Source of the DNA: a virus | Length of the DNA stretch: 64,000 nt | IMG/VR virus record: IMGVR_UViG_3300046507_000506 | Coordinates: 29,642-93,641 of that record | Direction: 5' to 3' (one strand) | In this document: piece after piece, positions 1 to 64,000 of the stretch | Layout: every line of letters begins with the position of its first letter | Numbering within the stretch: position 1 is the stretch's first letter | Made by a program: the position numbers and the translations under genes | Notes under the pieces: model-generated | Databases searched by the model: none | Seen by the model: only the letters and a program-made list of their open reading frames with translations | What the model was told of the DNA's origin: nothing

Positions 1-2827
1 ACGTCCAGCTTAGGAAGCCCTTTTTGCGATCCTCCGTCGCGCAGTAGTTTCGCAGCTCATCGCCGCTCGCGTCCGCGTTGCAGTAGTTCAGGCTGTAGAC
101 GTCGAAAACGTGCTTCGCGCGCAGCGTCATCAGCTGCTCGTTGACCTCCTTGGAGAACGCAAGCGAGTCCGCGTCTGTGAGCTTGAAATAAGCCCCGGTG
201 TTCTCATTCCATCCCGTCAGCCACGACTCGAACATCACGCCCGAACACGACTGGATATAGTTGTTCAGGTTCGAGAATCCCCGGTTTGAAATCAGCTTCG
301 TGCCGGTTCGCGCCTTCAGGTTGTTCACGAGCGCAGCCATCGCGTCGCCCATCTGCGGATACACGTCGGCATCGTCAGGCGTGTCCATGAAAATGCCGTT
401 CATGCGGTGCCCCTTGCGGGTGTACGAAATCAGCAAGGTCTGATTCGCCGTCACCGCAGGCGTGATGCCCGCATTGAACACAAAGGCTCCCGTCTTCATG
501 TCCATCGTGTAGTCCGCATTCTTGCGATAGATGCCCGTCACGCCATCGAGCGTGGTGAGGGTGATATCCGCGTCCGCATCAATCGGGAATTGCGCCGTAT
601 CGAACACGAGCACCGGACCTGATGAAATCGTGGCCGCCTTGACCGTGACCGCCTCGTTTGTCACGACGACCGGGCCTCCGAGCACGGTCGGCACGTAGTA
701 GCTCATGATGCGATCCAGCCACGACGGCTTGCCCGCGTCCGCGTAGTACGCCGCCCACACGCCATTCTGATCGGGCACGGTCGGATTGGCGATGCTGAAG
801 TCCTGCATGTAGCCGCCATCGACCTGTTGATATTTCGGGCACTTGGTGCCCGTTTGCAGTTGGTGGATGGGCTTGTAGCTTGGGCAGGTTGCGTTCGTGC
901 AGGCGGTGTTCGCATCCGGCCGCTGCCATTTGTTCGCCGACGTGAAGCCCGCACCGCAAGCGCCACCGGTTGAAAACGCCAGATACCCGTTCAGGCTGTC
1001 GAAGCTACAGGCCGCGCTGCAACGGCCGGTTCCCATGAAGTACATAGGTTGGGCCTGCGCACAGGTCTTGGTGCCCGCCACGGCCTGATTGTCGAATGTG
1101 CACTCGGTGCATTCGCGACCCTGATACCCGCCCTTCATGTAGTAGCTGGCATTGCCACCCGGCCCGCCACCATCGCCGACATAAGGCGCATTGGCCGAAA
1201 GGAAGTCGTACCGGTTCGAGTAGAAACCATCCTCCTCGCCTATCGAGATATAGCCGTACACCTCGATACCCATTGCCTGCCACGCCAGCACGTCGGCCGC
1301 GCGCGCCGCAAACGGATCGACAATCAGAATGTCGTACTGCGCGAGGGTATCGGCATAGCCCGGCTGGTAGCACACGGCATAGGTCGGAAAGCGCTCAAGC
1401 ACCTCGGTGTATGCGATGTTGCTGTTCTGCCGCACGACCGCGCCGGACGAATCGAGCGCACCCGCCACCGGCGCATCGTAGGAAAGCGAATAGCCATCGT
1501 CCGCCACATTGACCACCGGCAGCGCATACGGCTGCTGCGCATTGGCAACGATGTTCACCGTCTCGGTGATCTGCGAATAGAACGCGCTCGCGGTCCAGCT
1601 TGCCGAGACAAAAATCACGAACTTTTTGCTCGTCGTGCTCTGGCGTAACACGCAGGTATTCGTGCCGGTCGCGGGCCATCCCGAAATCGTTGCGGTGAAA
1701 AGCTGATCCTGATTTGCATTACATGACACGGTCCCCATGAGGGTGCCGTTACCGTCATAGACGTTGAAAATCCCGTAGCCGAAATCCTGCTCGACCGTGA
1801 TCGACAACGATGAACCGGTGAAGGTAAAGGAAAGCTGGTTCGACGCGCTCCCGGCTGCATTGTTGTAGATACGCGTCACGCCGCCGGGCGCGGCCGTGTC
1901 CTTTGACCATGCACCCGTCGCGGTGATCGCGGAACTGTCCGCCGCCATTGTCACATTGACGGCCTGGCTGATCGTTCCATTCGGGTCTTGATACAGCGCC
2001 GAGAGCGCGAGCGGAAACACCTTCTGCCCGCTGACTTCGTCGCCGGTGAAAGCGGGCATGATGACCTGATGCACCGGCGCGCCGTCATTGAGCACGGCCG
2101 CGCTGGTTGGAGCGAGCGCAGCATTGTTCGCATCCACCACCGTGGCCGGATAGGTGAGCGAGACATTGGTAATCGCCTTGCCGCTGCGATTGACGAGGCT
2201 CAGCGTCTGCTGGTTCTGCACGAGCTTTTTGCTCGACGGCACAATCCAGACAGCGTCCTGCACGAGGTCACGGCTCTGGAAGCTGTACGTCTTGTAGCCT
2301 GCGAGCGCGAGATACGCCTCGCCGGTGCCGTTCGCATAGATCACGCAGGTATGCGGACCATTGCTCAGGCCGTCGGCCACGAGCACATCAGCGTAGTCCG
2401 GCCCGTCTAGCTGGTAGGTTGCCGAGTCGCAGGAAACCGTGTTCGCGTAGCCAAGAATGCCGCTGATGGTCGAGGGCTGTACGCCGTCGATAAAGACCTT
2501 ATGCGCGGTCCCCCATCCAAAGTCCGTATTCAGACGCAGCACGAGCGTTGTGCCGGTGAAATGGATTGTGACCGCACCCTTCAGACAGAAGGCGCGCTTT
2601 TCCTGCAACGTCGTCGGGATTGTGTTCGGGCCGCTGTCGCGCACCCAGTCGCTTGTCCCGACGTTCGTGCTCGGCGGAATGGTGAAATTGCCACTCGATA
2701 GCGAGACGCTGGCGTCATCAATGCTGGCCCACTGGGAGCGGTTATCACGGTAGTTCGTACCAACGCCGTCCCACGTCTGACTGCTCTGGATCAACACCGC
2801 ATCGGTGTATTTTACGAGCGCTGCCAT
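1..2827 (-). CDS. Large virion/tail-associated protein (>942 aa, runs off window) with beta-rich N-terminal domains and a C-terminal GH114/GH166 (PelA-like) glycoside hydrolase barrel; putative depolymerase
   Basis: Manual translation from ATG 2827 (TAATG overlap with upstream stop) is open to base 1: MAALVKYTDAV...YDILIVDP...YGYISIGEED...GIFMDTPD...LISNRGF...GVMFES...VYSLNY. Absent from ORF track because there is no stop in the window. Confidence 0.8.
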   Translation of the reverse strand, partial: MAALVKYTDAVLIQSSQTWDGVGTNYRDNRSQWASIDDASVSLSSGNFTIPPSTNVGTSDWVRDSGPNTIPTTLQEKRAFCLKGAVTIHFTGTTLVLRLNTDFGWGTAHKVFIDGVQPSTISGILGYANTVSCDSATYQLDGPDYADVLVADGLSNGPHTCVIYANGTGEAYLALAGYKTYSFQSRDLVQDAVWIVPSSKKLVQNQQTLSLVNRSGKAITNVSLTYPATVVDANNAALAPTSAAVLNDGAPVHQVIMPAFTGDEVSGQKVFPLALSALYQDPNGTISQAVNVTMAADSSAITATGAWSKDTAAPGGVTRIYNNAAGSASNQLSFTFTGSSLSITVEQDFGYGIFNVYDGNGTLMGTVSCNANQDQLFTATISGWPATGTNTCVLRQSTTSKKFVIFVSASWTASAFYSQITETVNIVANAQQPYALPVVNVADDGYSLSYDAPVAGALDSSGAVVRQNSNIAYTEVLERFPTYAVCYQPGYADTLAQYDILIVDPFAARAADVLAWQAMGIEVYGYISIGEEDGFYSNRYDFLSANAPYVGDGGGPGGNASYYMKGGYQGRECTECTFDNQAVAGTKTCAQAQPMYFMGTGRCSAACSFDSLNGYLAFSTGGACGAGFTSANKWQRPDANTACTNATCPSYKPIHQLQTGTKCPKYQQVDGGYMQDFSIANPTVPDQNGVWAAYYADAGKPSWLDRIMSYYVPTVLGGPVVVTNEAVTVKAATISSGPVLVFDTAQFPIDADADITLTTLDGVTGIYRKNADYTMDMKTGAFVFNAGITPAVTANQTLLISYTRKGHRMNGIFMDTPDDADVYPQMGDAMAALVNNLKARTGTKLISNRGFSNLNNYIQSCSGVMFESWLTGWNENTGAYFKLTDADSLAFSKEVNEQLMTLRAKHVFDVYSLNYCNADASGDELRNYCATEDRKKGFLSWT

Positions 2828-3438
2828 TACTGAATCCCAAGGAGCTTGATTTCCACATCCAGCGTCATTGGGTTGGCATCAATGTTCGTGACGAGCACAA
2901 ACAGATTGCCGGACGCAAGCGGCGGAATGAAAAAGGAGGCGTTGTCGATAAAGGCCGGATCGGTGATCCCGCTCGACCGGTAGAGCAGCGCACCGGCCGC
3001 GCTGCCGTCATAAAACTCCAGTTCGTAGTTCTGGTTGCCGACGGTCTGATTGGTCGCCTTCACCTGCAACACGAACGAACCGAACGCCGTGCCCACGGCG
3101 AGCGTTGCATTGGCTGTTGCGCCAACGGCGGCAGCAACCGCGATAGACGGCGGCGCGAGCGTGCGCGATGCCACGCCCTCCGTTGCGGTCGAGGCCGCAA
3201 GTTGGGCGGCGGCGGCACTGTCAGAAGCCTGTTGCGCGCTTGTCGATGCGTGGCCCTCCGACGTGGATGCAGCTTGGGCGGCAGCTTCGGCGGCGGCAGC
3301 AGAGGCAGCGGCATCGCCGATCTGACCCAACGCCGTCGTCGCGGTCTGCGCAGCGTCCGTCGCCTGCGCGACAAGCGCTTTCATCGTCTTGGAAATGCCC
3401 GTAAGCTGCCAGAGCTTTATCCACTCGCCATAGTTCAT
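2827..3438 (-). CDS. Tail fibre-associated protein with Ala/Ser-rich helical repeat and beta-rich C-terminus
   Basis: AAASAAAAEAAAQAASTSEGHASTSAQQASDSAAAA resembles tail-fibre shaft repeats; coupled to both neighbours. Confidence 0.6.
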   Translation of the reverse strand: MNYGEWIKLWQLTGISKTMKALVAQATDAAQTATTALGQIGDAAASAAAAEAAAQAASTSEGHASTSAQQASDSAAAAQLAASTATEGVASRTLAPPSIAVAAAVGATANATLAVGTAFGSFVLQVKATNQTVGNQNYELEFYDGSAAGALLYRSSGITDPAFIDNASFFIPPLASGNLFVLVTNIDANPMTLDVEIKLLGIQ

Positions 3439-3629
3439 TGCTTCACCCAGGCGCTTTCGCTGGTCATGCCCATCGCGGTGAAGGTGTAGGTCTTCTTGAA
3501 CTTCGTCACGCCGTCCGGTGCCGTGACGGTGTCGCTGTCCATCTGCCCGTCAGGACCGTTGTACGTGTAGTCGTGCTTGCACAGTTCCGTGTCGATAAAC
3601 CCGGCTGTCGCGTCATAGATAATTGCCAC
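3435..3629 (-). CDS. Small hypothetical late protein
   Basis: 64 aa, ATGA overlap with next gene, directly downstream of late-promoter motif. Confidence 0.65.
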   Translation of the reverse strand: MAIIYDATAGFIDTELCKHDYTYNGPDGQMDSDTVTAPDGVTKFKKTYTFTAMGMTSESAWVKQ

Positions 3630-3657
3630 GGAATGCCCCTATAGATACCGTGCGTCG

Positions 3658-3700
3658 ATTATCAGAGGGCAAGGCGGCGCGGGCGGGCGTGCTTTTCCGA
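3658..3700 (-). promoter_or_regulatory. Putative late promoter TCGGAAAA-N29-GATAAT
   Basis: Same motif and spacing as at 9469, 39737, 43048, 48608 and 59091. Confidence 0.7.
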
Positions 3701-3705
3701 GGAGC

Positions 3706-3891
3706 TTATTCGAGCGCGGTTTTCACGAGCACCGCGAGGCGTAGATACTCGCCTACCCACTTCGGGAACCTCTGCGCGCCCATCCATCGCGAAACGGTCG
3801 TCGGATCGACGCCGAGGCGGCGCGCGAACTCTGCTTGCGTCCATCCAAGCGTGGCGAGAGAATGGGAAAAGTCGGCTGTTTTCATAGCCAT
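3706..3891 (-). CDS. Small XRE-family HTH protein
   Basis: LGWTQAEFARRLGVDPTTVSRW helix-turn-helix. Confidence 0.8.
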   Translation of the reverse strand: MAMKTADFSHSLATLGWTQAEFARRLGVDPTTVSRWMGAQRFPKWVGEYLRLAVLVKTALE

Positions 3892-3898
3892 GATCTTA

Positions 3899-3944
3899 GC
3901 AAAATGCAGAGCTTTGCGCGGGTCAGTATCTGCATTTTGCAGAT
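3899..3944. promoter_or_regulatory. Inverted-repeat operator-like site between divergent genes
   Basis: GCAAAATGCAGA (3899-3910) and TCTGCATTTTGC (3929-3940) are exact reverse complements; ATCTGCATTTTGCAGAT is itself near-palindromic. Confidence 0.55.
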
Positions 3945-3954
3945 TGGAGGGTTT

Positions 3955-4203
3955 ATGGACTTACCGCAAGCTGATGGCGCTGACCCGGCCACCGTTTTCA
4001 CGGCCGCACTTGCCGCCCTGTTCAGCACACACCCCGATCCTGCGGCCCTCCTGAAGGCTTGGGAGCCCGTCGCCACGTCCATCCCCCTGATGATGCTGAA
4101 GAACGGCGCTACGGACGTGCACGCGAATGCAAACGTGGTGATCGCGCAGGCACTGCTCCATATCGCGCGAGTGAATGCAGGCGCGCCGCCACCTGTTGAC
4201 TAG
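3955..4203 (+). CDS. Hypothetical protein (MDLPQADG...)
   Basis: GGAGG RBS before ATG 3955. Confidence 0.65.
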   Translation: MDLPQADGADPATVFTAALAALFSTHPDPAALLKAWEPVATSIPLMMLKNGATDVHANANVVIAQALLHIARVNAGAPPPVD

Positions 4204-4396
4204 GAAACCCGCGCTTCATACACTGGCGACGCTTTCACACATGGCGGCTTGGTGCAGTAAGAGCCTGCCCCGCCAGTGCCAGCCGGTCGCGCGAGCGACG
4301 TATGCGGATAGCCGCCATTGTGAAAGCCGCTCCCATGCGGTCCAGTTAGCAAGTCGCCTTGTGCCGCTTGTCCGCATCGCTGCAATGGGAGCACCT

Positions 4397-4536
4397 TCAG
4401 CACGGCCGTAGCTCAGTTGGTAGAGCGCCCCTCGTATGGGGAGAGAAGTAGTCGCGAAATGGCGGTAGCGCCCGCGCGACGATCTTCCGGTATCGGCCGG
4501 TACGCGCGCGGGTTCGAATCCCGTCGGCCGTGCTGA
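4397..4536 (+). ncRNA. tRNA-like RNA with canonical D and T arms but no canonical anticodon arm
   Basis: TAGCTCAGTTGGTAGAGC D arm, GCGGGTTCGAATCCCGT T arm, 12-bp closing stem TCAGCACGGCCG/CGGCCGTGCTGA, ~80-nt multi-hairpin insert, no CCA. Confidence 0.7.
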
Positions 4537-4871
4537 GGGTGAATGGTGGACGTGAAACTATGTCCCTTACTTTGCATGCACTGACCTGCCTCTGACTGTA
4601 CTGCGAATCAGACCGAGTCATCATTCACTCTCAACAGATGCGGAACCGTGGGCGGCGGTGAGTCAGTAGGGAAAGCGTCGATTGAACGATGTAGCGTTCG
4701 GCGCGGAGCCCGAAAGCAATAGACCGTGCGAGTGGTCGAGCATGCCGTTAAAGCGCAAGGTTCTGGCGCATGAGCAGGGGAAGGGCCTGCACTCTCACGC
4801 ATGGCGATCGGTGGAGTACCGTTCAAGAAATCGTCAGTTCCGTGCGCTTGCGGAACCAGTCGCCATGACGT

Positions 4872-4946
4872 GAGAGTGATCGGATAGTGGAAAGCGCAGG
4901 CGTCACAGCCGTCTAGCAGGGTTCGATACCGTGCCCTTTCACTCTC
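4872..4946 (+). ncRNA. Second, degenerate tRNA-like element
   Basis: GAGAGTGA/TCACTCTC closing stem, TAGTGGAAAG D-loop-like segment, GGC-GTCACA-GCC hairpin, GGTTCGATACC T-loop. Confidence 0.5.
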
Positions 4947-5031
4947 AACGCGCGGCCTGTAAGGGTTGTACCGGCCAGCCAGTGACCCCTTAAAAGGTCC
5001 GCCGCGCACCCTTCCCCCTCACACCACCACC

Positions 5032-5514
5032 ATGACATTTCCCTTCCGCGATACCGAAGCGGCGCTAATGGCCGCCGAAATTCGAGAGCAGATTTACGAG
5101 GATTTCCGTTCGGTTGTGGGCACGAATGAGCCCAAGCCTTATACACCGCCCGCGCCGATGCCGACATACGAGGAAATGACCGAGCAGTTGCATCGCGCGG
5201 CGAATCCCACGCCTGCCGACGTGGCGGCGCGCATGCTCAACCAGCAAGCGCAATCCGGTGCACCGCCTTGGTCTTGGGAATGGGTGATGGGCGAACCGCT
5301 ATGGCTCGAAATGCGCCGGGCAATGAAGCGCGTGAAGCGTGAAGCGCCCGCGTATGCGCCGCTGCCGGAAAGCGTCACCAAGCCGGAAGTGCTCGACCTG
5401 GTAGACCTGCGCGACGCTGGCTATGAGTTGTTGGACGTGACAGCCGACGGCGTTGTTACGCTGCGCTCGCCCCATACCGTGCGAGCCGTCTACATGACTG
5501 CGACCATTCGCTAG
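5032..5514 (+). CDS. Hypothetical protein
   Basis: Open frame from ATG 5032, followed by terminator. Confidence 0.65.
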   Translation: MTFPFRDTEAALMAAEIREQIYEDFRSVVGTNEPKPYTPPAPMPTYEEMTEQLHRAANPTPADVAARMLNQQAQSGAPPWSWEWVMGEPLWLEMRRAMKRVKREAPAYAPLPESVTKPEVLDLVDLRDAGYELLDVTADGVVTLRSPHTVRAVYMTATIR

Positions 5515-5532
5515 TGATCGCGCCAAGCCAAC

Positions 5533-5564
5533 GAAAAGGCCCGGCATTGCGTCCGGGCCTTTTC
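5533..5564. terminator. Bidirectional rho-independent terminator
   Basis: GAAAAGGCCCGG...CCGGGCCTTTTC between convergent genes. Confidence 0.85.
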
Positions 5565-5572
5565 ACATTCCG

Positions 5573-5971
5573 CTAGATCGGGTGATTCTTTACGAGGTAT
5601 TCGCTCGCCTCGTCTACCGTATCAAACTCAGCGAGCACAACGTAATCCTCATCCGGGCGTTGCGGCATTCGCGCCAGCTTGACCTTGGGCACGTCCATGA
5701 TGATGGTCGGACGCTGGCGACCGCGCAGATAGTCCGCCTGCAACGCCTCTGCCAGTATGCAAGCCTCATCATAGGTATCGACCATGCCGAGGTATGTGGG
5801 CCGGTCCCACGCGCCGCCGTTCAGGCATCGGACCTCGATCTTTCCATCGTCTCGCGTTACGCCGTAAGGATGATCCCACCAGGCATCAAGCTCGGCTTTG
5901 CTGCGCTCCTCATTGGGCGTGGCGTCGAACATTTCCGGCAGGTCTGGATCAAGGGGAATGCGGTTGGGCAT
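5573..5971 (-). CDS. Hypothetical protein
   Basis: 132 aa, AAAAGGAG RBS, protein-like composition. Confidence 0.75.
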   Translation of the reverse strand: MPNRIPLDPDLPEMFDATPNEERSKAELDAWWDHPYGVTRDDGKIEVRCLNGGAWDRPTYLGMVDTYDEACILAEALQADYLRGRQRPTIIMDVPKVKLARMPQRPDEDYVVLAEFDTVDEASEYLVKNHPI

Positions 5972-6013
5972 GGCGGCTCCTTTTGTGGTGTCCCGCCATT
6001 GTGCCGCAACCGC

Positions 6014-6367
6014 TCACCTTCTACCTATACCGCGCATCTGCTTGCGCTTGCGACGGTCCTGATTCACGCGGGCATTGAACAGCGCCCGCGCCTGCTTTTC
6101 ACGCCACACGTTCTCGCGTCGCAGCCGCGCCGTCTCGCGCCGGTAGCTGTCGTCATAGACCGGCTCGCACTCCTGCTCGAATCGCGCCGGGTAGCGCGTG
6201 CGCACGAGGGCGTCGAGGTCAAGCGCGGGCGGCTCGTCTTTGGGCAGGAGCACGCGCGCGCCGCAATCCTGCACGATGACGTTCGCCACCTCATGCGCGA
6301 GCGCAAGGGCCAGCGCACGGCCAGCCGCGCCGCCCGTAAAGATGATGACGCCGCAGCCCCTGCTCAC
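6014..6367 (-). CDS. Hypothetical protein
   Basis: Coupled (4-bp overlap) in a minus-strand operon. Confidence 0.6.
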   Translation of the reverse strand: MSRGCGVIIFTGGAAGRALALALAHEVANVIVQDCGARVLLPKDEPPALDLDALVRTRYPARFEQECEPVYDDSYRRETARLRRENVWREKQARALFNARVNQDRRKRKQMRGIGRR

Positions 6368-6669
6368 GCCCTGCCCTCGCGCCCCGCGCCGAACCCGATC
6401 AGCAGCAGGAACACCACGAGCGCGAGCACGCGCAATGCGCTATCGGCGGTGAAGGGTTGGCCGGGCTCGCCGATACCCTTGATCGCCGCGATGACGGCCA
6501 GAACGATGATGGCGATTGCGAGTGTGCGGCGGCCTGACCTGCACACGAAGCGGCCGACAACGCACGCCGCCGCGAGCATCCATTCAGCCAGGACAATGAA
6601 CGCCTTGCCGAGATAGGCACACATCACCCATACGACGTACCAAAATAACTCTTTGACCTGATCTTTCAT
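6364..6669 (-). CDS. Hypothetical membrane protein
   Basis: Several hydrophobic segments; ATGA overlap. Confidence 0.6.
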   Translation of the reverse strand: MKDQVKELFWYVVWVMCAYLGKAFIVLAEWMLAAACVVGRFVCRSGRRTLAIAIIVLAVIAAIKGIGEPGQPFTADSALRVLALVVFLLLIGFGAGREGRA

Positions 6670-6863
6670 TGCACTTCCTTCTGTAATGCCCGCAGGTGGG
6701 CGAGTTGATTCGACACGAGCGAGTGACGCGTTTCGAGCCAGTTGTTGTACTGCTCGATGCGGTTCGCCTTGCGCTTATGGCGCAGACAGTCAAATTCCGC
6801 CCACACCCATCCGGCGATAGCAAACGCGAGCATGACTGCGAGGGCGATACTCAGTGTCGTCAT
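6666..6863 (-). CDS. Small membrane-anchored protein
   Basis: N-terminal TM helix, AAGGA RBS. Confidence 0.6.
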   Translation of the reverse strand: MTTLSIALAVMLAFAIAGWVWAEFDCLRHKRKANRIEQYNNWLETRHSLVSNQLAHLRALQKEVQ

Positions 6864-6967
6864 TCCTTATCTCCCTGTTTGCGCGGCTGTTGAGCGGCGA
6901 ACGGATTGCAGGCATGCGCCATCACCTGCCAGAAAAGCACCCATGCGGTGTACGGATTCAGGCCCAT
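6860..6967 (-). CDS. Very small hypothetical protein (MGLNPYTAWVLFW...)
   Basis: Fills the gap between coupled genes with overlaps at both ends. Confidence 0.4.
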   Translation of the reverse strand: MGLNPYTAWVLFWQVMAHACNPFAAQQPRKQGDKE

Positions 6968-7311
6968 GCGCGCCACTCCATCACGGCCACAACCCAACAC
7001 ACCTTGCAAAACAGGTGGATGGCTTGGTCGGCATTCAGCGAAATGCGCTTCTGGCACTTCGCATGATCGACATAGGCATGAATCACCGCCTCCAACAGAG
7101 CGAGCGCAATCGAGCCAGTGAAAAGCGCGACGAATGCGGCATGAATGAACGCGTGCGCCGCCAGTGCGTGAGGCCAGAACAGCTTGCCGAGAGCGCTATT
7201 GCGGTCCTTTGCCGTCGCGAGGAAATCGCCTTGCAGCGGATAGTCGGCGAGGAAATGCCCCGCCACGAGCCAGAACAGCATGACGGCGGGCGTGAGGTGC
7301 AGGTCGATCAT
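6958..7311 (-). CDS. DUF3307-like membrane protein
   Basis: GHFLADYPLQ...H..IH...H..VD..K...DQAIH motif. Confidence 0.8.
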   Translation of the reverse strand: MIDLHLTPAVMLFWLVAGHFLADYPLQGDFLATAKDRNSALGKLFWPHALAAHAFIHAAFVALFTGSIALALLEAVIHAYVDHAKCQKRISLNADQAIHLFCKVCWVVAVMEWRAWA

Positions 7312-7835
7312 TTCGCCTCCAGTTCGGCAACACGCGCGCGCAGGCGGGCAATCTCGGAAACGCGGTCGCGCCAGCCGGGAATGAACTCATCCAGTTCGCT
7401 GGTTCCGAAGCCACCGCGACAGTTACGCCCGGCCAGGTCGATCAGGGCCGGTTGCGGGCTCCACCGTTTGCAATATGCGTCGTAGGCTTCAAGGTGGAGC
7501 GACCAAGGGATGCCCGGCGTATAGCCCTGTACCGGCGCGCGCTTTTCGGACACTGCCGCGCTCATCGCATCGCCGCGAGCCGCGCGGAAAGCCTCCTCAC
7601 GAGCAAGGAAGGTGAAGTGCGGCCACGCCTTGCGGATCGCATCGGAGCGCGCCGCCGCGCGGCCCTTCTCCTCTACGAAGTCTTCCGGCAGGTTGCACGA
7701 AGCCTCGCCGCGCTCGGTCCAGCCGTTGTCAAACCTCAGTTCGCAAAGCGTGGTGCGGCCATCCGGGCGCGTTTCGTATGCGCTCGATACGATGCGCGCC
7801 TCGATCATGTGGAGTGTGATGCGTTGGATTTTCAT
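7308..7835 (-). CDS. N4 Gp49/Sf6 Gp66-like domain fused to an extra C-terminal domain
   Basis: TTLCELRFDNGWTERGEASC...F.EEKGR..A..DAIRKAW. Confidence 0.7.
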   Translation of the reverse strand: MKIQRITLHMIEARIVSSAYETRPDGRTTLCELRFDNGWTERGEASCNLPEDFVEEKGRAAARSDAIRKAWPHFTFLAREEAFRAARGDAMSAAVSEKRAPVQGYTPGIPWSLHLEAYDAYCKRWSPQPALIDLAGRNCRGGFGTSELDEFIPGWRDRVSEIARLRARVAELEAK

Positions 7836-7837
7836 GA

Positions 7838-8614
7838 TTACGCGCCTCCCATGCGCAGCAGCGTCGCCTCAATCACGCGCCGCCCGAACGCTTCGAGAAT
7901 CGCATCGCCGTGATCGCCCGGCTCGACGTTCGCCAGCACGTCCTCGCTCTTCATGGAGTTGTACAGCGCGAGCAATTCCGGGCCGCTGAACTTCGCCGAA
8001 CGCTGGCGCGCCGCCGTTTCGAGCGCGTGAATGAGGAACAGTGCAATCGCGTCCGCGTCCGTAAAGCCTTCGGTCACGTCGAGCGAGACGTGTATCCCTT
8101 CTTCCACGCCTGCATCAATGCAGATACGCAGGGGAGTCCGGGTAACGTCGCCCATGCGCGAATTCAGCACGAAGCTCAGGTTCGGCAGGTCCACGCGCGA
8201 GACGTATTTCGCGAGGCTATCGGCCACCTGCCCGGCGATAGTCGGCGGCGCGGGTGCAGGCGGCTCGTCCGCTACCAGTTCCACGACCGTACCGGCAGGA
8301 GCCTGAACAGTCGCGGATACCGGCTCCATGGGGCACGGGCCACGGTCGCACGAGAGCTTTTCACCCGCCACGCAACGCGCACCGCACCGCTTGCAGGCGT
8401 AGGCCGCGACCGCTTCAGGCGCATCCGCATCCTGCTGGCCTTCAACGATGGGCAGGGTGCGCGTCAATGTGCCGTCAAGTCTCACCGGACCTAGAAAATA
8501 CGCCTCGCGATCAAGGCTAACTACGCCATTGAGCACGATGTGCCCGCCCCTCACCGTGATTTCGACCGGGCCAGTGCTGTCCGGGCAGACGCGAATATTC
8601 ATTACGCCGCTCAT
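7838..8614 (-). CDS. Hypothetical protein with Cys motif
   Basis: Likely start 8614 (ATGA overlap); CKRC...C...CP. Confidence 0.65.
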   Translation of the reverse strand: MSGVMNIRVCPDSTGPVEITVRGGHIVLNGVVSLDREAYFLGPVRLDGTLTRTLPIVEGQQDADAPEAVAAYACKRCGARCVAGEKLSCDRGPCPMEPVSATVQAPAGTVVELVADEPPAPAPPTIAGQVADSLAKYVSRVDLPNLSFVLNSRMGDVTRTPLRICIDAGVEEGIHVSLDVTEGFTDADAIALFLIHALETAARQRSAKFSGPELLALYNSMKSEDVLANVEPGDHGDAILEAFGRRVIEATLLRMGGA

Positions 8615-9153
8615 TGCTGCACCTGCGTCGGTTGTTGCAGGGCAATGGTGCGCTCGCACGCGGTGCGGATCGCTTCGAGCACGAGGCGGCGCTCAGGCGT
8701 CGTCTCGACACTCAGGCCATCGGCCGCAATCGCCTGAATGATGCTCAGGTGATCGTCGCTGTGACCGAGCACGATGGACGTTTCAATGCCGCGCACGAGC
8801 CCGGCTTTCTCCATCATCCGGCCAAGCGCACGTGTCGGCATCTTGCGTGCGATCTGTGCGGCCTGAACGACAGCAGCGGGCACGACTGGCGTTGCGGGCT
8901 GCTCGGCCTCGATCACTTCCATTTGGCCGTTCGCCCACGAGTCGTCCATATCGAGCGCGTCAGCCTCCTTGACCTTGACTGCCTGCGCCTTCACGTCGGA
9001 CCAGTTCATGTTGTTTTTCGCCCAGTCCAGCAGGTCCGAATCGTGCCCCGGATCGTTCGGGTAGTTCGCCCTGATATCGGCGAGCACAATCGCTGCCGGA
9101 AGATGCCACTTGCTGCCGTCAAGCGCTGTCAGTACGAGAACCTTGTTTTTCAT
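8611..9153 (-). CDS. Hypothetical phage protein
   Basis: LLDWAKNNMNWSDV segment; operon context. Confidence 0.7.
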   Translation of the reverse strand: MKNKVLVLTALDGSKWHLPAAIVLADIRANYPNDPGHDSDLLDWAKNNMNWSDVKAQAVKVKEADALDMDDSWANGQMEVIEAEQPATPVVPAAVVQAAQIARKMPTRALGRMMEKAGLVRGIETSIVLGHSDDHLSIIQAIAADGLSVETTPERRLVLEAIRTACERTIALQQPTQVQQ

Positions 9154-9179
9154 AGCGGGTGAGTTGGTTGGTTATGGGT

Positions 9180-9500
9180 TTAAACGGCCGCCTGAGCGGC
9201 TTGCTGCTTCTCTTGCTTCAAACGGTCCCTGCGGGCTCGAACGCGGGTCTTGATGGCGTCCGAGTTCTTCACGTAGTACTCGCGCTTGGCGTCCAGAATC
9301 CGAGCCTTGTGGCGGCCGTAGTGCTCCTTCACCGTGCGCCGCGACCGCTCGCGATTGCACTCGCAACAGATACCGCTTTTCACGTAGTGCTCTGTCTTGT
9401 GACCATCGCGACACACGCGGCCGTCATAGAACCGGACGAGTCCCGCAGTGCGCGCATCAGCACGACTGATTATCGGGAGGGTGTTTTCCTTACTGTCCAT
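9180..9500 (-). CDS. Small zinc-binding putative DNA-binding protein
   Basis: ISRADA...RFYDGRVC..GH...Y...G.C.EC then basic helix, as in N-termini of phage HNH proteins; AGGA RBS before ATG 9500. Confidence 0.7.
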   Translation of the reverse strand: MDSKENTLPIISRADARTAGLVRFYDGRVCRDGHKTEHYVKSGICCECNRERSRRTVKEHYGRHKARILDAKREYYVKNSDAIKTRVRARRDRLKQEKQQAAQAAV

Positions 9501-9511
9501 CGGTTTTCCTA
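9469..9511 (-). promoter_or_regulatory. Putative late promoter TAGGAAAA-N29-GATAAT overlapping a gene start
   Basis: Exact motif and spacing match. Confidence 0.5.
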
Positions 9512-9513
9512 AG

Positions 9514-11073
9514 TCAATGGTCTGCGTGTTGCGCGGCCTGCGCAGCCTGCTGATTGAGTGTTGCGAGAATCCGGGCGCGCGCATCCTCCTTCGCGCCGCC
9601 AGCGGCAGGCGAATCGAAGTCCTCAGCGAGCGAGTAGTGCGCGTCTTCGAGGAACACGAACGAGCACGTATCCCAAATGTCCGGCGACGGGATGCCGTCG
9701 GTGCGCATGTCCTCTTTCTTTGCGATCACGCGTCGGGCCTTCTCGTCATAGTGGTAAGGGATGCGCGAGCCCTGCTCAACGAGCTTGTCAACGAACGAAG
9801 CGGGCACTTCCGGCGAGATACCAAAGCGGCCTTCCTGCACGGCCCGCGTGAGGCCGCAGATAGCCTGCGCACGCTGGTTGAAATAGCGCTCCTTGTATTC
9901 CTTGGCGAAGTTCGGGTTACCCCAGTTCACCTTGCGGTAGTTCGCAAAGCCGTCGAGGTCGAGCTGCTTGCACACCACAAGGCCCATACCGCCCGCGTCG
10001 ATGAGCGCACCGGCGTTGGCGCGTTCGCGCGATTCGGTGAGCACATGGCCGTGCAGTTCGGCCGGGTTGATACTGTTCGAGAACACCGGCACAGAGACAA
10101 GCTGCGCGCGGCGCGCGTCCGGCCCGTATTCGCCCAGGCCGTTGACCTTGAACGCAGGCATAACCGACGCGTCGCGGTAGCCGCCGCCGCCCACGTCGAG
10201 CGGCAGAAGCCAGCCGTACTGATCGCCCGGCTTGATGACTTCGAGCCCCTTGCACGCCTCGATAGCCTTGCGGCCAAGCAGGAACTTGCTGCTGTTCTCA
10301 GGGAACTCGCCGCGCACCTTGATGGAGTACTCCTCCTCGGTGTACTGCTGTTTCTTTTCCGCGATGAACTCGGCGGACACAATCGGCGAATCCTCGCTGT
10401 TGAAAACGAGGTTGTTCCACCGGCCGCCCTTTCCGATAGAGAGCTTGTGGTGCGTGTCGTAGAAGAAACCGGACGGCCGCGTAGGCTGCGAGGCAATCGC
10501 CATGCGGTTGCGCTTGTCCGTCAGCGAGCCGGTGATGACGCCAAAGTTCTCATCCGTGATACCGCTCGCCTCGTCGCCGAGCCAAAGCAACCAGTCGCGG
10601 TGAGCCCCCGCCAAATTTTCAGGGGAGCCGCGCGGGGCCGTCTTTGCGATGACAAACCAGTTCGCCTTGAAACCCTTCACAAAGACGCGCTCTGTCTCAA
10701 TGGTGAAGTAGTCCCATATCCACGCCTGGCGGCCGTTCTGAATCTTTGCCGAGAGGTCGGCGAACTCCTTCCAGACGCCGTCCGACACGGTCGAGATTTT
10801 CGGCGCAGTGAGGATGGTGTTCGAGAGGAAGTAGCAGAGCAGGTGCCACAGGGCGATGATGGCAAAGCCCGACGTCTTACCCGTACCGTGGCCGGACGAT
10901 ACCGACGTGCGCGAGCCCGGATCGCTGACGCTGTCAAACAGGTCGATCTGCTGCCACGTCGGCTTGAGCCCGCATACCTCAATGGCAAAGCGGGTGCAGT
11001 CGAACGCGTACCGCTGCACGAACTCCTTGTAGCGCGGGTCCGCAGGCAGAAAGATGCGTGCTTTTGTTGCCAC
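9514..11073 (-). CDS. pacB: Terminase large subunit (P1 PacB-like)
   Basis: DPRY...PTWQQ...SVSSGHGTGKT Walker A, WLGDEASG Walker B, LDVGGG nuclease motif, SPDIWD. Confidence 0.92.
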   Translation of the reverse strand: MATKARIFLPADPRYKEFVQRYAFDCTRFAIEVCGLKPTWQQIDLFDSVSDPGSRTSVSSGHGTGKTSGFAIIALWHLLCYFLSNTILTAPKISTVSDGVWKEFADLSAKIQNGRQAWIWDYFTIETERVFVKGFKANWFVIAKTAPRGSPENLAGAHRDWLLWLGDEASGITDENFGVITGSLTDKRNRMAIASQPTRPSGFFYDTHHKLSIGKGGRWNNLVFNSEDSPIVSAEFIAEKKQQYTEEEYSIKVRGEFPENSSKFLLGRKAIEACKGLEVIKPGDQYGWLLPLDVGGGGYRDASVMPAFKVNGLGEYGPDARRAQLVSVPVFSNSINPAELHGHVLTESRERANAGALIDAGGMGLVVCKQLDLDGFANYRKVNWGNPNFAKEYKERYFNQRAQAICGLTRAVQEGRFGISPEVPASFVDKLVEQGSRIPYHYDEKARRVIAKKEDMRTDGIPSPDIWDTCSFVFLEDAHYSLAEDFDSPAAGGAKEDARARILATLNQQAAQAAQHADH

Positions 11074-11994
11074 TTACTCGCCCTGCCCGGCCATCTGCGA
11101 TTCAGCCTGAGCCTGACGGCGGCGCGCGGCCACTGAGTTCCGCCCGGCCTCAGCATTCGCGATTCCCTCCTGATAGACCTTGTCCAGTTCATCGGCGGTT
11201 GCCTGCGTCACAGTCGCCGTCACGGTCTGATCGATCTGATCGCGCCAGCCCGCAATATTCTTCAGCGCAAGGTTGGCAATCCGCGACTCATAGAGCCCGC
11301 CAAGTCCACCCTCAGTGAGCAATGCGGCTTGCAGGTCGCGCGCGCGCGCGTAGGTGTAAGAAAATTCCGGGTGCCTGAGTGTCACACCGTCCTCAGTCAC
11401 GGACGTTGCCCAGTCATGCAGGGTCTGCCGGGTGACGTCGATTGAGTCGGCGAAGCGTTCGAGTGTCGGAAAGCGATTGACGACCGTTTCAGTCACGGTG
11501 ACGGGCCTGCCGTCCTTATCCTGCTTGGTGACCTCTACCTGTTTCTCCAGGTCAATGCGAAAGTACGATAGCAGCATGTCGCAGAACTCGTCGCGGTAGA
11601 CAGTCGGGCGCCCTACCCTGCGTTTCTCTACCGGTGCGGCAGTCGATGCAGGCTCTACAGGCGGTTTGCCTGCCTTGGGTGCGGCCTTACCCTTTGCGGG
11701 CGTCTTGGCGGCTGTCTTGCGCGCCGCCGTGCGCTTTTCCTTGCTATCCTGTGCGGCTGGCTTCTGTGCTGCCTTACGCGCGGGCCGCTTCTTTGCCTCG
11801 CCATCCGGCCAATCCGTCACCGTGTGCGTGGGCGGCACCTTGCGCGGCTTCTTTCCCGGCGCGTGCTCGATCACTCCATCGCGCGAATGAACCGCCACCG
11901 TCTCGCCCCTCGCGTTAGCCTGAGCAATTTCCTTCTTCAGCGCGGTCGTCTTGCCTGCGCGCCGCCCGCCCGTCGTGATTGTTTTCGTTGCCAT
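11074..11994 (-). CDS. Terminase small subunit-like protein with long basic N-terminal extension
   Basis: GRPTVY...PTLERFA..IDVTRQTLHDWA...HPEFS...LKNIAGWRD; abuts the large subunit. Confidence 0.8.
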   Translation of the reverse strand: MATKTITTGGRRAGKTTALKKEIAQANARGETVAVHSRDGVIEHAPGKKPRKVPPTHTVTDWPDGEAKKRPARKAAQKPAAQDSKEKRTAARKTAAKTPAKGKAAPKAGKPPVEPASTAAPVEKRRVGRPTVYRDEFCDMLLSYFRIDLEKQVEVTKQDKDGRPVTVTETVVNRFPTLERFADSIDVTRQTLHDWATSVTEDGVTLRHPEFSYTYARARDLQAALLTEGGLGGLYESRIANLALKNIAGWRDQIDQTVTATVTQATADELDKVYQEGIANAEAGRNSVAARRRQAQAESQMAGQGE

Positions 11995-12009
11995 GCTGTG
12001 TGTGCGTGA

Positions 12010-12828
12010 TTAGTTTCTGAGATCAAGCGATATCTGTTGCAGCCGCTGTTTCTGCCTGCGACCTAGCCGCTTGCCGCTCGCCGCGCGAATCTCTAGCTCG
12101 GACGCGAACGGCACCGGGCATGCGCGGCCGGACTCGACGTCGTCGGTGTAGCGTTCAGTGAGGTAGGGAATTGCCGTCGAGCGACCGCTGCGCAGGTCAT
12201 CGATATAGGTTTCGATGGAGCGGTAGTGACTGACCTTCTGGCGTAACGGTGCGACAGCGCGCGCGAGGTCCGTTGCGGCGGCAACAAGCGTCGCGCTCCC
12301 CTGCACGTCATCGAGCCCGAATCGCTTGCGCATGGTCGTGAGCGCGCGGTCGATACGCTCTGCCGCGTCCGTGACGCGCGTGAAATCGTCCTGGACGGGC
12401 TGCGTCTGGTTGGTGTACTGGATCATGGCCGTCGCGAACTGTGCGGCGACCTGCCCCAATATCGACTCAGCCCCGCGCATGAGGGCGTGCTGATGAGCAA
12501 CGCGCGAGTCAAACTCCGTGTGCGGTGAGAGTCCGAGCAGAAAGTCCGTCGAGACGGCATAGACATGCGCGGCCTGCCGCAGGAACTGATGATCGCGCGG
12601 CGTGGGCCGCTCGCCGGACTCGATGAGGCTAATCTGCGTCGAGTTCTTGTAGCCAAAGTGCCCGGCCGCCTCGACGGCGGTCATACCCGACAGCACCCGC
12701 GCAACGATCAGGTTATAGCGCAGCGTTTCCAGTTCCTCAGGCTTGTTCTTGTTGCGCACGAAGCGCCGCAGAGCCTGTTTCACCTGTGCATCACGTTGCG
12801 CGTCTGTGACGGCTGTTCTGTTTTTCAT
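12010..12828 (-). CDS. XRE-type HTH regulator; candidate late-promoter activator
   Basis: ARVLSGMTAVEAAGHFGYKNSTQISLIESG...YAVSTDFLLG; occupies the lpa position upstream of terminase genes. Confidence 0.7.
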   Translation of the reverse strand: MKNRTAVTDAQRDAQVKQALRRFVRNKNKPEELETLRYNLIVARVLSGMTAVEAAGHFGYKNSTQISLIESGERPTPRDHQFLRQAAHVYAVSTDFLLGLSPHTEFDSRVAHQHALMRGAESILGQVAAQFATAMIQYTNQTQPVQDDFTRVTDAAERIDRALTTMRKRFGLDDVQGSATLVAAATDLARAVAPLRQKVSHYRSIETYIDDLRSGRSTAIPYLTERYTDDVESGRACPVPFASELEIRAASGKRLGRRQKQRLQQISLDLRN

Positions 12829-13298
12829 CCAACGAACCCCAGTATGCGGTCTACCTTCTCATTGACTACCGCGTCCAGTTGGGCGCGGGTGTATCGACAC
12901 AGCACTTTTTGCAGCAACACATTCGCCGCCGCGCTGTACAGCTTTTCGAAGTCTTCTTCTTCCATCGAGCCGAAACTGATGCTCTGCGGCGTCACGCGCA
13001 CACGGCCGCTCAGGCTCGTGCTCACGTCGAAATAGCCCGCAGAGATGGTCACATTCGCGCGGAACTGTTTGAAATTGGTCTGTACCTCGAATCCCTTGTA
13101 TTCCGTCATGGGCGGCTCCCACGACTCGAAACCGACCTGCAACAGGGCAAAGAACTTGCGCAGAAAGCGCGGATTGCGCACGCGCTTCATGTCGGCGCGG
13201 ATCAGCTTGCCGACGGGCAGCTTGGCCGCGAGTTCGGCCTGTTCGGCGTCGGCGGGCACGAACGAGCCGTCCGCGCGTTTGATAAGCAGCACTTCCAC
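12825..13298 (-). CDS. DUF1367-like phage protein
   Basis: RVRNPRFLRKFFALL...FR..VTI.AG....PQSISFGSMEEEDFEKLY. Confidence 0.85.
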   Translation of the reverse strand: MEVLLIKRADGSFVPADAEQAELAAKLPVGKLIRADMKRVRNPRFLRKFFALLQVGFESWEPPMTEYKGFEVQTNFKQFRANVTISAGYFDVSTSLSGRVRVTPQSISFGSMEEEDFEKLYSAAANVLLQKVLCRYTRAQLDAVVNEKVDRILGFVG

Positions 13299-13301
13299 GG
13301 C

Positions 13302-13793
13302 TCAGACCTCGCGCACGAGCAGGCTGTGCTCGCTCATCATCAAGTGCTTTTTGATGCGGTATTCAGGCGTGCTCATGCCCTTGGCGTCCTCTACGACCAT
13401 TTCTCCCACCTCGCCGAGTTCGCACTCCTCGCGGACGATGTAGACGAAGTCAGCGTAGTAGCGCAGCGCGGGCTTCTTACGCTTGCCGCCGAGGTCCACC
13501 GCAGGCGCGAGAACAAAGCGCACCTGGCATTGCAGGTCGCTGATCGTCCCGGCGAGTTGCAGCAGCACCAGTTCGCTGTACCGGTTTGCTTCACGCATGC
13601 TGGCGAATACGCGCTCGCCGATGGCCACGCGCTTGTTGCCGTACTTGGGAGTTGACGCGGGCACAGCCCCATCGTCGCGACGCTCACGCGCCGCCGCGTT
13701 GCGCTGCATGGCAGCGAACTGCGCTTCTGTGAGGCGCTTGCGCGGGCGCTTGTCGCGGCTTTTGATCCGGCGCATCTGCGACTTATTCACCAC
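13302..13793 (-). CDS. DUF1064-like PD-(D/E)xK endonuclease
   Basis: KYGNK...FAS.REA.RY..L...Q.RF.L...YYADFVY...VVEDAKG..T..Y.IKK. Confidence 0.85.
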   Translation of the reverse strand: MVNKSQMRRIKSRDKRPRKRLTEAQFAAMQRNAAARERRDDGAVPASTPKYGNKRVAIGERVFASMREANRYSELVLLQLAGTISDLQCQVRFVLAPAVDLGGKRKKPALRYYADFVYIVREECELGEVGEMVVEDAKGMSTPEYRIKKHLMMSEHSLLVREV

Positions 13794-14019
13794 GCACGCC
13801 CCGCTTCAGCCAGTAGGTGCGCACGCCCATGAGCCATGCGCCCGTATAGAAAACGGACAGCAGGAACATGCCCCATTGCCCGGCGTTGCACGTTGCATAG
13901 AGCCAGAAAGGCTGACCGGCGAGCCCGATCAGGCAGGCGACGCGGCTCGCTTTCAGACTTCCCACTTGCGTGAGCCATATCGCGAGCGCGCCGGACAACA
14001 GAATCACCGCTTGAACCAT
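13783..14019 (-). CDS. Small membrane protein
   Basis: GLAGQPFWLY...QWGMF; about 3 TM segments. Confidence 0.7.
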   Translation of the reverse strand: MVQAVILLSGALAIWLTQVGSLKASRVACLIGLAGQPFWLYATCNAGQWGMFLLSVFYTGAWLMGVRTYWLKRGVRGE

Positions 14020-14031
14020 GTATCACGCCCT

Positions 14032-14077
14032 ATAAACGCTTCTATACGTGCGATACATTATATAGACGCGTCTATAT
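14032..14077. promoter_or_regulatory. Two operator palindromes flanking a leftward TATAAT
   Basis: ATAAACGCTTCTAT 14032-14045; ATATAGACGCGTCTATAT 14060-14077 (perfect palindrome). Confidence 0.7.
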
Positions 14078-14083
14078 CAGCGG

Positions 14084-14311
14084 TTAAATTTTTTTGGCTA
14101 GGAGACTTTCGATAGCGGGCATCGTTTCCGGGTCGTTCTCCTCGATCATTGGGAGCAGGTCAATAAGCGCGCTCTCTAATGCCCGTATGCGTTTGCGGTC
14201 ATCATCAACTGCGCGCGTGTTCAAGCGCCGGTCATAGCTGCGCAAGGTGTTTTCCAGCATCGAAATGCGATTGCGCAGGATTGCCTCAACGCTCATTACA
14301 TCAATAGACAT
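14084..14311 (-). CDS. Hypothetical coiled-coil protein
   Basis: 75 aa, AGGAG RBS. Confidence 0.6.
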   Translation of the reverse strand: MSIDVMSVEAILRNRISMLENTLRSYDRRLNTRAVDDDRKRIRALESALIDLLPMIEENDPETMPAIESLLAKKI

Positions 14312-14318
14312 GTCTATT
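14303..14318. promoter_or_regulatory. Operator palindrome AATAGACATGTCTATT
   Basis: Perfect 16-bp palindrome matching the consensus. Confidence 0.7.
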
Positions 14319-14559
14319 TTCTCCTTTCCGGCTGACCGGTTTTCGCCCGTTGCTCGACGCCGCGCTGATATTCCGCCTTCACGAGTTCGATCACGGCCGT
14401 GAGCGATTCCCGGCCGCCGCGCTCCTCAATGCGCGCGTATTCGCGCCGCCGCCGCTCCTTCGGCATGTTCGCGAGCAGCCTGATCTGACAGCACCGGCAG
14501 AAGTTGCTATAGAGCCCGGAAAACTTCTCATCGAGCGGGCAGCGTGTCAGTGCATCCAC
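14314..14559 (-). CDS. Hypothetical protein
   Basis: CRCCQIRLLA motif; operon context; start uncertain. Confidence 0.55.
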   Translation of the reverse strand: MDALTRCPLDEKFSGLYSNFCRCCQIRLLANMPKERRRREYARIEERGGRESLTAVIELVKAEYQRGVEQRAKTGQPERRK

Positions 14560-14789
14560 CGCCGCTCTCCCGTTCGCGTGAGTTCGTGCTCGCTCGCACA
14601 CAACACCTCACCCGTCTCCTCGAACTGCACGTCATACACGCCGCCGAACGTCTCCAGTGCGTCGCCATTGGCCAGATGCATGCCGAGGTATCGCATGCGC
14701 ACCGTGCAGAGCTTGCCGACGAGGCGATGCAACGCGGTGCGGCGCGGCCGGTACACGAGCGTCTCCTCAACCTCATAGGCGAAGTGCAT
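14547..14789 (-). CDS. Hypothetical protein (MHFAYEVEE...)
   Basis: TGATG coupling to the upstream gene at 14789. Confidence 0.55.
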   Translation of the reverse strand: MHFAYEVEETLVYRPRRTALHRLVGKLCTVRMRYLGMHLANGDALETFGGVYDVQFEETGEVLCASEHELTRTGERRWMH

Positions 14790-15913
14790 CACGCGCTCAC
14801 CTCGTCGGGCGTGCACAGGTGCGCGCGACACGCGTTGCGATCCATGTAGTAAGGAAAATGCGGATCGATGCGCACGGCGGGCGCGCTGCACTGCGCGCAC
14901 GTCTCGATGTGCCTGTTCTGCATGCGGGCATCGGCAATCAGCATCGTCTCGCACGCGGACCAATCCTTATCCGGCACATAGCACTCGTCTTCGCCCATTG
15001 CGCGGAAGCCCTGACCCACGCGCGGGGCGTCGTAGTACTCGCCTCGCGCGAGCCGGTTGACGGCGTTCTGGAGCAGGCGCACGGCGGCGGCATCGCACGG
15101 CGCGACGTACGAGCCGATGAACGCACAGGCGCGCGGCTTCTCATCCTCAGTCCAGTGCGCCCGGTAATCGTCCAGGCGCACGACGGTGCCGACGGGCAGA
15201 CGCTGGCACAACACGTCACCCTCTTTCGTTCGTACGTTCAGCGTGCTCATGCCGTCGGTGAGCGCCACGAGGTACACGTAGCCAGTCGCATCGACGTGCT
15301 CGCCGACGTGCCGCCCCCATCCGTACAGCTCGACCTTCTGCGTGTTGACCGTACCCACCACAACATCGCCTTCAGGGCGGTCCTCTCTCGTGTCGAGCAC
15401 GTACGCGGCGGCGAGCGCTTCGGTCACGAACCGGTGCGCGGCGACGGTGTCAGCGACCTCGATGCGGCCCACCACTTCCAATGGGCTCACGGCCGGAATG
15501 CGCACGCCAGCGCGCCGCACGTATTCGATGCAGTCGGCGCGCGTCATGCCGCGATCTGCGAGCACGGCATACACCGCAAAACCGTTGTACGCATTCATGT
15601 ACGCGTCATAGCGGCCCTGCTCCTCAACGGGCACACCGATCACATGCGCATCAGTGTCGAGCCGGTAGAGGCCCGTCTGATCGACCACGGTAAGCGGCTC
15701 GGTGATCGCGGCGGCCGGGTCATTCAGCAGCACGACGGGCACACCAAGCCAGTCCATCGCGTCGATCAGGTAATGCGCGTCTATCTCGGCGCGCAGCGCG
15801 ACGACTACGAGCGGCAGGGTCTGCGCGCTGTGCTCGTTCTCGCGTATCGCGAGCTTCGTCGCGGCGAGTGAGGCGGGGTCATTGGTGAGCCAGCAAACGA
15901 TGCGACGGGTCAT
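14789..15913 (-). CDS. Fusion: degenerate PAPS-reductase/PP-loop-like N-terminus, 2OG-Fe(II)/cupin-like domain, Cys/His finger
   Basis: RIVCWLTNDPASLAATKLA...L.DRGMTRADC; HVD...H; CAQC...CRAH. Confidence 0.55.
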   Translation of the reverse strand: MTRRIVCWLTNDPASLAATKLAIRENEHSAQTLPLVVVALRAEIDAHYLIDAMDWLGVPVVLLNDPAAAITEPLTVVDQTGLYRLDTDAHVIGVPVEEQGRYDAYMNAYNGFAVYAVLADRGMTRADCIEYVRRAGVRIPAVSPLEVVGRIEVADTVAAHRFVTEALAAAYVLDTREDRPEGDVVVGTVNTQKVELYGWGRHVGEHVDATGYVYLVALTDGMSTLNVRTKEGDVLCQRLPVGTVVRLDDYRAHWTEDEKPRACAFIGSYVAPCDAAAVRLLQNAVNRLARGEYYDAPRVGQGFRAMGEDECYVPDKDWSACETMLIADARMQNRHIETCAQCSAPAVRIDPHFPYYMDRNACRAHLCTPDEVSA

Positions 15914-16836
15914 TACGCGGAGTCTCCGGTCAGGTGTTTGGGAACGCTGGTGCGCCGGGCGAGGTCGCGCAGAGCGGCGCGGGCTTCTTCCGGCATGGGT
16001 GCGCGGGCAGCAGCGTCCGGCACCGGATCAAGGGGAGTAACGGGTTGTGCGCGCGGCGTGGGCGGCTTGCCGCCGTTGTCGATAGCGGCGCGAATGCGCG
16101 CATGCCACGAATCATTCGACTCGCCGCTGTGCGCCGGGCCTACGCCCACCTCGATAGCTTTCGCGAGCGCAGTCTCTGGCGAACGGAACCAGCCAGCGTT
16201 TGCCTGACGCACTGCCTCTGGATTGCTCAACGGGTTGCGGCACCAGTTGCGCCACGTCGCGAACCAGTCTTTCATCGGCTTGCCGGTAGCGAGCCAGTGA
16301 TCGTGAAAAATCTCGGCGGTCAGGCGGATATGGTCGGCATCCCACCCGCCGCGCTTTTGCAGACGTTCATCGGCGAGCGCCCATTCGCCCCATTTTTTCG
16401 GCAATTTCCAATCATCTGGAAGCGCCGCGCGCTTCTTACGGTTGGTTGATGATTGTTGGTGGTTATTTGCGGGTGCACCACTTGTTGCACCCTTTCTGCC
16501 GCCAACTGCACCCTTTTCGTCGTCGCTTGCACCGTTTTCGCGGGGTGCAATTTCTGCACCCTTTAACCAGTCGGGGTTGATGACGTACTCATTCGACATG
16601 TTGCGACCGCCGTTACCGGCATTCACAAGAATGATGAAGCCATCGCCCTCCATCTTGCGAAGCTGGTATTGAACCGTACGCACCGACTGACGCGTCTTCT
16701 TTGCCAGTGTTGCGACTTTCGGCCAAATGTGCGTACCGTCGTCGTGTGCGTGATCGGCGAGCGCGAGCGCGAGCGTCAACTCGCCGCCGCCGTTTGGGTA
16801 GCGCTGCCACACCTGCGATGAAACAAAAACACTCAC
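15913..16836 (-). CDS. Phage replication initiator (lambdoid O/replisome organiser type)
   Basis: LALADHAHDDG..IWPKVATLAKKT.QS.RTVQ..L HTH; KDWFATWRNW motif; internal repeats. Confidence 0.85.
   Translation of the reverse strand: MSVFVSSQVWQRYPNGGGELTLALALADHAHDDGTHIWPKVATLAKKTRQSVRTVQYQLRKMEGDGFIILVNAGNGGRNMSNEYVINPDWLKGAEIAPRENGASDDEKGAVGGRKGATSGAPANNHQQSSTNRKKRAALPDDWKLPKKWGEWALADERLQKRGGWDADHIRLTAEIFHDHWLATGKPMKDWFATWRNWCRNPLSNPEAVRQANAGWFRSPETALAKAIEVGVGPAHSGESNDSWHARIRAAIDNGGKPPTPRAQPVTPLDPVPDAAARAPMPEEARAALRDLARRTSVPKHLTGDSA
16474..16564. repeat. TGCACC(C/G)TTT repeats; putative lytic origin inside the initiator gene
   Basis: TGCACC at 16474, 16486, 16507, 16528, 16555 (21-bp spacing for three), next to a strand-skewed AT-richer tract. 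Confidence 0.65.
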
Positions 16837-17282
16837 TGCTCTACCCCGCTACGTCTTGTCACTGTCACTTCAATTTGCGCACGCATGTCATAGCTCGCGA
16901 TCTGCGCGCCGCGCATGCAATGCTCCTCCCACGCCGCCAGGTCGGCCGCACTCATCGCGCTCGTTCGGATGCGCTGCGATTCGGGCACGAATCCTCGCCG
17001 GGCTGACTGGTCAATGTTGAGGATCGGCTGTAGATCGGCAATCGCGTCCGCCTCTGCTTTCAGCGCTTCGCGCTTGCTTTTGAACGTGACGAACGTATAG
17101 CCCTCATAGTCCGCCCACGCGGCACGCGCGTGCTTCGCGATGCGCTGAGGCAAGTCCTTTGTGTATCCGACGTAGACGACTTTGCCAGCCGTCCACAAGG
17201 CATAAACGCAATATGTATCGCGATGCAGCGGGATGAGCGACGCATCGTTGAGCAGGCGATCCCGAAAATCCTCACCTTTCAT
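16833..17282 (-). CDS. GIY-YIG nuclease-domain protein
   Basis: CVYAL....VVYVGYT..L..RI..H...EA..I....P.LN. Confidence 0.75.
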   Translation of the reverse strand: MKGEDFRDRLLNDASLIPLHRDTYCVYALWTAGKVVYVGYTKDLPQRIAKHARAAWADYEGYTFVTFKSKREALKAEADAIADLQPILNIDQSARRGFVPESQRIRTSAMSAADLAAWEEHCMRGAQIASYDMRAQIEVTVTRRSGVEQ

Positions 17283-17876
17283 TTAGCGGCTCCCGAATGG
17301 GCGGGATTGCAGGCGGTTCGCGGACATGAGCTTGCGTTTGGGCCAGCGGTTCGCACTCTTGATGGTCGGCTTTTCCTTAGTCGGGTTTGCCGATATAATT
17401 GCGGTTCTCACTGCATTTCCTTTCGAAAAGCCGCGACCTGCTCCAACAGGTTCGCGGCTTCGTCGTTCTACGGGCGTCACTTTCTTTTCGATGGTCCGCG
17501 CCGCCAGCGGCGTGACCTTCTTCGTGATCGGCTTGTGAGCCGTAACGGGTTTCGACGCCAGAAACTCGTCAGTCGGCCAGAGCCCCTTACGCTTTAACTT
17601 CTCCTCGCTCTCGCGCATCGCGGCGGCAAACCGCGTGAGCACGAATTCGCGCGTCATGCCGTCCGGGCGCTTTGCCTGCCCATCGAGCACCATGTGGCAC
17701 GCGTAGCAGGCGTATGCGCCGATGTGATCGACGCGCGCGAGCTTCTTGCCTTTCGCCTTGCCGCCCTCGTGCGAGTTCGAGTGCGCCCAAACCGTTGTTT
17801 CCCAGTTCCCATTGCACACGCCGGGCAAACGCAAGGCGCACGTTTCCCCGCGTGCCGATTCAGTGATTCGGCTCAC
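17283..17876 (-). CDS. DUF1364/YbcO-like nuclease-fold protein with basic tail
   Basis: SARGETC.LRLPGVC.GN.ETTVWAH...G...K...D..GAYAC.ACH..LDG. Confidence 0.85.
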   Translation of the reverse strand: MSRITESARGETCALRLPGVCNGNWETTVWAHSNSHEGGKAKGKKLARVDHIGAYACYACHMVLDGQAKRPDGMTREFVLTRFAAAMRESEEKLKRKGLWPTDEFLASKPVTAHKPITKKVTPLAARTIEKKVTPVERRSREPVGAGRGFSKGNAVRTAIISANPTKEKPTIKSANRWPKRKLMSANRLQSRPFGSR

Positions 17877-18005
17877 GTCGTATTCTCAGAAAATGGGGGT
17901 GTTACTGACTGGCGCGCTTCGCCTTGTAGCAGGTGGCGCACATACCGTAACGCTCAAGCTGGATCGAGGTGACTACCTTGTTACAGGCGCACCTCTTGCG
18001 AACAT

Positions 18006-18036
18006 GCGACAACGGCAAAGCGCTTGCCGTTGTCGC
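18006..18036. other. 13-bp stem hairpin in an early-operon intergenic region
   Basis: GCGACAACGGCAA / TTGCCGTTGTCGC. Confidence 0.5.
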
Positions 18037-18084
18037 GCGGAATTTCGCAATCGCATTAGGATCGGCGCGATGCATCTTGACGTC

Positions 18085-18480
18085 TTACTGGATTGCCTTG
18101 GCTGCCTGATGGGTGACACGCGCGGCGTCCGTCATGCCATAGCGGTTCAGCAGCCACGACATACCCCACGGCGTGACCAGCACGTCCGGGCGGTTCGCAT
18201 CGTCGCTCTCGACGGCGGCGAAATAGCCGGTATCGAGATAGTGCTGATACGGCAGTCCGTCCGCCTGGAGCAGGCCATCCGACACCATGCGCTCATGCAG
18301 GTCGGCATGGCCGAGGAATTGGGCGATGTAATCGATGGTGCAGCAGTTATCGACATTCGTGACGCGCTCGCGCACGGCCACGGCGCGAGTGCGCGGAATG
18401 CGCTGATACGAGCGCAGCGCAACCGCTGCGGTAATGGTGTTGTTACAGGAAACGGCTGAGTTTTTTATGTGTTCGTTCAC
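18085..18480 (-). CDS. Antirepressor KilAC-domain protein
   Basis: LPYQHYLDTGYF...VLVTPWGMSWL. Confidence 0.75.
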   Translation of the reverse strand: MNEHIKNSAVSCNNTITAAVALRSYQRIPRTRAVAVRERVTNVDNCCTIDYIAQFLGHADLHERMVSDGLLQADGLPYQHYLDTGYFAAVESDDANRPDVLVTPWGMSWLLNRYGMTDAARVTHQAAKAIQ

Positions 18481-18547
18481 GCGAAATCCCGGTCCAATGT
18501 TGCGGCCTTTCGGCCTGTCTTTTTGTGCTGCAACTATGCGAGTCGGC

Positions 18548-19054
18548 CTATGCCGCCTCGCGATAAAGATTCCCTTCCTTGACGCGTCGGCCTACCTCGA
18601 CGCCAGCAGCAATCAATTCGCCCTGCCCGGCGACTTCGGCCTGCGCACAAACTACGTCGAATGCGCGTTGCAAGGCCGCTCGCCCTACTTCGTCAAATTG
18701 CCAGGTGCCTCGACGCTTGAAGCAGATGTTTGCGCGGAATACGGCATCGAGTGCGGCGACAACGTCTTTCTCGTATTGCGGGCCGTGGCCCCGCGTGCAG
18801 AGCACCAATGCCAGATTGCACATTTCCGCCAAGATCCTGATGTGCTCGACGGTTCCCTTCCCGTTCACAATTGCATCGAGACTCGCGCCGAAGGCAATCG
18901 CCACGTCGCGCTGATCGTCTGCATTGAGCGGCTGATAGAACTCCGCATTCACTTCCCGCATGACGTGCGAGTTGTTGAGCACACGCGCAAACGAGCCAAT
19001 GCCGTCCAGACCTTTCGGCCGATACTTGCGGCGGGGTTTCTTCGTGCCAGCCAT
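18548..19054 (-). CDS. Hypothetical phage protein
   Basis: Likely start MAGTKKPRRKYRPK at 19054. Confidence 0.7.
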   Translation of the reverse strand: MAGTKKPRRKYRPKGLDGIGSFARVLNNSHVMREVNAEFYQPLNADDQRDVAIAFGASLDAIVNGKGTVEHIRILAEMCNLALVLCTRGHGPQYEKDVVAALDAVFRANICFKRRGTWQFDEVGRAALQRAFDVVCAQAEVAGQGELIAAGVEVGRRVKEGNLYREAA

Positions 19055-19058
19055 CGCT

Positions 19059-19277
19059 TTAAGAATCCATCCGCGTCGGGGCGGCCAGCCTGCGCGCGTA
19101 ACGGCGCTTGAGCTTGGTGATGCCAGCAACAATGTCCGCGCTCGGACGCGGGTTGTTCGCCGGGTGATTCTCCAGGTGCGAGACATGCGCCTGCGACCGG
19201 TTGATTGCCGCCGCGATTTCCTTCTGAGTCAGGCCCGCTTTCTGGCGCAGGGCGCGGATTTCTTCAGCTATCTGCAT
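19059..19277 (-). CDS. Cro-like HTH protein
   Basis: LRQKAGLTQKEIAAAINRSQAHVSHLE; divergent from repressor. Confidence 0.85.
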   Translation of the reverse strand: MQIAEEIRALRQKAGLTQKEIAAAINRSQAHVSHLENHPANNPRPSADIVAGITKLKRRYARRLAAPTRMDS

Positions 19278-19327
19278 TTTTTACCTGTCAGTTACGTTTT
19301 GTGACCATCCTTACAGCGAGGCAAAGT

Positions 19328-19436
19328 ATAAGCATGTCTATGGTTTGTGGCAAGGCGCACATAGATGCGTTTGTTTTCGGCAAGATAGATAAATAGATAC
19401 CCTGATCGACGCGCAAAACTTCCATAGACACGCTAT
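19328..19436. promoter_or_regulatory. cI/cro intergenic operators
   Basis: ATAAGCATGTCTAT 19328-19341, ATAGATGCGTTTGT 19361-19374, ATAGACACGCTAT 19424-19436. Confidence 0.65.
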
Positions 19437-19508
19437 TCCGTGCTATAAGCTCGACAGGCAGAACATAAGTATTCTTATAAAAAGAAACGATTGGGAATCG
19501 CAAAATCA

Positions 19509-20234
19509 ATGACGGACAAACTGAACATGACAGCCGAGCCGCCCGAAACACTGGGGGACCGCATTCGTGCGCGTCGAACTGAGTTAGGCATGTCTCAGGG
19601 GGCACTAGCCAGGCAGGTTGGACTGACTCAGCCAACGATCTCTAGCCTGGAAAGAAACGAGTCAATGCAGACAAGCAGTATTGGCTCAATTGCTCATGCC
19701 CTTCATGTCTCAGCGCTATGGCTAGAAACGGGACTGGGAGATAAGAAACTAACAAACCAGCCCAAGGGTTTCCGCCGCACATACAAGGGCGGCTCAGACA
19801 TGGAGTTTGAGATTCAGTTGTTGCCGTCCAAGGGAAGCTGCGGGGGTAACACAGCAGGCAAGCCGGACGTCTCCGACATCCAGGCGGCCCTGCTCCCAAT
19901 AATCAAAGATCAGGCTTTCTTTGACCGTTTTGAGGTCGAACCAGCGGACGTGATCGCTCTCATTGCTGACGGCGATAGTGGGGCAAATTTCATCGTGCAT
20001 GGCGATACCGTTCTCTTTCGCACCTCTCAATGCGAACGCCTTGAAAGCGGACTGATTTATGCCCTCGATACGCCGGATGGTCCGCGCATCAAAAGGGTTC
20101 ATCGCCGCAGTGATGGTCACGTCATCCTGTCTTGCGACAATCCCGACAAAGTCCGCTACCCCGACGAGGACTACACCGCCGAAGCTGCGGAAAATCTCAG
20201 ACCTCTGGGACGCTATCTCTATCGGCAGGGGTGA
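19509..20234 (+). CDS. CI-like repressor (HTH plus S24 peptidase)
   Basis: LGDRIRARR..LGMSQ..LA..VG..Q.TIS.LE; SCG cleavage-like site; GDS...I..GD Ser and IKR Lys dyad; start uncertain (19509 or 19527). Confidence 0.88.
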   Translation: MTDKLNMTAEPPETLGDRIRARRTELGMSQGALARQVGLTQPTISSLERNESMQTSSIGSIAHALHVSALWLETGLGDKKLTNQPKGFRRTYKGGSDMEFEIQLLPSKGSCGGNTAGKPDVSDIQAALLPIIKDQAFFDRFEVEPADVIALIADGDSGANFIVHGDTVLFRTSQCERLESGLIYALDTPDGPRIKRVHRRSDGHVILSCDNPDKVRYPDEDYTAEAAENLRPLGRYLYRQG

Positions 20235-20290
20235 CATTTCAAATGTAACGTGACCTGTGTCAATTTGTTACGAACGTAAGTAAACCATAC

Positions 20291-20319
20291 AAAAGGCCCA
20301 CGATTGTGGGCCTTTTTTT
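20291..20319 (+). terminator. Rho-independent terminator
   Basis: AAAAGGCCCAC-GATT-GTGGGCCTTTTTTT. Confidence 0.85.
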
Positions 20320-20589
20320 ATCTTAAGTTTGCGTGCGCTGCAACATAATCGGCACAACTTACCGAATCTCACACGCGCTCGATCAATGGCAAACGCTTGC
20401 GCGCACCAATTATGCGCACCACATGCGTGTTTAACCGGCTATTAGGCTAGTTGCCGTTTCACTTTCATCACCGCTGCAATGATCTGTCGTCGGCTTGCAA
20501 CACCGTAAATATTGTAACGGCGCAGGCATTGTCACTTCTATACAACACATAGACGCCGCTGCCGAAATACCCGGTTTTTCGTCAAAAAA

Positions 20590-20654
20590 ACAGGCGCATC
20601 TATTGACGTCTATATTTACGTACCTATAATCACGGACATAGACATGTCTATGTC
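20590..20654 (+). promoter_or_regulatory. Sigma70 promoter TTGACG-N16-TATAAT with flanking operators
   Basis: -35 at 20603-20608, -10 at 20625-20630; perfect 20-bp palindrome GACATAGACATGTCTATGTC 20635-20654; ACAGGCGCATCTAT 20590-20603. Confidence 0.85.
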
Positions 20655-20690
20655 TATCAACCGGCAGCACTTACCGATTAGGGGACGCAG

Positions 20691-20831
20691 ATGAAGACGT
20701 TCGCAGTGACGATAACGACGCAGGAAGGTGCGAAGCACCAGTACACCGCTATCAGTTCGCACAGTTTCGATGTGTGGGATGCAGCCATCACCACGTTTGG
20801 CCTGTGCAAGGTCAAGGTCACCCTTCAGTAA
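20691..20831 (+). CDS. Small early protein (46 aa, MKTFAVTITTQEG...)
   Basis: AGGGGA RBS, first ORF after the promoter; below the ORF-track cutoff. Confidence 0.65.
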   Translation: MKTFAVTITTQEGAKHQYTAISSHSFDVWDAAITTFGLCKVKVTLQ

Positions 20832-20874
20832 GTACGCCTAACCCCTTCCACGCAACCACCACGCGAGACACCAA

Positions 20875-22221
20875 ATGACGAACATGAGCGACGTTTCCGA
20901 AGTCATCGATACCGTTGAATCAGCGGAGGGTGCAAAAGACCTCGTATCGCGCACGCTGGCTCTTGTTGAGGCACCGGAACCCCTCAAAATCAAGCCGTTT
21001 CTCGACAAGCCGACGGTCACGAGTGATGGCGAAATCATCGCCAATATCAAGCCGATCCAGTACCCGGTGCGCGATCTGCACATTGCAGCGCTGCACCACT
21101 ACCTCGACGGTGCACAGTTCGCCGTGACGACGGCCGAGGGCATGAGCGAGGCCAAGCAGGTTGCCGCGCGCCTTTCCAAGCTGAAAACAGCGATGAAGGA
21201 TGCCTACACCACATGGAACGGCCCGATTCTCGAAATGACGGCGGACGCGCGCAGCAAGCGCGATCACATCATTGCCGAGGTCGATCTGATCCTCGCGCCG
21301 ATCAAGGAACAGATCGACACGCAGGCGGCGATTGAGGCTGAAGTGCGTACCCGCAAGGCGCGTGAAGAAAGCGAGCGCGTAGCAGCGCACACGGCCGCCC
21401 TCAAGGTGCTTGAGGACATGCCGGGCAAGTATCTGTCGGAGCCGTCGGAAACCATTGCGAAAGTCGTCACGGAGATTTCCTCGTTTGACTACCTCTCGCG
21501 CCGTGACTGGCAGGAATACCTGCCCGCTGCAACGGACGCGATCCGCGCCGCTATCGCCACGCTCGAACAGCACCTGACCAACGCCATGGCGCGCGAAGAA
21601 CTGGCGCGCATTCAGGCCACGCAGGCCGCCGCCGATCAGGAGCGCCTTGAGCGCGAGCAGGCAGCAGAGCGCGAGCGTGAACGCATCGCCGGTCTGCGCG
21701 AGCGCATCCATAACATCGAGCTTGCGCCCACGACGGTTGTCGGTGCAACGAGCGAGGCCATTCAGAAGAAGCTGGCGCGCCTCGAACAAACCGAGCCGTC
21801 CTCGTTTGAGGAAATGGCATCCGAAGCGACCGCCGCCATCGAGAACGTGCGCAACGTGCTGCAAACGATGCTCGACGGCGCGCTGAAGGCAGAGGCCGCA
21901 CAACGGCAGGCCGACACTGATGCGGCCGAACTCGCGGCGTTCCGCGCCGCTGCCGCACGTCAGCAGCAGGAGCAGCAGGAAGCGGCCGACCGCGCCGCGA
22001 ACGAGGCCCGGCAGGCGGCAGAAGCCGAGCAGCGCGAAAAGCAGGAACAGGCTGAGCGCGAGCAGCGTGAGAGAGACGAAGTCGCGCGCATCGCACGCGA
22101 ACGCGCCCAAGCCGTTGCAGAAATCCTGCGCGACCTGCTCGTTGAAGCGCGCCCGCACGTTCCGGCCGGTGACCTCGCCGAGCGCATCGACGTCGCAATT
22201 GCAGCCGCCCAAGGGGAGTAA
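20875..22221 (+). CDS. Long coiled-coil protein of the recombination operon
   Basis: 448 aa, helical and A/E/R-rich; precedes ERF. Confidence 0.75.
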   Translation: MTNMSDVSEVIDTVESAEGAKDLVSRTLALVEAPEPLKIKPFLDKPTVTSDGEIIANIKPIQYPVRDLHIAALHHYLDGAQFAVTTAEGMSEAKQVAARLSKLKTAMKDAYTTWNGPILEMTADARSKRDHIIAEVDLILAPIKEQIDTQAAIEAEVRTRKAREESERVAAHTAALKVLEDMPGKYLSEPSETIAKVVTEISSFDYLSRRDWQEYLPAATDAIRAAIATLEQHLTNAMAREELARIQATQAAADQERLEREQAAERERERIAGLRERIHNIELAPTTVVGATSEAIQKKLARLEQTEPSSFEEMASEATAAIENVRNVLQTMLDGALKAEAAQRQADTDAAELAAFRAAAARQQQEQQEAADRAANEARQAAEAEQREKQEQAEREQRERDEVARIARERAQAVAEILRDLLVEARPHVPAGDLAERIDVAIAAAQGE

Positions 22222-22227
22222 GACGCC

Positions 22228-22989
22228 ATGAACGCACCACTTCAATTAACGCCTGAACAAGCTTTCCCGTCGCTCGAAGTGAACCTGATCCCGCTGCCGG
22301 ACGGTCACATGGGCGAGTTCTTTGGTGCGCTCGCTGCCGCTCAGGGCGCATTCGATCATATCGAGAAAAGCAAGCATGTGATGATCCGCCCGCGTGACGC
22401 AAGCAAGGCCGCCTACTCATTCAAGTATGCGGACCTCGCTGAAATCCGCAGCAAGACTACGCCCGCGCTGGCCGCCAATAAACTCGCGCTCACGCAACTC
22501 GTGACGAACAAGCCGCGCGAGGTCGGCGGCATCATGATCCGCACGATTCTCGGTCACGCAAGCGGCGCGCGCATGGAGGCCGTGCTTGACCTCCCCAAGA
22601 CAAATGGCGACGTCAAGGATTTGGGCGCGTATATCACCTATCTGCGCCGTTATGTCGTTGGGCCGATGCTTGGCATCGCGGCCGATGATGACCTTGATGA
22701 GGATGGCGAGCCGCCTGCCGGTTCGTCACCAATGGGCTACTCGGCGGAACCGTCCACGCTGCGCAATCCGGCACCGTCGAACCCGGCTGAAACGCCCCTG
22801 CTGCGCGACGCGAAAAGCATCAAGGAACTGACGACGGCGTTCAACAAGTTTTCGCCGGAAAACAAAGACCGTTTCCGCGCGCAGTATGAACGCCTGCTCG
22901 AAGCGCTTGACGTCCCGCCCCCTACCGCTGCTGCCGCCAAGGGTGCGACACCGGCCGCCGCCGCTGCAAAGCCCAAGGATGACCTGTGA
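22228..22989 (+). CDS. erf: ERF-family single-strand annealing protein
   Basis: ALAAAQ.AF..I.K...YADL...T.LGHASG...LGAYITYLRRY....MLGIAADDDLD. Confidence 0.88.
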   Translation: MNAPLQLTPEQAFPSLEVNLIPLPDGHMGEFFGALAAAQGAFDHIEKSKHVMIRPRDASKAAYSFKYADLAEIRSKTTPALAANKLALTQLVTNKPREVGGIMIRTILGHASGARMEAVLDLPKTNGDVKDLGAYITYLRRYVVGPMLGIAADDDLDEDGEPPAGSSPMGYSAEPSTLRNPAPSNPAETPLLRDAKSIKELTTAFNKFSPENKDRFRAQYERLLEALDVPPPTAAAAKGATPAAAAAKPKDDL

Positions 22990-23711
22990 TCGTCGTTGAC
23001 TGCGATCAGGGCACGCCCGAATGGCACGCTGCGCGTGCTGGCGTCATCACCGCCAGCATGTTCAGCACCGCCCGCAAGTACAAGGCGGGCGGCGAAATGT
23101 CGGAAACCGCCAAAAACTACGCGTTCAAGCTTGCCATCGAGCGGATCAGCGGCGTGCCGCTCGATGAGTGCCATCAAACGTGGCAGATGACGCGTGGCCA
23201 ACGGCTCGAACCTGAAGCCCGCGATCACCACATGGCTGATATTGGCCGCCGCGTCAAACAGGTCGGGCTCGTGCTCAGTGATGACCGGAAGTTCGGCGCG
23301 AGCGCGGACGGCGCGATTGACGGTGACCCGCAAGGGCCGGGCGGTGCCGAATACAAGTGTCTCGTGAGCCCGCTCGAACTGCGCAAGGTCTACACCGAGA
23401 ACGACTACATGAAGTTCTACGATCAGGTGATGGGCGGCCTGTGGCTCACCGGCAAAAACTGGTGGGACTTTTGTGTGTACTGCCCCGCCATGCGCAACGT
23501 GAACAAGCATTTCAGGCGCTGGCGCATCCGGCGCGATGACGACTATATCGACGCCATGTCGCTCGACCTCGTTGCATTCGACAACCTGGTCGAGAGCTAC
23601 CGCGCCACGCTGATGATCGAAGCCGATCCGGCAGTAATGGAGGCCGCTGCTGCAACGCTCGACCCGCTTTCGCGCGCCCTTCTGATACCACCTGGTATCA
23701 GTGTTATGTGA
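22986..23711 (+). CDS. YqaJ/lambda-type exonuclease
   Basis: [17 protein letters not shown]...RG..LEPEAR...GASADG...EYKC...Q...LW.TG..WWDF. Confidence 0.9.
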
Positions 23712-23745
23712 CCTTGTAACACAACATAAAAACAGGATATTTCAC

Positions 23746-24867
23746 ATGTGGTTTCGTAATCTCACCCTCTACTCGTTTGACAGCATCCCGACGCTGGAAA
23801 GCCTGAATGCCGCGCTCATGACGCGCCGCTATACGCCGTGCACGGACATAGAGCAGTCCTCAGCCGGGTTCGTGCCGCCGCGCGGCGACGATGCCCTGCT
23901 CGTGCTGCCGGTCGATACCCAGTGGCAGATTGCGCTGTGCATCGAGCAGAAGGTGCTGCCCGGCTCTGTCGTGCGCGACGAAACCGAACGGCGCGCGGCC
24001 GAAGTCGAGCGCTTGCAGGGTTTCAAGCCCGGCCGCAAGCAGCGCCGCGAAATCAAGGATGAGGCAACCGACATGCTGCTCGCGCAGGCATTCAGCAGGC
24101 GCAAGACGGTGCGCGGCTGGATCGACACGCGCCGCGCGATTCTCGCCATCGATACCGCCTCGACCACGACCGCCGATCTGTTCGTGGCGAACCTGCTGCG
24201 CGCCATCGAGGCCAATATCGGCCTGCGCCCGCTCAAAACCGTGCTGAGTCCGGTTGACGTAATGACGGCATGGGTTGGCGAGAGCGACGCGCCTGACGGC
24301 TTCACGATTGACAGCGACGCGACGTTCTCAGGCTCCAATCGCGGCGTCGTGAAGTACTCGAACACCGCCCTTGAGGGTGCGGACGTGGCAAGCCAGATTG
24401 AAGCCGGAAAGCGCGTGACGCGCCTCGCAATGACTTGGGGTGACAAAGTCTCGTTCGTGTTTTCGTCTGACCTCGTGATCCGCCGCGTGAACCCGCTCGA
24501 CGTGCTCAAGGAAAAGCCGGAAGACGGCAAGCTGTCGGCCGCTGCCGATTTCCTGCTGATGGCCGAATGCCTCGCCGCGCTCGTGCAGGCGCTCGTTGCC
24601 TCGCTTGATGGCATCGCGCCGGTGTCCGACCTCGCCGACGAGGAGCCTGCCGCCCCTACCCTGCCCGCCGACGGCGACGACCTGCTGCCGCAGGCCCGCG
24701 ATATCGTCATCAAGAATGAGCGCGCGTCTATCTCGCTCGTGCAGCGGCACCTGCGCATTGGCTACAACCGCGCTGCCGCCCTGCTCGAAGCCCTGGAGGC
24801 CGCTGGCGTGGTAAGCGAAATGAAATCCAATGGCTCGCGTGACGTTCTCGCAGGAGCGCAAGCATGA
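23746..24867 (+). CDS. rdgC: RdgC fused to a C-terminal FtsK-gamma domain
   Basis: MWFRNLTLY...GFVPP...EQKVLP...; C-terminal [27 protein letters not shown]. Confidence 0.9.
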
Positions 24868-25763
24868 CGAACCTCGTGAGCCTGAAGAAGATCGCCGAGG
24901 ACAAGACGCAGACGGCCATCGGCATCAAGAAAATGACCGATTACATGCTCGACCCCCGCGCGATCAGCATCAAGCCGAATTTCAACGCGCGCGACATGGT
25001 CAACATGAGCCGTCGCACGCGGGAGCACGTCGATAGCATCAAGGCGGCCGTTCGCGCCGGTGAGACAATGCCGCCGCTCGACGTGCGCATCGAGGGCGAC
25101 AAGATCTACGTGGTGGAGGGTCACTGCCGCCTCGTCGCCTACCTCGAACTGATCGCCGAGGGCGTGGAAATCATGCTCGTGGCGGTGCGCCAGTTCAACG
25201 GCAACGATGAGGACGCGGATTTTCACGTGCTCAACAGCGCGAGCCAGTTGCACCTGACCCGGCTCGAACAGGGCCGCAAGTACAAGGGCCGCGTCAGCCT
25301 GGGATGGACGGTCGCACAGATTGCCGAGCGCGCGCGCAAGTCGCCGAGCTACGTCGAGCAAAACCTGATGCTAGCGAACGCGGATTCGGACGTTCAGCGC
25401 CTGCTCGAAGACGAGACGGTATCGGCGAAAGTCGCGCTTACCGCAATTCGCAAGCACGGCGCGAAGGCCGGTGCCTACCTGCAAAGCATTGTGGATGGCA
25501 CTGACGGCAAGGTCACGCCGAGCAAGATCGGCCCTACCCTCTCGCCGAAACTCGCCGCGCGCGCGGCCGATTCGATGGCCGGTTTGTTCGGCAATTTTCA
25601 GCCTTCCCGCCTGGAGGCGATTCGCGTCGCGGAGCCGGACGAGGTCATTTCCCTGCGCGCCGCCGACCTGCAAGCGCTGCTCGCGGTGTACGACGCACAC
25701 CTCGCGAAAGCCGCCCGCAAGGCCGGAAACAACGCCGTCGGGGCCGCCGCCGATGCCTCGTAA
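24864..25763 (+). CDS. ParB/Srx-like domain protein with HTH
   Basis: FNAR...MPPLDVR...VVEGHCR...[17 protein letters not shown]. Confidence 0.75.
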
Positions 25764-25992
25764 CGGATGCTTTGACCGCCCGCAAGGGCGGCCATCCTAC
25801 TTCGCACAGGATGGCTATATCGAAGTTTCGCAGCCATTCGGACACGTCATCCGAACGCCGAAATGGGTTGTCGTGGAGGACACCGTCATGTCAAAAGACT
25901 GCCGCCACAGTGCCCTGAAAGTCGATCCGGCCTGCGAAGGCTGCAAGCACAATCAACGCGGCATGGCCGCTCCGACCGAGGAGACGCAATGA
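25753..25992 (+). CDS. Small Cys-containing hypothetical protein
   Basis: [10 protein letters not shown]...MSKDCRH...DPACEGCKH. Confidence 0.65.
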   Translation: MPRNGCFDRPQGRPSYFAQDGYIEVSQPFGHVIRTPKWVVVEDTVMSKDCRHSALKVDPACEGCKHNQRGMAAPTEETQ

Positions 25993-26207
25993 AAAATCTG
26001 ATTCGAGAGCTTCCCGTCACGATGCTCGCGTGCGCCGGTGCACTCGCCCTGCTTATGCTTCAGGCTACGCTCGACGCGCCGCGCAGCGCGCCGGAATGCC
26101 GCGCCAGCGGACCCGCCGACCCCGCCCGGACGGCCCTTTACAAGGCGTCGCACCGCCCTGAGTGTGACAGCGCCCGACCCCGCCTAACCGCGCAGCATCC
26201 CGTATAA
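25989..26207 (+). CDS. Small membrane-anchored hypothetical protein
   Basis: GAGGAG RBS, ATGA overlap. Confidence 0.55.
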   Translation: MKNLIRELPVTMLACAGALALLMLQATLDAPRSAPECRASGPADPARTALYKASHRPECDSARPRLTAQHPV

Positions 26208-26231
26208 GCTCACCCTGATTGACTTGGTTGC

Positions 26232-26684
26232 GTGTGACTGATACCAGTTGGTATCAGTCACACCGCACAAAACCATTCCCCATCCTATCGCCCCACACTT
26301 CCCCGCGCACCGCGCGGCTAATACCAGTTGGTATTAGTCCCATAACGTATTTTCTGTTCTGTTTTTGTCTTTTCTGACTTGGCCTTGCCTGTTTTGGCCT
26401 GATCTTCCCACCTCAAGTCATGCAATTTCAAGTTTGAACACACAAAATAACGTATTTCCGCTTCACACCGTGTCTTTTCTAGTAAAACCGGTTCAAACAT
26501 GGCATGTACACGTTAGCCAACACCCAAAATGAACGGAAAACAGTAAATCTGTTGCTTTTCGACTCAGTTTTATGGATTTACGTTTGGCTTCGTTGGCCCT
26601 AGACAGAGTTTTGAACGGAAAAGAACAGAGAACGTCCGAGAACCCTTGCGCGGCGGGACTGGTATCAGTTGGTATCAATCACAC
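26232..26684. repeat. Composite repeat region upstream of parA; putative centromere/par operator
   Basis: Three ATACCAGTTGGTAT-type dyads (26232-26263, 26318-26337, 26657-26684); ATAACGTATT-N14-TGTCTTTTCT twice (26342, 26447); TGAACGGAAAA twice. Confidence 0.6.
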
Positions 26685-26810
26685 TAGGCCCAGTCTTACA
26701 TGAGGTGTCCCGGTATGGCTCTGTGCCTTGTGGCCTGAGGTGTTCCGGCTTGTCCGAATATAAGGAAGTAAATACACTGCGCGACATACCAAACCAACAG
26801 AGGTCGCGTC

Positions 26811-27470
26811 ATGTCTATTACTGTCGTAGCTCACACGAAGGGAGGCGTGAGCAAAACAACGACCGCCGTCAACCTCGCCGTCATGCTCATGTCGGCCGGG
26901 CGCGACGTTCTCCTCGTGGACAGCGACACCGGGCAATCAGCCCGACGCTTCGCCAGCAAGCGCGCGAAAGCGCCCGGCCTGCCGTTTGTCGAGTGCGTTG
27001 CGCTGTTCGATAACGAGGGTGACTATCACCGCCAACTCGCCGCGCTCGCCGCTCGCCATGATGAGGTCATTGTGGACGTTGGCGGGGAAGGGCAGGGCGC
27101 GCGTGAAATCCGCCTTGCCCTCACCGTCGCCAATCGCGTCCTGACGCCGTGTCGCCCGTCGCCCGCTGACATTCAGCGACTGGACATGATGCACGGCATG
27201 ATCGAACTGGCACGCGACCTGAATCCGGGCCTCGACGCAATGCTTTTCCCGGTTCAGGCGTCAACGAACGCCAAAGCCACGGACGTAGACGTTTTCTATG
27301 AGAAAGCCGTCGAATTTCCACAGTTTCGCCTGCTCGATGCCGTCGTGTGCATGCGCGATGCCTACAAGCCGTGGGCTGACACCGGCGAGGCGGTTTTCGA
27401 GCAGGTCAAGCTGGATAAAAAGGCGATGGCCGAAATGACCAAACTCTACAAAGAGGTATTCAATGGCTGA
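26811..27470 (+). CDS. parA: ParA-family partition ATPase (short type)
   Basis: KGGVSKTTTAVNLA, LLVDSD, VIVDVGG. Confidence 0.9.
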   Translation: MSITVVAHTKGGVSKTTTAVNLAVMLMSAGRDVLLVDSDTGQSARRFASKRAKAPGLPFVECVALFDNEGDYHRQLAALAARHDEVIVDVGGEGQGAREIRLALTVANRVLTPCRPSPADIQRLDMMHGMIELARDLNPGLDAMLFPVQASTNAKATDVDVFYEKAVEFPQFRLLDAVVCMRDAYKPWADTGEAVFEQVKLDKKAMAEMTKLYKEVFNG

Positions 27471-28005
27471 ACTCTCCGAGAAGGAACAGCGGCAGGCGGC
27501 AGCCCGCGAGGCCGCCCGCGAAAAGCGGATTCGTGAGTTTGCTGCCGGGGCTGATGCCCGCCCGGCATCGGCCGCGCCGGGTATCACGCCCGCACCGGCC
27601 GCCCCGCCCATTGCCGAGCCCACGACCCCGACTGACCTGCAAACGGCCGTTGAGAGCCCCGCAGAGGCCGCCGCCGCGCCCGATGAGGTGCAGACCGCCA
27701 CCAATGCGCCGCAGGCGGCTGAGGAGGCCGCCAGCGAGCCCGTCGCGACCGCGACCGATTCCGAGGCACCGGCCGCCGCAACGAAGCCCGCCAGCAAGGT
27801 TAGAAAGGGCAAGGACGCCGGATTGCCGTGGGAGCACGCCCACCCAAGGGTAGAGGTGAACTTTTCGACCAAGCTCTCTGAAGAACAGCACATGAAGCTG
27901 ACCTGGCTTGTCCAGAACATGACCGGCCGCCAGTCAATCCAGAAGCTCGTACACGAGGGCATCGACATGATGCTCGACAAGCGCATCAAGGAGGTTCTCA
28001 AATGA
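27463..28005 (+). CDS. Partition adaptor 1 (A/P-rich linker, C-terminal RHH-like domain)
   Basis: Overlaps parA; PWEHAHPRVEVNF..KL.E..H.KL.WL...SIQK...EGI. Confidence 0.7.
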   Translation: MAELSEKEQRQAAAREAAREKRIREFAAGADARPASAAPGITPAPAAPPIAEPTTPTDLQTAVESPAEAAAAPDEVQTATNAPQAAEEAASEPVATATDSEAPAAATKPASKVRKGKDAGLPWEHAHPRVEVNFSTKLSEEQHMKLTWLVQNMTGRQSIQKLVHEGIDMMLDKRIKEVLK

Positions 28006-28343
28006 AATACGCGCTCAAGCCCGGTTTCGCATTTCAGCCCGGTGACCTCGTGCCGGTGGAGGAGGGCACGGCGCGCCCGGCCGCGCTCACGATGGTTGCG
28101 CAGAAGGGCGAGCCTGAGCAGGGCAAGCTCGACCTGAAGGCCAAGCCGCGCAGGCCGTGGGAGGATGCTCACCCGAAAGTCACCGTGCCGTTTAATCTGC
28201 GGCCCAAGCAGGAGCTTCACGCCAAGCTCAAATGGCTCGCAGAACGGATGCCTGCCACGTCCATGCAGAAGATCGCCATGCAGGGCATCGAGGCCGAAGT
28301 AGACCGCCTGCTTAAAATCTACGACAAGCCCGACCGCGACTAA
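28002..28343 (+). CDS. Partition adaptor 2, paralogue of adaptor 1
   Basis: PWEDAHPKVTVPFNLR..QELHAKLKWL...SMQK...QGI. Confidence 0.7.
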   Translation: MKYALKPGFAFQPGDLVPVEEGTARPAALTMVAQKGEPEQGKLDLKAKPRRPWEDAHPKVTVPFNLRPKQELHAKLKWLAERMPATSMQKIAMQGIEAEVDRLLKIYDKPDRD

Positions 28344-28344
28344 G

Positions 28345-28358
28345 ATAGATACGTCTAT
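28345..28358. promoter_or_regulatory. Operator palindrome ATAGATACGTCTAT
   Basis: Matches the 14-bp consensus. Confidence 0.55.
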
Positions 28359-28363
28359 CGCCG

Positions 28364-28394
28364 AGCCCGACACTCGCAAGAGGTCGGGCTTTTT
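28364..28394 (+). terminator. Terminator of the par operon
   Basis: AGCCCGAC...GTCGGGCTTTTT. Confidence 0.8.
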
Positions 28395-28518
28395 GCTTTT
28401 CAGGGTTGGAAATCTCTCAAAAAAACAACAAGGGGTTGTTGGTGTTTTTTAAAAGACAACACCTTTAAAAACCTTTAGCCAGGCGAGAGCCTTATCTGGC
28501 TTGGCTTTGCCGGGAGAT

Positions 28519-28786
28519 AGGTAACCTTTCCGGGTTACTCAGGTAACCATTCCGGGTGAGGTTTTTGACGCTCAGGTAACCGTTTAGGGTTTGAAGTTAC
28601 CGTATCGGGTAGACCCATCAAAACCCTCGAAAAACACGCCTAAGTAACTGATTTTAAACGATATATATGCGTCTATATCCTCATTCAGGTAACTATATCG
28701 GGTTGCTCAGGTAACGAAATCGGGTTCCCGGCCTCGCGGACCTCGCTTGAGGTAACCAAATCGGGTTTCAGGTAACCAAACCGGGT
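28519..28786 (+). repeat. Eight 17-bp iterons AGGTAACNNNNCGGGT-type; plasmid origin
   Basis: Starts at 28519, 28541, 28574, 28594, 28687, 28709, 28750, 28770; two groups of four around an AT-rich spacer containing ATATATGCGTCTAT (28663-28676). Confidence 0.9.
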
Positions 28787-28881
28787 TTCCTTTGTGCGGC
28801 TCACCCTCTAAAGTAACCTTGCAAGTGTTGCGCATGGTTACTTTGCGGCGTACGATACCGCCGAATGAAGGAGGGCATCCA

Positions 28882-30114
28882 ATGCCGAGAGCAAAACCCA
28901 AGACACTGGAAGCGCCGCCGAGCATCGGCGGCCGTAGCGAAGTCAAGAAACACAATAACGCAATTCACGTCAGCGGCGAGCTTTCGCTCGTTGGCCGCAA
29001 GCTCGTGAATGTGCTGCTGCTCAATGCATACGACAATCTCGCGCGGCAGCGCGATCACACCATTCCGGTGCCGCTGCTGTGCGACCTGATCGGTTGGGAG
29101 AGTAGCGGCAACATCGACAGCCTCAAAGACGCGCTGCGTCAGTTGGCATCGACGCCAATAGAGTTCGACCTGTTCAACCGCGACGGCAAGCCCACATGGG
29201 ACGTTACCGCGATGGTTGCGCACGCACGCATTGAGGGCGGCGTGTGCCGGTACGAGTACAGCAAATTCCTGTCTGAAAAACTCTCGGACCCGGAAATGTA
29301 TTCGATCATCAATATCGGCGTGCAGCGCGAGTTCAAGGGCGCGTACTCCCTTACCCTATATGAGAACTGTCTGCGCTTTCGCGGCACAGAAAGCGGCTCG
29401 ACGGGATGGTGGCCTATCGCGACGTGGCGCAAGGTGCTCGGCGCAAATGCCGCGCTATACGACGAGTTCAAGTTCTTTTCGAGCAAGGTCATCAAGCCCG
29501 CCGTTGACGAAATCAACAAGGTTTCCGACCTGATCGTTGAGCCCGAATACCAGCGTAAGGGCCGCTTCGTCACAGATATCCGGTTTCTCGTGAAAGACAA
29601 TCCGCAGCGTTCACTGCTCGACATGACGACAGACGCGAGCGGCGCAAAGGATTCGGACGCCTACAAACTGCTCGTTGAACTGGGCGTCGGCGCGACGCTC
29701 GCGCTCTCGATGGTGACGAAAGACGAGGCGCGCGCGGCTGAGATTGCCCGCTACACAAAGGAACGGCTCGATAGCGGTGAAATCACCGGCAGCGCGGGCG
29801 GCTATGCGCGCACGCTGTTCGAGACAAACGCGGTCGTGAAGAAACCGGCGAAACGAAAGGGTGCAGACAAGAAAGCCGATGGAGTGGGGGAGGGCGGGAG
29901 CGAGGCCGACGAGCAAGCCAGCAAGACGCGCGCGGCGGTTGCGGCGTTGACCGCAGAGGAGCGGGCCGCGCTCGCTGCCGAGTTCATCACGAACACCGGA
30001 ACGAGCGCGACATATGATGCAGGCAAAGACAAGGTTGGCACCCTGGTGGAGACTCGCCAGTATCGCGACTTCACGCGGCAGCGGGCGGCCGACGTGATCG
30101 CCGCGCGCCGTTAG
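28882..30114 (+). CDS. Plasmid replication initiator (Rep_3/RepB family)
   Basis: KKHNNAIH...LSLVGRKL.N.LL..AY; YSLTLYE; FKFF..KVIKPAVDEINK.SD; AAGGAGG RBS; follows iterons. Confidence 0.9.
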   Translation: MPRAKPKTLEAPPSIGGRSEVKKHNNAIHVSGELSLVGRKLVNVLLLNAYDNLARQRDHTIPVPLLCDLIGWESSGNIDSLKDALRQLASTPIEFDLFNRDGKPTWDVTAMVAHARIEGGVCRYEYSKFLSEKLSDPEMYSIINIGVQREFKGAYSLTLYENCLRFRGTESGSTGWWPIATWRKVLGANAALYDEFKFFSSKVIKPAVDEINKVSDLIVEPEYQRKGRFVTDIRFLVKDNPQRSLLDMTTDASGAKDSDAYKLLVELGVGATLALSMVTKDEARAAEIARYTKERLDSGEITGSAGGYARTLFETNAVVKKPAKRKGADKKADGVGEGGSEADEQASKTRAAVAALTAEERAALAAEFITNTGTSATYDAGKDKVGTLVETRQYRDFTRQRAADVIAARR

Positions 30115-30590
30115 TGGTGCGCGTAGGTAATCGACGCCATCAACGCGGCGCATGCTGCGCTGCCGTCCGGCAGCGATACCGGCTGAGCGGCCGCCTTGTC
30201 GGCTGATGAACTTTCATCGGTTGCCGCCGTGCCCCAGTGCGACCATCCAAAGGCGCGCACACCCGCCCACATGAGTTGACGTCTCCACCACGGCACCGCT
30301 GTAGCAGCCGATGCCTCGCGCAATACCGCGTCCGCGACGTCTCGCGTGACGATATGCGTTGAATAGAGGTAGTCATGCACCGTCGCCGCCGCGCTCGACG
30401 TGTCGCCTGCCAGTTCATAGATGACGGGCAGGCGCGGGACGCTCGCGAAATTGGTCACGAAGCCTTCAGGCACGGTGATCGTGAACCCGGCGACGTCGGA
30501 CTGATAGACGAGGTCGGCGAGCAATAGCCAGTTACCGTCATCTTTATCCGTCGCAGGTTGTACCTTCAGAGCGGTTTTAAACTCGCTCAT
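30111..30590 (-). CDS. DUF1353-family protein
   Basis: ITVPEGFVTNFASVPR...AATVHDYLY...ADAVL.EA...VP.WRR..MW.GVR.FG. Confidence 0.85.
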   Translation of the reverse strand: MSEFKTALKVQPATDKDDGNWLLLADLVYQSDVAGFTITVPEGFVTNFASVPRLPVIYELAGDTSSAAATVHDYLYSTHIVTRDVADAVLREASAATAVPWWRRQLMWAGVRAFGWSHWGTAATDESSSADKAAAQPVSLPDGSAACAALMASITYAHH

Positions 30591-31120
30591 TGCGTGTTCA
30601 CTACCGCGAGCAGCAGCGCAGCCTGCATGCCGGTAATCGCGAGATTCGCAGCGGTCTTTTGAGGCTCAGTCAGGCTCGATGTTTTCACGAGCGTAAGCAG
30701 GCCCGGTAGCTGCGAATCGGCGAACGCTTTCACGGTTGCGAGGTCGAGTGTTGGCAAGGGCGCACCACTCACCGGGTGCGCAATCGCGGCGGCGACGGTG
30801 CAGACCTTACCCGCCCGGTCCTGCGCGTCTTTCAGGAACGCGATGGCGGCCGGGTCCGTCTCGATAACGATCATCGACGCGAGGAACGGCTGTCCGACAG
30901 TGCAGTTTTTATCGACCGTCACCGCGAGCGCCGCGAGCTTTTGCGCCGCTGCCTGAGCGGGCGTTTGCGTGCTGGCCGGTGCGGTGGCGGTTGCCTGCGC
31001 ACCGCTGCCGGTTGCAATGGCCGTGGCAGGGCCGCTCGTGTTCACAGTGGCGCAACCTGCCATCATAGCCACGCCGACCAACGCGCCGGGCATCAAAATA
31101 CGTCTGAACGATTTCTGCAT
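30587..31120 (-). CDS. Lipoprotein in lysis cassette (possible spanin-like role)
   Basis: Signal peptide ending in lipobox MAGC; hydrophobic C-terminus. Confidence 0.65.
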   Translation of the reverse strand: MQKSFRRILMPGALVGVAMMAGCATVNTSGPATAIATGSGAQATATAPASTQTPAQAAAQKLAALAVTVDKNCTVGQPFLASMIVIETDPAAIAFLKDAQDRAGKVCTVAAAIAHPVSGAPLPTLDLATVKAFADSQLPGLLTLVKTSSLTEPQKTAANLAITGMQAALLLAVVNTQ

Positions 31121-31163
31121 GTGTGTACCTGTAGAGGCAGTTAAAAAAGCGATCGCGCCGGGC

Positions 31164-31736
31164 TCAGTCGTGCCCGTCGCCTTCGAAGTGGTGAATGGTT
31201 GTCGTGCTCGAAAACACGTAACCCTCCAGGCCGTAGCGTTTCGCGACCCAGATAGGGAAGGGCGAATCGTGAATTCCGTCGTTCTTTCCGGTGTGGTGCT
31301 GCTTCGTGAGCAGCATGCCGTTGACCGTCATGTCATCCACGAACAGGTACGGATCGCGCGGCCTGACGATCTGCTTATCGTTTTCGAGCGGGTGCGCGGC
31401 CGGAATGACCGTCACAATCGGGTCTTTGAAAAATCCATCCCAATCGAATGCCTGCGCGTGCGGCCCCCACTGGCCTTTTTTGCAATCGGCTGCAAAACGA
31501 TGCCAGTCGATCATGTTCGCCATCGATCTTTCGATGGGATAGTGATGGGCTTCCAGCGGATGACCGCTTTCTTCGGCGGTTGCCCCCGAAATCCAGCAAC
31601 GCCCACCCTCGCGCTCAATCAGTAGCTTTTTCGAGTGCGTGAAAAGCGCCGTCGTCGTTCGCGCCTCATGCCCCGGAATGTTGACTTCAACCGAGAGCGT
31701 TTCACGCTCGACGTGAACCTGTTCTACCGTGCTCAT
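31164..31736 (-). CDS. HNH-like protein coupled to the endolysin
   Basis: Start MSTVEQVH (ATGA overlap); RCWISG...LEAHH...N..LL.KQHH...GIH. Confidence 0.65.
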   Translation of the reverse strand: MSTVEQVHVERETLSVEVNIPGHEARTTTALFTHSKKLLIEREGGRCWISGATAEESGHPLEAHHYPIERSMANMIDWHRFAADCKKGQWGPHAQAFDWDGFFKDPIVTVIPAAHPLENDKQIVRPRDPYLFVDDMTVNGMLLTKQHHTGKNDGIHDSPFPIWVAKRYGLEGYVFSSTTTIHHFEGDGHD

Positions 31737-32365
31737 GCAATCACTTCCTTCGTCAGTTGCCACAGGCCGATGCGCGCTGCACCGCCGATATCGCCGCCGT
31801 TGACGACGGCCGTCGTACCCTTGAAATTGCCGGTGTCGGCAATCTCGTTCAGGCCATGCGACTTCCAGAACCACGCACCGGCACGCGCTGCGTGCAGGGG
31901 CTGTTCGAGCAGTTCGGGATGCGCGATAACGTCGATCTTCAGGGCCGTTTTTGCGGCGAGGTAGTTCGCTTTTCCAGTCAGGTGCAACAGGCACCGGCCG
32001 CGATACGCAAAGCCGTCGCCGCTCGCCTCGTCGCCGTTGCCTAGCCGGTTTGCGTAGACGTTGTTCCCGATGGCCTGCGGATTGCGTGCGAGGCGCAGCG
32101 CGAGCGCATTGGGCGGGCCGCCCCGTTTTCCGCTCGCGCTGTAGCGGTCCCATGTGTTCGCCAGCCCTTGCGCGGAGTAATTCAGGTTTTCCGACAGCCG
32201 CGACAGGCTTGCCGTCTCGTGCAGGCTTTGTGCGAGGAACATTTCAATGCGCTGTTCCGTCGTGATGCCAAACTCCAGCATCGCGGCATTGATCGCATCG
32301 ACCCATACGGGGCTTGCGGCCGGACCCGGCGCAAGCCGCTGCAATTGCGCAAGCGTGATCTGCAT
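31733..32365 (-). CDS. Endolysin, glycoside hydrolase family 19
   Basis: FLAQ.LHET..L..L.ENLNYS...VYANRLGNG....GDG..YRGR...LTG..NY...W.W....LN...NGG..G. Confidence 0.92.
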   Translation of the reverse strand: MQITLAQLQRLAPGPAASPVWVDAINAAMLEFGITTEQRIEMFLAQSLHETASLSRLSENLNYSAQGLANTWDRYSASGKRGGPPNALALRLARNPQAIGNNVYANRLGNGDEASGDGFAYRGRCLLHLTGKANYLAAKTALKIDVIAHPELLEQPLHAARAGAWFWKSHGLNEIADTGNFKGTTAVVNGGDIGGAARIGLWQLTKEVIA

Positions 32366-32790
32366 TACGCGCCCTCGCCCGGCGTAGTGCCGCTCATACG
32401 GCTCACCCATGCCACGAAGCCGCTGACGGCCGGTTCAAGGATTCGCGAGCCGCTATAGCCGCCAAGCGTGATGAGCCCGGCCTGCACGACGGATTGCCAG
32501 TTGAAATACGAGCCGAGAAAGAAAATGCAGAGCCCCACCACAATCGAGGTCAACAGGTCTTTCACGATTTCGAGCGCCACGCTTCTGACGACAGTTGCCG
32601 GGTCCGCGATCTTTTGCGCCGTGTACGCCGAGCCGCCGATGATCGCGAGCAGCACTGAGATGCCGATTGCAGCGGGCGGAATGTCGCGCAGGTCATGCGC
32701 GAACGTCACCTGAGCGGCGAGGGCAGCGGCCGACCAAAAGAGCAGCAGGAGCGCGTAAAAGAGTTGTTTCAGTTGCAGGCTTTGAAGCAT
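32365..32790 (-). CDS. Putative holin
   Basis: Multiple TM helices, directly upstream of the endolysin. Confidence 0.65.
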   Translation of the reverse strand: MLQSLQLKQLFYALLLLFWSAAALAAQVTFAHDLRDIPPAAIGISVLLAIIGGSAYTAQKIADPATVVRSVALEIVKDLLTSIVVGLCIFFLGSYFNWQSVVQAGLITLGGYSGSRILEPAVSGFVAWVSRMSGTTPGEGA

Positions 32791-33200
32791 GTCGCGTCCT
32801 TGGAGCGTTGGTGTGCGTCAATCAGAGAAAAGGTCACGACGAGCAGCGCATGCCAAAGACACGCTATCGCGAGGCCCAACGATGCGAGCTTGAGCACTGC
32901 GATAAACAACACGGCGACGTAACAGAAGGCGAGGAAGGCAAAGCCGAAGTGCCGGTGCGCTCGAACCCACGCGAATTGCACCGGCACGAGAGGTGTATCG
33001 TTGATGAGGACATCGAGCGCGCCCGCGATGCCACAGATGAGCATGAGCCAGAGCAGGGTGTAGCCCTCATCGCTAATGGCGATTTGGGCGTACAGGGATC
33101 GCGGCTCATTCATGCCGATGTACCACGTCAGAATGGCGACTCCACAGACGTACAGCCGGAACAGGGCACTTGCTACACACACTTGCGGGCGCGATTTCAT
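32769..33200 (-). CDS. Putative holin/antiholin membrane protein
   Basis: About 4 TM helices in the lysis cassette. Confidence 0.6.
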   Translation of the reverse strand: MKSRPQVCVASALFRLYVCGVAILTWYIGMNEPRSLYAQIAISDEGYTLLWLMLICGIAGALDVLINDTPLVPVQFAWVRAHRHFGFAFLAFCYVAVLFIAVLKLASLGLAIACLWHALLVVTFSLIDAHQRSKDATCFKACN

Positions 33201-33230
33201 CGTGCGTCGCCTTAATCTAGGGTCACGGGT

Positions 33231-33473
33231 TCAGCGCATACGTCTCGCTGCCATCACCTTGCCAAGGCCGCCGATAGCGCGAACGATGTTATCGAGCCGT
33301 TCGCATATCGCCAGGAACCGGGAGCCTTGCGCCTCACGCGCCTTCTTCCAGTCCTCAAACGCTTTGCTCTCAAACAGCGCCTTGCAGTCCGAGCGTTGCA
33401 TGGCCATTGCCTTGTCCAAGGGTTGATCGAAGTTTAAGAACAGTGAGGCGACCTGCTCATTCAGATTTTCCAG
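33231..33473 (-). CDS. Small baseplate/tail assembly protein; start uncertain (possible frameshift extension of the upstream gene)
   Basis: LENLNEQVASLFLNFDQP...FESKAFEDWKK is protein-like; no ATG/GTG near the upstream stop. Confidence 0.5.
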   Translation of the reverse strand: MENLNEQVASLFLNFDQPLDKAMAMQRSDCKALFESKAFEDWKKAREAQGSRFLAICERLDNIVRAIGGLGKVMAARRMR

Positions 33474-34236
33474 TGACGCCAAGCGCAAGCTCACCGACGA
33501 CGGAACGCACGAGAAATCGCGCCGCAGGCGTGACCGCCTGCGCTCCGTGCGGTAGCAGTTTAGGCAGCACAATGACGCCCTCGCGGTCGAACCAGATTCT
33601 GAAAAACTGCGTGTCGCGGTCGAGCGCAATGCGATACTGCGCATACATGCGGTCGAACGTGGACGCAGGCAGGCCCGCCATCACGGCGATGCGCTTCGCC
33701 AGCCATTTCACATAGCCGGTTGCGTCCACGACGGCATCAGGCACGCCCTGCTCGTGATCGGATGCGCGCAGCAGTTGGGCGGCCATTGCAGCCGTCATCC
33801 AGTGCGCGACGCCTGTGAGTGTTGTCGAGCCTTGCAGCGATTCAATCGCTTCGGCCATTGCGCCGGTGAGCGGGTGAAGCGTCCAAGTATCGCCTGCCTC
33901 CTCGAACGTAGAGGGCTCAGGCAGGTCGCGCGCAACGTCCAGATAGTCTGACAGCGTGGACGTGTCGGTGACCGCGTAGTCCGGCCGATCCTCGCGCGTA
34001 TGCACGCAATAGTGCGCGAGGGCAAAGAGGCGTTCGCCGACGGTCCACGCGCGCGTATCGGACACATGGCGCGGCGAAGGCACGCCCGCGTATTCGACGG
34101 CGCGGCGCAAAAACTCGCTCATCGTCGCCTCGTGCGCGGTTTCATGCGTCTGACAGAGCGCGATTTCGTCGCCAAACGAGAGTTCGCGAAGGCGTACATC
34201 AAGGCGCGCGGTGCGCAGGGGTTCGAATCGGATCAT
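33457..34236 (-). CDS. Baseplate/tail assembly protein (P1 gp24-like)
   Basis: D.RAWTV.ER..AL..Y and W.L.PL.G.MAE..E resemble P1 gp24 as recalled. Confidence 0.65.
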   Translation of the reverse strand: MIRFEPLRTARLDVRLRELSFGDEIALCQTHETAHEATMSEFLRRAVEYAGVPSPRHVSDTRAWTVGERLFALAHYCVHTREDRPDYAVTDTSTLSDYLDVARDLPEPSTFEEAGDTWTLHPLTGAMAEAIESLQGSTTLTGVAHWMTAAMAAQLLRASDHEQGVPDAVVDATGYVKWLAKRIAVMAGLPASTFDRMYAQYRIALDRDTQFFRIWFDREGVIVLPKLLPHGAQAVTPAARFLVRSVVGELALGVTGKSE

Positions 34237-35078
34237 TTGATGTTGAAATAGCCCGCAACGTCTCGGCGGTCGATTGCCGTGAGCGTCGCAACGGTGAGTT
34301 GAACGGCCACATTGAGCACTTCACCCTGGCTTGTGCGCGGCACGGTGAAGGGCTTCGAAATGCTCTCGATGACGATAGGCAGGATGGTCTGATCGCCGTA
34401 TTTCATCGCGAGCAGTTGCGGCGCGACGGATGGGTAAATCGTTTCGAGCGGGCTTTGCTTCAGCCCGTTTTGCAGTGCGCCCGAAATGACGCCCTGATCG
34501 GCCAGATACTGCGGCACCGCCCACTGTTCGAGCTGCGTGACCGGCTGGCGGACTTCGGTGTACGGGTCGATGAGCGCACGAAAATGCGCCGTGAAGGAAA
34601 ACTTGACGGGCGGCATACCGGAGAACACCTGCGTCGAGTTCAGCTTGGTGATGCCGGTGCGGCCGGTCGCGCTGCGCAGTAGCTTTCCAACATCGCCCTG
34701 ACTGGCGTCGCCTCCCAGCAGCGCCTGTAAATCCGCCGTCAGCGTGCCCGATTGCAGCATGCTCGACAGGGTCGGCACTTTCGATTCAGCGCCCGCGCCC
34801 TCAAACGGACTCGTCCAGTTCAGCGTCATTTCCTGCGAGCCGTCCGTGAGCGGTGCCCATACCTCATAGCCGTCATCGACGGTGAAGTTATCTGCGGCCG
34901 ACAGGGTGCGCGTGTCAAAGCTCTGCACCCAGTCATTGCCGTTATCGGCGCGCTTGACGGGGTAGAACTTCGCGATCAGGTGCTGATTGAGCCCGTCCCA
35001 TTTCGAAGACAGGATTTTGGCGGTTGGCGTCTGAGCCGATGACGGCGCGGCGGCCGACGAAAAATCGTTGAACGACAC
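34233..35078 (-). CDS. Baseplate/tube-initiator protein
   Basis: W.SPFE...GRTGITKLNSTQVFSG.PP..F....FRA..DP..EV. Confidence 0.7.
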   Translation of the reverse strand: MSFNDFSSAAAPSSAQTPTAKILSSKWDGLNQHLIAKFYPVKRADNGNDWVQSFDTRTLSAADNFTVDDGYEVWAPLTDGSQEMTLNWTSPFEGAGAESKVPTLSSMLQSGTLTADLQALLGGDASQGDVGKLLRSATGRTGITKLNSTQVFSGMPPVKFSFTAHFRALIDPYTEVRQPVTQLEQWAVPQYLADQGVISGALQNGLKQSPLETIYPSVAPQLLAMKYGDQTILPIVIESISKPFTVPRTSQGEVLNVAVQLTVATLTAIDRRDVAGYFNIK

Positions 35079-35106
35079 AGGGGCAGTCCGGCAGAAAGGG
35101 GAGGGG

Positions 35107-35133
35107 AAACCGCCCCGCACGAGAGCGGGGCGG
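35107..35133 (-). terminator. GC-rich hairpin / terminator
   Basis: CCGCCCCGC...GCGGGGCGG, followed by TTT on the minus strand. Confidence 0.55.
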
Positions 35134-35152
35134 CAAAGCGTTCAGCCTGGCG

Positions 35153-35893
35153 TTACATGCCCGACTGGGTACGCTTGCGCATCGACTTCATGCGCTTGAG
35201 CGTGGCCGATGCCGAGTGCGACTTGCGCAGCATCTTTTTGACGGCAACTTTCTGCTTTGCCGACAGCCGGACGTTGCCCGACACACGCTTGTTGACCTTC
35301 ATTTTCTTGCCGCCGCGCACAACCGTCGTGCGCCGGTACGTCGCGTCATAGAAAATCTCGCCAGCAGTGCTGTCGAAAATCGCCGTCTGCGAATCGTCAT
35401 CGAAAGCAAAGCCGTCGATATCCTCAGCCGCCGCGTCATCGTCGCTCGGTAGCGAATCAGCGAGGAGGTCTTTCACGCGCAGTGCAACGTCGTTGTCGCC
35501 ACCGTTGAGCAGCGCGTCGCAGTCTTCCTCCGAGACGCCCTTGGCGTTCAGGTAGTCCCACACGTAATCGAGCAGGACCGCCGCGACCTGTGCCTCATCG
35601 TCGGAAATCTCACCGTCCTTATCGACGTCAATCACGCCGATCACGAGCATCAGCAGGCGGTCTGCCATGCTCTCGCCCTCGCCGAGGTCAGACGGGTCCG
35701 TGTTGGCCCATTCCTGCACGATGGCGGCGGCCTTCACGCGCAGGTCCGTCGAGGCGTAGTCGGCCGAATCGCCGCCAACGTCGTCGTCGGTCGTGTTATC
35801 GAGCAGGGTCTTTCCCTTGCCCTTGCCCTGGGCGGGCACTGCGGGGCTCATCAGGCCGCGCAGCAGGTCCGATGCCGGGTGCATGCTTTTCAT
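35153..35893 (-). CDS. Prohead core/internal protein (acidic body, very basic C-terminus)
   Basis: VVRGGK....KR...RLSAKQK.A.KK..RK...A..KRMKSMR.R, as in P1/T4-type core proteins. Confidence 0.65.
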   Translation of the reverse strand: MKSMHPASDLLRGLMSPAVPAQGKGKGKTLLDNTTDDDVGGDSADYASTDLRVKAAAIVQEWANTDPSDLGEGESMADRLLMLVIGVIDVDKDGEISDDEAQVAAVLLDYVWDYLNAKGVSEEDCDALLNGGDNDVALRVKDLLADSLPSDDDAAAEDIDGFAFDDDSQTAIFDSTAGEIFYDATYRRTTVVRGGKKMKVNKRVSGNVRLSAKQKVAVKKMLRKSHSASATLKRMKSMRKRTQSGM

Positions 35894-35905
35894 GTTTCAG
35901 ATTCC

Positions 35906-37537
35906 TTATGCGGAAACGGTTTGCGTGATGTAGATCGCACGCGCCACGCCGTCGTAATGCAGGCCGTAGGTCACGTCCATGCGGTCGGCCGGGCGTTGAG
36001 CGTTGCGCGTCACGGTGAACGTGTAGCCCTTGTCGCCCAGTGCGCTATCGTCCGAAGCCACGAGCCAGCCCGACGAACGCGCGCTGAAGAACAGGCTTTC
36101 GAGAAACTTCTCCATCTTGCCGATAGCAATGTCCATCGGCTTCTGAAGCGCTTCCTTGCCGTACTTCGACACCATGTCGTCAAACGAGCCCGCCATTTCA
36201 GCGACAGACGCGAGCTTGAGATAGCCGGTCGTTTTCTTCGTGGTGAGCGAGTCCGTGAACACGTATTTGCCGCCGCTGTTGTACTTCTCGAACAGCACCG
36301 GATTGATACCCGCGTCAGCGAGGTCGCTTTTCTCGGTGATATCGTCGGGCGTCACAAGCTGCTTGACGCCGGTACGCGGCAGAACCCAGTCAGAGCCCGC
36401 AATCGGAAAATTCTTCGGCGCGAGGCCAAAGCTATTCGTCTGCGCGTTGCGCGCGCAGCGCAGGCCCGCTTGCAGGCCACCTGTGCCGATCACCGCCTTG
36501 CCACCATTGACCGGATCATCCGTTTGCAACGGAGCCCAGTAGACGGTCACATACTCCTCATCAAAGTCAAACTGGTTGATGAAGGTGATCCCAGCCGCCA
36601 CGGTGAGCGAGCCGGGCACGTCCACCACGAGGTGACGGTTTGCACGAACGTTGAGCGCGGCCTGCTTCGAGATTTGCGCGACAGACTGGGAGCCCGCCGT
36701 AATCATGTAGCCGTAGTCGAACGTCGATTGTTCCAGCGCGGCAATAACGCGGTCATAGTCCGCGCTTGCGTAGGCTGTGCCGCCTTCCGTGAACAACACC
36801 TGAACATCACTCGATGCGACTTTGTTGTTGCCGTTCGTGTCGCGTCCGTAGCAGTCAGCAATAGCCGGAATGCTTGCGTCTGCTGCAACGTCGAGTTCGA
36901 TCAGGTCGGTTTGCGCGGCGAGCAGCGAGCCGATGAAATAATCCTTGCCGTATTCGTCTGTTGCCGACGGGTCGAGCGAGCCGGTTTGCGTAAAGCGCAC
37001 CGTGACGCCGTCCGGGTCCAGAATCGTGAGCGTGATAACGTCGTTCGCGACCGGCTGGCCGCTCGTGGCGTCTGTCGCCTTTGCCGCGCTGACCTGATAG
37101 ATCGAACCGTCGTTGTAGCACTCGCGATCCAGCAGCGCGAAAACATACGCCGTCGTTGGCAGGGCGGCCGACGTGCTCCAGCTAGATGCGCCAGTCGCCG
37201 CGTCGATGTTGTACACAAGGTACTTGTTGACGGCTGCGCTCGTGGTCAGACGGCACACGACAGCCGTACGCGCGCCGTTGTTGACGGCCTCGTAAGTCTG
37301 CACGTATGCCTCGTTGAGAGCCGACACGCGAAGCGATTCCGGCGAGCCGAGCTTGCGCCGGATATTGCCGCGATCCACGAGAAACGGCAGGTCGATACGG
37401 CCGCGCTTGAAACGGCCAAGCACCGACATGACCTGATCGCTCTGATCGGTCACGAACCCGTCGGTGTTGTCACGCTTCGGATTCAGTTGCACGCCCGGTT
37501 GCGAGCCGAGCGAGCGGGTATGCGGGTAAAAAGACAT
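35906..37537 (-). CDS. Tail sheath protein (P1 gp22-like)
   Basis: GRFKRGRID.PF.V N-terminus; LADAGINPV...FTDSLT; DGVARAI C-terminus. Confidence 0.85.
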   Translation of the reverse strand: MSFYPHTRSLGSQPGVQLNPKRDNTDGFVTDQSDQVMSVLGRFKRGRIDLPFLVDRGNIRRKLGSPESLRVSALNEAYVQTYEAVNNGARTAVVCRLTTSAAVNKYLVYNIDAATGASSWSTSAALPTTAYVFALLDRECYNDGSIYQVSAAKATDATSGQPVANDVITLTILDPDGVTVRFTQTGSLDPSATDEYGKDYFIGSLLAAQTDLIELDVAADASIPAIADCYGRDTNGNNKVASSDVQVLFTEGGTAYASADYDRVIAALEQSTFDYGYMITAGSQSVAQISKQAALNVRANRHLVVDVPGSLTVAAGITFINQFDFDEEYVTVYWAPLQTDDPVNGGKAVIGTGGLQAGLRCARNAQTNSFGLAPKNFPIAGSDWVLPRTGVKQLVTPDDITEKSDLADAGINPVLFEKYNSGGKYVFTDSLTTKKTTGYLKLASVAEMAGSFDDMVSKYGKEALQKPMDIAIGKMEKFLESLFFSARSSGWLVASDDSALGDKGYTFTVTRNAQRPADRMDVTYGLHYDGVARAIYITQTVSA

Positions 37538-37571
37538 TTATTCCCCTTGATCGGATTGCCTGGAGGCCCGC

Positions 37572-37946
37572 TTAGGCCGTCGCGCCGTCGCTTTCAGCGG
37601 CCGTCGGCATTTCTGCCTCATCGTCCAGTTCCTCGATGCGCAGCGCGTTCGGCGCGGCCGTTTCGCCTTCTTCCGGCTCGACGGGCTTGTAGTGATCGCT
37701 CACCGAAAGGATGTATTCGCAGTCGGTACGGTGACGCTTGAGCGCGTCCTCGTCGCGCACGGTGTGCGGCGCGCTCGAACCCGGCGCGACGTACGTTCCG
37801 CCGATCACCCACGGTTGCGCGGTGTCGTTGACGAGCTTCATCTGACGCGGAAACTTCGGCAGGTTCGCGTCATCGGCGGGCGTGGATGCTGCCGCGAGCG
37901 CGGCGTTCGTTGCGGTCTTTTTGGGTGCGGTTTTGGTCGTTGCCAC
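37572..37946 (-). CDS. Hypothetical protein after capsid gene
   Basis: GAGGA RBS; lies between capsid and sheath. Confidence 0.65.
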   Translation of the reverse strand: MATTKTAPKKTATNAALAAASTPADDANLPKFPRQMKLVNDTAQPWVIGGTYVAPGSSAPHTVRDEDALKRHRTDCEYILSVSDHYKPVEPEEGETAAPNALRIEELDDEAEMPTAAESDGATA

Positions 37947-37972
37947 GGTGATCCTCTGAATTCAGTTCGGGA

Positions 37973-38007
37973 AACGGCGGCACCGCTAAAGAGCCGGTGC
38001 CGCCGTT
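37973..38007 (-). terminator. Hairpin after the capsid gene
   Basis: AACGGCGGCACCG...CGGTGCCGCCGTT. Confidence 0.65.
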
Positions 38008-38031
38008 GGTCATTCGCTTGCGCGAGACGGC

Positions 38032-39669
38032 TTACTTCAGGTTGATAACCGTGATGAGCGCCGCGCCCTTGGTGGACATGACATGCGGGTTGACCGCATT
38101 GAACGAACGTGCCGAGAAGCCGTAGCCCGACTTCAGCGCTTCCGTCACACCCAGTTGCTCGAACATCGGGGCTTGTGCGTCGCCCATGATGATCGGGCAG
38201 CGTGCCGTCTGCGTGGAGCGGCCCACGCCGAGGATTTCCGCCGTCGTGCCGTCCGCAGCTTCGTTGACGACCTTCGGCGAGTAGTACACCTCGAACTGGC
38301 CGAACAGACGACCCACGCGGTAGATACCCGGACGGTCAACGATGCCCGACGAGACGAACAGTTCCTGCGGCATCGAGCGGAATTGCGCCGCGACCGACTT
38401 CGTCACGTACAGATGCGTGATGCCGTGGTCTGCCGTGTCTTCGGCCATCTGCTGCGACGCGAGGCCGAGCACCGCTGCGAAGTCCTGCCAGATTTGCGCA
38501 CGAACTTTCTGCTGAATCTGCACGCTGTATTCGTAGTCGAACACGCGGTTGTTCTGGAACTTCGCGATGCGCTTGGCCTTGGCCAGCGCGTCGTAATGAC
38601 GCTCCATCGAGAACTGGCCGCGCACCGACAGCATCGCTTCCGCGCCTGCGTCAACGCCGACTTCGTTCGCGAACTGCGAGCGCGATTCCGGCGTGACCTG
38701 ATAGAGCGCACGGTACGGAGCGGCGAACAGTTGGAACATTTGCGCCTGCACCTGCATGCGCGGCGTCACGCTTGCGTCGGCTTCATAGTCGATGAACGAC
38801 TCAGCCGTTACGACCGTGCCAGCCGGGAAGGCGGGCGTCGGCGTAACCGTCACCGTGCCGGTGCCCGGATTGACCGTGCCCGAAAGCGCGTAATCCGTGC
38901 CTGCCAGCGTCAGATGGCCCACGATGGGCACCGCCGCAGCCGTGCTCGGGCCGTTGGACACTTCCGTTGCCGCGACGAGGCCATTCACGTAGATGATCGA
39001 ACGGCCGCGCAGCAGGATATTGGGGTTGCCGCCTGCCGTTTGTGCCGTGAACGTGAACTTGTAGTCGGTAGTGCCCACGCCGCTGTTCGGTGCGGCGAGG
39101 TCGATCGAACGCGACGACGACATGTAATTGCCGCCCTGCGCGATACCGTCCATCAGGTCGCCCTGGTTGTAATCACCAAAGTTCGAGCCTGCCTGGTGGG
39201 TCACGATAATCAGTCGCGCCTCGTTCGAGCCGCGATCCGCAGGCAGATAGCCTGCGAACGGGCACGCTTCGGCCAGTGCGCCGAGAATTGCGATCACCGG
39301 CGCATTCGGCGCGAGCGAAATCTGATCGTGGTGCGAGTTGGTCGCCGAGTCGAACAGGGTATGCGCCTGATGGATCGCCGACAGGATCACGTCGCCCGAC
39401 GGCAGCATGCCGTGCTGTTCCTGATACTTGCGAACGCCGTCGAACAGTGCGCCGACGATTTGCTTTTCGTCGTCCGCTGCGCCGAGCAGTTCCGAAAGCA
39501 CGGCGGGCGGCGTAACGCCGTTTTCGCCGCCACCGATCACAGCCGTCGCGGCCGATGCCGAGTCGAACAGCGTGTTGGCTGCCGCGCCGGTATGCGCGAC
39601 CGTCTTACGGACGAACGATTCGAGTTCGTCTTGATCCTGCAAGTTGAATTTGGATTGAGTTCCGCTCAT
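38032..39669 (-). CDS. Major capsid protein (P1 gp23-like)
   Basis: 545 aa, strong codon bias, own late promoter, position before sheath; IYRVGRLFG...VY and GRS...A..P...GDA segments. Confidence 0.8.
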   Translation of the reverse strand: MSGTQSKFNLQDQDELESFVRKTVAHTGAAANTLFDSASAATAVIGGGENGVTPPAVLSELLGAADDEKQIVGALFDGVRKYQEQHGMLPSGDVILSAIHQAHTLFDSATNSHHDQISLAPNAPVIAILGALAEACPFAGYLPADRGSNEARLIIVTHQAGSNFGDYNQGDLMDGIAQGGNYMSSSRSIDLAAPNSGVGTTDYKFTFTAQTAGGNPNILLRGRSIIYVNGLVAATEVSNGPSTAAAVPIVGHLTLAGTDYALSGTVNPGTGTVTVTPTPAFPAGTVVTAESFIDYEADASVTPRMQVQAQMFQLFAAPYRALYQVTPESRSQFANEVGVDAGAEAMLSVRGQFSMERHYDALAKAKRIAKFQNNRVFDYEYSVQIQQKVRAQIWQDFAAVLGLASQQMAEDTADHGITHLYVTKSVAAQFRSMPQELFVSSGIVDRPGIYRVGRLFGQFEVYYSPKVVNEAADGTTAEILGVGRSTQTARCPIIMGDAQAPMFEQLGVTEALKSGYGFSARSFNAVNPHVMSTKGAALITVINLK

Positions 39670-39736
39670 GTCTTAACCTTGAAAAATGGTTTCTTCAAAC
39701 AAGAGCAAGGAACCCCCTTGCTCTGATCGAGATTTC

Positions 39737-39779
39737 ATTTTCAGAGCGGTTTTACAAGGCGCTTCGTCGAGTTTTCCTA
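39737..39779 (-). promoter_or_regulatory. Putative late promoter TAGGAAAA-N29-GAAAAT
   Basis: Motif match upstream of the capsid gene. Confidence 0.75.
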
Positions 39780-39784
39780 AACCC

Positions 39785-39810
39785 GAAAAGCCCTGTTTTT
39801 AAGGGCTTTC
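39785..39810 (-). terminator. Terminator
   Basis: GAAAAGCCCT...AGGGCTTTC. Confidence 0.75.
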
Positions 39811-40291
39811 AGGCTAGTTGCGCCTTCAGGTTGTCGCGCTTTTCCGTTGCCTGCGCAATCTCTGCGTTGAGAGAATTGACCTTCTCAGTCCACACCTGTT
39901 CGAGCTTCGGTGCGGCCGTGCGAATCGTGGCGGGAAGCGCGAGCTTGACCTTGGCCTGTTGCTGCTGAAACTTCGCGCGGCTCTTGTCCATTGCCGAGAC
40001 GATTTCCTTGATCGCCGCGCCGTGGTCGTCGGGGTTTTTCAGCGGAATTGACCTGCCGTTGAGCTTGACCTGCGCAACGTCACCCGACGCATTCACGCCA
40101 AAGCGCACCTGCTGACTATCGGCAAAGCCGAACTGGACTTCCCGATACTCGACGCCAAGCGTCTTTTTCGTTTTCGGGTCTACGTCCACGGTCGTGACCT
40201 GCGCACCCGCCTTGGCGAATGCGCGCACGGCGGCCTTGACCGATGCGTCTTTGTGCGAGAGGTTGTAAATGTCGAAAATCAGGTTTTTCAT
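39809..40291 (-). CDS. hdf: Hdf-like protein (DarA N-terminal-like domain)
   Basis: VNASGDVAQVKLNGRSIP...AKFQ matches P1 Hdf as recalled. Confidence 0.75.
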   Translation of the reverse strand: MKNLIFDIYNLSHKDASVKAAVRAFAKAGAQVTTVDVDPKTKKTLGVEYREVQFGFADSQQVRFGVNASGDVAQVKLNGRSIPLKNPDDHGAAIKEIVSAMDKSRAKFQQQQAKVKLALPATIRTAAPKLEQVWTEKVNSLNAEIAQATEKRDNLKAQLA

Positions 40292-40298
40292 GGTTGCC

Positions 40299-40910
40299 TT
40301 ATGACTTGATCGGTACGTCCGTCACTGAGCCCGTTTCGGGGTGCTTGTGACCGCTCACGCTCACGCCGTTGGCGTCCACGTCGCCACTGAATGACGCGCC
40401 GCCCTGCACGGTGATGGCCTTGCCGCCACCTTCACCGGCCTTGCCCGTCATGCCGCCGTTGAACGTGAGCAGGCCGCCCACTGTGAGATTGCCGCTCACG
40501 TTGGTATCAGTGCTGTCTACGTTCGTTGTCGTCGCCTCTACGTGCACGGTTGGAGCCTTTACATGCACGAGCGTATTGGCGATGACCTCGAACGTGTTGT
40601 CTGCGTTGAACTGAAAGTTTGCGTGGAAGAACCGTCGCCAGTCGATGCCGTTTTCCTGATTCTTTGGCCGGAAACCGACGATCACCGGAAAGCGGGGGTC
40701 GCCGCCCTCGAACGCGACCCATACGCGAGCACCGGCCGGAATGCGGATTTCGGTGTCCTCGCTTTCGTCGCCGATTGGGTTGCACAGTTGCGCGCGCGGC
40801 ATCACGGCCGCGCCATCGGTGAGCCCTGGAATGCTGATCCGGTACAGGCGGCCCTTGCGGTCATCGTCTGTGACTGATGCAACTACGGCAGGTAATAGGC
40901 CGCCGATCAT
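40299..40910 (-). CDS. Baseplate spike protein (gpV/gp5-like)
   Basis: OB-fold VWVAFEGGDPRFPVIVG, beta-helix repeats, apical H-x-H (GHKHP). Confidence 0.88.
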   Translation of the reverse strand: MIGGLLPAVVASVTDDDRKGRLYRISIPGLTDGAAVMPRAQLCNPIGDESEDTEIRIPAGARVWVAFEGGDPRFPVIVGFRPKNQENGIDWRRFFHANFQFNADNTFEVIANTLVHVKAPTVHVEATTTNVDSTDTNVSGNLTVGGLLTFNGGMTGKAGEGGGKAITVQGGASFSGDVDANGVSVSGHKHPETGSVTDVPIKS

Positions 40911-41785
40911 GAAAGACTCCCTAGCCAGAGGCGCGTGTATTGCTCGATGCTGTCACCGCCCGAACCGTTTTTCATCACCTGCGCAGCCGTCATCACCACG
41001 AGCGGCGTACCTCGCACGAGCAACACGTCACCGGCGCGCACCGTGGGCGATGCCTTGCCGGTGATGACCTTGCGGCGCACGAGCACGCGGCCCATTGCAT
41101 TGAGCGCCCGCTCGCTTTTGCGCGGCGTGTATTCGACGCGCTGCGTAGGGCTGCGGCGCGGCCCCCACACAATCGAGCCGTCGGCGGCCACGGTGTAATA
41201 AACGGGCACTTCGTCAGCGACGAGAAACTGACTCGTCACGCCATCGGAGGCGGTAGCGTCGATTGAGTCAACCGGCACCTGTGCGATGAGGTCGCGCAAT
41301 GACATGGCCTTGATGCTGCCTTTACGCCACATCACGACGGCCGACTCCTCCTGCAACACGCGCGCAATCTGGAATGTCGGAATGCCGCCGATCATGCAGG
41401 CGAAATGCGTGACCGGCAGGTCACCCGTCACCGGCGCATTTGAGCCGCACGCACGGTAGACGCCGGAAAGGCTCGTGTTCTCGAAAATCACGGCGCTCGT
41501 GCGCGGGCGCGCAACGTTGGCGATTGCATCCGGGTACGCCGTGATCGACACCGCGCTGATTGGGTCTTTCCCCTGCGCGCCGCCGCCTGCGTTGTACATC
41601 GGCTCGGTGTGCACGATGCGAAAGGCCGTCGAGTTGACCGTGATAACCGCGTTATCCACGAAATTGGAGGCTGTGTCGGGCGTGATGCGCACCTGCGCCT
41701 CAAACGTGTACGGAATAGGCGCAAGGTCGGAGCGCAGCACGGCCGACAGGATCATGTCGCCGCGCATGTTCGCGACTTCAATCAC
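40907..41785 (-). CDS. Baseplate hub / tail protein
   Basis: LRSDLAPIP.TFE; coupled to the spike gene. Confidence 0.65.
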   Translation of the reverse strand: MIEVANMRGDMILSAVLRSDLAPIPYTFEAQVRITPDTASNFVDNAVITVNSTAFRIVHTEPMYNAGGGAQGKDPISAVSITAYPDAIANVARPRTSAVIFENTSLSGVYRACGSNAPVTGDLPVTHFACMIGGIPTFQIARVLQEESAVVMWRKGSIKAMSLRDLIAQVPVDSIDATASDGVTSQFLVADEVPVYYTVAADGSIVWGPRRSPTQRVEYTPRKSERALNAMGRVLVRRKVITGKASPTVRAGDVLLVRGTPLVVMTAAQVMKNGSGGDSIEQYTRLWLGSLS

Positions 41786-42027
41786 CGCTTCGCCTCGTCA
41801 GCACGCCCGCGCATGTACCAGGTGTACGCGTGCGAATCGACCTCGCCGCCGCAATGCTTGCAGCGATAGCGCTGGCGCAATAGCGACTCAGGCCCAATGG
41901 GCTCAAATGCGTGATTCGTGCACGCATCGAGTCGCCTCACGTTCGCGCGGGCCTTCTCGGCTATTGCCTGTACTTCCTCTTTGCTCAGGCCGGACACGCG
42001 CGAGAGCGCTTCGATAGCGTTTGGCAT
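41782..42027 (-). CDS. Small zinc-ribbon protein
   Basis: C..H.F...Y.C.HCGG. Confidence 0.7.
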   Translation of the reverse strand: MPNAIEALSRVSGLSKEEVQAIAEKARANVRRLDACTNHAFEPIGPESLLRQRYRCKHCGGEVDSHAYTWYMRGRADEAKR

Positions 42028-42524
42028 CAGACAGTCTCGATAGTTTGGGCGAACGCGAGGTGCGGCAAGTCCTGCGTCTCATACTGGCGAATGTCCGCCT
42101 CTACCTGATCGACCGTGCGGCCATAGACGTCCACGCCGAGCCCGCGTGAGGCTTCGAGCGCGCGCGCATTCTCCCGCTCGACGTACAGCAAGTACAGCGG
42201 CCGGATGAGTCCCCATTCGCCGTCGGTAATGTCCGAGGCAGCGGTAAGCGGCGTTGTCGGCGCGGGGTAGGTGGGCACCCTTGGCGGGCGCGGCGGCGCA
42301 TCGAAAATCGTGCCGTTGTACCCCATGACGACCTCTGCGGCCGGGTCCGGTGCCGGGCACGTCGGCGGCGCATCGACCATTACAACCGGGTCAATACTGG
42401 CAATGTGCCCCCACGCGAGATACGTGCGGGCAGCATTGACCGCCTGCTGTTCGAGCACGCTGTCATCGAGCACGATGCCGAACGCCCAATGCACGTCGGC
42501 GGCCAGTTCGGCGAGCTTCGTCAC
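42027..42524 (-). CDS. Head-tail adaptor-like protein (P1 PmgC-like)
   Basis: EWGLIRPL..LYVERE.A..LEASRGLG. Confidence 0.6.
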   Translation of the reverse strand: MTKLAELAADVHWAFGIVLDDSVLEQQAVNAARTYLAWGHIASIDPVVMVDAPPTCPAPDPAAEVVMGYNGTIFDAPPRPPRVPTYPAPTTPLTAASDITDGEWGLIRPLYLLYVERENARALEASRGLGVDVYGRTVDQVEADIRQYETQDLPHLAFAQTIETV

Positions 42525-42526
42525 GA

Positions 42527-43012
42527 TCAGATATTGCCGGGCAGCTTGTCGCCGGTGTAGTGGAAGTGCAGCGTGCCCGACAGCATCAGCACCTGCGAGC
42601 GGTTTTCCCAGTCGCGATCCGGGTTTTCGACCTCGATAAAGCAGTTCGAGATACGCCAGGCGCGCTTGTACTGCTCCATCGTGCCCTCGTAAATCGTCGC
42701 GTCAAAACGCGAGCCGTTAAGCTGGATGGATTCGAGAAACGCCTCGACCAAGCCGTCTTCCGTCTCGTAAAACTGAATCTGGCCGGACTGGTAGACCTTC
42801 AACTGCTGCGGCTGAACCGTGACCGTGCCGAGTGGGCCGGGCACTTCAATTTCACCGGCCGTCGTGGTCACCGGTTGCGGAAACTGCTTGGTCAGCAGAC
42901 GAATGTCTTCATAGCCGTCCACGACGAACATCGCGTCGCTCGAAATGGCCTTGCTGCCCATCTTTGCCACAGTGCCGAGCACCTGCTTGAGGTATGCGCC
43001 GGTGTTGTTCAT
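42527..43012 (-). CDS. Tail tube protein
   Basis: LL.KQFP.P.....IEV.GP.G....PQQ...GQI.FYET; own late promoter. Confidence 0.75.
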   Translation of the reverse strand: MNNTGAYLKQVLGTVAKMGSKAISSDAMFVVDGYEDIRLLTKQFPQPVTTTAGEIEVPGPLGTVTVQPQQLKVYQSGQIQFYETEDGLVEAFLESIQLNGSRFDATIYEGTMEQYKRAWRISNCFIEVENPDRDWENRSQVLMLSGTLHFHYTGDKLPGNI

Positions 43013-43047
43013 GTGCGTGTCACCTGAAAGGGGTTGAATCTGCATCG

Positions 43048-43090
43048 ATTCTCAGGGTGACTTTTCGCCGGATACGCGGCCCTTTTCCTA
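43048..43090 (-). promoter_or_regulatory. Putative late promoter TAGGAAAA-N29-GAGAAT
   Basis: Motif match upstream of the tube gene. Confidence 0.75.
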
Positions 43091-43104
43091 AACGGCGAGG
43101 GCGC

Positions 43105-43129
43105 AAAAAAGCCCGCTCGCGGCGGGCTT
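43105..43129 (-). terminator. Terminator
   Basis: AAAAAAGCCCGC-TCGCG-GCGGGCTT. Confidence 0.8.
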
Positions 43130-43151
43130 GGTTGCGGCGTACGGCTCGGGC

Positions 43152-43571
43152 TTACATGCGCTTCAGAACCTGCTCGCGAACGTATTTCATGCGCGGCACG
43201 ATGTATTCCGGGTCTTGTTCCGGCAGTTCCACCACATGCGCGCGCAACAGGTTGTATTTCGCGCGCACCATGACGTCGCCTGGCTGAAAATACTGGGACT
43301 GAGCGAGCTTCCCGTCATGCTGAAGCATCACCACGCCCGCCGCTTCAAGCGCCATGCAGTATTCGACCTCTTTTGCCGGGCTCGACACTGCGCCGCTCAG
43401 GTCAACGCCCGTCGTGCAGAGATTCGCCTTGGTCGCGAGGGCCGACTCGCCGCCCTGGCGATAGGTCGAGAGGGCGTCATTCACGGCGCGGTCAAGGTTG
43501 GCCTGATCGGCAAAGGCAGGCGTCGCAATGGCGATAAGTGACGCGACAAGCAGCGTTTTGGTGAGGCGCAT
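43152..43571 (-). CDS. Secreted/periplasmic protein
   Basis: Sec signal MRLTKTLLVASLIAIATPAFA; two Cys; GGGGGA RBS. Confidence 0.75.
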   Translation of the reverse strand: MRLTKTLLVASLIAIATPAFADQANLDRAVNDALSTYRQGGESALATKANLCTTGVDLSGAVSSPAKEVEYCMALEAAGVVMLQHDGKLAQSQYFQPGDVMVRAKYNLLRAHVVELPEQDPEYIVPRMKYVREQVLKRM

Positions 43572-43584
43572 GGTTCCCCCGGTG

Positions 43585-43626
43585 ATGGTTTTGCGCGAGT
43601 TTGCCATGCGCGCTTTCATTTTCCTA
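43585..43626 (-). promoter_or_regulatory. Putative late promoter variant TAGGAAAA-N28-AACCAT
   Basis: Motif with a 1-bp shorter spacer. Confidence 0.5.
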
Positions 43627-46071
43627 GCCCGACCCCGACACACCGCCAGTAGCGATCTGTGCGAGTCGCCGGTTATTCAAGTCCTGCCCGACGGCGCGAT
43701 CATCGGCGAGGCGCACCTCCAAAGGCTTGTCGCTGCTGACGGGCACCGGGATTTGAGCGGTCTGCGCGGGCGGGGCGACGGGTGAGGCCGGAACACTTGG
43801 AACGGACACAGACGGCGGCGGCGCGGGCGTAGCTGAGGCGGTCGCGACGACGGGCGTGCTGTTGCCTACGACTGTGCTGTAGCGCGATTCCAGTGCGGTT
43901 GCATTTGCCGAGAGGTAATCGGCGGCGGTCTTTGAGCCCTTTCCGTAGTTGAGCGCGACGGCCTTTTGCGTGTCGGCAGAGAGGTCGCTGATGTTTTTCC
44001 CATTCGCCGCGCCGTTGATGATTTCCTTGGCGGCTCCCGGCCCTAACTGGTGCATCATGTACAGGTTTTCAGGCGTGACGGCGAGGCCCGCCTTGGTCAG
44101 TACGGCCGCGTTCTGCTTCGCGAGCTTCATGCCGCCCGCGATGTTCTGATCGACGTCGAAACGGTTTTTGATGCCTACGCCGCTCGCCGTCTTGCCGGTG
44201 AACTGAAAAATGCCGATTGCGCCGGTGCCGGAAATCGCGTTTGCATTGCCGCCGCTTTCAATCGACGCGAATTCGAGCATCGTCTTTGGATCGAGCCCTT
44301 CTTTCGTTGCCGCCGCCGCGATCTTGGCCTGCACGTCGGCGGGCATGCCGCCTTTGAGGTTTGCGCTCGTGTTCGCGCCGCTCGCCTTCAATTGCCGAAT
44401 CTGATTCGCTTCGTCATTGGTGTAGCTGCCGTACTTCGATAGCGCCGTACCGCCTTTGACTCCGTCGAAATTTGCGCTGTGCCGGTAACCGGGAATGAGG
44501 TCTTCAAGCACACCTTGCCCGGCCGCCACCGCGTTTTTGGTCGCAGTGGCAATGGGGTGCGCCATCTTTTCAGCCCGCTCTTTGGCGTAGTCCGCAGCCG
44601 CCTTGCCCGCATCCTTCGCCGCATCCACTCCGGCCTTGGCGGCATCGACGGCCGGTTTCGCCACGTCGCTGGCCTTTTTGACGATGGCGTCTACGTCAAT
44701 GCCGAACTTGTCTTTCAGGAACGCTTTCGCGCCGGTCAGGATCACGCCCCACGCTTCGCCGATGGTCTTGGCAACCGAGGAGAGCTTGTCGGTAATACCT
44801 TTCCAGTCATCCTTTAGCGTGCTGACCGTGCTATTCCATGTGTCCGAAATCTGCGCGCCGACCTTGGCCCAATCCACGGTCGCAAGCCAGCCGCCGACAA
44901 TCTCGCCGAGCTTGTCGCCGATCATGCCGCCGATCACTGTGCCGACAGGACCGCCGAGCAGGGTGCCGATGCCGCCGCCGATCAGCGCGCCGATACCGGA
45001 GCCCGCGCCGGTGAACCGGTCCTGCTTGTTCTGTTCGGCAGTCTTGTTCGGATCATCGCCGCCAAAGATCGAAGCGAGCGCCGAGCCGCCCGCGAACAGC
45101 GCGCCGAGAAGTGGCAGGCGTTTCAGCCCAAACTTGCCGAACTTCAGCGCGCCGCCCATCAGCGACGAGAGCAGGCCGCCGCCCTTGCCGAGCGCACCCT
45201 TGAGGAAGTCACCAATGCCGCCGAGCATGCCACCGCCGCCGCCCGCGCCGTGCTCGCCGCCCGTCTTGTTGTCGATTTCCTTCAGGGTGCGCGTTTGCAC
45301 GAGGCCGAACTCGCCCTGTTCGTCATGCGTGGACTTGAGTACGCCAAAAATCTTGCGGAACCACGGTAGCGACGCATCCTTGCCGATGCCGAACGCGCGC
45401 GACGCACCGGCCTTCGTGAGCTTGCCGACGGTCGCCAGCGGGCCGCCGACGACCTTGGACACCTCTTTGGCGGCCTCGACCGTCGGGTCAATCTTTTCGT
45501 AGTCGCCGAGGTCCGGGCCGTGCAGGCGCGGAAGTGAAAGGTCTTTCAGGCGCGAGAACATGTTGCGCAGCGCCGAGTCGCCGCCGCCATTGCCGCCGCC
45601 CTCGCGCCGCGAGCCGCCACGGCCAACGAACCGGCCGCTTTTGTCGCGCACCTGCTCAACGGCCTTGACGCTTGCCACCGTTGCCGCCGCCTCTGTACGC
45701 TTCTGTTGCGCCTTCTCGTTGCCCTGCCTGCGCGTGAGCGCATTGACAGCCTGCGTGATGCCCGTCAGGCCGCCTGGTGCGTTCGGCAGGAACCTGCCTT
45801 GCGCGTCACGCGTACGCGTTTGCGCGAGGGCAGAGCGCACCGCCGACGTGACCGCGCCCGATGTTGCGCGCTGCAAGGCCGCCGTCACTGCCTGCGGCGG
45901 GCTCGACACGCGCTGACGCTTCATGACGGACGCCGAGCGCGCGCCGCCCCTGAGCAGCGAAAGAATAGCGCTCGTGTCGCTGTGAACGGCGTCAATCCCG
46001 CGCGCCATCGTCGCGGTATCTACCGGGCCGTCTGCAATCAGAAAGCCCTTGGAGTCGGTTTTGATGGTCAT
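43624..46071 (-). CDS. Tape measure protein with lytic transglycosylase (SLT) domain
   Basis: Gly-rich TM-like region; IESGGNANA...GAIGIFQF...YMMHQLG.G. Confidence 0.85.
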   Translation of the reverse strand: MTIKTDSKGFLIADGPVDTATMARGIDAVHSDTSAILSLLRGGARSASVMKRQRVSSPPQAVTAALQRATSGAVTSAVRSALAQTRTRDAQGRFLPNAPGGLTGITQAVNALTRRQGNEKAQQKRTEAAATVASVKAVEQVRDKSGRFVGRGGSRREGGGNGGGDSALRNMFSRLKDLSLPRLHGPDLGDYEKIDPTVEAAKEVSKVVGGPLATVGKLTKAGASRAFGIGKDASLPWFRKIFGVLKSTHDEQGEFGLVQTRTLKEIDNKTGGEHGAGGGGGMLGGIGDFLKGALGKGGGLLSSLMGGALKFGKFGLKRLPLLGALFAGGSALASIFGGDDPNKTAEQNKQDRFTGAGSGIGALIGGGIGTLLGGPVGTVIGGMIGDKLGEIVGGWLATVDWAKVGAQISDTWNSTVSTLKDDWKGITDKLSSVAKTIGEAWGVILTGAKAFLKDKFGIDVDAIVKKASDVAKPAVDAAKAGVDAAKDAGKAAADYAKERAEKMAHPIATATKNAVAAGQGVLEDLIPGYRHSANFDGVKGGTALSKYGSYTNDEANQIRQLKASGANTSANLKGGMPADVQAKIAAAATKEGLDPKTMLEFASIESGGNANAISGTGAIGIFQFTGKTASGVGIKNRFDVDQNIAGGMKLAKQNAAVLTKAGLAVTPENLYMMHQLGPGAAKEIINGAANGKNISDLSADTQKAVALNYGKGSKTAADYLSANATALESRYSTVVGNSTPVVATASATPAPPPSVSVPSVPASPVAPPAQTAQIPVPVSSDKPLEVRLADDRAVGQDLNNRRLAQIATGGVSGSG

Positions 46072-46961
46072 GGGTTAAACATGAAAGTGTCGAACTGCGT
46101 GAACGTCAGTTGAATCTGCTGCATCTGCTGATCGGCGCGGTCAAGCTCAACGCTGATGGCGGCGGGCCGCATCACCCATATGCGTTCGAGTCCGCCGTAT
46201 CGCTGCATCGTGGCGTCATTGACGGCCGCCTGCAAAAGCCTGATCTGTACGAGATAGTCGGCAGGCAGGCCAACGGACCCATCATTGCGCGCAAGCGCCT
46301 CGAACCGCGTGTCATACCATCGCTGGATCGAGCCGTAGGCATCATCAAGCGTGGTGATGTGAATATCGGTACGCTCCGAGCCGTGGACGCTATCCATCTG
46401 CGCGGAACCGATGTTGATGGCTTCGCCGGACACCGTGCTCGGCTCGAACGAAACCGACGTGGCAAAGAGGTTGAACAGGCCCGAAGTCTGTCCCTGCGCG
46501 CCACCATTGGCGGGGAAGTAGTCGAGCAGTTCCAGATAGAACAGGTTTTTGCGGGCGAAATTCGTGCTCTGGATATCCTGCAAAATCTGCCGCGCCTCGA
46601 ACGGTGTGATGCCGCCGAGCAGCGGGATATCCATCGTCTCGTAAAGCATGCTTGTCGCGGCACTGTCTGTCAGCGCGCTATTGATGGACTTGCCGATACC
46701 CGTTTTTGAGAAAGCGGACAGGCCCGCGCCGACATAGTCGCCCGATAGCGCTTTCGAGAGCGCGCCGCTCATTGAAGGCGCGAACCTGCCAACGGCCGTT
46801 TTCAGCAGGCCGCTTGCCGCGCCCACACCTGAGAATCCACCCATGGAAAACGATGACGCCGACGTACCCGAATGCGCGCTCGTGCGATGGTTGACCTCAT
46901 CGAACTGCGTAGAATTCGAGCCGCCGCCGATAGCGTTTGCGACCGCGTCAAAGATGGACAT
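46068..46961 (-). CDS. Tail/baseplate protein (tube-like fold)
   Basis: DGSVGLPADYL..I motif; lies between portal and tape measure. Confidence 0.65.
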   Translation of the reverse strand: MSIFDAVANAIGGGSNSTQFDEVNHRTSAHSGTSASSFSMGGFSGVGAASGLLKTAVGRFAPSMSGALSKALSGDYVGAGLSAFSKTGIGKSINSALTDSAATSMLYETMDIPLLGGITPFEARQILQDIQSTNFARKNLFYLELLDYFPANGGAQGQTSGLFNLFATSVSFEPSTVSGEAINIGSAQMDSVHGSERTDIHITTLDDAYGSIQRWYDTRFEALARNDGSVGLPADYLVQIRLLQAAVNDATMQRYGGLERIWVMRPAAISVELDRADQQMQQIQLTFTQFDTFMFNP

Positions 46962-48580
46962 TATTCGTCTCCCTCACCGGGCGGGGGAGCCTTGGGCTTG
47001 CGCGGCGGCGCGCCGCCACCGCCGCCACCACCACCGAATCCACCGCCCCCGGCATCGCCGCCGCCGTCGTCAGGCTGCTCTTTGGGCATGCCCTTGACGA
47101 TCAGTTTTGCCTGGTCTTCATCAAGCAGCATGATTTTGGTGAGGACTTCGGTAAGCGCCTTATCGTCCAGTCCAAGGTCGCGCAACTGCTGAAGCGCCTG
47201 CACGAGCAGCAGGCCCGTATTCATGGCTTCGGTTTTGGTTTTCTGGCGTTCGGTTTCGAGCGCGGAAATCGTGCCGTAGAAGTTGACGTGCCACGGCCGC
47301 TCATCGGCCTCAAACACCACACCATATTTCAGGTGCGTGTGAATGTTGATGATGTGGTTGTAGAAGTCCGTGAGCCCGACGCGAATCAGGCGCGAGCGTT
47401 CGGCCGCCTGCGCGGAGGTGCGGAAAAACCCGCCATCGCCAAGGCCGCCCGCCAGCAGTTCGGAGAATCCGAGCATCGAGAGGTCGATGCCAAGCGCGCC
47501 GGACAGCAGCTTGGCATGGAACAACACGTCTTCAATGCTGAGGGAGCCGCTAGGGCCACGGCCGCCCCCATTGGTGAGGCTGCCATTGATCGCAGTGAGT
47601 TGCTTCTCGCCGGTGACCGGAATGATGTTGTAGACCCGTTCGAGCACCGGCTTGCCGCTTCTGATGGCATCCTCTGCGCGCTTTTTGCTGGCCCGCAGCA
47701 CATTCTTGATGTTGGTCATGAACGTGATGCGCTGCTCTTTGGTCATGCCGTCCTGATTGACGGTCATCATGGACTCATCGAGCGAATCGAGCACGCGCTG
47801 GCCCACGAGGCCCACGAGCGCCGCCGATAGCTGATCGTAGGGCTGCTCGGCAGCATCGAGAAACGAGCCGCCGATAAGCGAGGGCAGCAGCGGCAGGGCG
47901 TTGATATCGTCCTCAATCAGCGCCATCCGAATGGCCTTCTCCATCGCCCGCACCTGCGGGATATAGACCATGCGCGGCATTTTCATGCGCGCCATCTGAA
48001 AGAGGCTCAGCCGTTCGGTTTGGCGCTGGCCGGATGCGACGACAAATCCGACCGTCTGATTGCCGCGCTCATAGGAGGTCACCATCGACGGATGCACAAG
48101 CTCATCGACGTACACGTCGCAAACGCCTTTTTTGCCGTTGGTATAGACGCGCCCGTAGGCATCACCAAAGCCCGCGCCGTTAAATGCGACCGTGTACGCG
48201 ATCCGGTTAAAGATCGGCATGAGGTCTTTGGCGAGTTCGGCCGCGATTTTTTCTTTCTGCTTGTCCCCTTTAGCCTGCGGCGCGGTTTCAATGAATACCA
48301 CGTCGCCGGACGTTTCGTGACCGCCGAGCGCGGCCGTGACGTGCAGGCGCAATGCGGTCGAAATGATCGGGTCGCCGACCATTTCAATCCACTTGAGGTA
48401 AATCTGCATCCGGTTGCGCGCAACGCGCTTGCCGGTGCCGAGCAGCATCGAGATAGTCAGGCCGTCAGTGAGGGCGTCTGACTGTTCGGCGGCCGAGAGT
48501 TGATCTGATGCGCCAGCGCGGCTCAGGATCCGCGACAGAAAGCCTTTGGCCTTGCGCGTTACTTCCGTGGTTGTTTGCAT
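46961..48580 (-). CDS. Portal protein (P1 Prt-like)
   Basis: R.QIY....M..DP.ISTAL.LHV..AL; LGID.SMLGF...L.GGLG.GGFFRTS.QAA.R. Confidence 0.85.
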   Translation of the reverse strand: MQTTTEVTRKAKGFLSRILSRAGASDQLSAAEQSDALTDGLTISMLLGTGKRVARNRMQIYLKWIEMVGDPIISTALRLHVTAALGGHETSGDVVFIETAPQAKGDKQKEKIAAELAKDLMPIFNRIAYTVAFNGAGFGDAYGRVYTNGKKGVCDVYVDELVHPSMVTSYERGNQTVGFVVASGQRQTERLSLFQMARMKMPRMVYIPQVRAMEKAIRMALIEDDINALPLLPSLIGGSFLDAAEQPYDQLSAALVGLVGQRVLDSLDESMMTVNQDGMTKEQRITFMTNIKNVLRASKKRAEDAIRSGKPVLERVYNIIPVTGEKQLTAINGSLTNGGGRGPSGSLSIEDVLFHAKLLSGALGIDLSMLGFSELLAGGLGDGGFFRTSAQAAERSRLIRVGLTDFYNHIINIHTHLKYGVVFEADERPWHVNFYGTISALETERQKTKTEAMNTGLLLVQALQQLRDLGLDDKALTEVLTKIMLLDEDQAKLIVKGMPKEQPDDGGGDAGGGGFGGGGGGGGAPPRKPKAPPPGEGDE

Positions 48581-48607
48581 GGCGGGGACGTGAAAAGAAC
48601 AGCGTCC

Positions 48608-48650
48608 ATTGTTGACGGCGTTTTTTCATGCCCTTCGTTGCGTTTTCCTC
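48608..48650 (-). promoter_or_regulatory. Putative late promoter GAGGAAAA-N29-AACAAT
   Basis: Motif match upstream of the portal gene. Confidence 0.7.
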
Positions 48651-48666
48651 GTACCGCCCGGAAAGC

Positions 48667-48702
48667 AAAAAGCCCCTGTGACGCGTATCACAGGGGCTTT
48701 TT
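48667..48702. terminator. Bidirectional terminator
   Basis: AAAAAGCCCCTGTGA...TCACAGGGGCTTTTT. Confidence 0.88.
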
Positions 48703-48857
48703 GGGAGCTTCGAACAATGGATCGAGACTACACCCTTCCGGGGTTCTGTCGGCCTGGCCAGCCGACAGTATCGCGCCGTCACCACCACAGAGAGCGACGC
48801 GACGGAACGAACTATATCAAGCGCGCTTTTGCAGTGGAAGGGGCAACTATCTGATAG

Positions 48858-49082
48858 TTAGGCGCGCGTGGCGCGGCGCGCCGCCGCAATGAGCCCTTCG
48901 GCCATTTCGAGCGCTTCATCCGGCGTCATGTGCATGGACAGGGTACGCATGTCGTCATCGCTGGGCAGGGTAAAAAACTCGAGCTTGATGCCGAGCGCGT
49001 ACTGAGCACCGGTATGGATAGAAGCCGGTTGTACTGCAATCAGCTTCGCGTCGCGTTTGTTGAATTTTTCTTCTATTTTCAC
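48858..49082 (-). CDS. Hypothetical protein
   Basis: Likely GTG start at 49082; operon context. Confidence 0.55.
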   Translation of the reverse strand: MKIEEKFNKRDAKLIAVQPASIHTGAQYALGIKLEFFTLPSDDDMRTLSMHMTPDEALEMAEGLIAAARRATRA

Positions 49083-49086
49083 GCTG

Positions 49087-49236
49087 TCATTCCCCTTCAC
49101 AGTATTGGCACTTGTACTGTGCATGGCGCGGGCTTCCACAGGTCTTGCACGGCACGATTTTAGGCGCATACAAGTCGAGCACTTCACGCTCGCGCTTTCG
49201 GTACAAACGCCCGTCTTGCTTGATTTTGCGGTCCAT
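49087..49236 (-). CDS. Small zinc-ribbon protein (49 aa)
   Basis: Manual translation MDRKIKQDG...PCKTCG...YKCQYCEGE. Confidence 0.6.
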   Translation of the reverse strand: MDRKIKQDGRLYRKREREVLDLYAPKIVPCKTCGSPRHAQYKCQYCEGE

Positions 49237-49238
49237 GT

Positions 49239-49643
49239 TCAGTCTGCCGCCATCAGTTCGTCCGCTCCCAGGGCAGCGAGGGCCGTGCGCAGGTTGGCGA
49301 GCACAGTCGCCGTTTCATCGCCTTCCTCGCGCACGAATGCGACGCTATCGAGCAGGGCGATTGCGTCGGTCATAGCCTTGCGGACTACGCCGTTTTCGGT
49401 CAATCCATTCACCAGTTCGAGCCGCGCGCCTTTGGTGAGAGGGTGCCCGGTGTGATAGCCCTGAGCGTCAAGCACGGCCTGCGTGGGCGGTGCGTCGAGC
49501 ACGACCGCTGCAAACTCGTCATCCGTTGCCGCGCTCAATTGTTCGGCGAGCATGTCTTTTGCACGAGCGTCGGACAGAGTGAACCCGTCTGCAACCCATT
49601 CGCTCGACACGTCGAACCGAACAGTCCAAGAAAACATTTCCAT
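49239..49643 (-). CDS. Hypothetical protein
   Basis: WTVRFDV..EWVADGF.L; GGGGA RBS. Confidence 0.7.
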   Translation of the reverse strand: MEMFSWTVRFDVSSEWVADGFTLSDARAKDMLAEQLSAATDDEFAAVVLDAPPTQAVLDAQGYHTGHPLTKGARLELVNGLTENGVVRKAMTDAIALLDSVAFVREEGDETATVLANLRTALAALGADELMAAD

Positions 49644-49687
49644 GATGGTCCCCAAGGTTAAGCCCGGCACGGGGCCGGGCGAGTAGT

Positions 49688-49963
49688 TTAGCTTCCGTAG
49701 CCAGGCGAGAGGCAGCGTTCGGCGCGGCCTTCTGCGCGCACGTCAGCGGCAGCTTGCCAGTCGGCGCGAACCTCGTCTGCGGCGGCTTCCGGCGTGTCGC
49801 CGTCACGGAAGTACGTCTCGCAAATTTCGGCTTCGTCCGATACCAGTGCGAATTCGACACCCAAAATGCGCTCTACCTTACGCACGAAACGATCAAGTTC
49901 GCGCTCATCATCCGTTGTTGCGTTTTCGGCCTGCAACATCGTCAGCATGTTTTGCCCTTCCAT
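49688..49963 (-). CDS. Hypothetical acidic protein
   Basis: AGGGAG RBS before ATG 49963. Confidence 0.6.
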   Translation of the reverse strand: MEGQNMLTMLQAENATTDDERELDRFVRKVERILGVEFALVSDEAEICETYFRDGDTPEAAADEVRADWQAAADVRAEGRAERCLSPGYGS

Positions 49964-50031
49964 GTGTTGCTCCCTACGTGGTGGATTTGAGAAGCCCGGC
50001 GCGAACCGGGCGGGTTGGTGCGCAGCGCGCC

Positions 50032-50184
50032 TTATTCCACGGTCGCGACGAACAGATGCCAGTTCGGCACCTTCGTGAACCGGAAGCCGTTGCCCCAACA
50101 GTAGGCGCGGCATTCATCGTGCGTGCCACTGAACAGCACGTTTTCGCTCTTGTCTTCGACTCGCCACTTTGTTTGCGCTTCCAT
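50032..50184 (-). CDS. Small hypothetical protein
   Basis: AGGGAG RBS before MEAQTKWRVE. Confidence 0.55.
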   Translation of the reverse strand: MEAQTKWRVEDKSENVLFSGTHDECRAYCWGNGFRFTKVPNWHLFVATVE

Positions 50185-50307
50185 GCTGACTCCCTGCGTT
50201 GCGTTGGTGTATTGCAATAGTATGTTGTCACGAATCCAAATGCAACTACTTTTTGAAGCTGCAAAAAGTCTTTGCGCTTCCGACATTTTGCACCTACAAT
50301 AAGTGAC

Positions 50308-50577
50308 ATGAAAATCACTTTCGACCCGGCGAAAGACGCCATTAACAAAGAGCGGCACGAGGGTACGTCGCTCGCCGAAGCGGTGCGCATGGATTGGGAT
50401 GGCATGCTGGTAGTGCCGGACACGCGCAAAGCCTACGGCGAGGATCGTTACAGGGGTATTGCCCTGTTAGGTGACCGGTTGTACAGCGTAGTATTTACGC
50501 CCCGCGATGAAACGATGCGAATCATCAGTCTGCGCAGGGCCAGCAATAAGGAGATTGACGCATATGAGCACGACTAA
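50308..50577 (+). CDS. brnT: BrnT-family toxin
   Basis: ITFDPAK...N..RH...YGE.R.....L..RLY.VVFT.R....RIISLR.A. Confidence 0.92.
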   Translation: MKITFDPAKDAINKERHEGTSLAEAVRMDWDGMLVVPDTRKAYGEDRYRGIALLGDRLYSVVFTPRDETMRIISLRRASNKEIDAYEHD

Positions 50578-50866
50578 ACTGAAACGCAACACGGCCGCCG
50601 AGGAGGCGGCAATCCAGCGCGGCATCGCGGCTGACCCGGATAACCCGGAATGGACGGATGAGGATTTCGCTAAGGCGCGGCCGTTCAAAGAGGTCATGGC
50701 CAAGCGCATGGGCCGCCCGCCAAAGGAGAACCCGAAAGAGCAGGTGAGCATTCGATACGATGCGGACGTGGTTGCGGCATTCCGCTCGACCGGCGACGGA
50801 TGGCAAACGCGCATGAATGACGCGCTTCGCACTTACCTGAAAGAGCACCCACTCAGGGCGGCCTGA
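50564..50866 (+). CDS. brnA: BrnA-family antitoxin
   Basis: DNPEWT.EDF..A...GRP....PK..VSIR.D.DV...FR.TG.GWQTRMN.AL. Confidence 0.92.
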   Translation: MSTTKLKRNTAAEEAAIQRGIAADPDNPEWTDEDFAKARPFKEVMAKRMGRPPKENPKEQVSIRYDADVVAAFRSTGDGWQTRMNDALRTYLKEHPLRAA

Positions 50867-50915
50867 GCGTCAGGAACCAATCGTGCTGCGAGCGGTTATC
50901 AATGGGAGAGCCTTC

Positions 50916-51128
50916 ATGTGCTATGGAAACCCTGAAAAACTGCTCGCGATCATCATGCCGGACCCGATGCCGCGCAACGAGCGGGGGCACACCCCGCTAG
51001 ATGACTTCGACCACTTCTGCGCCTACTCTGGCCTGATCGAGGCTGAAGTCGGCGCACTCGCATTCGCCTGGGCAAAGTGCGGTTACGTCGCAGCATGGTT
51101 GACCCGCAATGCCGCTACCGCCCATTGA
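50916..51128 (+). CDS. Hypothetical protein
   Basis: Overlaps the ligase start; start codon uncertain. Confidence 0.45.
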   Translation: MCYGNPEKLLAIIMPDPMPRNERGHTPLDDFDHFCAYSGLIEAEVGALAFAWAKCGYVAAWLTRNAATAH

Positions 51129-51765
51129 AGCGTCGGACCTGATGCTTGCGACGGTTTTCAAGCGTCCATTCTCTGACGACGCCTGGCTGTTCGATCTTAA
51201 ATACGATGGCTACCGCTGTCTCGTGCGCAAGAGCGGCCCGCGCACAGAACTCGTCAGTCGGGAGGGGAACCTGCTCAATGCGTCATTCCCCGAAGTGGTT
51301 GCCGCCGTTGCCGCGCTGCCCGGCGACTTCGCGATGGATGCCGAGCTAACCGTGGATGAGGACACCGGGCGGTCGTCATTCGAGCGGCTTCAGCGGCGCG
51401 CTGTCACAAAGACGCCAAGGAATGTGCGCGCGGCGGCGTTGCAGAATCCGGCGCGGCTCTATCTCTTTGATGCGCTCGCGCTCGATGGCAAAGACCTGCG
51501 CGCGCTGCCGCTTGTCGAGCGCAGGCAGTATCTGCGCGGCGCGTTCGAGAACACGAACACGCTGATTCTCGCGAGTGGCATAGTCGGCGCGGGCGAATTC
51601 GTTTTTGAGCAGGTCAAAGCCCACGATCTTGAAGGCATGATTGCCAAGCGGCTTTCATCGCCCTATGTCCGGGGCCGCACGCGCGACTGGCTGAAAATCA
51701 AGTATCAGGACTACAGCCGTCAGGCCGCGTTAGGCTTCGGACGGAAGAAAAAAAGCCCCACCTGA
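51109..51765 (+). CDS. ATP-dependent DNA ligase, adenylation domain only
   Basis: KYDGYR motif I, DAEL, FD.L, EGMIAK, Y..GR..DWLKIK; ends before an OB domain. Confidence 0.85.
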   Translation: MPLPPIEASDLMLATVFKRPFSDDAWLFDLKYDGYRCLVRKSGPRTELVSREGNLLNASFPEVVAAVAALPGDFAMDAELTVDEDTGRSSFERLQRRAVTKTPRNVRAAALQNPARLYLFDALALDGKDLRALPLVERRQYLRGAFENTNTLILASGIVGAGEFVFEQVKAHDLEGMIAKRLSSPYVRGRTRDWLKIKYQDYSRQAALGFGRKKKSPT

Positions 51766-51774
51766 GCGGGGCTT
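51748..51774. terminator. Terminator between convergent genes
   Basis: AAAAAAAGCCCC...GGGGCTT. Confidence 0.65.
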
Positions 51775-51792
51775 CGCATTGGTGCGCCTGGC

Positions 51793-52185
51793 TTACTTCG
51801 GTTCCGCCTGATCCGGGTCGTACAGCAGGAAATCTGTGCCGTCGAGGTCGTACTCGTTCGACTGCACGCCGAACTGGCCCATGTTGTCGTCGGCAAACTC
51901 CCATGCCGCGATCAGTGTCAGTTCCGGCGTCTCGCACGCGTACTCGTTCGCCCAAATAGGCTCATCGTACTCACCCACACCGATATCGTTGGCGCGCAGC
52001 ACGCGCTTGACGGCCCACCAGTACGGGCCGTAGCGCAGATAGGCGCTGCGGTCGTGATTCAGAATCTTTGCAGTCTGCGCGACGAAAACGGGCAGCAACG
52101 GCTTTCCCTCGCCGACCTGAGCCTGATATTCGGCCTGCTTACCGGCCAGATATGCCGGGTCAATCTTATATGCCGTGATGGTCAT
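51793..52185 (-). CDS. Hypothetical protein downstream of darB
   Basis: YLRYGPYWWAVK.VL motif; AAGGA RBS. Confidence 0.75.
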   Translation of the reverse strand: MTITAYKIDPAYLAGKQAEYQAQVGEGKPLLPVFVAQTAKILNHDRSAYLRYGPYWWAVKRVLRANDIGVGEYDEPIWANEYACETPELTLIAAWEFADDNMGQFGVQSNEYDLDGTDFLLYDPDQAEPK

Positions 52186-52230
52186 GTTATTCCTTGTGCC
52201 CGCCGCCCCTTGCGAGGCGGCGGTGCGTCA

Positions 52231-55200
52231 TTAAGCGAGGTAGTCCGACATGTTCAGTCCAAGGTGCTTGAACAGAGAATTGACGGATGCAACCGGCTTG
52301 CCGTCGCTAAACGTCTCACCGTCTTTGATCGTCACGCGGAAGCACTTGCGAACGCTGTCAAACGTGCGCCCCTGCAAGCCCTCTGCACCCGCAGCAGCGA
52401 CCTTCTTTTGCGTGTCGGAGTAGCGAACGAACGTGATGTTAATGTACGTGTTCGCGTGATAAACAAAGTGCGCTGAGTAACGGTCAGCGAACTTTGTTTC
52501 GTCCGTCGTGCCGACGTCGGCACTCAGCACACCCGACAGCGAGCGGATCGCCGTCAGAATGCCCTGAATGTCCACGCCAGCGGCATCGAGCGCGCGAATC
52601 GACTTGGCCTTTTTCGCCCACTGGCACATTGCCGCCCACTTCTGCGAAATGATAGCAAGGGCGAGGGCATTAGCGTCCGCCCAGTTCTCGACATACAGCC
52701 GGGCGTTCTTCGACAGCGACATGGCGGCGCGCGCGTCATCAACTCCCACCTTCAGCTCGATGTAGTCGCCGGTGTCCGCGAACATCAGTTCAGTGAACTG
52801 GCGGCCGTACTCGCGGGTGATATCGGCAGGCATATACGAGCCATAGCCCGACGACGCGGCGGCGATTTCGTCATTGAGGAAACCGCCCTCAATAGCCGTT
52901 TTAAGCGCCGCCTCGATAGCCGCCGAAATGGCGTAACGCTGCGACTGGCTCACGACATACCAACGCTCCTTGCCGTCGTCAATCCTGTTCTGCTCACGGC
53001 GAAAGCGCGAGATATCGTAGCCGAGTGCCGATTCGAGCCGGTCAACCGTCAGGAAATCCTGCGCGTTGTTGAGCCAGTTCTGAGCCCACGTTTCGAGGTC
53101 TTCCGGCGACTTCGACTGTGCAACACCATCGGGCAGCGCGCGGAAAAACTCATCATTCAGGCCGAGCGAATCGAAGCACTTTTCCAGCGACAGGTACGAG
53201 GAAATGCAGGCCACGTCCTGAGCCGTCGCGCGCAGGCCCGTCGCGCGCGAGTAGTCGCGGATAGCCTTGCAGCGGCCGGGCACGTCCGTCGGCACCTTCG
53301 GGCCGATCACGCGCAGGTCTTTCAGGCGCACGTTATCGCGGAAATCGCGCTCTGCGATCAGCGATTCCTGTTCGGCCTTGATCCGGTCGGTGAATTCGCT
53401 GCCCACCGCGTCAGTAACGAGGATGAACGGGAACAGCGGCGGCGCGAGCGAAATCGTGTCCGGGTCCACCATCGTTGACGGAATGGCAACCGTGAGCGCT
53501 TCGCGCACGTCGGCATTGAGCGACGAATACAGGTAGGGGCTGCTCGCCGCGAAGCCGGACGGATTGTCTGCGATCACCCGTTCGTCAGCCGCCACGGCGC
53601 GCGCGATGGCCGCCGAGTATTGCGGCGTATTCTGTTCGAGATACACCGGGCCGGTGAGGCGCAGCAGTTCCGTTTCGGACTGGTCGGCCGGGTTGTAGCC
53701 GACAAAGCCCTTGGCGGCGTCCGTTGCCCTGCGCGGCTTCGTCACCACGAGCAGCTTGCCCTGATACTCCACCAGCGAGCCCACGGCCACCAGGTTGCCC
53801 GTCACGATAGCCGCATCGCCGCGCATGAACGCATCGAGCGTATCGCCCGTATAGCCGTCGTCGGTGCGGTTCTGGAACGTCACGGCGGCCTCATCGCGCA
53901 TGCGGTTTGCCATCGTCACGTCTTTCTGCCAGTTCGCATAGGCGGCCGTGGCTTTCTCGTCGTCGGTGACTGCCGACCATTCCGAGCGCACCACCACCAC
54001 GCCGCGCGAGTCACGCGGCAGGCCGTCGAGCACAGACGACTGGGTTTGCAGCTTCTGCGACAGGTCGGTAATCTGCCCGCGCAGGCGCGTGGCCATCAGC
54101 GTGGATTCCGTCTTGTCCAGGCGTTCCTGCAATTCGCCGATTTTTGCGGCGGTCTGCGAGACGATGCCGTTTTTGTTCTTGATCCACGCGGTAAAGCCCT
54201 TGCGGCCGTCCGCGTCGCGGTCGTCGGCGGCTCCCATGCCAAAGCGCGCGAGCCAGTTTGCTTGCGCCTCAATGATGCGCACGCTCTGCAACTGTGCGGC
54301 CTTGTTGACGGCCTGTTTCTGGCGCTTGTTGCGCGCGGAGATTTCATCGTTGATGCGATCCATCGCGGACGCATCGCCCACCGCATTCGCGAGCAGTTCA
54401 TAGTCGGAGGAGGTCATGTCGCCCTCAATCACGACCTTGGAGCCGTCGCCCTGCATGAGCGCACCGATCCAGTCCGCCTTGATACCCACGAGCTTGCGCT
54501 TGTACGCATCGAACGTGCCGTCAGCATCGTAGTGGTAGACCTTGACCGTCTCGACCGGGTTGCCCTGGCGAACGCCGCGACCGTTGCGCTGATGCACCGA
54601 ATCGGGCGTCCATCCAATCGTCATATGGTGGATAGCCTGCGTGCCCTTTTGCAGGTTGATGCCGACTTCCGCCTTTTTGTTGGCGATAACGATGGTGTAC
54701 TTGTTGTCCTCACCGTCGGCGTTATAGCCGTCCTGCACGTCCTGCATGCCCGCCACGTCCACCGACACGGCATTGACGATCTTGATCTTCGAGGCGGAAA
54801 TGCCGACCTGCTGCACGAGCGCGAGCTTGATCTTGTGGTGCAGGCTCAGTTCGTCACAGAAAATGATCTGCTTGGCCTGCCCGATGTAGCGCGGGTGCAG
54901 GTTTTCAAGCTTCACGTTTTCAATCAGCGCGGCCAGTTTCGGGCTCACGTTGATCGTCGGCGTGATGCTGCCCGCGTCGAGCAGCTTGAGCAGCGATTCC
55001 TGCGTCGAATAGTCCGTCGAGAGCAGTTCGATTGCGTTGCCCGTTTGCGCCATGCGCGCGCGGATTGTCACGAGGTATTTCGAGACGGATTCGCCCGTTT
55101 CCGCATCCTTGACGACCTTGGTACGAATGTCGGCCGGGTCCGCGTTCGAATCCCAGTAGTCGCGCTCCTCAACGATGTTCTTTTTGTTGAACCCGTCGAT

Positions 55201-58200
55201 GGCCTTCTGTGCTGCCTCGCGCTGATCGGCCTGGAACTTGAACGCAAAGATTCCTGCGTCCATTTCCGGGTCGTTGATGACGCGCGTCATCTTTCGGATC
55301 AGGTTGAAGGGCGATCCCGTGAGCTTGTCCTCAGCGTCGCCGCCGCCTGCCTTCAGGCGCTCGACGGCTTCGAGATACTGGTTTTTGTAATCGATGATGA
55401 GGTCATACGAGTCCTGACCGATATCGACGCCCGTTGCGATTTCATCGAATTCCGGCACCACGATATTGATACCGTCGGCCTTTACATCGTCGGCCGTCTT
55501 GATGAGGGCGGACGTTTGCAGCAGGCGGCGCAGCAGCCCCGCGTTTTGCAGGCCCGTAAAGACGCGCACCGGGCGCATCATGCCGACGATGTTCTCCTCC
55601 TCGCGCTCCTCGATATCGCAGGCGGCGGCCATGAACGAGTCGGCACCCGTCACGCCATACATCGCGTTGACTTCGCGTTCGCCGAGCGCCAGCGTGAGCA
55701 TCGAATAGACTTCAAGCGGGCTGTTGGTGACGGGCGTAGCGGTCAGGCTCAGCACGCCGTCATTGCGCGTCGAGAGGCCGCGCACGTACCACGATTTCGC
55801 CTGCATATCCATGCCGCGCTGCGACTTGGACGGGTCCGCCAAATACTTCGCGCCCTTGAACTCGCTCGACGTCATTTTCGAGTTCTTATAGTTGTGCGCC
55901 TCATCGAGCACGAGCGAATCGACGCCCATGTCCTCAAAGTAGGGGATGGCTCCCGACTTCGCGCCGATATCCTTCACATTGCCCTGCTTGCTCGCGGCGG
56001 CAATGTTCGCGCGCTTTTTCATCGCGTCTTCTTCGGCGAGCAGATAGGCGTCGTCGTTTTCCGTCAGGTAAGCGACGTAGGCGTCCATCGTTTCGTCGCG
56101 CACCGGGATCAGCTTGAACGCTTCGAGCGTCATGAAAATCTTGCTGTGCCGGTTCTCGCGAATCACGTTCAGGTCGATCTTGACCTGTGCGTTATCGACC
56201 TTATCCTTTCCGTCCTTACCCTTCACGATGCCGACGAACAGGCAGTCTGAAGTGTCCAGATACGCCTTACCGGCTTCTTTCTTCCAGTTCGTGAGCGTCG
56301 CATTGGGCACCACGAACATGGTTTTTTTCTTCACACCGATGCTCTGTGCGTACTGCACCGATGCGAGCGCGGTGAGCGTCTTGCCGAGGCCCACATCAAA
56401 GCCGAGGATGCCCGAAAACTGGCGGGCGTACCGGCGCGCGGCGGCGTACTGGTACGCGTGCGGGCGGAACGTCGTGGTATTGAGGTTCGGAATGTCCAGC
56501 GGCGTGCCGTCGGGCTCCTCAATGAAGCGCAGCGCGTCCGGCGCATTGAGCTTGTTGTGCAGAGAAACCTGAATCTCATCGTTCGCGCGCGCCCATGCGT
56601 CAAACTGTGCCTTGGCCTTGTCGGTGATTTCCTTGATCCGGCGCAGCAGGGCGGCCTCTTTCGCCGGGTCCGATTCCACGTCGGCCGACTTCGACATGGT
56701 CGTGATGTTCTGGTTGCGCAGATAGCCCTTGACGAAGCGCTGCATCGCCTTCCACGCGGCTTTCTCCTCCTCGCTGGCCCACTTCCCGACGGAGGGCTGC
56801 TTGATATCGAACACGTCGCGGCCGTCGGCATCGACCGTCAGGAAAATATCGGGCGAGACATACTGCTTGAAAAATTCGAGCTTTTGCAGCGGCGAGATAT
56901 GCGGCGTGAACAGGCTGAATGTCATTTTCGACACGTCAACCGTGTTGATGCGCGCCTTACCGGCTTCCATCTGCTTGACGAGTTTCGCGCGGATATCCGG
57001 GTCCGTGCACTGCTCAAGCTCGGCATTGGCCTGCGTCAGGAACGCGGCGTAGGAGCCGGTGTAATAGTCGTTCGCATGCGTGACGTGCTGGCCGTCGGCC
57101 GACACGCACCACTCATCGGACGTGAGAGGGTCAAAGTCCGAAAACACGGTGCGCAGCTTTTCAACCGACACATACCCGGTTTCATCCTCGCTCTCGTATT
57201 TCGTCTTTTCGTAAAGCTGCGTCGGCGTGAGCGCGACCGTTTCCACGTTCGCCTTGATTTCGCCGCGCCAGAATGCGGTGAAGTCGCCCTTGTAGCGCGC
57301 ATTGCGAATCGAGAGCAGCGCATCCTTCACGAGGCGCGACGCCTTGCCGATGGTCTTGTTACCGTAGCTCTGTGCGCGCGCGAGTTGCGCGGAGAGCACC
57401 GGGTACGCTTCGAGATAGTTGAACGGCTCGACGCTGTCAGCATCCTGCATGAGTTGCATCGCAGCCATACCGGCCGTGATCGCTTCCCACCACGGTTGCA
57501 TGTCGCCCTCGCCGAGCGATTCGAGCGCCTTGATGGTCGCCGTGAGCCATGCGGGGACGTCCCCATAGCTGCCCATTGCATTGCAGTAGCGGGCGTATTC
57601 CTGCGCATCCTTCCACGTCACGCCCGCCTCGATAGCGGCAAAGGCCGTCGTGATCTTGGTGCCGACGTCGAGCATCTTCCGATCATCAGCAACCGCCGAT
57701 TCGAGCACCGTCCATTCGCCATCGCGCATTTCAAGCGTTTGGCCGTCCTTGTGCAGCACGTCGCCGTCCTGATAGACGATAGGTGCGGTTTCCGTAGCTT
57801 CGAGCAATGCCCAGTCGATATGCGAGCCCGGAAAGCGCTTAATCATGCGCGCGATGTTGCTGATCGAGTCGTCGGAAATGACGGCTTCGACCTCGCCGAA
57901 CTTGCCGTTGGTCGTGCCGACTTCGCCGAGAATGTACTTGTGACCGGTGCCGAGGAAATAGCGGCCTTCCAGAAACTCATCCCACAGCACGCGGGCCTGC
58001 GTGAGCGTGTCCGGGCTCTGCGTTTGCAGTTCGTCAATCTTTCGCGCCGTCTCGCGGGAGAACTTGCGGAAAACGATGACGTCGGTAATGGTGTCGGCCG
58101 CTGCGGACTCGCTGAAAATCTTGTTCGGCAGGCGGTACGCGCCGACAAACTCAGCCATGAGCGACGATTGCAGGCGCAGCTTCTGCGACTTCGAGCCCTT

Positions 58201-59058
58201 GCCGCTCACAATCGACGGCGGCACGATGAATGCGGCCAGGCCGTTCGGCTTGAGCTTTTGCAGCGAGCGCAGGATGAAATACTCTTGCAGGTTCGCTTTC
58301 TGGAACCGCTTGTCTTTCAGCTTGGCGTCGCCGCGCATGGCGTTGTCGCCGAACGGCACATTGGTAATGATCGCGTCGTAAATCTCGTCGGGCGTCTCTG
58401 CTGCGATGGCTTCAAAGGGCGAAACCGTCGTGCTCACGGTCGGGCCGTCGTTGATTGCGCCGTTGACCGCGCCGCTCGTGGCGTCGAGTTCGATCTGCGT
58501 CATGACGGCCGTTTTCGGGCGCGTCGCGGTGAATACGCCAGTGCCCGCCGACGGATCGCACACGCTACCGCCCTGAAAGCCCATTTCGCCGAGCAGTTCC
58601 CACATGGCCGCCGCGACGGGCTTCGGCGTGTAGTACTCGTGCGGAGAGCCGGTGAGGCCGTCCGCGCCCGTCAGGCCGCCGCCATTGCCGGAATACTTGG
58701 CGAGCACAACGCGATCCTCGTCAGTCACGGCGCGGCCGGACTCCTGAATCTCGCGGATCAATGCGATAGCGGCGTTATTGTCTTTCTGGCGTTGCGCGAG
58801 GGTTTTGCGCCCTTCCTCCGGGTAAAACTCGGCGGTCGGTTCGGTGCGCACTTCGGCGACTGGGGCCGGTTCGGGTATCACGTCCGGTGCGGGCGCGGCT
58901 TTGCCGAGAGCAATCGCGATATCGCGCAGGCGCTTGCCGATGTTCAGCGCGCGCAGCACGTCGGTCGTGCTGTCGGTCAGTCTCGCACGCTCGGTGATGA
59001 GGTCGCGCGCCTCTTTCGCCAGCTTCAGGCGTTCGAGGTCATTCTGTAAAGTCGTCAT
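52231..59058 (-). CDS. darB: DarB antirestriction protein: N6-adenine methyltransferase plus SNF2-type helicase
   Basis: EYYTP, DPSAGTG.F, NVPFG; FDVGLGKT, DEAH, TATP..NSP.E, QRNGRGVRQGN; 2275 aa. Confidence 0.92.
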   Translation of the reverse strand: MTTLQNDLERLKLAKEARDLITERARLTDSTTDVLRALNIGKRLRDIAIALGKAAPAPDVIPEPAPVAEVRTEPTAEFYPEEGRKTLAQRQKDNNAAIALIREIQESGRAVTDEDRVVLAKYSGNGGGLTGADGLTGSPHEYYTPKPVAAAMWELLGEMGFQGGSVCDPSAGTGVFTATRPKTAVMTQIELDATSGAVNGAINDGPTVSTTVSPFEAIAAETPDEIYDAIITNVPFGDNAMRGDAKLKDKRFQKANLQEYFILRSLQKLKPNGLAAFIVPPSIVSGKGSKSQKLRLQSSLMAEFVGAYRLPNKIFSESAAADTITDVIVFRKFSRETARKIDELQTQSPDTLTQARVLWDEFLEGRYFLGTGHKYILGEVGTTNGKFGEVEAVISDDSISNIARMIKRFPGSHIDWALLEATETAPIVYQDGDVLHKDGQTLEMRDGEWTVLESAVADDRKMLDVGTKITTAFAAIEAGVTWKDAQEYARYCNAMGSYGDVPAWLTATIKALESLGEGDMQPWWEAITAGMAAMQLMQDADSVEPFNYLEAYPVLSAQLARAQSYGNKTIGKASRLVKDALLSIRNARYKGDFTAFWRGEIKANVETVALTPTQLYEKTKYESEDETGYVSVEKLRTVFSDFDPLTSDEWCVSADGQHVTHANDYYTGSYAAFLTQANAELEQCTDPDIRAKLVKQMEAGKARINTVDVSKMTFSLFTPHISPLQKLEFFKQYVSPDIFLTVDADGRDVFDIKQPSVGKWASEEEKAAWKAMQRFVKGYLRNQNITTMSKSADVESDPAKEAALLRRIKEITDKAKAQFDAWARANDEIQVSLHNKLNAPDALRFIEEPDGTPLDIPNLNTTTFRPHAYQYAAARRYARQFSGILGFDVGLGKTLTALASVQYAQSIGVKKKTMFVVPNATLTNWKKEAGKAYLDTSDCLFVGIVKGKDGKDKVDNAQVKIDLNVIRENRHSKIFMTLEAFKLIPVRDETMDAYVAYLTENDDAYLLAEEDAMKKRANIAAASKQGNVKDIGAKSGAIPYFEDMGVDSLVLDEAHNYKNSKMTSSEFKGAKYLADPSKSQRGMDMQAKSWYVRGLSTRNDGVLSLTATPVTNSPLEVYSMLTLALGEREVNAMYGVTGADSFMAAACDIEEREEENIVGMMRPVRVFTGLQNAGLLRRLLQTSALIKTADDVKADGINIVVPEFDEIATGVDIGQDSYDLIIDYKNQYLEAVERLKAGGGDAEDKLTGSPFNLIRKMTRVINDPEMDAGIFAFKFQADQREAAQKAIDGFNKKNIVEERDYWDSNADPADIRTKVVKDAETGESVSKYLVTIRARMAQTGNAIELLSTDYSTQESLLKLLDAGSITPTINVSPKLAALIENVKLENLHPRYIGQAKQIIFCDELSLHHKIKLALVQQVGISASKIKIVNAVSVDVAGMQDVQDGYNADGEDNKYTIVIANKKAEVGINLQKGTQAIHHMTIGWTPDSVHQRNGRGVRQGNPVETVKVYHYDADGTFDAYKRKLVGIKADWIGALMQGDGSKVVIEGDMTSSDYELLANAVGDASAMDRINDEISARNKRQKQAVNKAAQLQSVRIIEAQANWLARFGMGAADDRDADGRKGFTAWIKNKNGIVSQTAAKIGELQERLDKTESTLMATRLRGQITDLSQKLQTQSSVLDGLPRDSRGVVVVRSEWSAVTDDEKATAAYANWQKDVTMANRMRDEAAVTFQNRTDDGYTGDTLDAFMRGDAAIVTGNLVAVGSLVEYQGKLLVVTKPRRATDAAKGFVGYNPADQSETELLRLTGPVYLEQNTPQYSAAIARAVAADERVIADNPSGFAASSPYLYSSLNADVREALTVAIPSTMVDPDTISLAPPLFPFILVTDAVGSEFTDRIKAEQESLIAERDFRDNVRLKDLRVIGPKVPTDVPGRCKAIRDYSRATGLRATAQDVACISSYLSLEKCFDSLGLNDEFFRALPDGVAQSKSPEDLETWAQNWLNNAQDFLTVDRLESALGYDISRFRREQNRIDDGKERWYVVSQSQRYAISAAIEAALKTAIEGGFLNDEIAAASSGYGSYMPADITREYGRQFTELMFADTGDYIELKVGVDDARAAMSLSKNARLYVENWADANALALAIISQKWAAMCQWAKKAKSIRALDAAGVDIQGILTAIRSLSGVLSADVGTTDETKFADRYSAHFVYHANTYINITFVRYSDTQKKVAAAGAEGLQGRTFDSVRKCFRVTIKDGETFSDGKPVASVNSLFKHLGLNMSDYLA

Positions 59059-59090
59059 GTATCGCCGATAAAGGTAGTTGGCCGCGATAA

Positions 59091-59133
59091 ATTCTCGCGG
59101 CCGTACTTGCCTTTACCGGCGTGCGTTTTCCTA
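59091..59133 (-). promoter_or_regulatory. Putative late promoter TAGGAAAA-N29-GAGAAT
   Basis: Motif match upstream of darB. Confidence 0.75.
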
Positions 59134-59136
59134 CGC

Positions 59137-59162
59137 AAAATCCCTCAGAAGTGAGGGATTTT
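59137..59162 (-). terminator. Terminator
   Basis: AAAATCCCTCA-GAAG-TGAGGGATTTT. Confidence 0.8.
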
Positions 59163-59169
59163 CCCGGCC

Positions 59170-61968
59170 TTATGCGCCGATGGCCTTCGTCATGTAGTCG
59201 GTGTAGGAGGCCACGGCCGCGCGCACGGCCGCCTCAATCTCGCTGTCACCGGGGTATGCGCCGAGCGTCGTCTCGATGCGTTCGGCGACGCCGTCGGCCA
59301 TCATGTCGATACTCTGCGCTTCGACGGCCTTCAGGAAATCGAGGTCGGCGGCCCGATTGCCGTTCTCAGCGGGCACGACGGGCGGCACCACGGTGACACC
59401 TTCGGGCAGCGGCTCCGTGAGCGTGGCGGCCGGTTCTGCTGCCGTTGGCGCGGCCCATCCGTCGCCCGGCCACTCCTCAGCCATGACGCTCGCGACCTCC
59501 TGCAGGAGGTCCGGGCGCTTCGTGACGATCCACGTTGCGAGCGCGGCGCGCGTCATGCCGTCGGGGTTGTCGGCGGGCAGCGCATCGAGCACGCGGTAGA
59601 CGTCGATACGGCGCAGGGCTTCGATAGAGTCGGCAGCAATGGCGATGTACTTCTGCATGATTTCGTCGGAAAGGGTGGTTGCGGGTTGGCCCACAGAATC
59701 GGGCACAACTGGCGCAGCTTCGTCCGGCGTTTTCCCTGCATCAAGCGAATCGGCCGGTTCTGGCGTCCAATCGGGGTTTTTGAGGGAACCCACCGGCTTC
59801 GAAACCCAGTAGAGGTCGAGTTCAACGCCATTTCGCACGAGTTCATCAATGCTGATATAGCCCAGTTCCGCGTTTTGCAGGTCACCGTTCAGGATGGCGA
59901 GACCAAACGCCTGACGCGTGCCGTTACCCGACTTGTCCTTTTCGGTGATGTACCAATCCGAACCGCCATTGAAGTAGTGCAGGCGTGCGGGTGCGCTCAG
60001 ACCCATGCCGTCGGTATCGTAGGTGCCTGGCATCGTGTCGATCACATTCGCCCATTCGATGGCCATGTCGATGAAATGCTGGCCTTCCTCGCCTGACATG
60101 GCGGACGCCATAACAGTGCGCTGCGCACGCGGCAGGAACGCGGTGAGGCGTTCTAGCGCCTTCATGCCTTGGCCGCGCGTGGCGACGGGCGGCACGATTG
60201 GAGCGGCTTCAACCGGGTCCGGCTCGACGGGAGCAATCCGCGCGTTGGCCGCGTTGGCGGTGTGCCACGCCTTCGTGTAGGCCGTCAGAATCTCATTGGT
60301 GCCACCGCCCACCGGCAGGCCCGCAATCAACGGCATAACAGCCGGGTTAAGCGCGGGAGCCGATCCAAGTCCGTCGGCAAAAGCCTGCGCGCCCATTTCA
60401 GTCGCGCGTGCAATGCGCTCATCAATGCTCAGGGCTTGCGGTTCCGGCGCGGATTCTTCAAGTTCGCGAATGATCGTCAGAATTTCGTTCGAGAGGTCGA
60501 GCGAAGCCAGCGGGTCGTCAGAGGCGGATAGCGATGCTGCAAGCTGCATCAGACTGCCGGATAGCTCGATGGCCCGCAGTGGATCGACAGAGTCGAACAT
60601 TGACACGCCAGCAGGTCCCGCGCTGAGTTGTTCGAGCACTTGCGCGCGGGTAGCCTTTTCAACGGGGCCGAACATATCGGAATCGTCCTTGGTGAATTCT
60701 TCGTAGGCGAAGCGCGCGGCAGTGCGCAGACGCTCGCCGATCTTCTTCGCGCTTCGGATATTGTCAGCAAAGAGGCGAACAACGGCCATCGTGTCAGGCG
60801 ATAGCGTCATGTCGGTTTGCTTGGCGAATTCCGCCAGCTTCACGCCTTGGCGCTTTGCGTTGATCGCGAGGCTCGCGGCTTCGGTGACAATGCCGCGAAA
60901 ATCGAGGTCGCCTGCGCCTTCGAGCCGTGCGAGTTCGCTTGAGGCCGCCGCCATGCCGCCCAAAATCGTCTTGATTTCTGGATCGACGGATTGAGCGTAA
61001 AGCCGCACTAGCTCTGCATCGCCGTAGGCTTTCCAAAAGACCGCCGCCATCAGCCGGTCATAGGCTTTCTGGCCCGGATGCTTGCCGTCCATCAGATTGT
61101 TGCGCTCGCTCTCGGGCATGGCAGCGATGAAATCGAGCGCAGCGGCTTCGGTCGGCTTGCCATCGTCCGATACGTCGAGGTCCGATAGGTCGAGCCGCTT
61201 GGCGTCGTTCTGGGCCGCTTCGACCGGCGAAAGGTCCGACGTGCCACGCTGATTCGATATATCGCCGATGTTATCGGTCACGTCCTCAGCACGCATGATC
61301 CGCACGAGCACTGGCGCATCAAAGGCGTCGATCTGCGTGGACGCTATGCCCGTCGTCTCGTCCTCTCGCAATTCGCGCACATATTCCGCAGCAGTTCCGC
61401 GAGCGAAGCCCGCCACCAGTCCGGCGACACGTCCATTGCCCGCGATTGCGCGCAGCTTGCCGGGCGCGCCGTTCGTGTAGTCCGCATTGGAAAGACCGTC
61501 AGCCGTGTTGCTCGTGAGCAGGTCGGCGGCTTCCACGACGGCATACTGCACGGCAAATCGGCGGCCGTCAGCGGCGACCGCCTTATCTTTTCGTCCAAGC
61601 GCGATCCGCGAGGGCATGGCGTCGTCGTTGCCGAAAACGATGGGCGTGCCGCTTGCGAATTCCTTGGTCGGCGCGACGCGGTAATAGTCCGGCATCGCCG
61701 CAATGGAGTTCATTTGCGCAATCATCGCAGGAGTGCTGCGGTCGCGATTTTGCAGGATGACATTGCGTGTCGGTGCGGTAAGTCTTTTCAGGAGCGCGAG
61801 CAGGATTCCGGTTGCGGTTAACTCCGCCACCGGGTCCGTTGCTTCTTCCACGACCTTGACGGCGGCGAGCACGTCGCCGGACAACAGTGCTTCACTGAGG
61901 TCCATACCGCGCGCATCGTCAAAGAGAACCCGCAGGCTCTCCAGTTCCGGTTTGTCTGCGGTTTCCAT
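59170..61968 (-). CDS. ddrB: DdrB-like polyvalent protein (ddrB-ParB domain, DUF2958-like domain, DarA_C-like end)
   Basis: LQNRDR...YAVVEA.DL..S...GNGR; LHYF.GGSDWYITE.D...AFG.......ELGYISIDEL...ELDLYW. Confidence 0.7.
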   Translation of the reverse strand: METADKPELESLRVLFDDARGMDLSEALLSGDVLAAVKVVEEATDPVAELTATGILLALLKRLTAPTRNVILQNRDRSTPAMIAQMNSIAAMPDYYRVAPTKEFASGTPIVFGNDDAMPSRIALGRKDKAVAADGRRFAVQYAVVEAADLLTSNTADGLSNADYTNGAPGKLRAIAGNGRVAGLVAGFARGTAAEYVRELREDETTGIASTQIDAFDAPVLVRIMRAEDVTDNIGDISNQRGTSDLSPVEAAQNDAKRLDLSDLDVSDDGKPTEAAALDFIAAMPESERNNLMDGKHPGQKAYDRLMAAVFWKAYGDAELVRLYAQSVDPEIKTILGGMAAASSELARLEGAGDLDFRGIVTEAASLAINAKRQGVKLAEFAKQTDMTLSPDTMAVVRLFADNIRSAKKIGERLRTAARFAYEEFTKDDSDMFGPVEKATRAQVLEQLSAGPAGVSMFDSVDPLRAIELSGSLMQLAASLSASDDPLASLDLSNEILTIIRELEESAPEPQALSIDERIARATEMGAQAFADGLGSAPALNPAVMPLIAGLPVGGGTNEILTAYTKAWHTANAANARIAPVEPDPVEAAPIVPPVATRGQGMKALERLTAFLPRAQRTVMASAMSGEEGQHFIDMAIEWANVIDTMPGTYDTDGMGLSAPARLHYFNGGSDWYITEKDKSGNGTRQAFGLAILNGDLQNAELGYISIDELVRNGVELDLYWVSKPVGSLKNPDWTPEPADSLDAGKTPDEAAPVVPDSVGQPATTLSDEIMQKYIAIAADSIEALRRIDVYRVLDALPADNPDGMTRAALATWIVTKRPDLLQEVASVMAEEWPGDGWAAPTAAEPAATLTEPLPEGVTVVPPVVPAENGNRAADLDFLKAVEAQSIDMMADGVAERIETTLGAYPGDSEIEAAVRAAVASYTDYMTKAIGA

Positions 61969-64000
61969 TATTGGCCCATCGCTGCGCGAGCCTTTGCCAA
62001 GGCGTACGTTTTGTATGCGTTTGCCGCCTGTGCGAAAAGGTCGACAAATTCGGCATCGTCCTTATAGTCGGCATGCAGCAGTTTCAGGTCACCCGGAATG
62101 CTTGCGTCCGCGAGGTCGCGCGCGCCATCAATGATCGAGCGCAGGAAGTCGAATGCCTCGCTACGCGGGTCCGCAGCGGTAGAGGTCGGCTCTGCAACGG
62201 CGGGTTCTGCTGCTGCCACCGGCTCGACGGGGGGCGCTTCCGGCTCCTTCGGCTTCATCCATTCGGCGGCTTCCGGCGAGGGCGTGAGATCCGGCTCGCC
62301 ACCGAGCGATTCAATGAACGCATCGCCGTCGATACCGTTGTTACTGGCGAGTTTGCGGAATTCGGAGAGAACAGCCTGAGCGCTTTCGATTTCCGCTTTG
62401 CGGTTCAGGTATGCGTCGGCCTGATAGCGACCATTGCCACCGATCTTCTGTTCGAGCGCTTTCGCGTCGTCAATGCCCTGGCGGATTTCGCGCAAGGTAT
62501 CGAGCGCGAACTGAACGCGCTTTCTCACCACTTCTGGCACGGCAGGCGCGAGAGGAGCGGTAGCGGCTTGTTCAGCGACAACGCGCGCGGCTTCATCGGC
62601 GGCGGCTTGTTCAGCGGCCACGCGGGCAGCCTCTTCTTCGGCTTCTGCTGCTGCCTGTGCCTCAGCGGCGGCCTGCGCATCGGCGGCGACGCGGGCCGCT
62701 TCAGCTTCGGCAGCAACGCGCTCGGCTTCGGCGGTGGCTTCTGCTGCAACGGCGTCGCGGCCCTGTTTGTTGCCAAGCATCCACGCGTCGAGCAATGTCT
62801 GATCGCCCGTCACCCAGTCCGGGGGCGTCGCGTTGCCTTCGCGGCCTGCGGCGAGGCCGTCAGAGACGGCGCGGTCGAGGTCCGCTTCGCCTGCGTGCGG
62901 ATCGACGGCGGGCAACGGTTCCGGGTCCGGCGTGGGTTCGATGACCGGGTCCGTCGTGTCCGTCACATCGGTGATGGTCGGCTTTACCTGCGCGGTGTCT
63001 TTGACGACCGGCGTGACTTTCTTCAGCGCGACGGCCGATTCCAGTTCGGTGATTTCGGTATTGAGCGCGGCAAGCGTAGCCTCGCCATCGGCGTACTGTT
63101 TTTGCAGGCTCGCGATGTTCGCCATCCGTTCCGAGCGCTTGGCGTTGGTCCGCGCAAAGCTGGCACTGTTGCGCGAGGCGAGCGTCATCACGCGCGCGGC
63201 GACGTTCTGGACATTCAGGTCACGGCCACGCTCAGGCGCGACAACAATCGTCACATCCTTTTTGTTCAGCATCCACTTCCACGACACGACGTCGTCAGTC
63301 GCCATGATCTTCTTAGGCGTGACGTCCGGGTTGTGGAAAAAGATCGTGATCGTCTGCCCGTCGGACAGTTCGAACACGGCCGCCACGTTCGTTGTTCCCT
63401 TCTGCGTGAAGGGGTCGCTGATCTGCACGCTAAGCGCGCTCAGGTCGCCGCCCTTGCGGTTCATCACCCGCTGGAGGATTGCCATGCGTTGCGGCAGCTT
63501 CGCATACGGCACCACCAATGCGTCGAGCGTCACGATACCGTCGGCGTCATCCATGATATCGGCCATGCACACCGGATCGAACATCAGGCCGTCCGCGCCG
63601 TCATGCGCGCGGAGGTCATAGAGCACCTGCGCAATCGTCTTGCCGCGCGGTTGGTTCGCGCTATCCCAAAGCACCTTTTGCATAGGGGTTTTTTCCTCTT
63701 TAGGGAGTTGATCTTTTGTGAGCGGCTTCGACAGGTCGCCGTTCGCCATCCACCACCGCAGTTGATCTAGCGAGCAGGGCACGCAGCCCATAAGGCCCGG
63801 CCAGCCCGCATTGAAGTTGCTCAGATATCCCGCCTCAGCCGTGCGCTGATCGGGGAAACCGAGCATCACCTTGTGCTCATCGAACGCGCCATTGAAGCCC
63901 TGATTGACGACGTAGACCGCGCCGCTTTCCGGGTACGGCCCGACGTAGCAATCCAGTTCATCACCGTCTGCACCCGTCACGCCCTCGATGTAGCCGTAAT
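61968..64000 (-). CDS. darA: DarA-like protein with N-terminal inorganic-pyrophosphatase-like domain (5' end outside window)
   Basis: LSDGQTITIFFH.P...LNKKDVT..VAP..GRD...NSA.F matches P1 DarA as recalled; YGYIEG..GADGDELDC...Q...FDEHKVMLGF. Confidence 0.8.
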   Translation of the reverse strand, partial: YGYIEGVTGADGDELDCYVGPYPESGAVYVVNQGFNGAFDEHKVMLGFPDQRTAEAGYLSNFNAGWPGLMGCVPCSLDQLRWWMANGDLSKPLTKDQLPKEEKTPMQKVLWDSANQPRGKTIAQVLYDLRAHDGADGLMFDPVCMADIMDDADGIVTLDALVVPYAKLPQRMAILQRVMNRKGGDLSALSVQISDPFTQKGTTNVAAVFELSDGQTITIFFHNPDVTPKKIMATDDVVSWKWMLNKKDVTIVVAPERGRDLNVQNVAARVMTLASRNSASFARTNAKRSERMANIASLQKQYADGEATLAALNTEITELESAVALKKVTPVVKDTAQVKPTITDVTDTTDPVIEPTPDPEPLPAVDPHAGEADLDRAVSDGLAAGREGNATPPDWVTGDQTLLDAWMLGNKQGRDAVAAEATAEAERVAAEAEAARVAADAQAAAEAQAAAEAEEEAARVAAEQAAADEAARVVAEQAATAPLAPAVPEVVRKRVQFALDTLREIRQGIDDAKALEQKIGGNGRYQADAYLNRKAEIESAQAVLSEFRKLASNNGIDGDAFIESLGGEPDLTPSPEAAEWMKPKEPEAPPVEPVAAAEPAVAEPTSTAADPRSEAFDFLRSIIDGARDLADASIPGDLKLLHADYKDDAEFVDLFAQAANAYKTYALAKARAAMGQ

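Follow-up and report, generated by a model that had tools for sequence, protein, structure and literature searches.

A promoter-headed array of stem-closed RNA modules in a Burkholderia-type phage-plasmid, with relatives in other phages

Positions 4231-5007 of the window – the 64-kb stretch of viral DNA analysed here – comprise about 0.8 kb of + strand sequence that is free of credible ORFs, is built of eight stem-closed RNA modules (M1 to M8) and stands behind a sigma-70-like promoter motif. The element that carries this array is a temperate phage-plasmid of Burkholderia type with a genome of 93.6 kb. Judged by sequence comparison, at least four of the modules – M3, M5, M7 and M6, the last with a diverged relative in M1 – belong to conserved phage RNA families. 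The reading we favour, and to which we give a probability of about one half, is that of a non-coding transcription unit akin to a tRNA operon, whose + strand precursor would be matured by host nucleases into stable small RNAs; its transcription, processing and function we infer.

The original prediction, made from the letters of the sequence, was of one transcript without credible ORFs, built of back-to-back folded modules. Our data support a non-coding array of this kind, with modules that fold independently on one strand, and place a promoter motif at its head. The stems that it named are all in place: 4231-4327 (with arms at 4231-4249 and 4310-4327), 4329-4393, 4392-4541, 4535-4633 (14 pairs, two of them G-U), 4790-4878, 4871-4947 and 4948-5007. 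So is the recurrence of CACTCTC at 4626, 4790 and 4940, three of only four + strand copies in the 93.6-kb genome. The region folds better than shuffled controls (z = -4.4 on the + strand, -3.6 on the - strand), and the + strand reading is backed by G-U pairs, of which the module stems of the window hold 22. The array is non-coding on two counts: ORFs that lie inside it have a GC content that is flat across codon positions (0.61/0.60/0.56 in one case), where the real genes of the genome have about 0.6/0.45/0.75, and homologues differ by an 11-nt indel within 4634-4789. Covariation among homologues, on which the prediction had staked itself, is strong for M6, M3 and M5. The further claim that the module interiors are unrelated needs correcting: M1 has a frame in common with M6, and a number of the interiors are found again in other phages. 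Among public sequencing runs searched for the stretch, no RNA run contained it; the one run listed with the full stretch is a DNA run of a rhizosphere metagenome, which may be where the contig came from.

The promoter motif (TTGACT-17-TACACT, 4196..4224, + strand) is the sole promoter-like site in a promoter and terminator scan of the 2.3 kb from 3500 to 5800, and transcription from it would be expected to start at about 4231, the first base of M1. Its -10 box, and the spacing of that box to GCTTTCA, are kept in four arrays: those of the window, Paraburkholderia sp. C35, plasmid pBVIE05 and the related locus L129. Upstream lies orf82 (3955..4203, + strand), a small conserved ORF with coding-like GC phase (0.71/0.48/0.72), a homologous ORF in the same position in C35, and no match in Pfam or PHROG. 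Divergent from the array side is a gene for a 61-aa Xre/Cro-type HTH regulator (3706..3891, - strand; Pfam HTH_31 2.9e-07, also HTH_3; phrog_4779, transcriptional regulator, 1.5e-10), and the same gene adjoins the arrays of pBVIE05, C35 and L129. Between the divergent genes an 11-bp inverted repeat, CAAAATGCAGA / TCTGCATTTTG (3900..3939), may serve as an operator. Downstream, a CU-rich tract, CCCUUCCCCCUC (5009..5020, + strand), stands just 5' of the ATG of orf160 (5032..5514, + strand), a gene with coding-like GC phase (0.66/0.48/0.71) that drew no match from Pfam, PHROG or tblastn against phage and plasmid collections. The unit is likely closed by a bidirectional terminator at 5534..5563, a GC-rich hairpin flanked by AAAA/TTTT that was read by eye; it has only 4 T and was not called in the terminator scan over 3500-5800.

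Evidence that the modules are kept as RNA structures comes most clearly from M6 (4788..4880, + strand), a hairpin of the form X-AC-GCAUGGCGAU...AGUCGCCA-UGAC-GU-X', in which X and X' denote short linker boxes. A model of this D hairpin (R2), built from 49 other viral contigs with the window left out, finds M6 at 44.8 bits and E 4e-12 on the + strand, and at 36.0 bits on the - strand. M6 has the whole set of family features: a covarying lower stem, the AC/GU step, a small internal loop, the conserved upper helix UGGCGAUU/AGUCGCCA and a variable 'cargo' tip; its 3' side is a variant, CCAUGACGUG in place of CCAGYCGUG, that is common to L122 and L091. In the family 90.4% of cells are paired, against 77.9 +/- 0.8 in shuffles, and 151 cells are compensatory, against 61 +/- 6 in shuffles, with slid controls at 30-52%. 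The outer stem is paired in 314/357 cases, against 207 +/- 9 with partners shuffled, and G-U pairs outnumber A-C by 41 to 7. The conservation of the upper helix (UGGCGAUU/AGUCGCCA) is in part an artefact of the search pattern; where real, it would favour a partner that recognises sequence over RNase III, an enzyme with little sequence preference. In 151 class-level genomes R2 found only G001, a sampling floor given that few candidates per genome were scored, and the exact D core occurred in 0/401 sampled Gammaproteobacteria genomes, again a floor of sampling. By eye, and with noisy ORF calls, the neighbours of the 51 D loci include genes for the terminase small subunit, capsid, a ParB-methylase, integrase and DUF2829.

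The 5'-terminal module M1 (4231..4327, + strand; -46.6 kcal/mol), a long bulged hairpin with a UGGCGG/CCGCCA core, is a borderline candidate for a diverged paralogue of the D hairpin (R2 16 bits, E 0.017). It shares direct repeat D1 with 4792-4806, its closing stem covaries in comparison with pBVIE05 and C35, and its interior has 84% identity with a D-like hairpin in Burkholderia phage Mana.

M3 (4392..4541, + strand, with its tRNA-like core at 4402-4532) had been called a tRNA mimic, and both covariation and Rfam bear this out: the tRNA family scores 43.7 bits at 4402-4532, above the gathering score of 29, although the alignment to RF00005 gets there only by skipping the anticodon arm and some 60 inserted bases. 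The D and T arms are canonical, and two insert hairpins are present. In RF00005 the anticodon arm has a 5-bp stem and a 7-nt loop; M3 has CCCC-UCGUAU-GGGG (4 bp, 6-nt loop), and its relatives have CCCUC-AUUGA-GAGGG and CCCC-GUCGA-GGGG in this position. RF00005 also has a 7-bp acceptor with a free 3' end bearing CCA or a discriminator, whereas the M3 helix runs for 12-17 bp into the X/X' boxes and CCA is absent. ARAGORN called no tRNA gene, either in the window or genome-wide; the phage has no real tRNA gene. Compensatory changes affect 17/39 pairs in a six-sequence alignment (A1), and the pairing is under selection across Burkholderia-type and enterobacterial phages. An apparent invariance of the anticodon-like hairpin CCCCUCGUAUGGGG over six sequences was discarded as ascertainment bias of the search pattern: members found with the model differ. 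Further members occur in two Burkholderiaceae genomes (121 and 85 bits), and a search of 151 genomes of that family, G001 included, with model R1 matched G001 and G021, a floor set by sampling.

The remaining families are M5 and M7. M5 ('module C'; 4634..4789, + strand) is a multi-stem element of about 156 nt with a purine-rich hairpin loop, GGGGAAGGG, at 4777-4785. It recurs in three other Burkholderia-type arrays, with 94.5% identity to C35 over 128 nt and 85.8% to L010 over 183 nt; 10/36 pairs are compensatory in a four-sequence alignment (A2). It is rare, with clear matches in 2/400 Burkholderiaceae genomes. M7 (4871..4947, + strand; inverted repeats I25 and I14) is closed by X' UGAGAGUGA and X UCACUCUCA and holds a GGC/GCC hairpin together with a T-arm-like hairpin (GGUUCGAUACC). 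L129 has a near-identical module in the same frame, and the M7 core is found inside D hairpins of L079 and L128.

What joins the modules is the pair of linker boxes X (CACUCUCA) and X' (UGAGRGUG). As the two are complementary, each X' can close either the preceding or the following module. M4 overlaps the M3 helix at 4535-4541, and the alternative conformers of M3/M4 are near-isoenergetic (-101.5 vs -99.3 kcal/mol); the M7 and M6 stems overlap at 4871-4878, with -66.7 kcal/mol when M6 is closed and -59.3 when M7 is closed. In the D-E units of unrelated phages, X' covaries with both the upstream and the downstream X. On this comparative evidence the alternative X/X' pairing is conserved.

Three modules are less informative. 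M2 (4329..4393, + strand; -31.0 kcal/mol) is a hairpin closed by GCUCCCAUGCGG / CUGCAAUGGGAGC for which no RNA family was found, and an unrelated hairpin occupies its position in L010. M4 (4535..4633, + strand), seen as inverted repeat I3 and in the fold, is closed by X' GAGGGUGAAUGGUG and X CAUCAUUCACUCUC; modules of its type occur in the same position and frame in L010 and L013. The terminal hairpin M8 (4948..5007, + strand; -26.1 kcal/mol; inverted repeat I22) yielded no homologue; the GUACCGGCC of its loop (4968-4976) has a complement at 4495-4503, within M3. The last 3' modules of the arrays in L010 and L133 carry CUUCCCC.

The likeness to a tRNA operon is drawn from relatives of the array. 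Of 55 loci with D, tRNA-mimic or M7-type modules, 10 have tRNA genes, in every case on the same strand as the modules and within about 0.7 kb of them; in L021, L055 and L106 the two are contiguous or overlap. Under our preferred reading, the promoter at 4196-4224 would start a + strand RNA at about 4231 that folds into eight stem-closed modules, with the D-type hairpins M6 and M1 presenting their variable tips. Host tRNA- and rRNA-processing nucleases would mature this primary transcript: the tRNA-shaped modules may be targets of RNase P, possibly with RNase Z or E, and the ~22-bp bulged hairpins may be cut by RNase III or E. With every cut an X' strand would become available for closing the module that follows. 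Several stable small RNAs would result, and because the phage encodes no obvious RNA partner – its genome has no Ro/TROVE, reverse transcriptase, RtcB or CCA-adding enzyme – they would work through host factors. Against this reading, the window is without the E cloverleaf that usually follows D, and D itself is sparse in the genomes sampled. The M3 acceptor helix runs 5-10 pairs past position +1 with no CCA encoded, and an acceptor of this kind disfavours direct cleavage by RNase P.

A bolder proposal, which we hold tentatively and consider unlikely, is that X-D-X'-(tRNA-shaped module)-X would be a general phage system of RNA production, with ordered release by RNase P/Z cuts and X' strand exchange, and with cargo RNAs and mimics acting as decoys or regulators of host tRNA-directed defence or of processing enzymes. 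It would be a bacterial counterpart of herpesvirus tRNA-hairpin fusions. In the TMERs of murine gammaherpesvirus 68 a tRNA-like element is fused to hairpin RNAs and cut by tRNA-processing enzymes, so that a tRNA-shaped handle stands beside hairpin cargo in one transcript, as proposed for the array. This is an analogy only: TMERs belong to a eukaryotic virus, are transcribed by polymerase III, carry miRNA cargo and have no homology to the array. Phages are already known to have tRNA operons and a few tRNA-like RNAs (C4, CI, YrlA, the T4 stable RNAs). In phages that differ widely in GC content, the D hairpin, the tRNA mimic and module C all bear strong marks of compensatory evolution. They also share an uncommon layout: a single strand retains the ability to pair with either of two partners. 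Should the modules turn out to be decoys or regulators released by processing, phage-host conflict and the control of phage-plasmid lysogeny would gain an RNA layer, and the 'gene-free' stretches of P1-like and lambdoid phages would have an explanation. The models from this analysis provide handles for tests in culturable hosts: B. vietnamiensis G4/pBVIE05, Paraburkholderia sp. C35 and E. coli/P1.

The array might alternatively act in cis, as a leader or riboswitch-like switch in which the X/X' alternatives set read-through, stability or translation of orf160 and the M5 loop pairs with the CU tract. It does form part of the 5' UTR of orf160, and the scan of 3500-5800 called no terminator separating the two; its exclusive conformers are near-isoenergetic; and GGGGAAGGG at 4777-4785 is complementary to 5009-5017 in 9/9 positions (inverted repeat I24). 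In E. coli K1, moreover, deletion of the prophage sRNA-17 region raised the transcripts of downstream yfdP and yfdR (PMC7719688). We nonetheless find a switch improbable, given that the genes downstream differ among C35, pBVIE05 and the window, that a terminator parts the L129 array from its orf160 homologue, that the L010 and L133 arrays themselves finish in terminators, that the M5/CU-tract pairing is missing in C35, and that eight modules far exceed the needs of a switch. Nor do we give much credence to the idea that M3 and the T-arm module are decoys or sponges that titrate host proteins binding the tRNA elbow or the acceptor/T-stack (tRNA-cleaving defence nucleases, contact-dependent toxins and tRNA-processing enzymes are candidate targets) and so protect translation in the phage or lysogen. 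The complete conservation of the D-loop GG, U8 and T-loop GGUUCGAAUCC in the M3 family, while the anticodon arm is lost and its sequence varies, speaks for such a role, as do the selection on pairing across two groups of phages and the want of a real tRNA in this one. Yet an anticodon-nuclease decoy would be expected to retain its anticodon loop, the array has no linked defence or counter-defence gene, there is no known target, and the idea covers M3 and M7 and leaves aside D, M5 and the X/X' design.

Antisense control was part of the original prediction, and a role in RNA-based immunity, in which processed modules would pair with early mRNAs beside the repressor gene, can be framed on the model of P1 C4 and P4 CI. 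P1 and P4 make immunity RNAs that are processed by RNase P, and the array adjoins an HTH regulator gene with its operator-like repeat. The complementarity check against the phage's own genome lent the claim no support: at least 11 nt of antisense match occurs 73 times, against 40 +/- 9 in mononucleotide shuffles, but the longest match in the 93.6 kb is 15 nt, within the shuffle maxima of 12-17 nt, and no long target stands out, although pairing through short seeds may occur. With RF01695 failing to match 3900-5300 even at E <= 10, and the same modules lying beside terminase, capsid and tRNA genes in other phages, we rate an immunity role as very unlikely. More doubtful still is a stretch devoid of RNA function, be it a decayed phage tRNA cluster or a DNA-level element such as an origin, pac or recombination site. 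M3 is indeed tRNA-derived, with 21 nt identical to the D arm of P1 tRNA-Thr, and the arrays are mosaics joined at short X boxes, where recombination could take place; but compensatory changes preserve pairing in three families, the excess of G-U over A-C suits RNA and not duplex DNA, the loss of the anticodon arm is consistent and unlike random decay, and the promoter is conserved at a fixed distance from the first module.

Rfam searches covered the 64-kb window at gathering score, and 3900-5300, 11 related loci and the P1 leader at E <= 10; across all of these only tRNA reached threshold. The memberships that had been suggested – C4, Y RNA/YrlA and GOLLD/ROOL – all fell away: GOLLD, ROOL and other large ornate phage RNAs gave nothing at gathering score over 64 kb or at E <= 10 over 3900-5300. 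The D hairpin, the anticodon-less tRNA mimic and module C have no Rfam entry, and a text search of the literature turned up no paper holding the D or E core sequences. A tandem-repeat RNA array (CRISPR, ToxI-type antitoxins) was rejected, since the repeats are only boxes of 8-15 nt at irregular spacing between dissimilar modules; so was a Betaproteobacteria toxic sRNA (RF02278) at the 3' end, which has no match in the window and sub-threshold scores in relatives only (L010 26.8 bits, L033 31.2 bits; gathering score 50). P1 C4, P4 CI and the T4 stable RNAs C and D are freed from longer transcripts by tRNA-processing enzymes, the T4 pair from within a tRNA operon; we know of no function assigned to the latter. 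The array resembles C4 and CI in proposed origin and differs in having neither an RF01695 match nor an antisense target.

YrlA (RF02553; Chen et al. 2014, PMC4201824) is, like M3, a non-decoding tRNA mimic that keeps D and T arms and has no free CCA end; both it and the array have a conserved bulged helix beside the tRNA-like domain, and the D-hairpin sequence GGCGAUUG is one base off the YrlA motif GNCGAAN0-1G. The tRNA-like domain of YrlA/Y RNA is, however, permuted within the Ro-binding stem (T arm, acceptor loop, D arm; PMC4201824), whereas M3 has the canonical order acceptor-D-(hairpins)-T-acceptor. YrlA/Y RNAs go with a Ro60/Rsr (TROVE) gene, and TROVE (PF05731) is absent from the phage and from two host genomes (G001, G384). 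With no Rfam match to RF02553 or RF00019 either, we set this class aside.

Whether the system is undescribed, as had been claimed, is a more qualified matter: only the tRNA mimic matches Rfam, but the same class of array occurs in the P1 ban-operon leader and in other phages, where it touches STnc100/PasD. The P1 leader is, like the window, a promoter-headed, largely non-coding, one-strand array in a phage-plasmid, with tRNA-type and other folded modules. It has a repressor-controlled promoter, a 'dicF-like region', tRNA-Asn/Thr/Ile and, beneath the doubtful genes upl and plp, structured modules that lack annotation, and it mixes its three tRNAs with an E module. This E cloverleaf – X'-GAAU, a AGGCUGAU-loop hairpin, a AGAUCAGCA-loop hairpin kissing it, then X – is common to P1 and to sister arrays C35, pBVIE05 and L010 (model R3: P1 77.6 bits, C35 35.8 bits). 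Real tRNAs and an E module are missing from the window, and P1 has neither a D hairpin (R2) nor an M3-type mimic. R3 found nothing in 4200-5040, its best window matches lying elsewhere at E > 0.1, and it rejected M4 as an E-type cloverleaf. STnc100 (RF02076) likewise had no match at E <= 10 in 3900-5300; in P1, a second E-type copy matches it below threshold (33.4 bits vs a gathering score of 47). PasD and STnc100 are reported to be related sRNAs of the Hfq network (bioRxiv 10.64898/2026.05.13.724894). STnc100, PasD1/PasD2 and sRNA-17 of E. coli K1 are prophage-borne small RNAs, and their link is to the class of array, not to modules of the window. The 3' module of an enterobacterial array (L005) recurs in mEp460-type phages, the type of prophage that carries sRNA-17.

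We put at about 0.85 the probability that 4231-5007 encodes, on the + strand, a real array of structured RNAs. The original prediction had read this stretch as a series of stem-closed small RNAs, and every stem that it listed was found in the sequence. The enclosing 807-nt ORF-free stretch – bounded by orf82 (3955-4203, + strand) and orf160 (5032-5514, + strand) – folds with z = -4.4 on the + strand and z = -3.6 on the - strand. GC by codon position is flat in the ORFs within it, a pattern from which the real genes of the genome differ, and homologues are set apart by an indel of 11 nt within 4634-4789; both observations mark the region as non-coding. Within 3500-5800 only one site is sigma-70-like, TTGACT-17-TACACT at 4196-4224, and its predicted start (~4231) is base 1 of the first module; pBVIE05 (a B. 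vietnamiensis G4 element), Paraburkholderia sp. C35 and the viral contig L129 have the -10 box at the same spacing from GCTTTCA. CACTCTC, part of the linker box X that is complementary to box X' (UGAGRGUG), has just four + strand copies genome-wide, three of them at 4626, 4790 and 4940.

Module M6 (4788-4880, + strand) represents the hairpin family D. Searching IMG/VR for GCATGGCGAT, a gap of 40-65 nt and then AGTCGCCA returned 106 loci, among them 51 distinct sequences with at least 8 of 10 flanking-stem pairs, on contigs of 38-65% GC. From the outside inward the hairpin comprises a variable lower stem (X:X'), a conserved ACG/CGU, a 2x2 internal loop (A.G and C.Y), an inner helix (UGGCGAUU/AGUCGCCA) and a variable tip of ~40-60 nt. 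Invariance of the core in this set is a product of the search pattern; covariation of the flanks is independent of it. The lower stem covaries: at positions 6-12, 314 of 357 are paired (207 +/- 9 with partners shuffled), and there are 41 G-U against 7 A-C. Across 49 aligned sequences 90.4% of cells are paired, as against 77.9 +/- 0.8 in shuffles, with 151 compensatory cells against 61 +/- 6; slid registers give 30-52%. Against a covariance model of these 49 sequences, from which the window was left out, M6 reaches 44.8 bits (E 4e-12) on the + strand and 36.0 bits on the - strand. M1 (4230-4328), whose core is UGGCGG/CCGCCA, reaches 16 bits (E 0.017), which weakly suggests a diverged paralogue of M6. 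No Rfam family matched D when the window, eleven related loci and the P1 leader were scanned.

A tRNA-shaped cloverleaf, E, comes immediately after D in many phages, and the X' strand of its closing stem is the one that also forms the lower stem of D; a second X lies 3' of E, and the X copies on either side both covary with X' across unrelated phages. In the E family 94.5% of cells are paired, compensatory cells number 37 (11 +/- 2 in shuffles), and a 6-bp loop-loop helix hardly varies. The E model, R3, finds no such module in the window and scores 77.6 bits in P1 and 35.8 bits in C35; P1 has another copy, at which STnc100 also matches below threshold. The three-strand design itself is kept in the window at 4535-4541 (M3/M4) and 4871-4878 (M6/M7), where the mutually exclusive conformers differ by 2.2 and 7.4 kcal/mol, respectively.

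M3 (4392-4541, + strand) is a tRNA mimic that Rfam calls as tRNA only with the anticodon arm skipped, and in which ARAGORN calls no tRNA. Alignment of six sequences – those of the window, C35 and pBVIE05, two viral contigs of enterobacterial type and one metagenome contig – supports D and T arms, an acceptor helix 12-17 bp long and, between the two arms, a 4-bp hairpin and a pair of insert hairpins, with compensatory changes in 17 of 39 pairs; no variation occurs at U8, the GG of the D loop or GGUUCGAAUCC, and an encoded CCA is absent. A model search of Burkholderiaceae genomes added two members (121 and 85 bits), and because these carry other sequences in the anticodon-position hairpin, its seeming invariance is an artefact of the pattern search. 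Arm order is as in tRNA, whereas in YrlA it is permuted, and neither the phage nor two host genomes contain a Ro gene. The tip of the second insert hairpin is self-complementary (GGCC; in enterobacterial relatives, AGCU). The strand GGCCGGUAC of this hairpin (4495-4503) is perfectly complementary to the loop GUACCGGCC (4968-4976) of the terminal hairpin M8, a module without a homologue in which to compare the pairing; a long-range or intermolecular kissing contact could form here.

M5 (4634-4789, + strand) is conserved in C35 and at the loci L010 and L013, with 10 of 36 pairs compensatory, and is rare elsewhere. M7 (4871-4947, + strand), which includes a T-arm-like hairpin, has a near-unchanged copy in the same frame in L129, and its core also lies within D hairpins of two further loci (L079 and L128). 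The M1 interior likewise recurs within a D-like frame of the P2-like Burkholderia phage Mana, and one "cargo" interior is common to C35 and L129. Since interiors recur in this way, D-type stems serve as frames carrying exchangeable interiors, and the arrays are mosaics with X boxes at their joints.

While the structural evidence for the array is strong, the function of its RNAs is proposed only. Our preferred reading is a tRNA-operon-like precursor cut by host nucleases into stable small RNAs, a processing step to which we give even odds and in which the X/X' boxes would set the order of folding and of cuts. Among 55 scanned loci with D, tRNA-mimic or M7-type modules, ten bear tRNA genes, which always share the strand of the modules and lie no more than ~0.7 kb away; D, E and a tRNA are contiguous in one (L055), and P1 interleaves three tRNAs with array modules. 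The window's own genome is without a real tRNA gene. One rival would make the array a cis-acting leader of orf160, another would make its tRNA mimics decoys; a third is antisense immunity in the style of P1 or P4. Antisense control over the phage's own genes found no support. Decay, or an element acting at the DNA level, is the remaining rival, and the compensatory changes in the stems speak against it.

In two viral contigs (L021 2851-3030, L106 9476-9632) a real tRNA gene extends with its 3' end (CCA region) into the 5' strand of D's lower stem, a strand for which D would there compete with the tRNA acceptor stem. The conserved, Shine-Dalgarno-like purine-rich loop of M5, GGGGAAGGG (4777-4785), is complementary to a CU-rich tract (5009-5017) immediately 5' of the orf160 start codon. 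Two related arrays (L010 ~1050-1113; L133 ~2010-2070) end in a CUUCCCC-bearing small RNA and a terminator, and the L010 3' module gave a sub-threshold match to a Betaproteobacteria toxic sRNA family in an Rfam scan.

The source record (93,641 bp, an IMG/VR virus rated complete) encodes a terminase, portal, ParB-like partition protein, replication initiator and RdgC-type protein and is therefore a phage-plasmid, its nearest DNA relatives being Burkholderia and Paraburkholderia elements. The array lies beyond the tail-fibre genes: a tail-associated ORF of >942 aa (2-2827, - strand; phrog_37372, E 2.7e-211; a weak CE2_N carbohydrate-esterase match) comes after an adjoining 203-aa tail-fibre-like ORF (2827-3438, - strand). 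Between these and orf82 are a 61-aa Xre/Cro-type HTH gene (3706-3891, - strand) and an 11-bp inverted repeat (3900-3939); a GC-rich hairpin with A/T flanks stands at ~5534-5563. A homologue of orf160 lies 3' of the L129 array (4639-4900; common ...PMPTYEEMT..LHRAANPTPAD), and both copies start at CCACCATGAC, where no ribosome-binding site is apparent; beyond L129, orf160 had no match in Pfam, PHROG, or phage or plasmid collections.

An array in genome G384 (L013 700-1110, 1660-1870) lies 3' of an SRAP-like ORF (SOS-response-associated peptidase) and is truncated by a transposase-like ORF, and in phage Mana (L003 15-731) an SRAP gene lies ~1.7 kb from the D-like hairpin; these two proximities may be coincidence. 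The 3' module of an enterobacterial array (L005 8321-8495), in which a long hairpin comes after a terminator, is ~80% identical to stretches in 74 phage records and 59 plasmid records, the phages including SfV, SfIV, mEp460 and Stx2c phages; these stretches are unannotated or labelled "hypothetical protein", and sRNA-17 has been reported from mEp460-type prophages.

Follow-up and report, generated by a model that had tools for sequence, protein, structure and literature searches.

Genomic context of the element

We examined the region around a tRNA-like element in the window, that is, the whole 64-kb stretch of phage DNA analyzed here; the source of the element is a temperate phage-plasmid. 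A divergent gene (3709..3891, minus strand) encodes a 61-aa HTH regulator of the Cro/XRE type, which matches Pfam HTH_31/HTH_3 and a PHROG transcriptional regulator and is conserved in the related loci L089 and L092; a 15-nt palindrome (3929-3943) lies beside this gene. A sigma-70-type promoter-like site (4196..4224, plus strand), whose -10 element and first ~15 transcribed bases are conserved in the same two loci, would start a non-coding array near position 4231. This array is an ORF-free run of stem-closed RNA modules of about 0.8 kb (4231..5010, plus strand), and the element is its third module. No GC3-supported ORF was found in the array, and its fold has a z-score of -4.81. Each module is closed by a long stem, and an 8-nt closing-stem motif occurs three times in the 64-kb window, every time within the array. 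An ORF of 160 aa and unknown family (5032-5514, plus strand) closes the transcription unit together with an intrinsic terminator (5032..5570 for the two combined); the terminator itself lies at about 5538-5565 on the plus strand. Searches of the downstream ORFs, including the 160-aa ORF, gave no Pfam, PHROG or PADLOC match.

The surroundings of the element vary among its relatives. Flanking modules and downstream ORFs differ between them, and an all-against-all BLASTP comparison of the ORFs within 6 kb of the element at 25 loci revealed no protein family common across lineages. In these comparisons the RNA itself is the conserved unit. In L268, L118 and L249 the element sits in or beside phage tRNA clusters, and in L268 it terminates an array of Gly, Met, Glu and Trp tRNAs. 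A terminator-like site follows the element by ~100 nt in L088, and an E. coli plasmid carries a Tad2 anti-defence gene ~0.8 kb downstream of it.

Architecture of the tRNA-shaped module

Using the Rfam tRNA model, a family covariance model (R1, built from 7 homologues) and the outer pairing seen in the sequence and the array fold, we assign the whole stem-locked tRNA-shaped module to 4392..4541 on the plus strand. Rfam tRNA RF00005 matches 4402-4532 (plus strand) with 43.7 bits against a gathering score of 29, and homologues score 35-49 bits; acceptor, D arm and T arm align, with the large insert between them placed in the variable region. Model R1 gives the element 118 bits at 4396-4537. The MFE fold of 4397-4536 (z-score -3.46 against dinucleotide shuffles) contains a 12-bp terminal helix, the D arm, a 4-bp hairpin with a 6-nt loop, a long stem with a capped tip, a further hairpin and the T arm. 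A first-pass annotation, made from the sequence alone, had listed D arm, T arm, hairpins and capped long stem, and sequence, Rfam and fold find each of them where it had placed them. Its 12-bp acceptor pairing agrees with this MFE fold but is too short for the full helix, which comprises 17 bp (4392-4408 with 4525-4541).

The 5' strand of this closing helix (4392..4408, plus strand) consists of a paired leader (4392-4401) followed by the 7-bp acceptor equivalent (4402-4408), and includes one G-U pair with the 3' strand. The latter (4525..4541, plus strand) ends without CCA, as seen from the sequence and the family comparison. The extension covaries, with C-G in the window and A-U in L089. Next to the 5' strand, U8-A9, the D arm and G26 (4409..4427, plus strand) are near-invariant across the family, with a D stem at 4411-4414/4423-4426 and a D loop carrying the GG of positions 18/19. 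G15 (4416) pairs with C48 (4507) in the window, and the enteric members have A15-U48. On the other side of the module, a linker ending in C48 leads into the T arm (4504..4524, plus strand), as placed by the RF00005 alignment and the 15-48 pair; the T stem (4508-4512/4520-4524) holds a canonical 7-nt T loop, and its G-U pair 4508/4524 is compatible with the plus strand only.

Between these arms, hairpin 1 (4428..4441, plus strand), with four C-G pairs and a 6-nt loop, occupies the place of the anticodon arm, following G26 and preceding the A-G of tRNA positions 44/45 (4442..4443, plus strand), which is invariant in 7/7 sequences of alignment A1. We read it as a vestigial anticodon arm; together with the A-G it may resemble one of the Thr type. 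Across the family its stem is almost invariant and measures 4-5 bp, and its loop of 4-6 nt differs between lineages. The first-pass annotation had described the anticodon arm as replaced by a ~80-nt domain: the insert is indeed structured, but the anticodon-arm hairpin stays in shrunken form and the remaining ~60 nt have been inserted into the variable region.

This ~60-nt insertion forms a two-hairpin domain in all members but one. Its first part is a long irregular hairpin (4444..4488, plus strand), supported by fold and covariation and made up of a base helix, an inner 6-bp helix and a 4-bp tip that ends in a loop of 4 nt. The base helix shows covariation between lineages, and the sequence of the interior is variable. 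Its second part, hairpin 2 (4490..4503, plus strand), has a self-complementary G/C core at its tip that is common to Burkholderia-type and enteric members, and its helix (helix 8) carries double changes in 6/6 pairs. In the single-sequence fold hairpin 2 has an alternative register (4487-4500), and in L257 and L259 it is degenerate. The short variant in L268 lacks the long hairpin, so the insert is not essential in its entirety.

Conservation and distribution of the RNA family

The segment 4392-4541 (plus strand) is one member of a conserved RNA family, of which we found about 31 distinct sequences. Members occur in Burkholderia/Paraburkholderia phage-plasmids, enterobacterial prophages, P1-size plasmids and the cultured Cronobacter phage JK004; the records comprise ~30 from IMG/VR, Paraburkholderia sp. 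C35, a Raoultella, the B. vietnamiensis G4 plasmid pBVIE05 and eight enterobacterial plasmids besides the Cronobacter phage. Model R1 scores members at 68-155 bits, ordinary tRNAs of two host genomes at most at about 38 bits, and nothing else above 50 bits in the genomes searched; in 150 Burkholderiales genomes it returned only 85-nt matches of 42-50 bits, taken uninspected as tRNAs with long variable arms. The family is rare (2/150 Burkholderiaceae species genomes and 1/5,426 complete E. coli genomes), and therefore any function is niche. A pattern scan of genome contigs yielded 2 true members among 28 matches. The matches of another scan, with an over-degenerate pattern, were mostly due to chance.

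Across 33 distinct rows, 98% of the cells are paired and 30/38 pairs show double changes, values that 0/500 shuffles reached, although the alignment behind these counts was fitted to the model and the agreement is inflated accordingly. An independent MAFFT alignment of 7 sequences gives 21/38 compensated pairs. The element is far beyond chance. The 15-48 tertiary pair covaries as well (A-U in 23 and G-C in 9 distinct sequences), and a membership check of the tertiary core found the D-loop GG kept and the T loop invariant in key positions. D arm, T arm and the covarying 15-48 pair are retained throughout the family, and together with G26 they indicate that the RNA would adopt a genuine tRNA L-shape. 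The covariance search that the first-pass annotation had suggested thus returned homologues with compensated rather than degenerate helices, and its view of the element as a tRNA elbow scaffold with a structured insert, not a product of simple decay, is upheld by an architecture that phages of both Betaproteobacteria and Gammaproteobacteria retain through compensatory changes.

The closing helix measures 15-19 bp in Burkholderiales-type members; in many enteric members it has 9-10 bp plus an outer irregular helix, again with covariation. Pairing between leader and trailer spans the canonical RNase P site in every member, with covariation, and the locked ends appear to be under selection.

The RNA family is uncatalogued, and in one E. 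coli plasmid record it is mis-annotated: PGAP labels the homologue in NZ_JBRBPZ010000006.1 a 129-nt tRNA-Met. Phage JK004 and nine plasmid records leave their copies unannotated, Rfam has no separate family for these RNAs, and we found no account of the family in the literature searched. Since one E. coli plasmid copy is called tRNA-Met, phage tRNA inventories are distorted.

The element is not a working tRNA

ARAGORN in default mode finds no tRNA and no tmRNA in the element. With introns allowed it forces a tRNA-Arg(CCG) that has two mismatches in the 5-bp anticodon stem, so the check with this program, as first proposed, ended without a tRNA by default and with only a poor model in intron mode. 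The family has neither a 7-nt loop on an anticodon stem of 5 bp nor an anticodon common to orthologues. CCA after the acceptor is absent in every member, bearing out what had been read from the single sequence, although the genuine tRNAs found at three related loci encode it without exception. Neither functional end of a tRNA is operative here: the acceptor end is held in a 17-bp helix without CCA, and the anticodon position is taken by a 4-bp hairpin with a drifting loop.

We deleted every segment of at least 20 nt from 8 members and ran ARAGORN on the products. No anticodon common to the homologues emerged, and the commonest calls differed among the 8 members (His, Ser, Met and undetermined). 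The phage record contains no RtcB and no Rnl or other RNA ligase family, and no Rfam intron matches the insert. Because no deletion gives a consistent anticodon and the phage has no RNA ligase, the element is neither a spliced nor a decaying tRNA; splicing to a normal tRNA, named at the outset as an outcome that would overturn the scaffold interpretation, thus found no support. In a search for an ancestral isotype, host tRNAs matched the generic D-arm region only.

Two further candidates were rejected. The CU-NNN-G string before hairpin 2, which might pass for a displayed anticodon, forms the 3' side of a covarying helix and differs in L255 and L256. As for a tmRNA, ARAGORN finds none, and the element has a full D stem, unlike tmRNA.

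Taken together, the element is very probably a conserved, non-decoding, tRNA-derived structured RNA, for which we use the term stem-locked tRNA mimic.

Comparison with other tRNA-like RNAs

Like canonical phage tRNAs (RF00005), members of the family have a 7-bp acceptor equivalent, U8, a D arm with G18/G19, G26, a T arm and the 15-48 pair. Unlike them, they have no 7-nt anticodon loop, conserved anticodon or CCA, and carry instead a leader-trailer helix of 15-19 bp and a 60-nt two-hairpin domain in the variable region. Oversized tRNAs with 'enigmatic introns', in which removal of the insert gives a normal tRNA, have been described in Lak megaphages (Devoto et al. 2019, PMC6784885). The present RNAs resemble these as oversized phage tRNA-like genes that bacterial tRNA finders cannot classify, but differ in that no removal restores an anticodon arm.

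T4 species 1 and 2 (RNAC/RNAD) are stable, non-decoding RNAs of ~120-140 nt with tRNA-like features, encoded in the tRNA gene cluster; their maturation follows that of tRNAs, including cleavage by RNase P and ends that carry CCA, and we know of no function for them. The co-location of the family with tRNAs in L268, L118 and L249 recalls the description of these RNAs, whereas the ends of the family are locked and lack CCA. Ponchon and Dardel reportedly described engineered tRNA scaffolds for recombinant RNA in 2007. Such scaffolds keep the acceptor, D and T arms, and a foreign RNA that replaces or extends the lower arm gains folding and nuclease resistance; the insert sits in the anticodon stem, and the product is processed to normal tRNA ends. 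The family likewise keeps a tRNA body with a structured insert, though one placed in the variable region, and its ends are locked.

C4 of P1/P7 (RF01695) and CI of P4 are small structured immunity RNAs of phage-plasmids and satellites. They arise from operon leaders under repressor control in temperate, P1-type elements and are matured by enzymes that process tRNAs, RNase P among them. Neither has a full tRNA core, in contrast to the family studied here. The C4 model RF01695 does not match the element. We also scanned for antisense targets as 8-mer complements, and the 8-9-nt complements present in the window are not conserved across 13 homologous loci.

YrlA (RF02553; Chen et al. 2014, PMC4201824) is a non-decoding RNA of bacteria and phages whose D arm, T arm and acceptor-like stem resemble those of tRNA. 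Enzymes that modify tRNA also act on YrlA, and RNase P cuts it in M. smegmatis; it is encoded beside Ro60/Rsr, its 5'/3' stem forming the Ro-binding module and its tRNA-like domain lying distal (PMC4201824). The family shares with YrlA the non-decoding character and the tRNA-like D arm, T arm and acceptor-like stem; unlike in YrlA, its ends lie in the acceptor helix, and the 5'/3' helix continues the acceptor stem. RF02553 gave no match to the element, either at the gathering score or at E values up to 5. A TROVE gene was found in 0/4 records (the phage and three member-carrying hosts), with D. radiodurans and B. thetaiotaomicron positive as controls.

A possible role in trans and its alternatives

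The usual explanations for phage tRNA genes are codon supply and the replacement of tRNAs that host defences destroy. A phage RNA with a conserved tRNA shape that is neither chargeable nor codon-reading points to a use of this shape outside translation. Our tentative preference, which we regard as plausible though short of probable, is a trans-acting RNA that binds a factor recognizing the tRNA body. Rightward transcription from the conserved promoter-like site (4196-4224) is predicted to yield the element as the array's third module. The locked helix would block maturation, charging and degradation from the ends, and therefore the RNA could persist as an inert tRNA look-alike. The elbow and the lineage-conserved variable-region domain may then offer a binding surface for a host or phage factor, and binding might recruit this factor or, with the RNA serving as decoy or sponge, titrate it. 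Control of expression would lie with the neighboring Cro-like switch of the phage-plasmid.

The main rival to the trans-acting reading is that the element is a processing or punctuation module, in which cleavage is directed by the tRNA fold or by the long closing helix, as it is by tRNA-like structures in mascRNA and in the T4 tRNA cluster. The position of the element within promoter-driven non-coding arrays or phage tRNA clusters, at the very end of the Gly/Met/Glu/Trp array in L268, fits such a role, as do the long stem that closes each module of the window's array and the threefold recurrence of the 8-nt closing-stem motif. We nevertheless consider the processing role rather unlikely. That RNase P or RNase Z cuts at the tRNA body is equally doubtful, since the leader is paired, with covariation, across the canonical RNase P site in every member, which disfavors cleavage by RNase P at +1 and normal 5' maturation and so also speaks against the RNase P-processed mimic suggested by the first-pass annotation; RNase III acting on the 17-bp helix stacked on the T stem has a similarly low probability, as enteric members have only 9-10 continuous pairs, short for this enzyme. 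Nor do we give a better chance to cleavage that separates the modules of a polycistronic non-coding array and the downstream mRNA, for the flanking modules are not conserved together with the element. A mere cut site, moreover, needs neither a conserved variable-region domain nor a covarying 15-48 pair. Distinctly unlikely is a natural tRNA scaffold for an effector hairpin, in which the body provides only folding and nuclease resistance and the insert does the work; its pairing with a target, or the pairing of two copies through the self-complementary tip of hairpin 2, is judged just as improbable. Burkholderia-type and enteric members have the long hairpin's base and hairpin 2's G/C core in common, and the L086/L087 lineage changed both symmetric core positions together, but this change is a single event, the interior of the long hairpin is not conserved in sequence, the whole hairpin is missing in L268 and hairpin 2 is degenerate in L257/L259. 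Downstream in the window lie complements of 8-9 nt to the loop of hairpin 1 and to hairpin 2, including one that is located 17 nt past the start codon of the 160-aa ORF; however, ~4 chance 8-mer complements are expected in a GC-rich 1.8-kb stretch (a rough estimate, with more expected under GC bias), and no homologue among the 13 homologous loci scanned has a complement to the same part of the element.

Three other explanations have very little probability. Decay of a tRNA into a functionless pseudogene that gained an insertion by chance could account for the lost anticodon loop, the missing CCA, the rarity of the family and the degenerate hairpin 2 of some copies (L257/L259); this is very improbable, for phages from two classes of Proteobacteria share the architecture, every helix and the tertiary pair show compensatory changes, and the insert itself covaries. 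Slightly more improbable still is a working tRNA from which the insert is removed as an intron, despite the 129-nt tRNA-Met call by PGAP for the NZ_JBRBPZ010000006.1 homologue, the Arg(CCG) call by ARAGORN -i in the window and the CU-NNN-G-like string that precedes hairpin 2 in most members. This string belongs to a covarying helix as its 3' strand, reads otherwise in L255/L256 and cannot be enclosed by an anticodon stem; in addition, no deletion in the 8 members gives a shared anticodon, CCA is missing, the phage has no ligase, and the insert, at ~60 nt, could not accommodate a group I intron core. The first-pass annotation had also suggested a Y-RNA-like molecule. A YrlA-like RNA tethering a Ro60/Rsr ring to an exonuclease would combine, as YrlA does (PMC4201824), a tRNA-like domain with D and T arms and a non-decoding character, but this reading is close to refuted: Rfam YrlA (RF02553) does not match even at E up to 5, no TROVE/Ro gene is present in the phage or the three member-carrying host genomes, and the 5'/3' helix is the acceptor helix rather than a Ro-binding stem, the opposite of the YrlA topology.

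Returning to the trans-acting RNA, one specific version of it is an RNA-level counter-measure or regulator: an end-locked, tRNA-shaped decoy whose elbow and variable-region domain would capture a host factor that recognizes the tRNA body, with its output set by the Cro-like switch. We think this version possible but doubtful. Candidates for capture would be a tRNA-targeting toxin, a defence nuclease or a tRNA-processing enzyme. A decoy for anticodon nucleases, as proposed from the sequence at first, is unlikely because the loop at the anticodon position has 4-6 nt and drifts freely.

The neighborhood of the element is accessory or regulatory in character, with the HTH regulator and palindrome upstream in the window and the Tad2 gene downstream in the E. 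coli plasmid, which counts for a trans-acting role; the want of a protein family that co-occurs with the RNA across lineages counts against it. Among tRNA-targeting toxins and defence nucleases, the best-known act on the anticodon loop or the CCA end; the element has neither of these targets, which likewise counts against a trans-acting role.

Several carriers are culturable, among them B. vietnamiensis G4 with pBVIE05, Cronobacter phage JK004 and several enterobacterial phage-plasmids, and the function of the RNA is therefore directly testable. The element might also be one domain of a multi-module RNA of ~0.8 kb whose assembly relies on its repeated closing-stem motifs and on hairpin tips that are self-complementary.

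Detection and fold of the element

The window takes up the right-hand 64 kb of an IMG/VR virus record of 93.6 kb (G+C 61%), and its sole Rfam match at gathering score is to the tRNA model, at 4402-4532 on the + strand (43.7 bits; gathering score 29). Alignment to this model is good at the acceptor, D arm and T arm, with a large insert between them. Default ARAGORN found no tRNA in the window; with introns allowed, it returned a tRNA-Arg(CCG) with a 52-nt intron and mismatches at two of the five anticodon-stem pairs, a poor model. Using a single-sequence fold of 4397-4536 (-72.2 kcal/mol, z = -3.46), we recovered all of the helices which the first-pass annotation had listed, but the terminal helix, described there as a 12-bp acceptor pairing, extends to 17 bp with one G-U (4392-4408 with 4525-4541).

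Family and distribution

We began the homologue search with a 19-nt pattern covering the D stem and the first hairpin, which retrieved four viral records of the same architecture; further members came from looser patterns and from genome and metagenome scans. Two of the search patterns built in some of the conserved motifs, and a third, with the insert left free, recovered mainly the same members. A covariance model of seven sequences, a search proposed in the first-pass annotation, sets the members (68-155 bits) apart from other matches, namely ordinary tRNAs of two host genomes (at most ~38 bits) and 85-nt matches in Burkholderiales genomes that are presumed, uninspected, to be long-variable-arm tRNAs (up to 50 bits).

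The family is rare: 2 of 150 sampled Burkholderiaceae species genomes carry a member, and the 5,426 complete E. coli genomes yielded a single plasmid with one. Members occur in a 93-kb contig of Paraburkholderia sp. C35, the Burkholderia vietnamiensis G4 plasmid pBVIE05 (CP000621.1, 88 kb), one Raoultella genome, 46-99 kb plasmids of Enterobacter, Citrobacter, Salmonella and Serratia, many enterobacterial prophage records of 36-60 kb and the cultured Cronobacter phage JK004 (MZ188976.1, 48369-48497), where the element is unannotated. Family diversity is modest, the sequences being mostly closely related enteric copies. No listed feature overlaps the element in JK004 or in nine PLSDB plasmid matches, the PLSDB gene table being one that omits RNA genes. 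The E. coli member, on a P1-size plasmid (L118:6006-6134; NZ_JBRBPZ010000006.1, 30635-30763), is labelled by RefSeq/PGAP as a 129-nt tRNA-Met, which is almost certainly a mis-annotation.

Conserved anatomy and covariation

In a model-fitted alignment of 33 distinct rows, 98% of cells are paired and both partners have changed in 30 of 38 pairs, values that none of the shuffles or slid registers approaches. An independent MAFFT/RNAalifold analysis of seven sequences shows compensation in 21 of the 38 pairs, and the G-U pairs of several helices are compatible with the + strand only. The closing helix includes the 7-bp acceptor equivalent and runs on into both flanks, reaching 15-19 bp in Burkholderiales-type members and 9-10 bp in enteric members, many copies of which add an outer irregular helix. 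Its extension covaries, with C-G in the window and A-U in the related locus L089. Inside it lies a tRNA core with U8-A9, a near-invariant D arm carrying the GG of 18/19, and G26. This is followed by hairpin 1 (4 or 5 C-G pairs and a lineage-variable loop of 4-6 nt, then an invariant A-G), a long irregular hairpin whose base helix covaries while its interior varies freely, hairpin 2, which has at its tip a self-complementary G/C core common to Burkholderia-type and enteric members, and finally a short linker and a canonical T arm. The short variant at locus L268 (111 nt) has two small hairpins in place of the long one.

Given this plan, hairpin 1 stands at the position of the anticodon arm and the remainder is inserted in the variable region, where the Rfam alignment also puts it. 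Thus, the first-pass view of a replaced anticodon arm was right about the structured insert and needs correction as to where most of it belongs. The second nucleotide of the D loop and the one directly 5' of the T stem covary, as A-U in 23 distinct sequences and as G-C in 9. This covarying pair is the tRNA 15-48 tertiary pair, as predicted for an L-shaped core preserved despite 60 nt inserted just 5' of position 48; because there are essentially two lineages, it represents one or two events.

Genomic setting

Upstream of the element lie a 61-aa HTH (Cro/XRE-type) regulator gene (3709-3891, - strand) with a 15-nt palindrome beside it (3929-3943), an 82-aa ORF of no known family (3955-4203, + strand) and the promoter-like site of the array (4196-4224), whose -10 element and first transcribed bases are conserved in the related locus L092 and in pBVIE05. 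The 3709-4224 region is switch-like, and its layout is kept in Paraburkholderia sp. C35 and, in part, on pBVIE05. A predicted transcript from 4196-4224 would cross the highly structured, ORF-free ~0.8 kb (fold z = -4.81) and then a 160-aa ORF directly 3' of the RNA array (5032-5514), to reach a strong intrinsic terminator near 5538-5565. This ORF belongs to no known family, with no Pfam, PHROG or PADLOC match, and pBVIE05 and JK004 carry unrelated ORFs at the corresponding position.

The element is the third module of the array in the window and the second in pBVIE05, where the modules and ORFs 3' of it differ from those of the window. In enteric prophages, it lies ~1 kb 3' of a CI-type repressor gene, beyond that gene's terminator, and a terminator-like site follows ~100 nt 3' of it. 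JK004 and the E. coli plasmid have it at the head of a short rightward gene block, with a tRNA and a Tad2 anti-defence gene just 3' of it on the plasmid, and at L268 it is the end of a four-tRNA array. Since neighbours differ and we found no protein family that accompanies the element across lineages, the RNA itself is the conserved unit.

Another ORF-free module of the array, at 4626-4808, is 88.5% identical to Paraburkholderia sp. C35 (~97% over 4630-4740, with flanks at ~75%), shows mismatches without codon periodicity and has copies of an 8-nt motif at its boundaries. It has no Rfam match, is absent from pBVIE05 and is probably another uncatalogued structured RNA. The 8-nt closing-stem motif has three copies in the 64-kb window, all within the array (4626, 4790 and 4940), and a one-base variant at 4392 in the tRNA mimic. 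Because it has only two complements (4534 and 4871), alternative pairings between array modules are possible.

Candidate functions

For eight members, we generated every single-segment deletion of 20 nt or more between the D and T arms and gave each variant to ARAGORN. Its most frequent calls rely on the hairpin 1 loop and are His, Ser, Met or undetermined. The first-pass annotation had named splicing to a normal tRNA as an outcome that would undo its reading; instead, the variants disagree on the anticodon between homologues, and we rejected an intron-containing tRNA on these inconsistent calls. The 'Met' call of PGAP is probably explained by a CU-NNN-G-like string preceding hairpin 2; this string forms the 3' strand of a covarying helix, is not enclosed by an anticodon stem and differs in sequence at related loci L255/L256. 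No member of the family has an encoded CCA, in contrast to the true tRNAs of related loci L118, L249 and L268, all of which have one, and no RtcB or RNA-ligase family was found in the phage record. We consider it very improbable that the element is a spliced tRNA or a tRNA relic. The same holds for a Y RNA, to which the first-pass annotation had likened it: the YrlA model gives no match, and neither the phage nor three host genomes have a TROVE gene. The annotation's further suggestion was a decoy for anticodon nucleases; the element offers these nothing anticodon-like to cut, which makes such a role unlikely.

RNase P, the CCA-adding enzyme and aminoacyl-tRNA synthetases depend on a 7-bp acceptor whose 3' end is free. 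Continuation of the closing helix across the +1/73 boundary, maintained through compensatory change, appears to have been selected to prevent maturation and charging and to shield the ends, and would leave the elbow and the variable-region domain exposed. With the ends so locked, we tentatively favour a trans-acting, stem-locked tRNA mimic that would bind a factor recognizing the tRNA body and titrate or recruit it. This proposal draws on the covarying tRNA-shaped fold, the loss of anticodon loop and CCA, the paired flanks and the promoter-proximal non-coding setting. Its main rival, a processing signal, suits the array and tRNA-cluster setting but is hard to reconcile with the paired leader, the short helix of enteric members and the conserved insert, and we rate it as unlikely. 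Less likely still is a scaffold for an antisense or dimerising hairpin, to which the self-complementary tip of hairpin 2 and 8-9-nt complements, though non-conserved, would point.

Comparison with known RNAs

Non-decoding tRNA look-alikes are already known in phages; the locked, variable-arm-expanded design is new and uncatalogued. Phage tRNAs share the core of the element but have functional ends, and YrlA shares a tRNA-like domain but is Ro-linked and opposite in topology. We take the T4 species 1/2 RNAs and engineered tRNA scaffolds to be among the closest known systems. The RNase P-processed immunity RNAs of P1 and P4 differ in that the element has no model match and no conserved target, and removal of Lak-phage tRNA introns restores a tRNA, unlike that of the insert here.

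Other tRNA-like and RNA elements

A pattern that set a consensus D arm and T loop at a spacing of 65-95 nt matched 84 viral records (L002-L085; e.g. L027, L033, L038 and L058). The AT-rich examples inspected by eye have an insert of 40-50 nt that interrupts the anticodon stem in its 5' strand, after ~position 28, and has a common 7-nt motif at its end; a normal anticodon hairpin (Lys, Ile or Asn) comes next, and several of these genes encode CCA. Such inserts appear to form a recurrent class of intron-like insertions and might be related to the 'enigmatic' Lak-phage tRNA introns (PMC6784885). A 171-kb phage carries, directly 5' of a normal tRNA, a ~70-nt tRNA look-alike (L258:868-940) whose anticodon arm is a 4-bp C/G stem with a tetraloop and which has no variable-region insert; thus, anticodon-less tRNA bodies recur outside the family. 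Two metagenome contigs (L278:6126-6298 and L270) contain tandem repeats of a partial tRNA-like unit, in which a 6-bp C/G hairpin (3-nt loop) precedes a T arm and the 3' strand of an acceptor.

The window also has a sub-threshold PolyA_pol/CCA-adding nucleotidyltransferase match at 25473-25673 (- strand; 14 bits, E = 0.003), within a 141-aa open frame, which is too weak for any interpretation. Among related loci, L255:2088-2162 is a Burkholderiales-2 motif, and an enterobacterial prophage encodes an STnc100 sRNA (L088:3906-4094, - strand; RF02076, 79 bits) ~8 kb from its family member.
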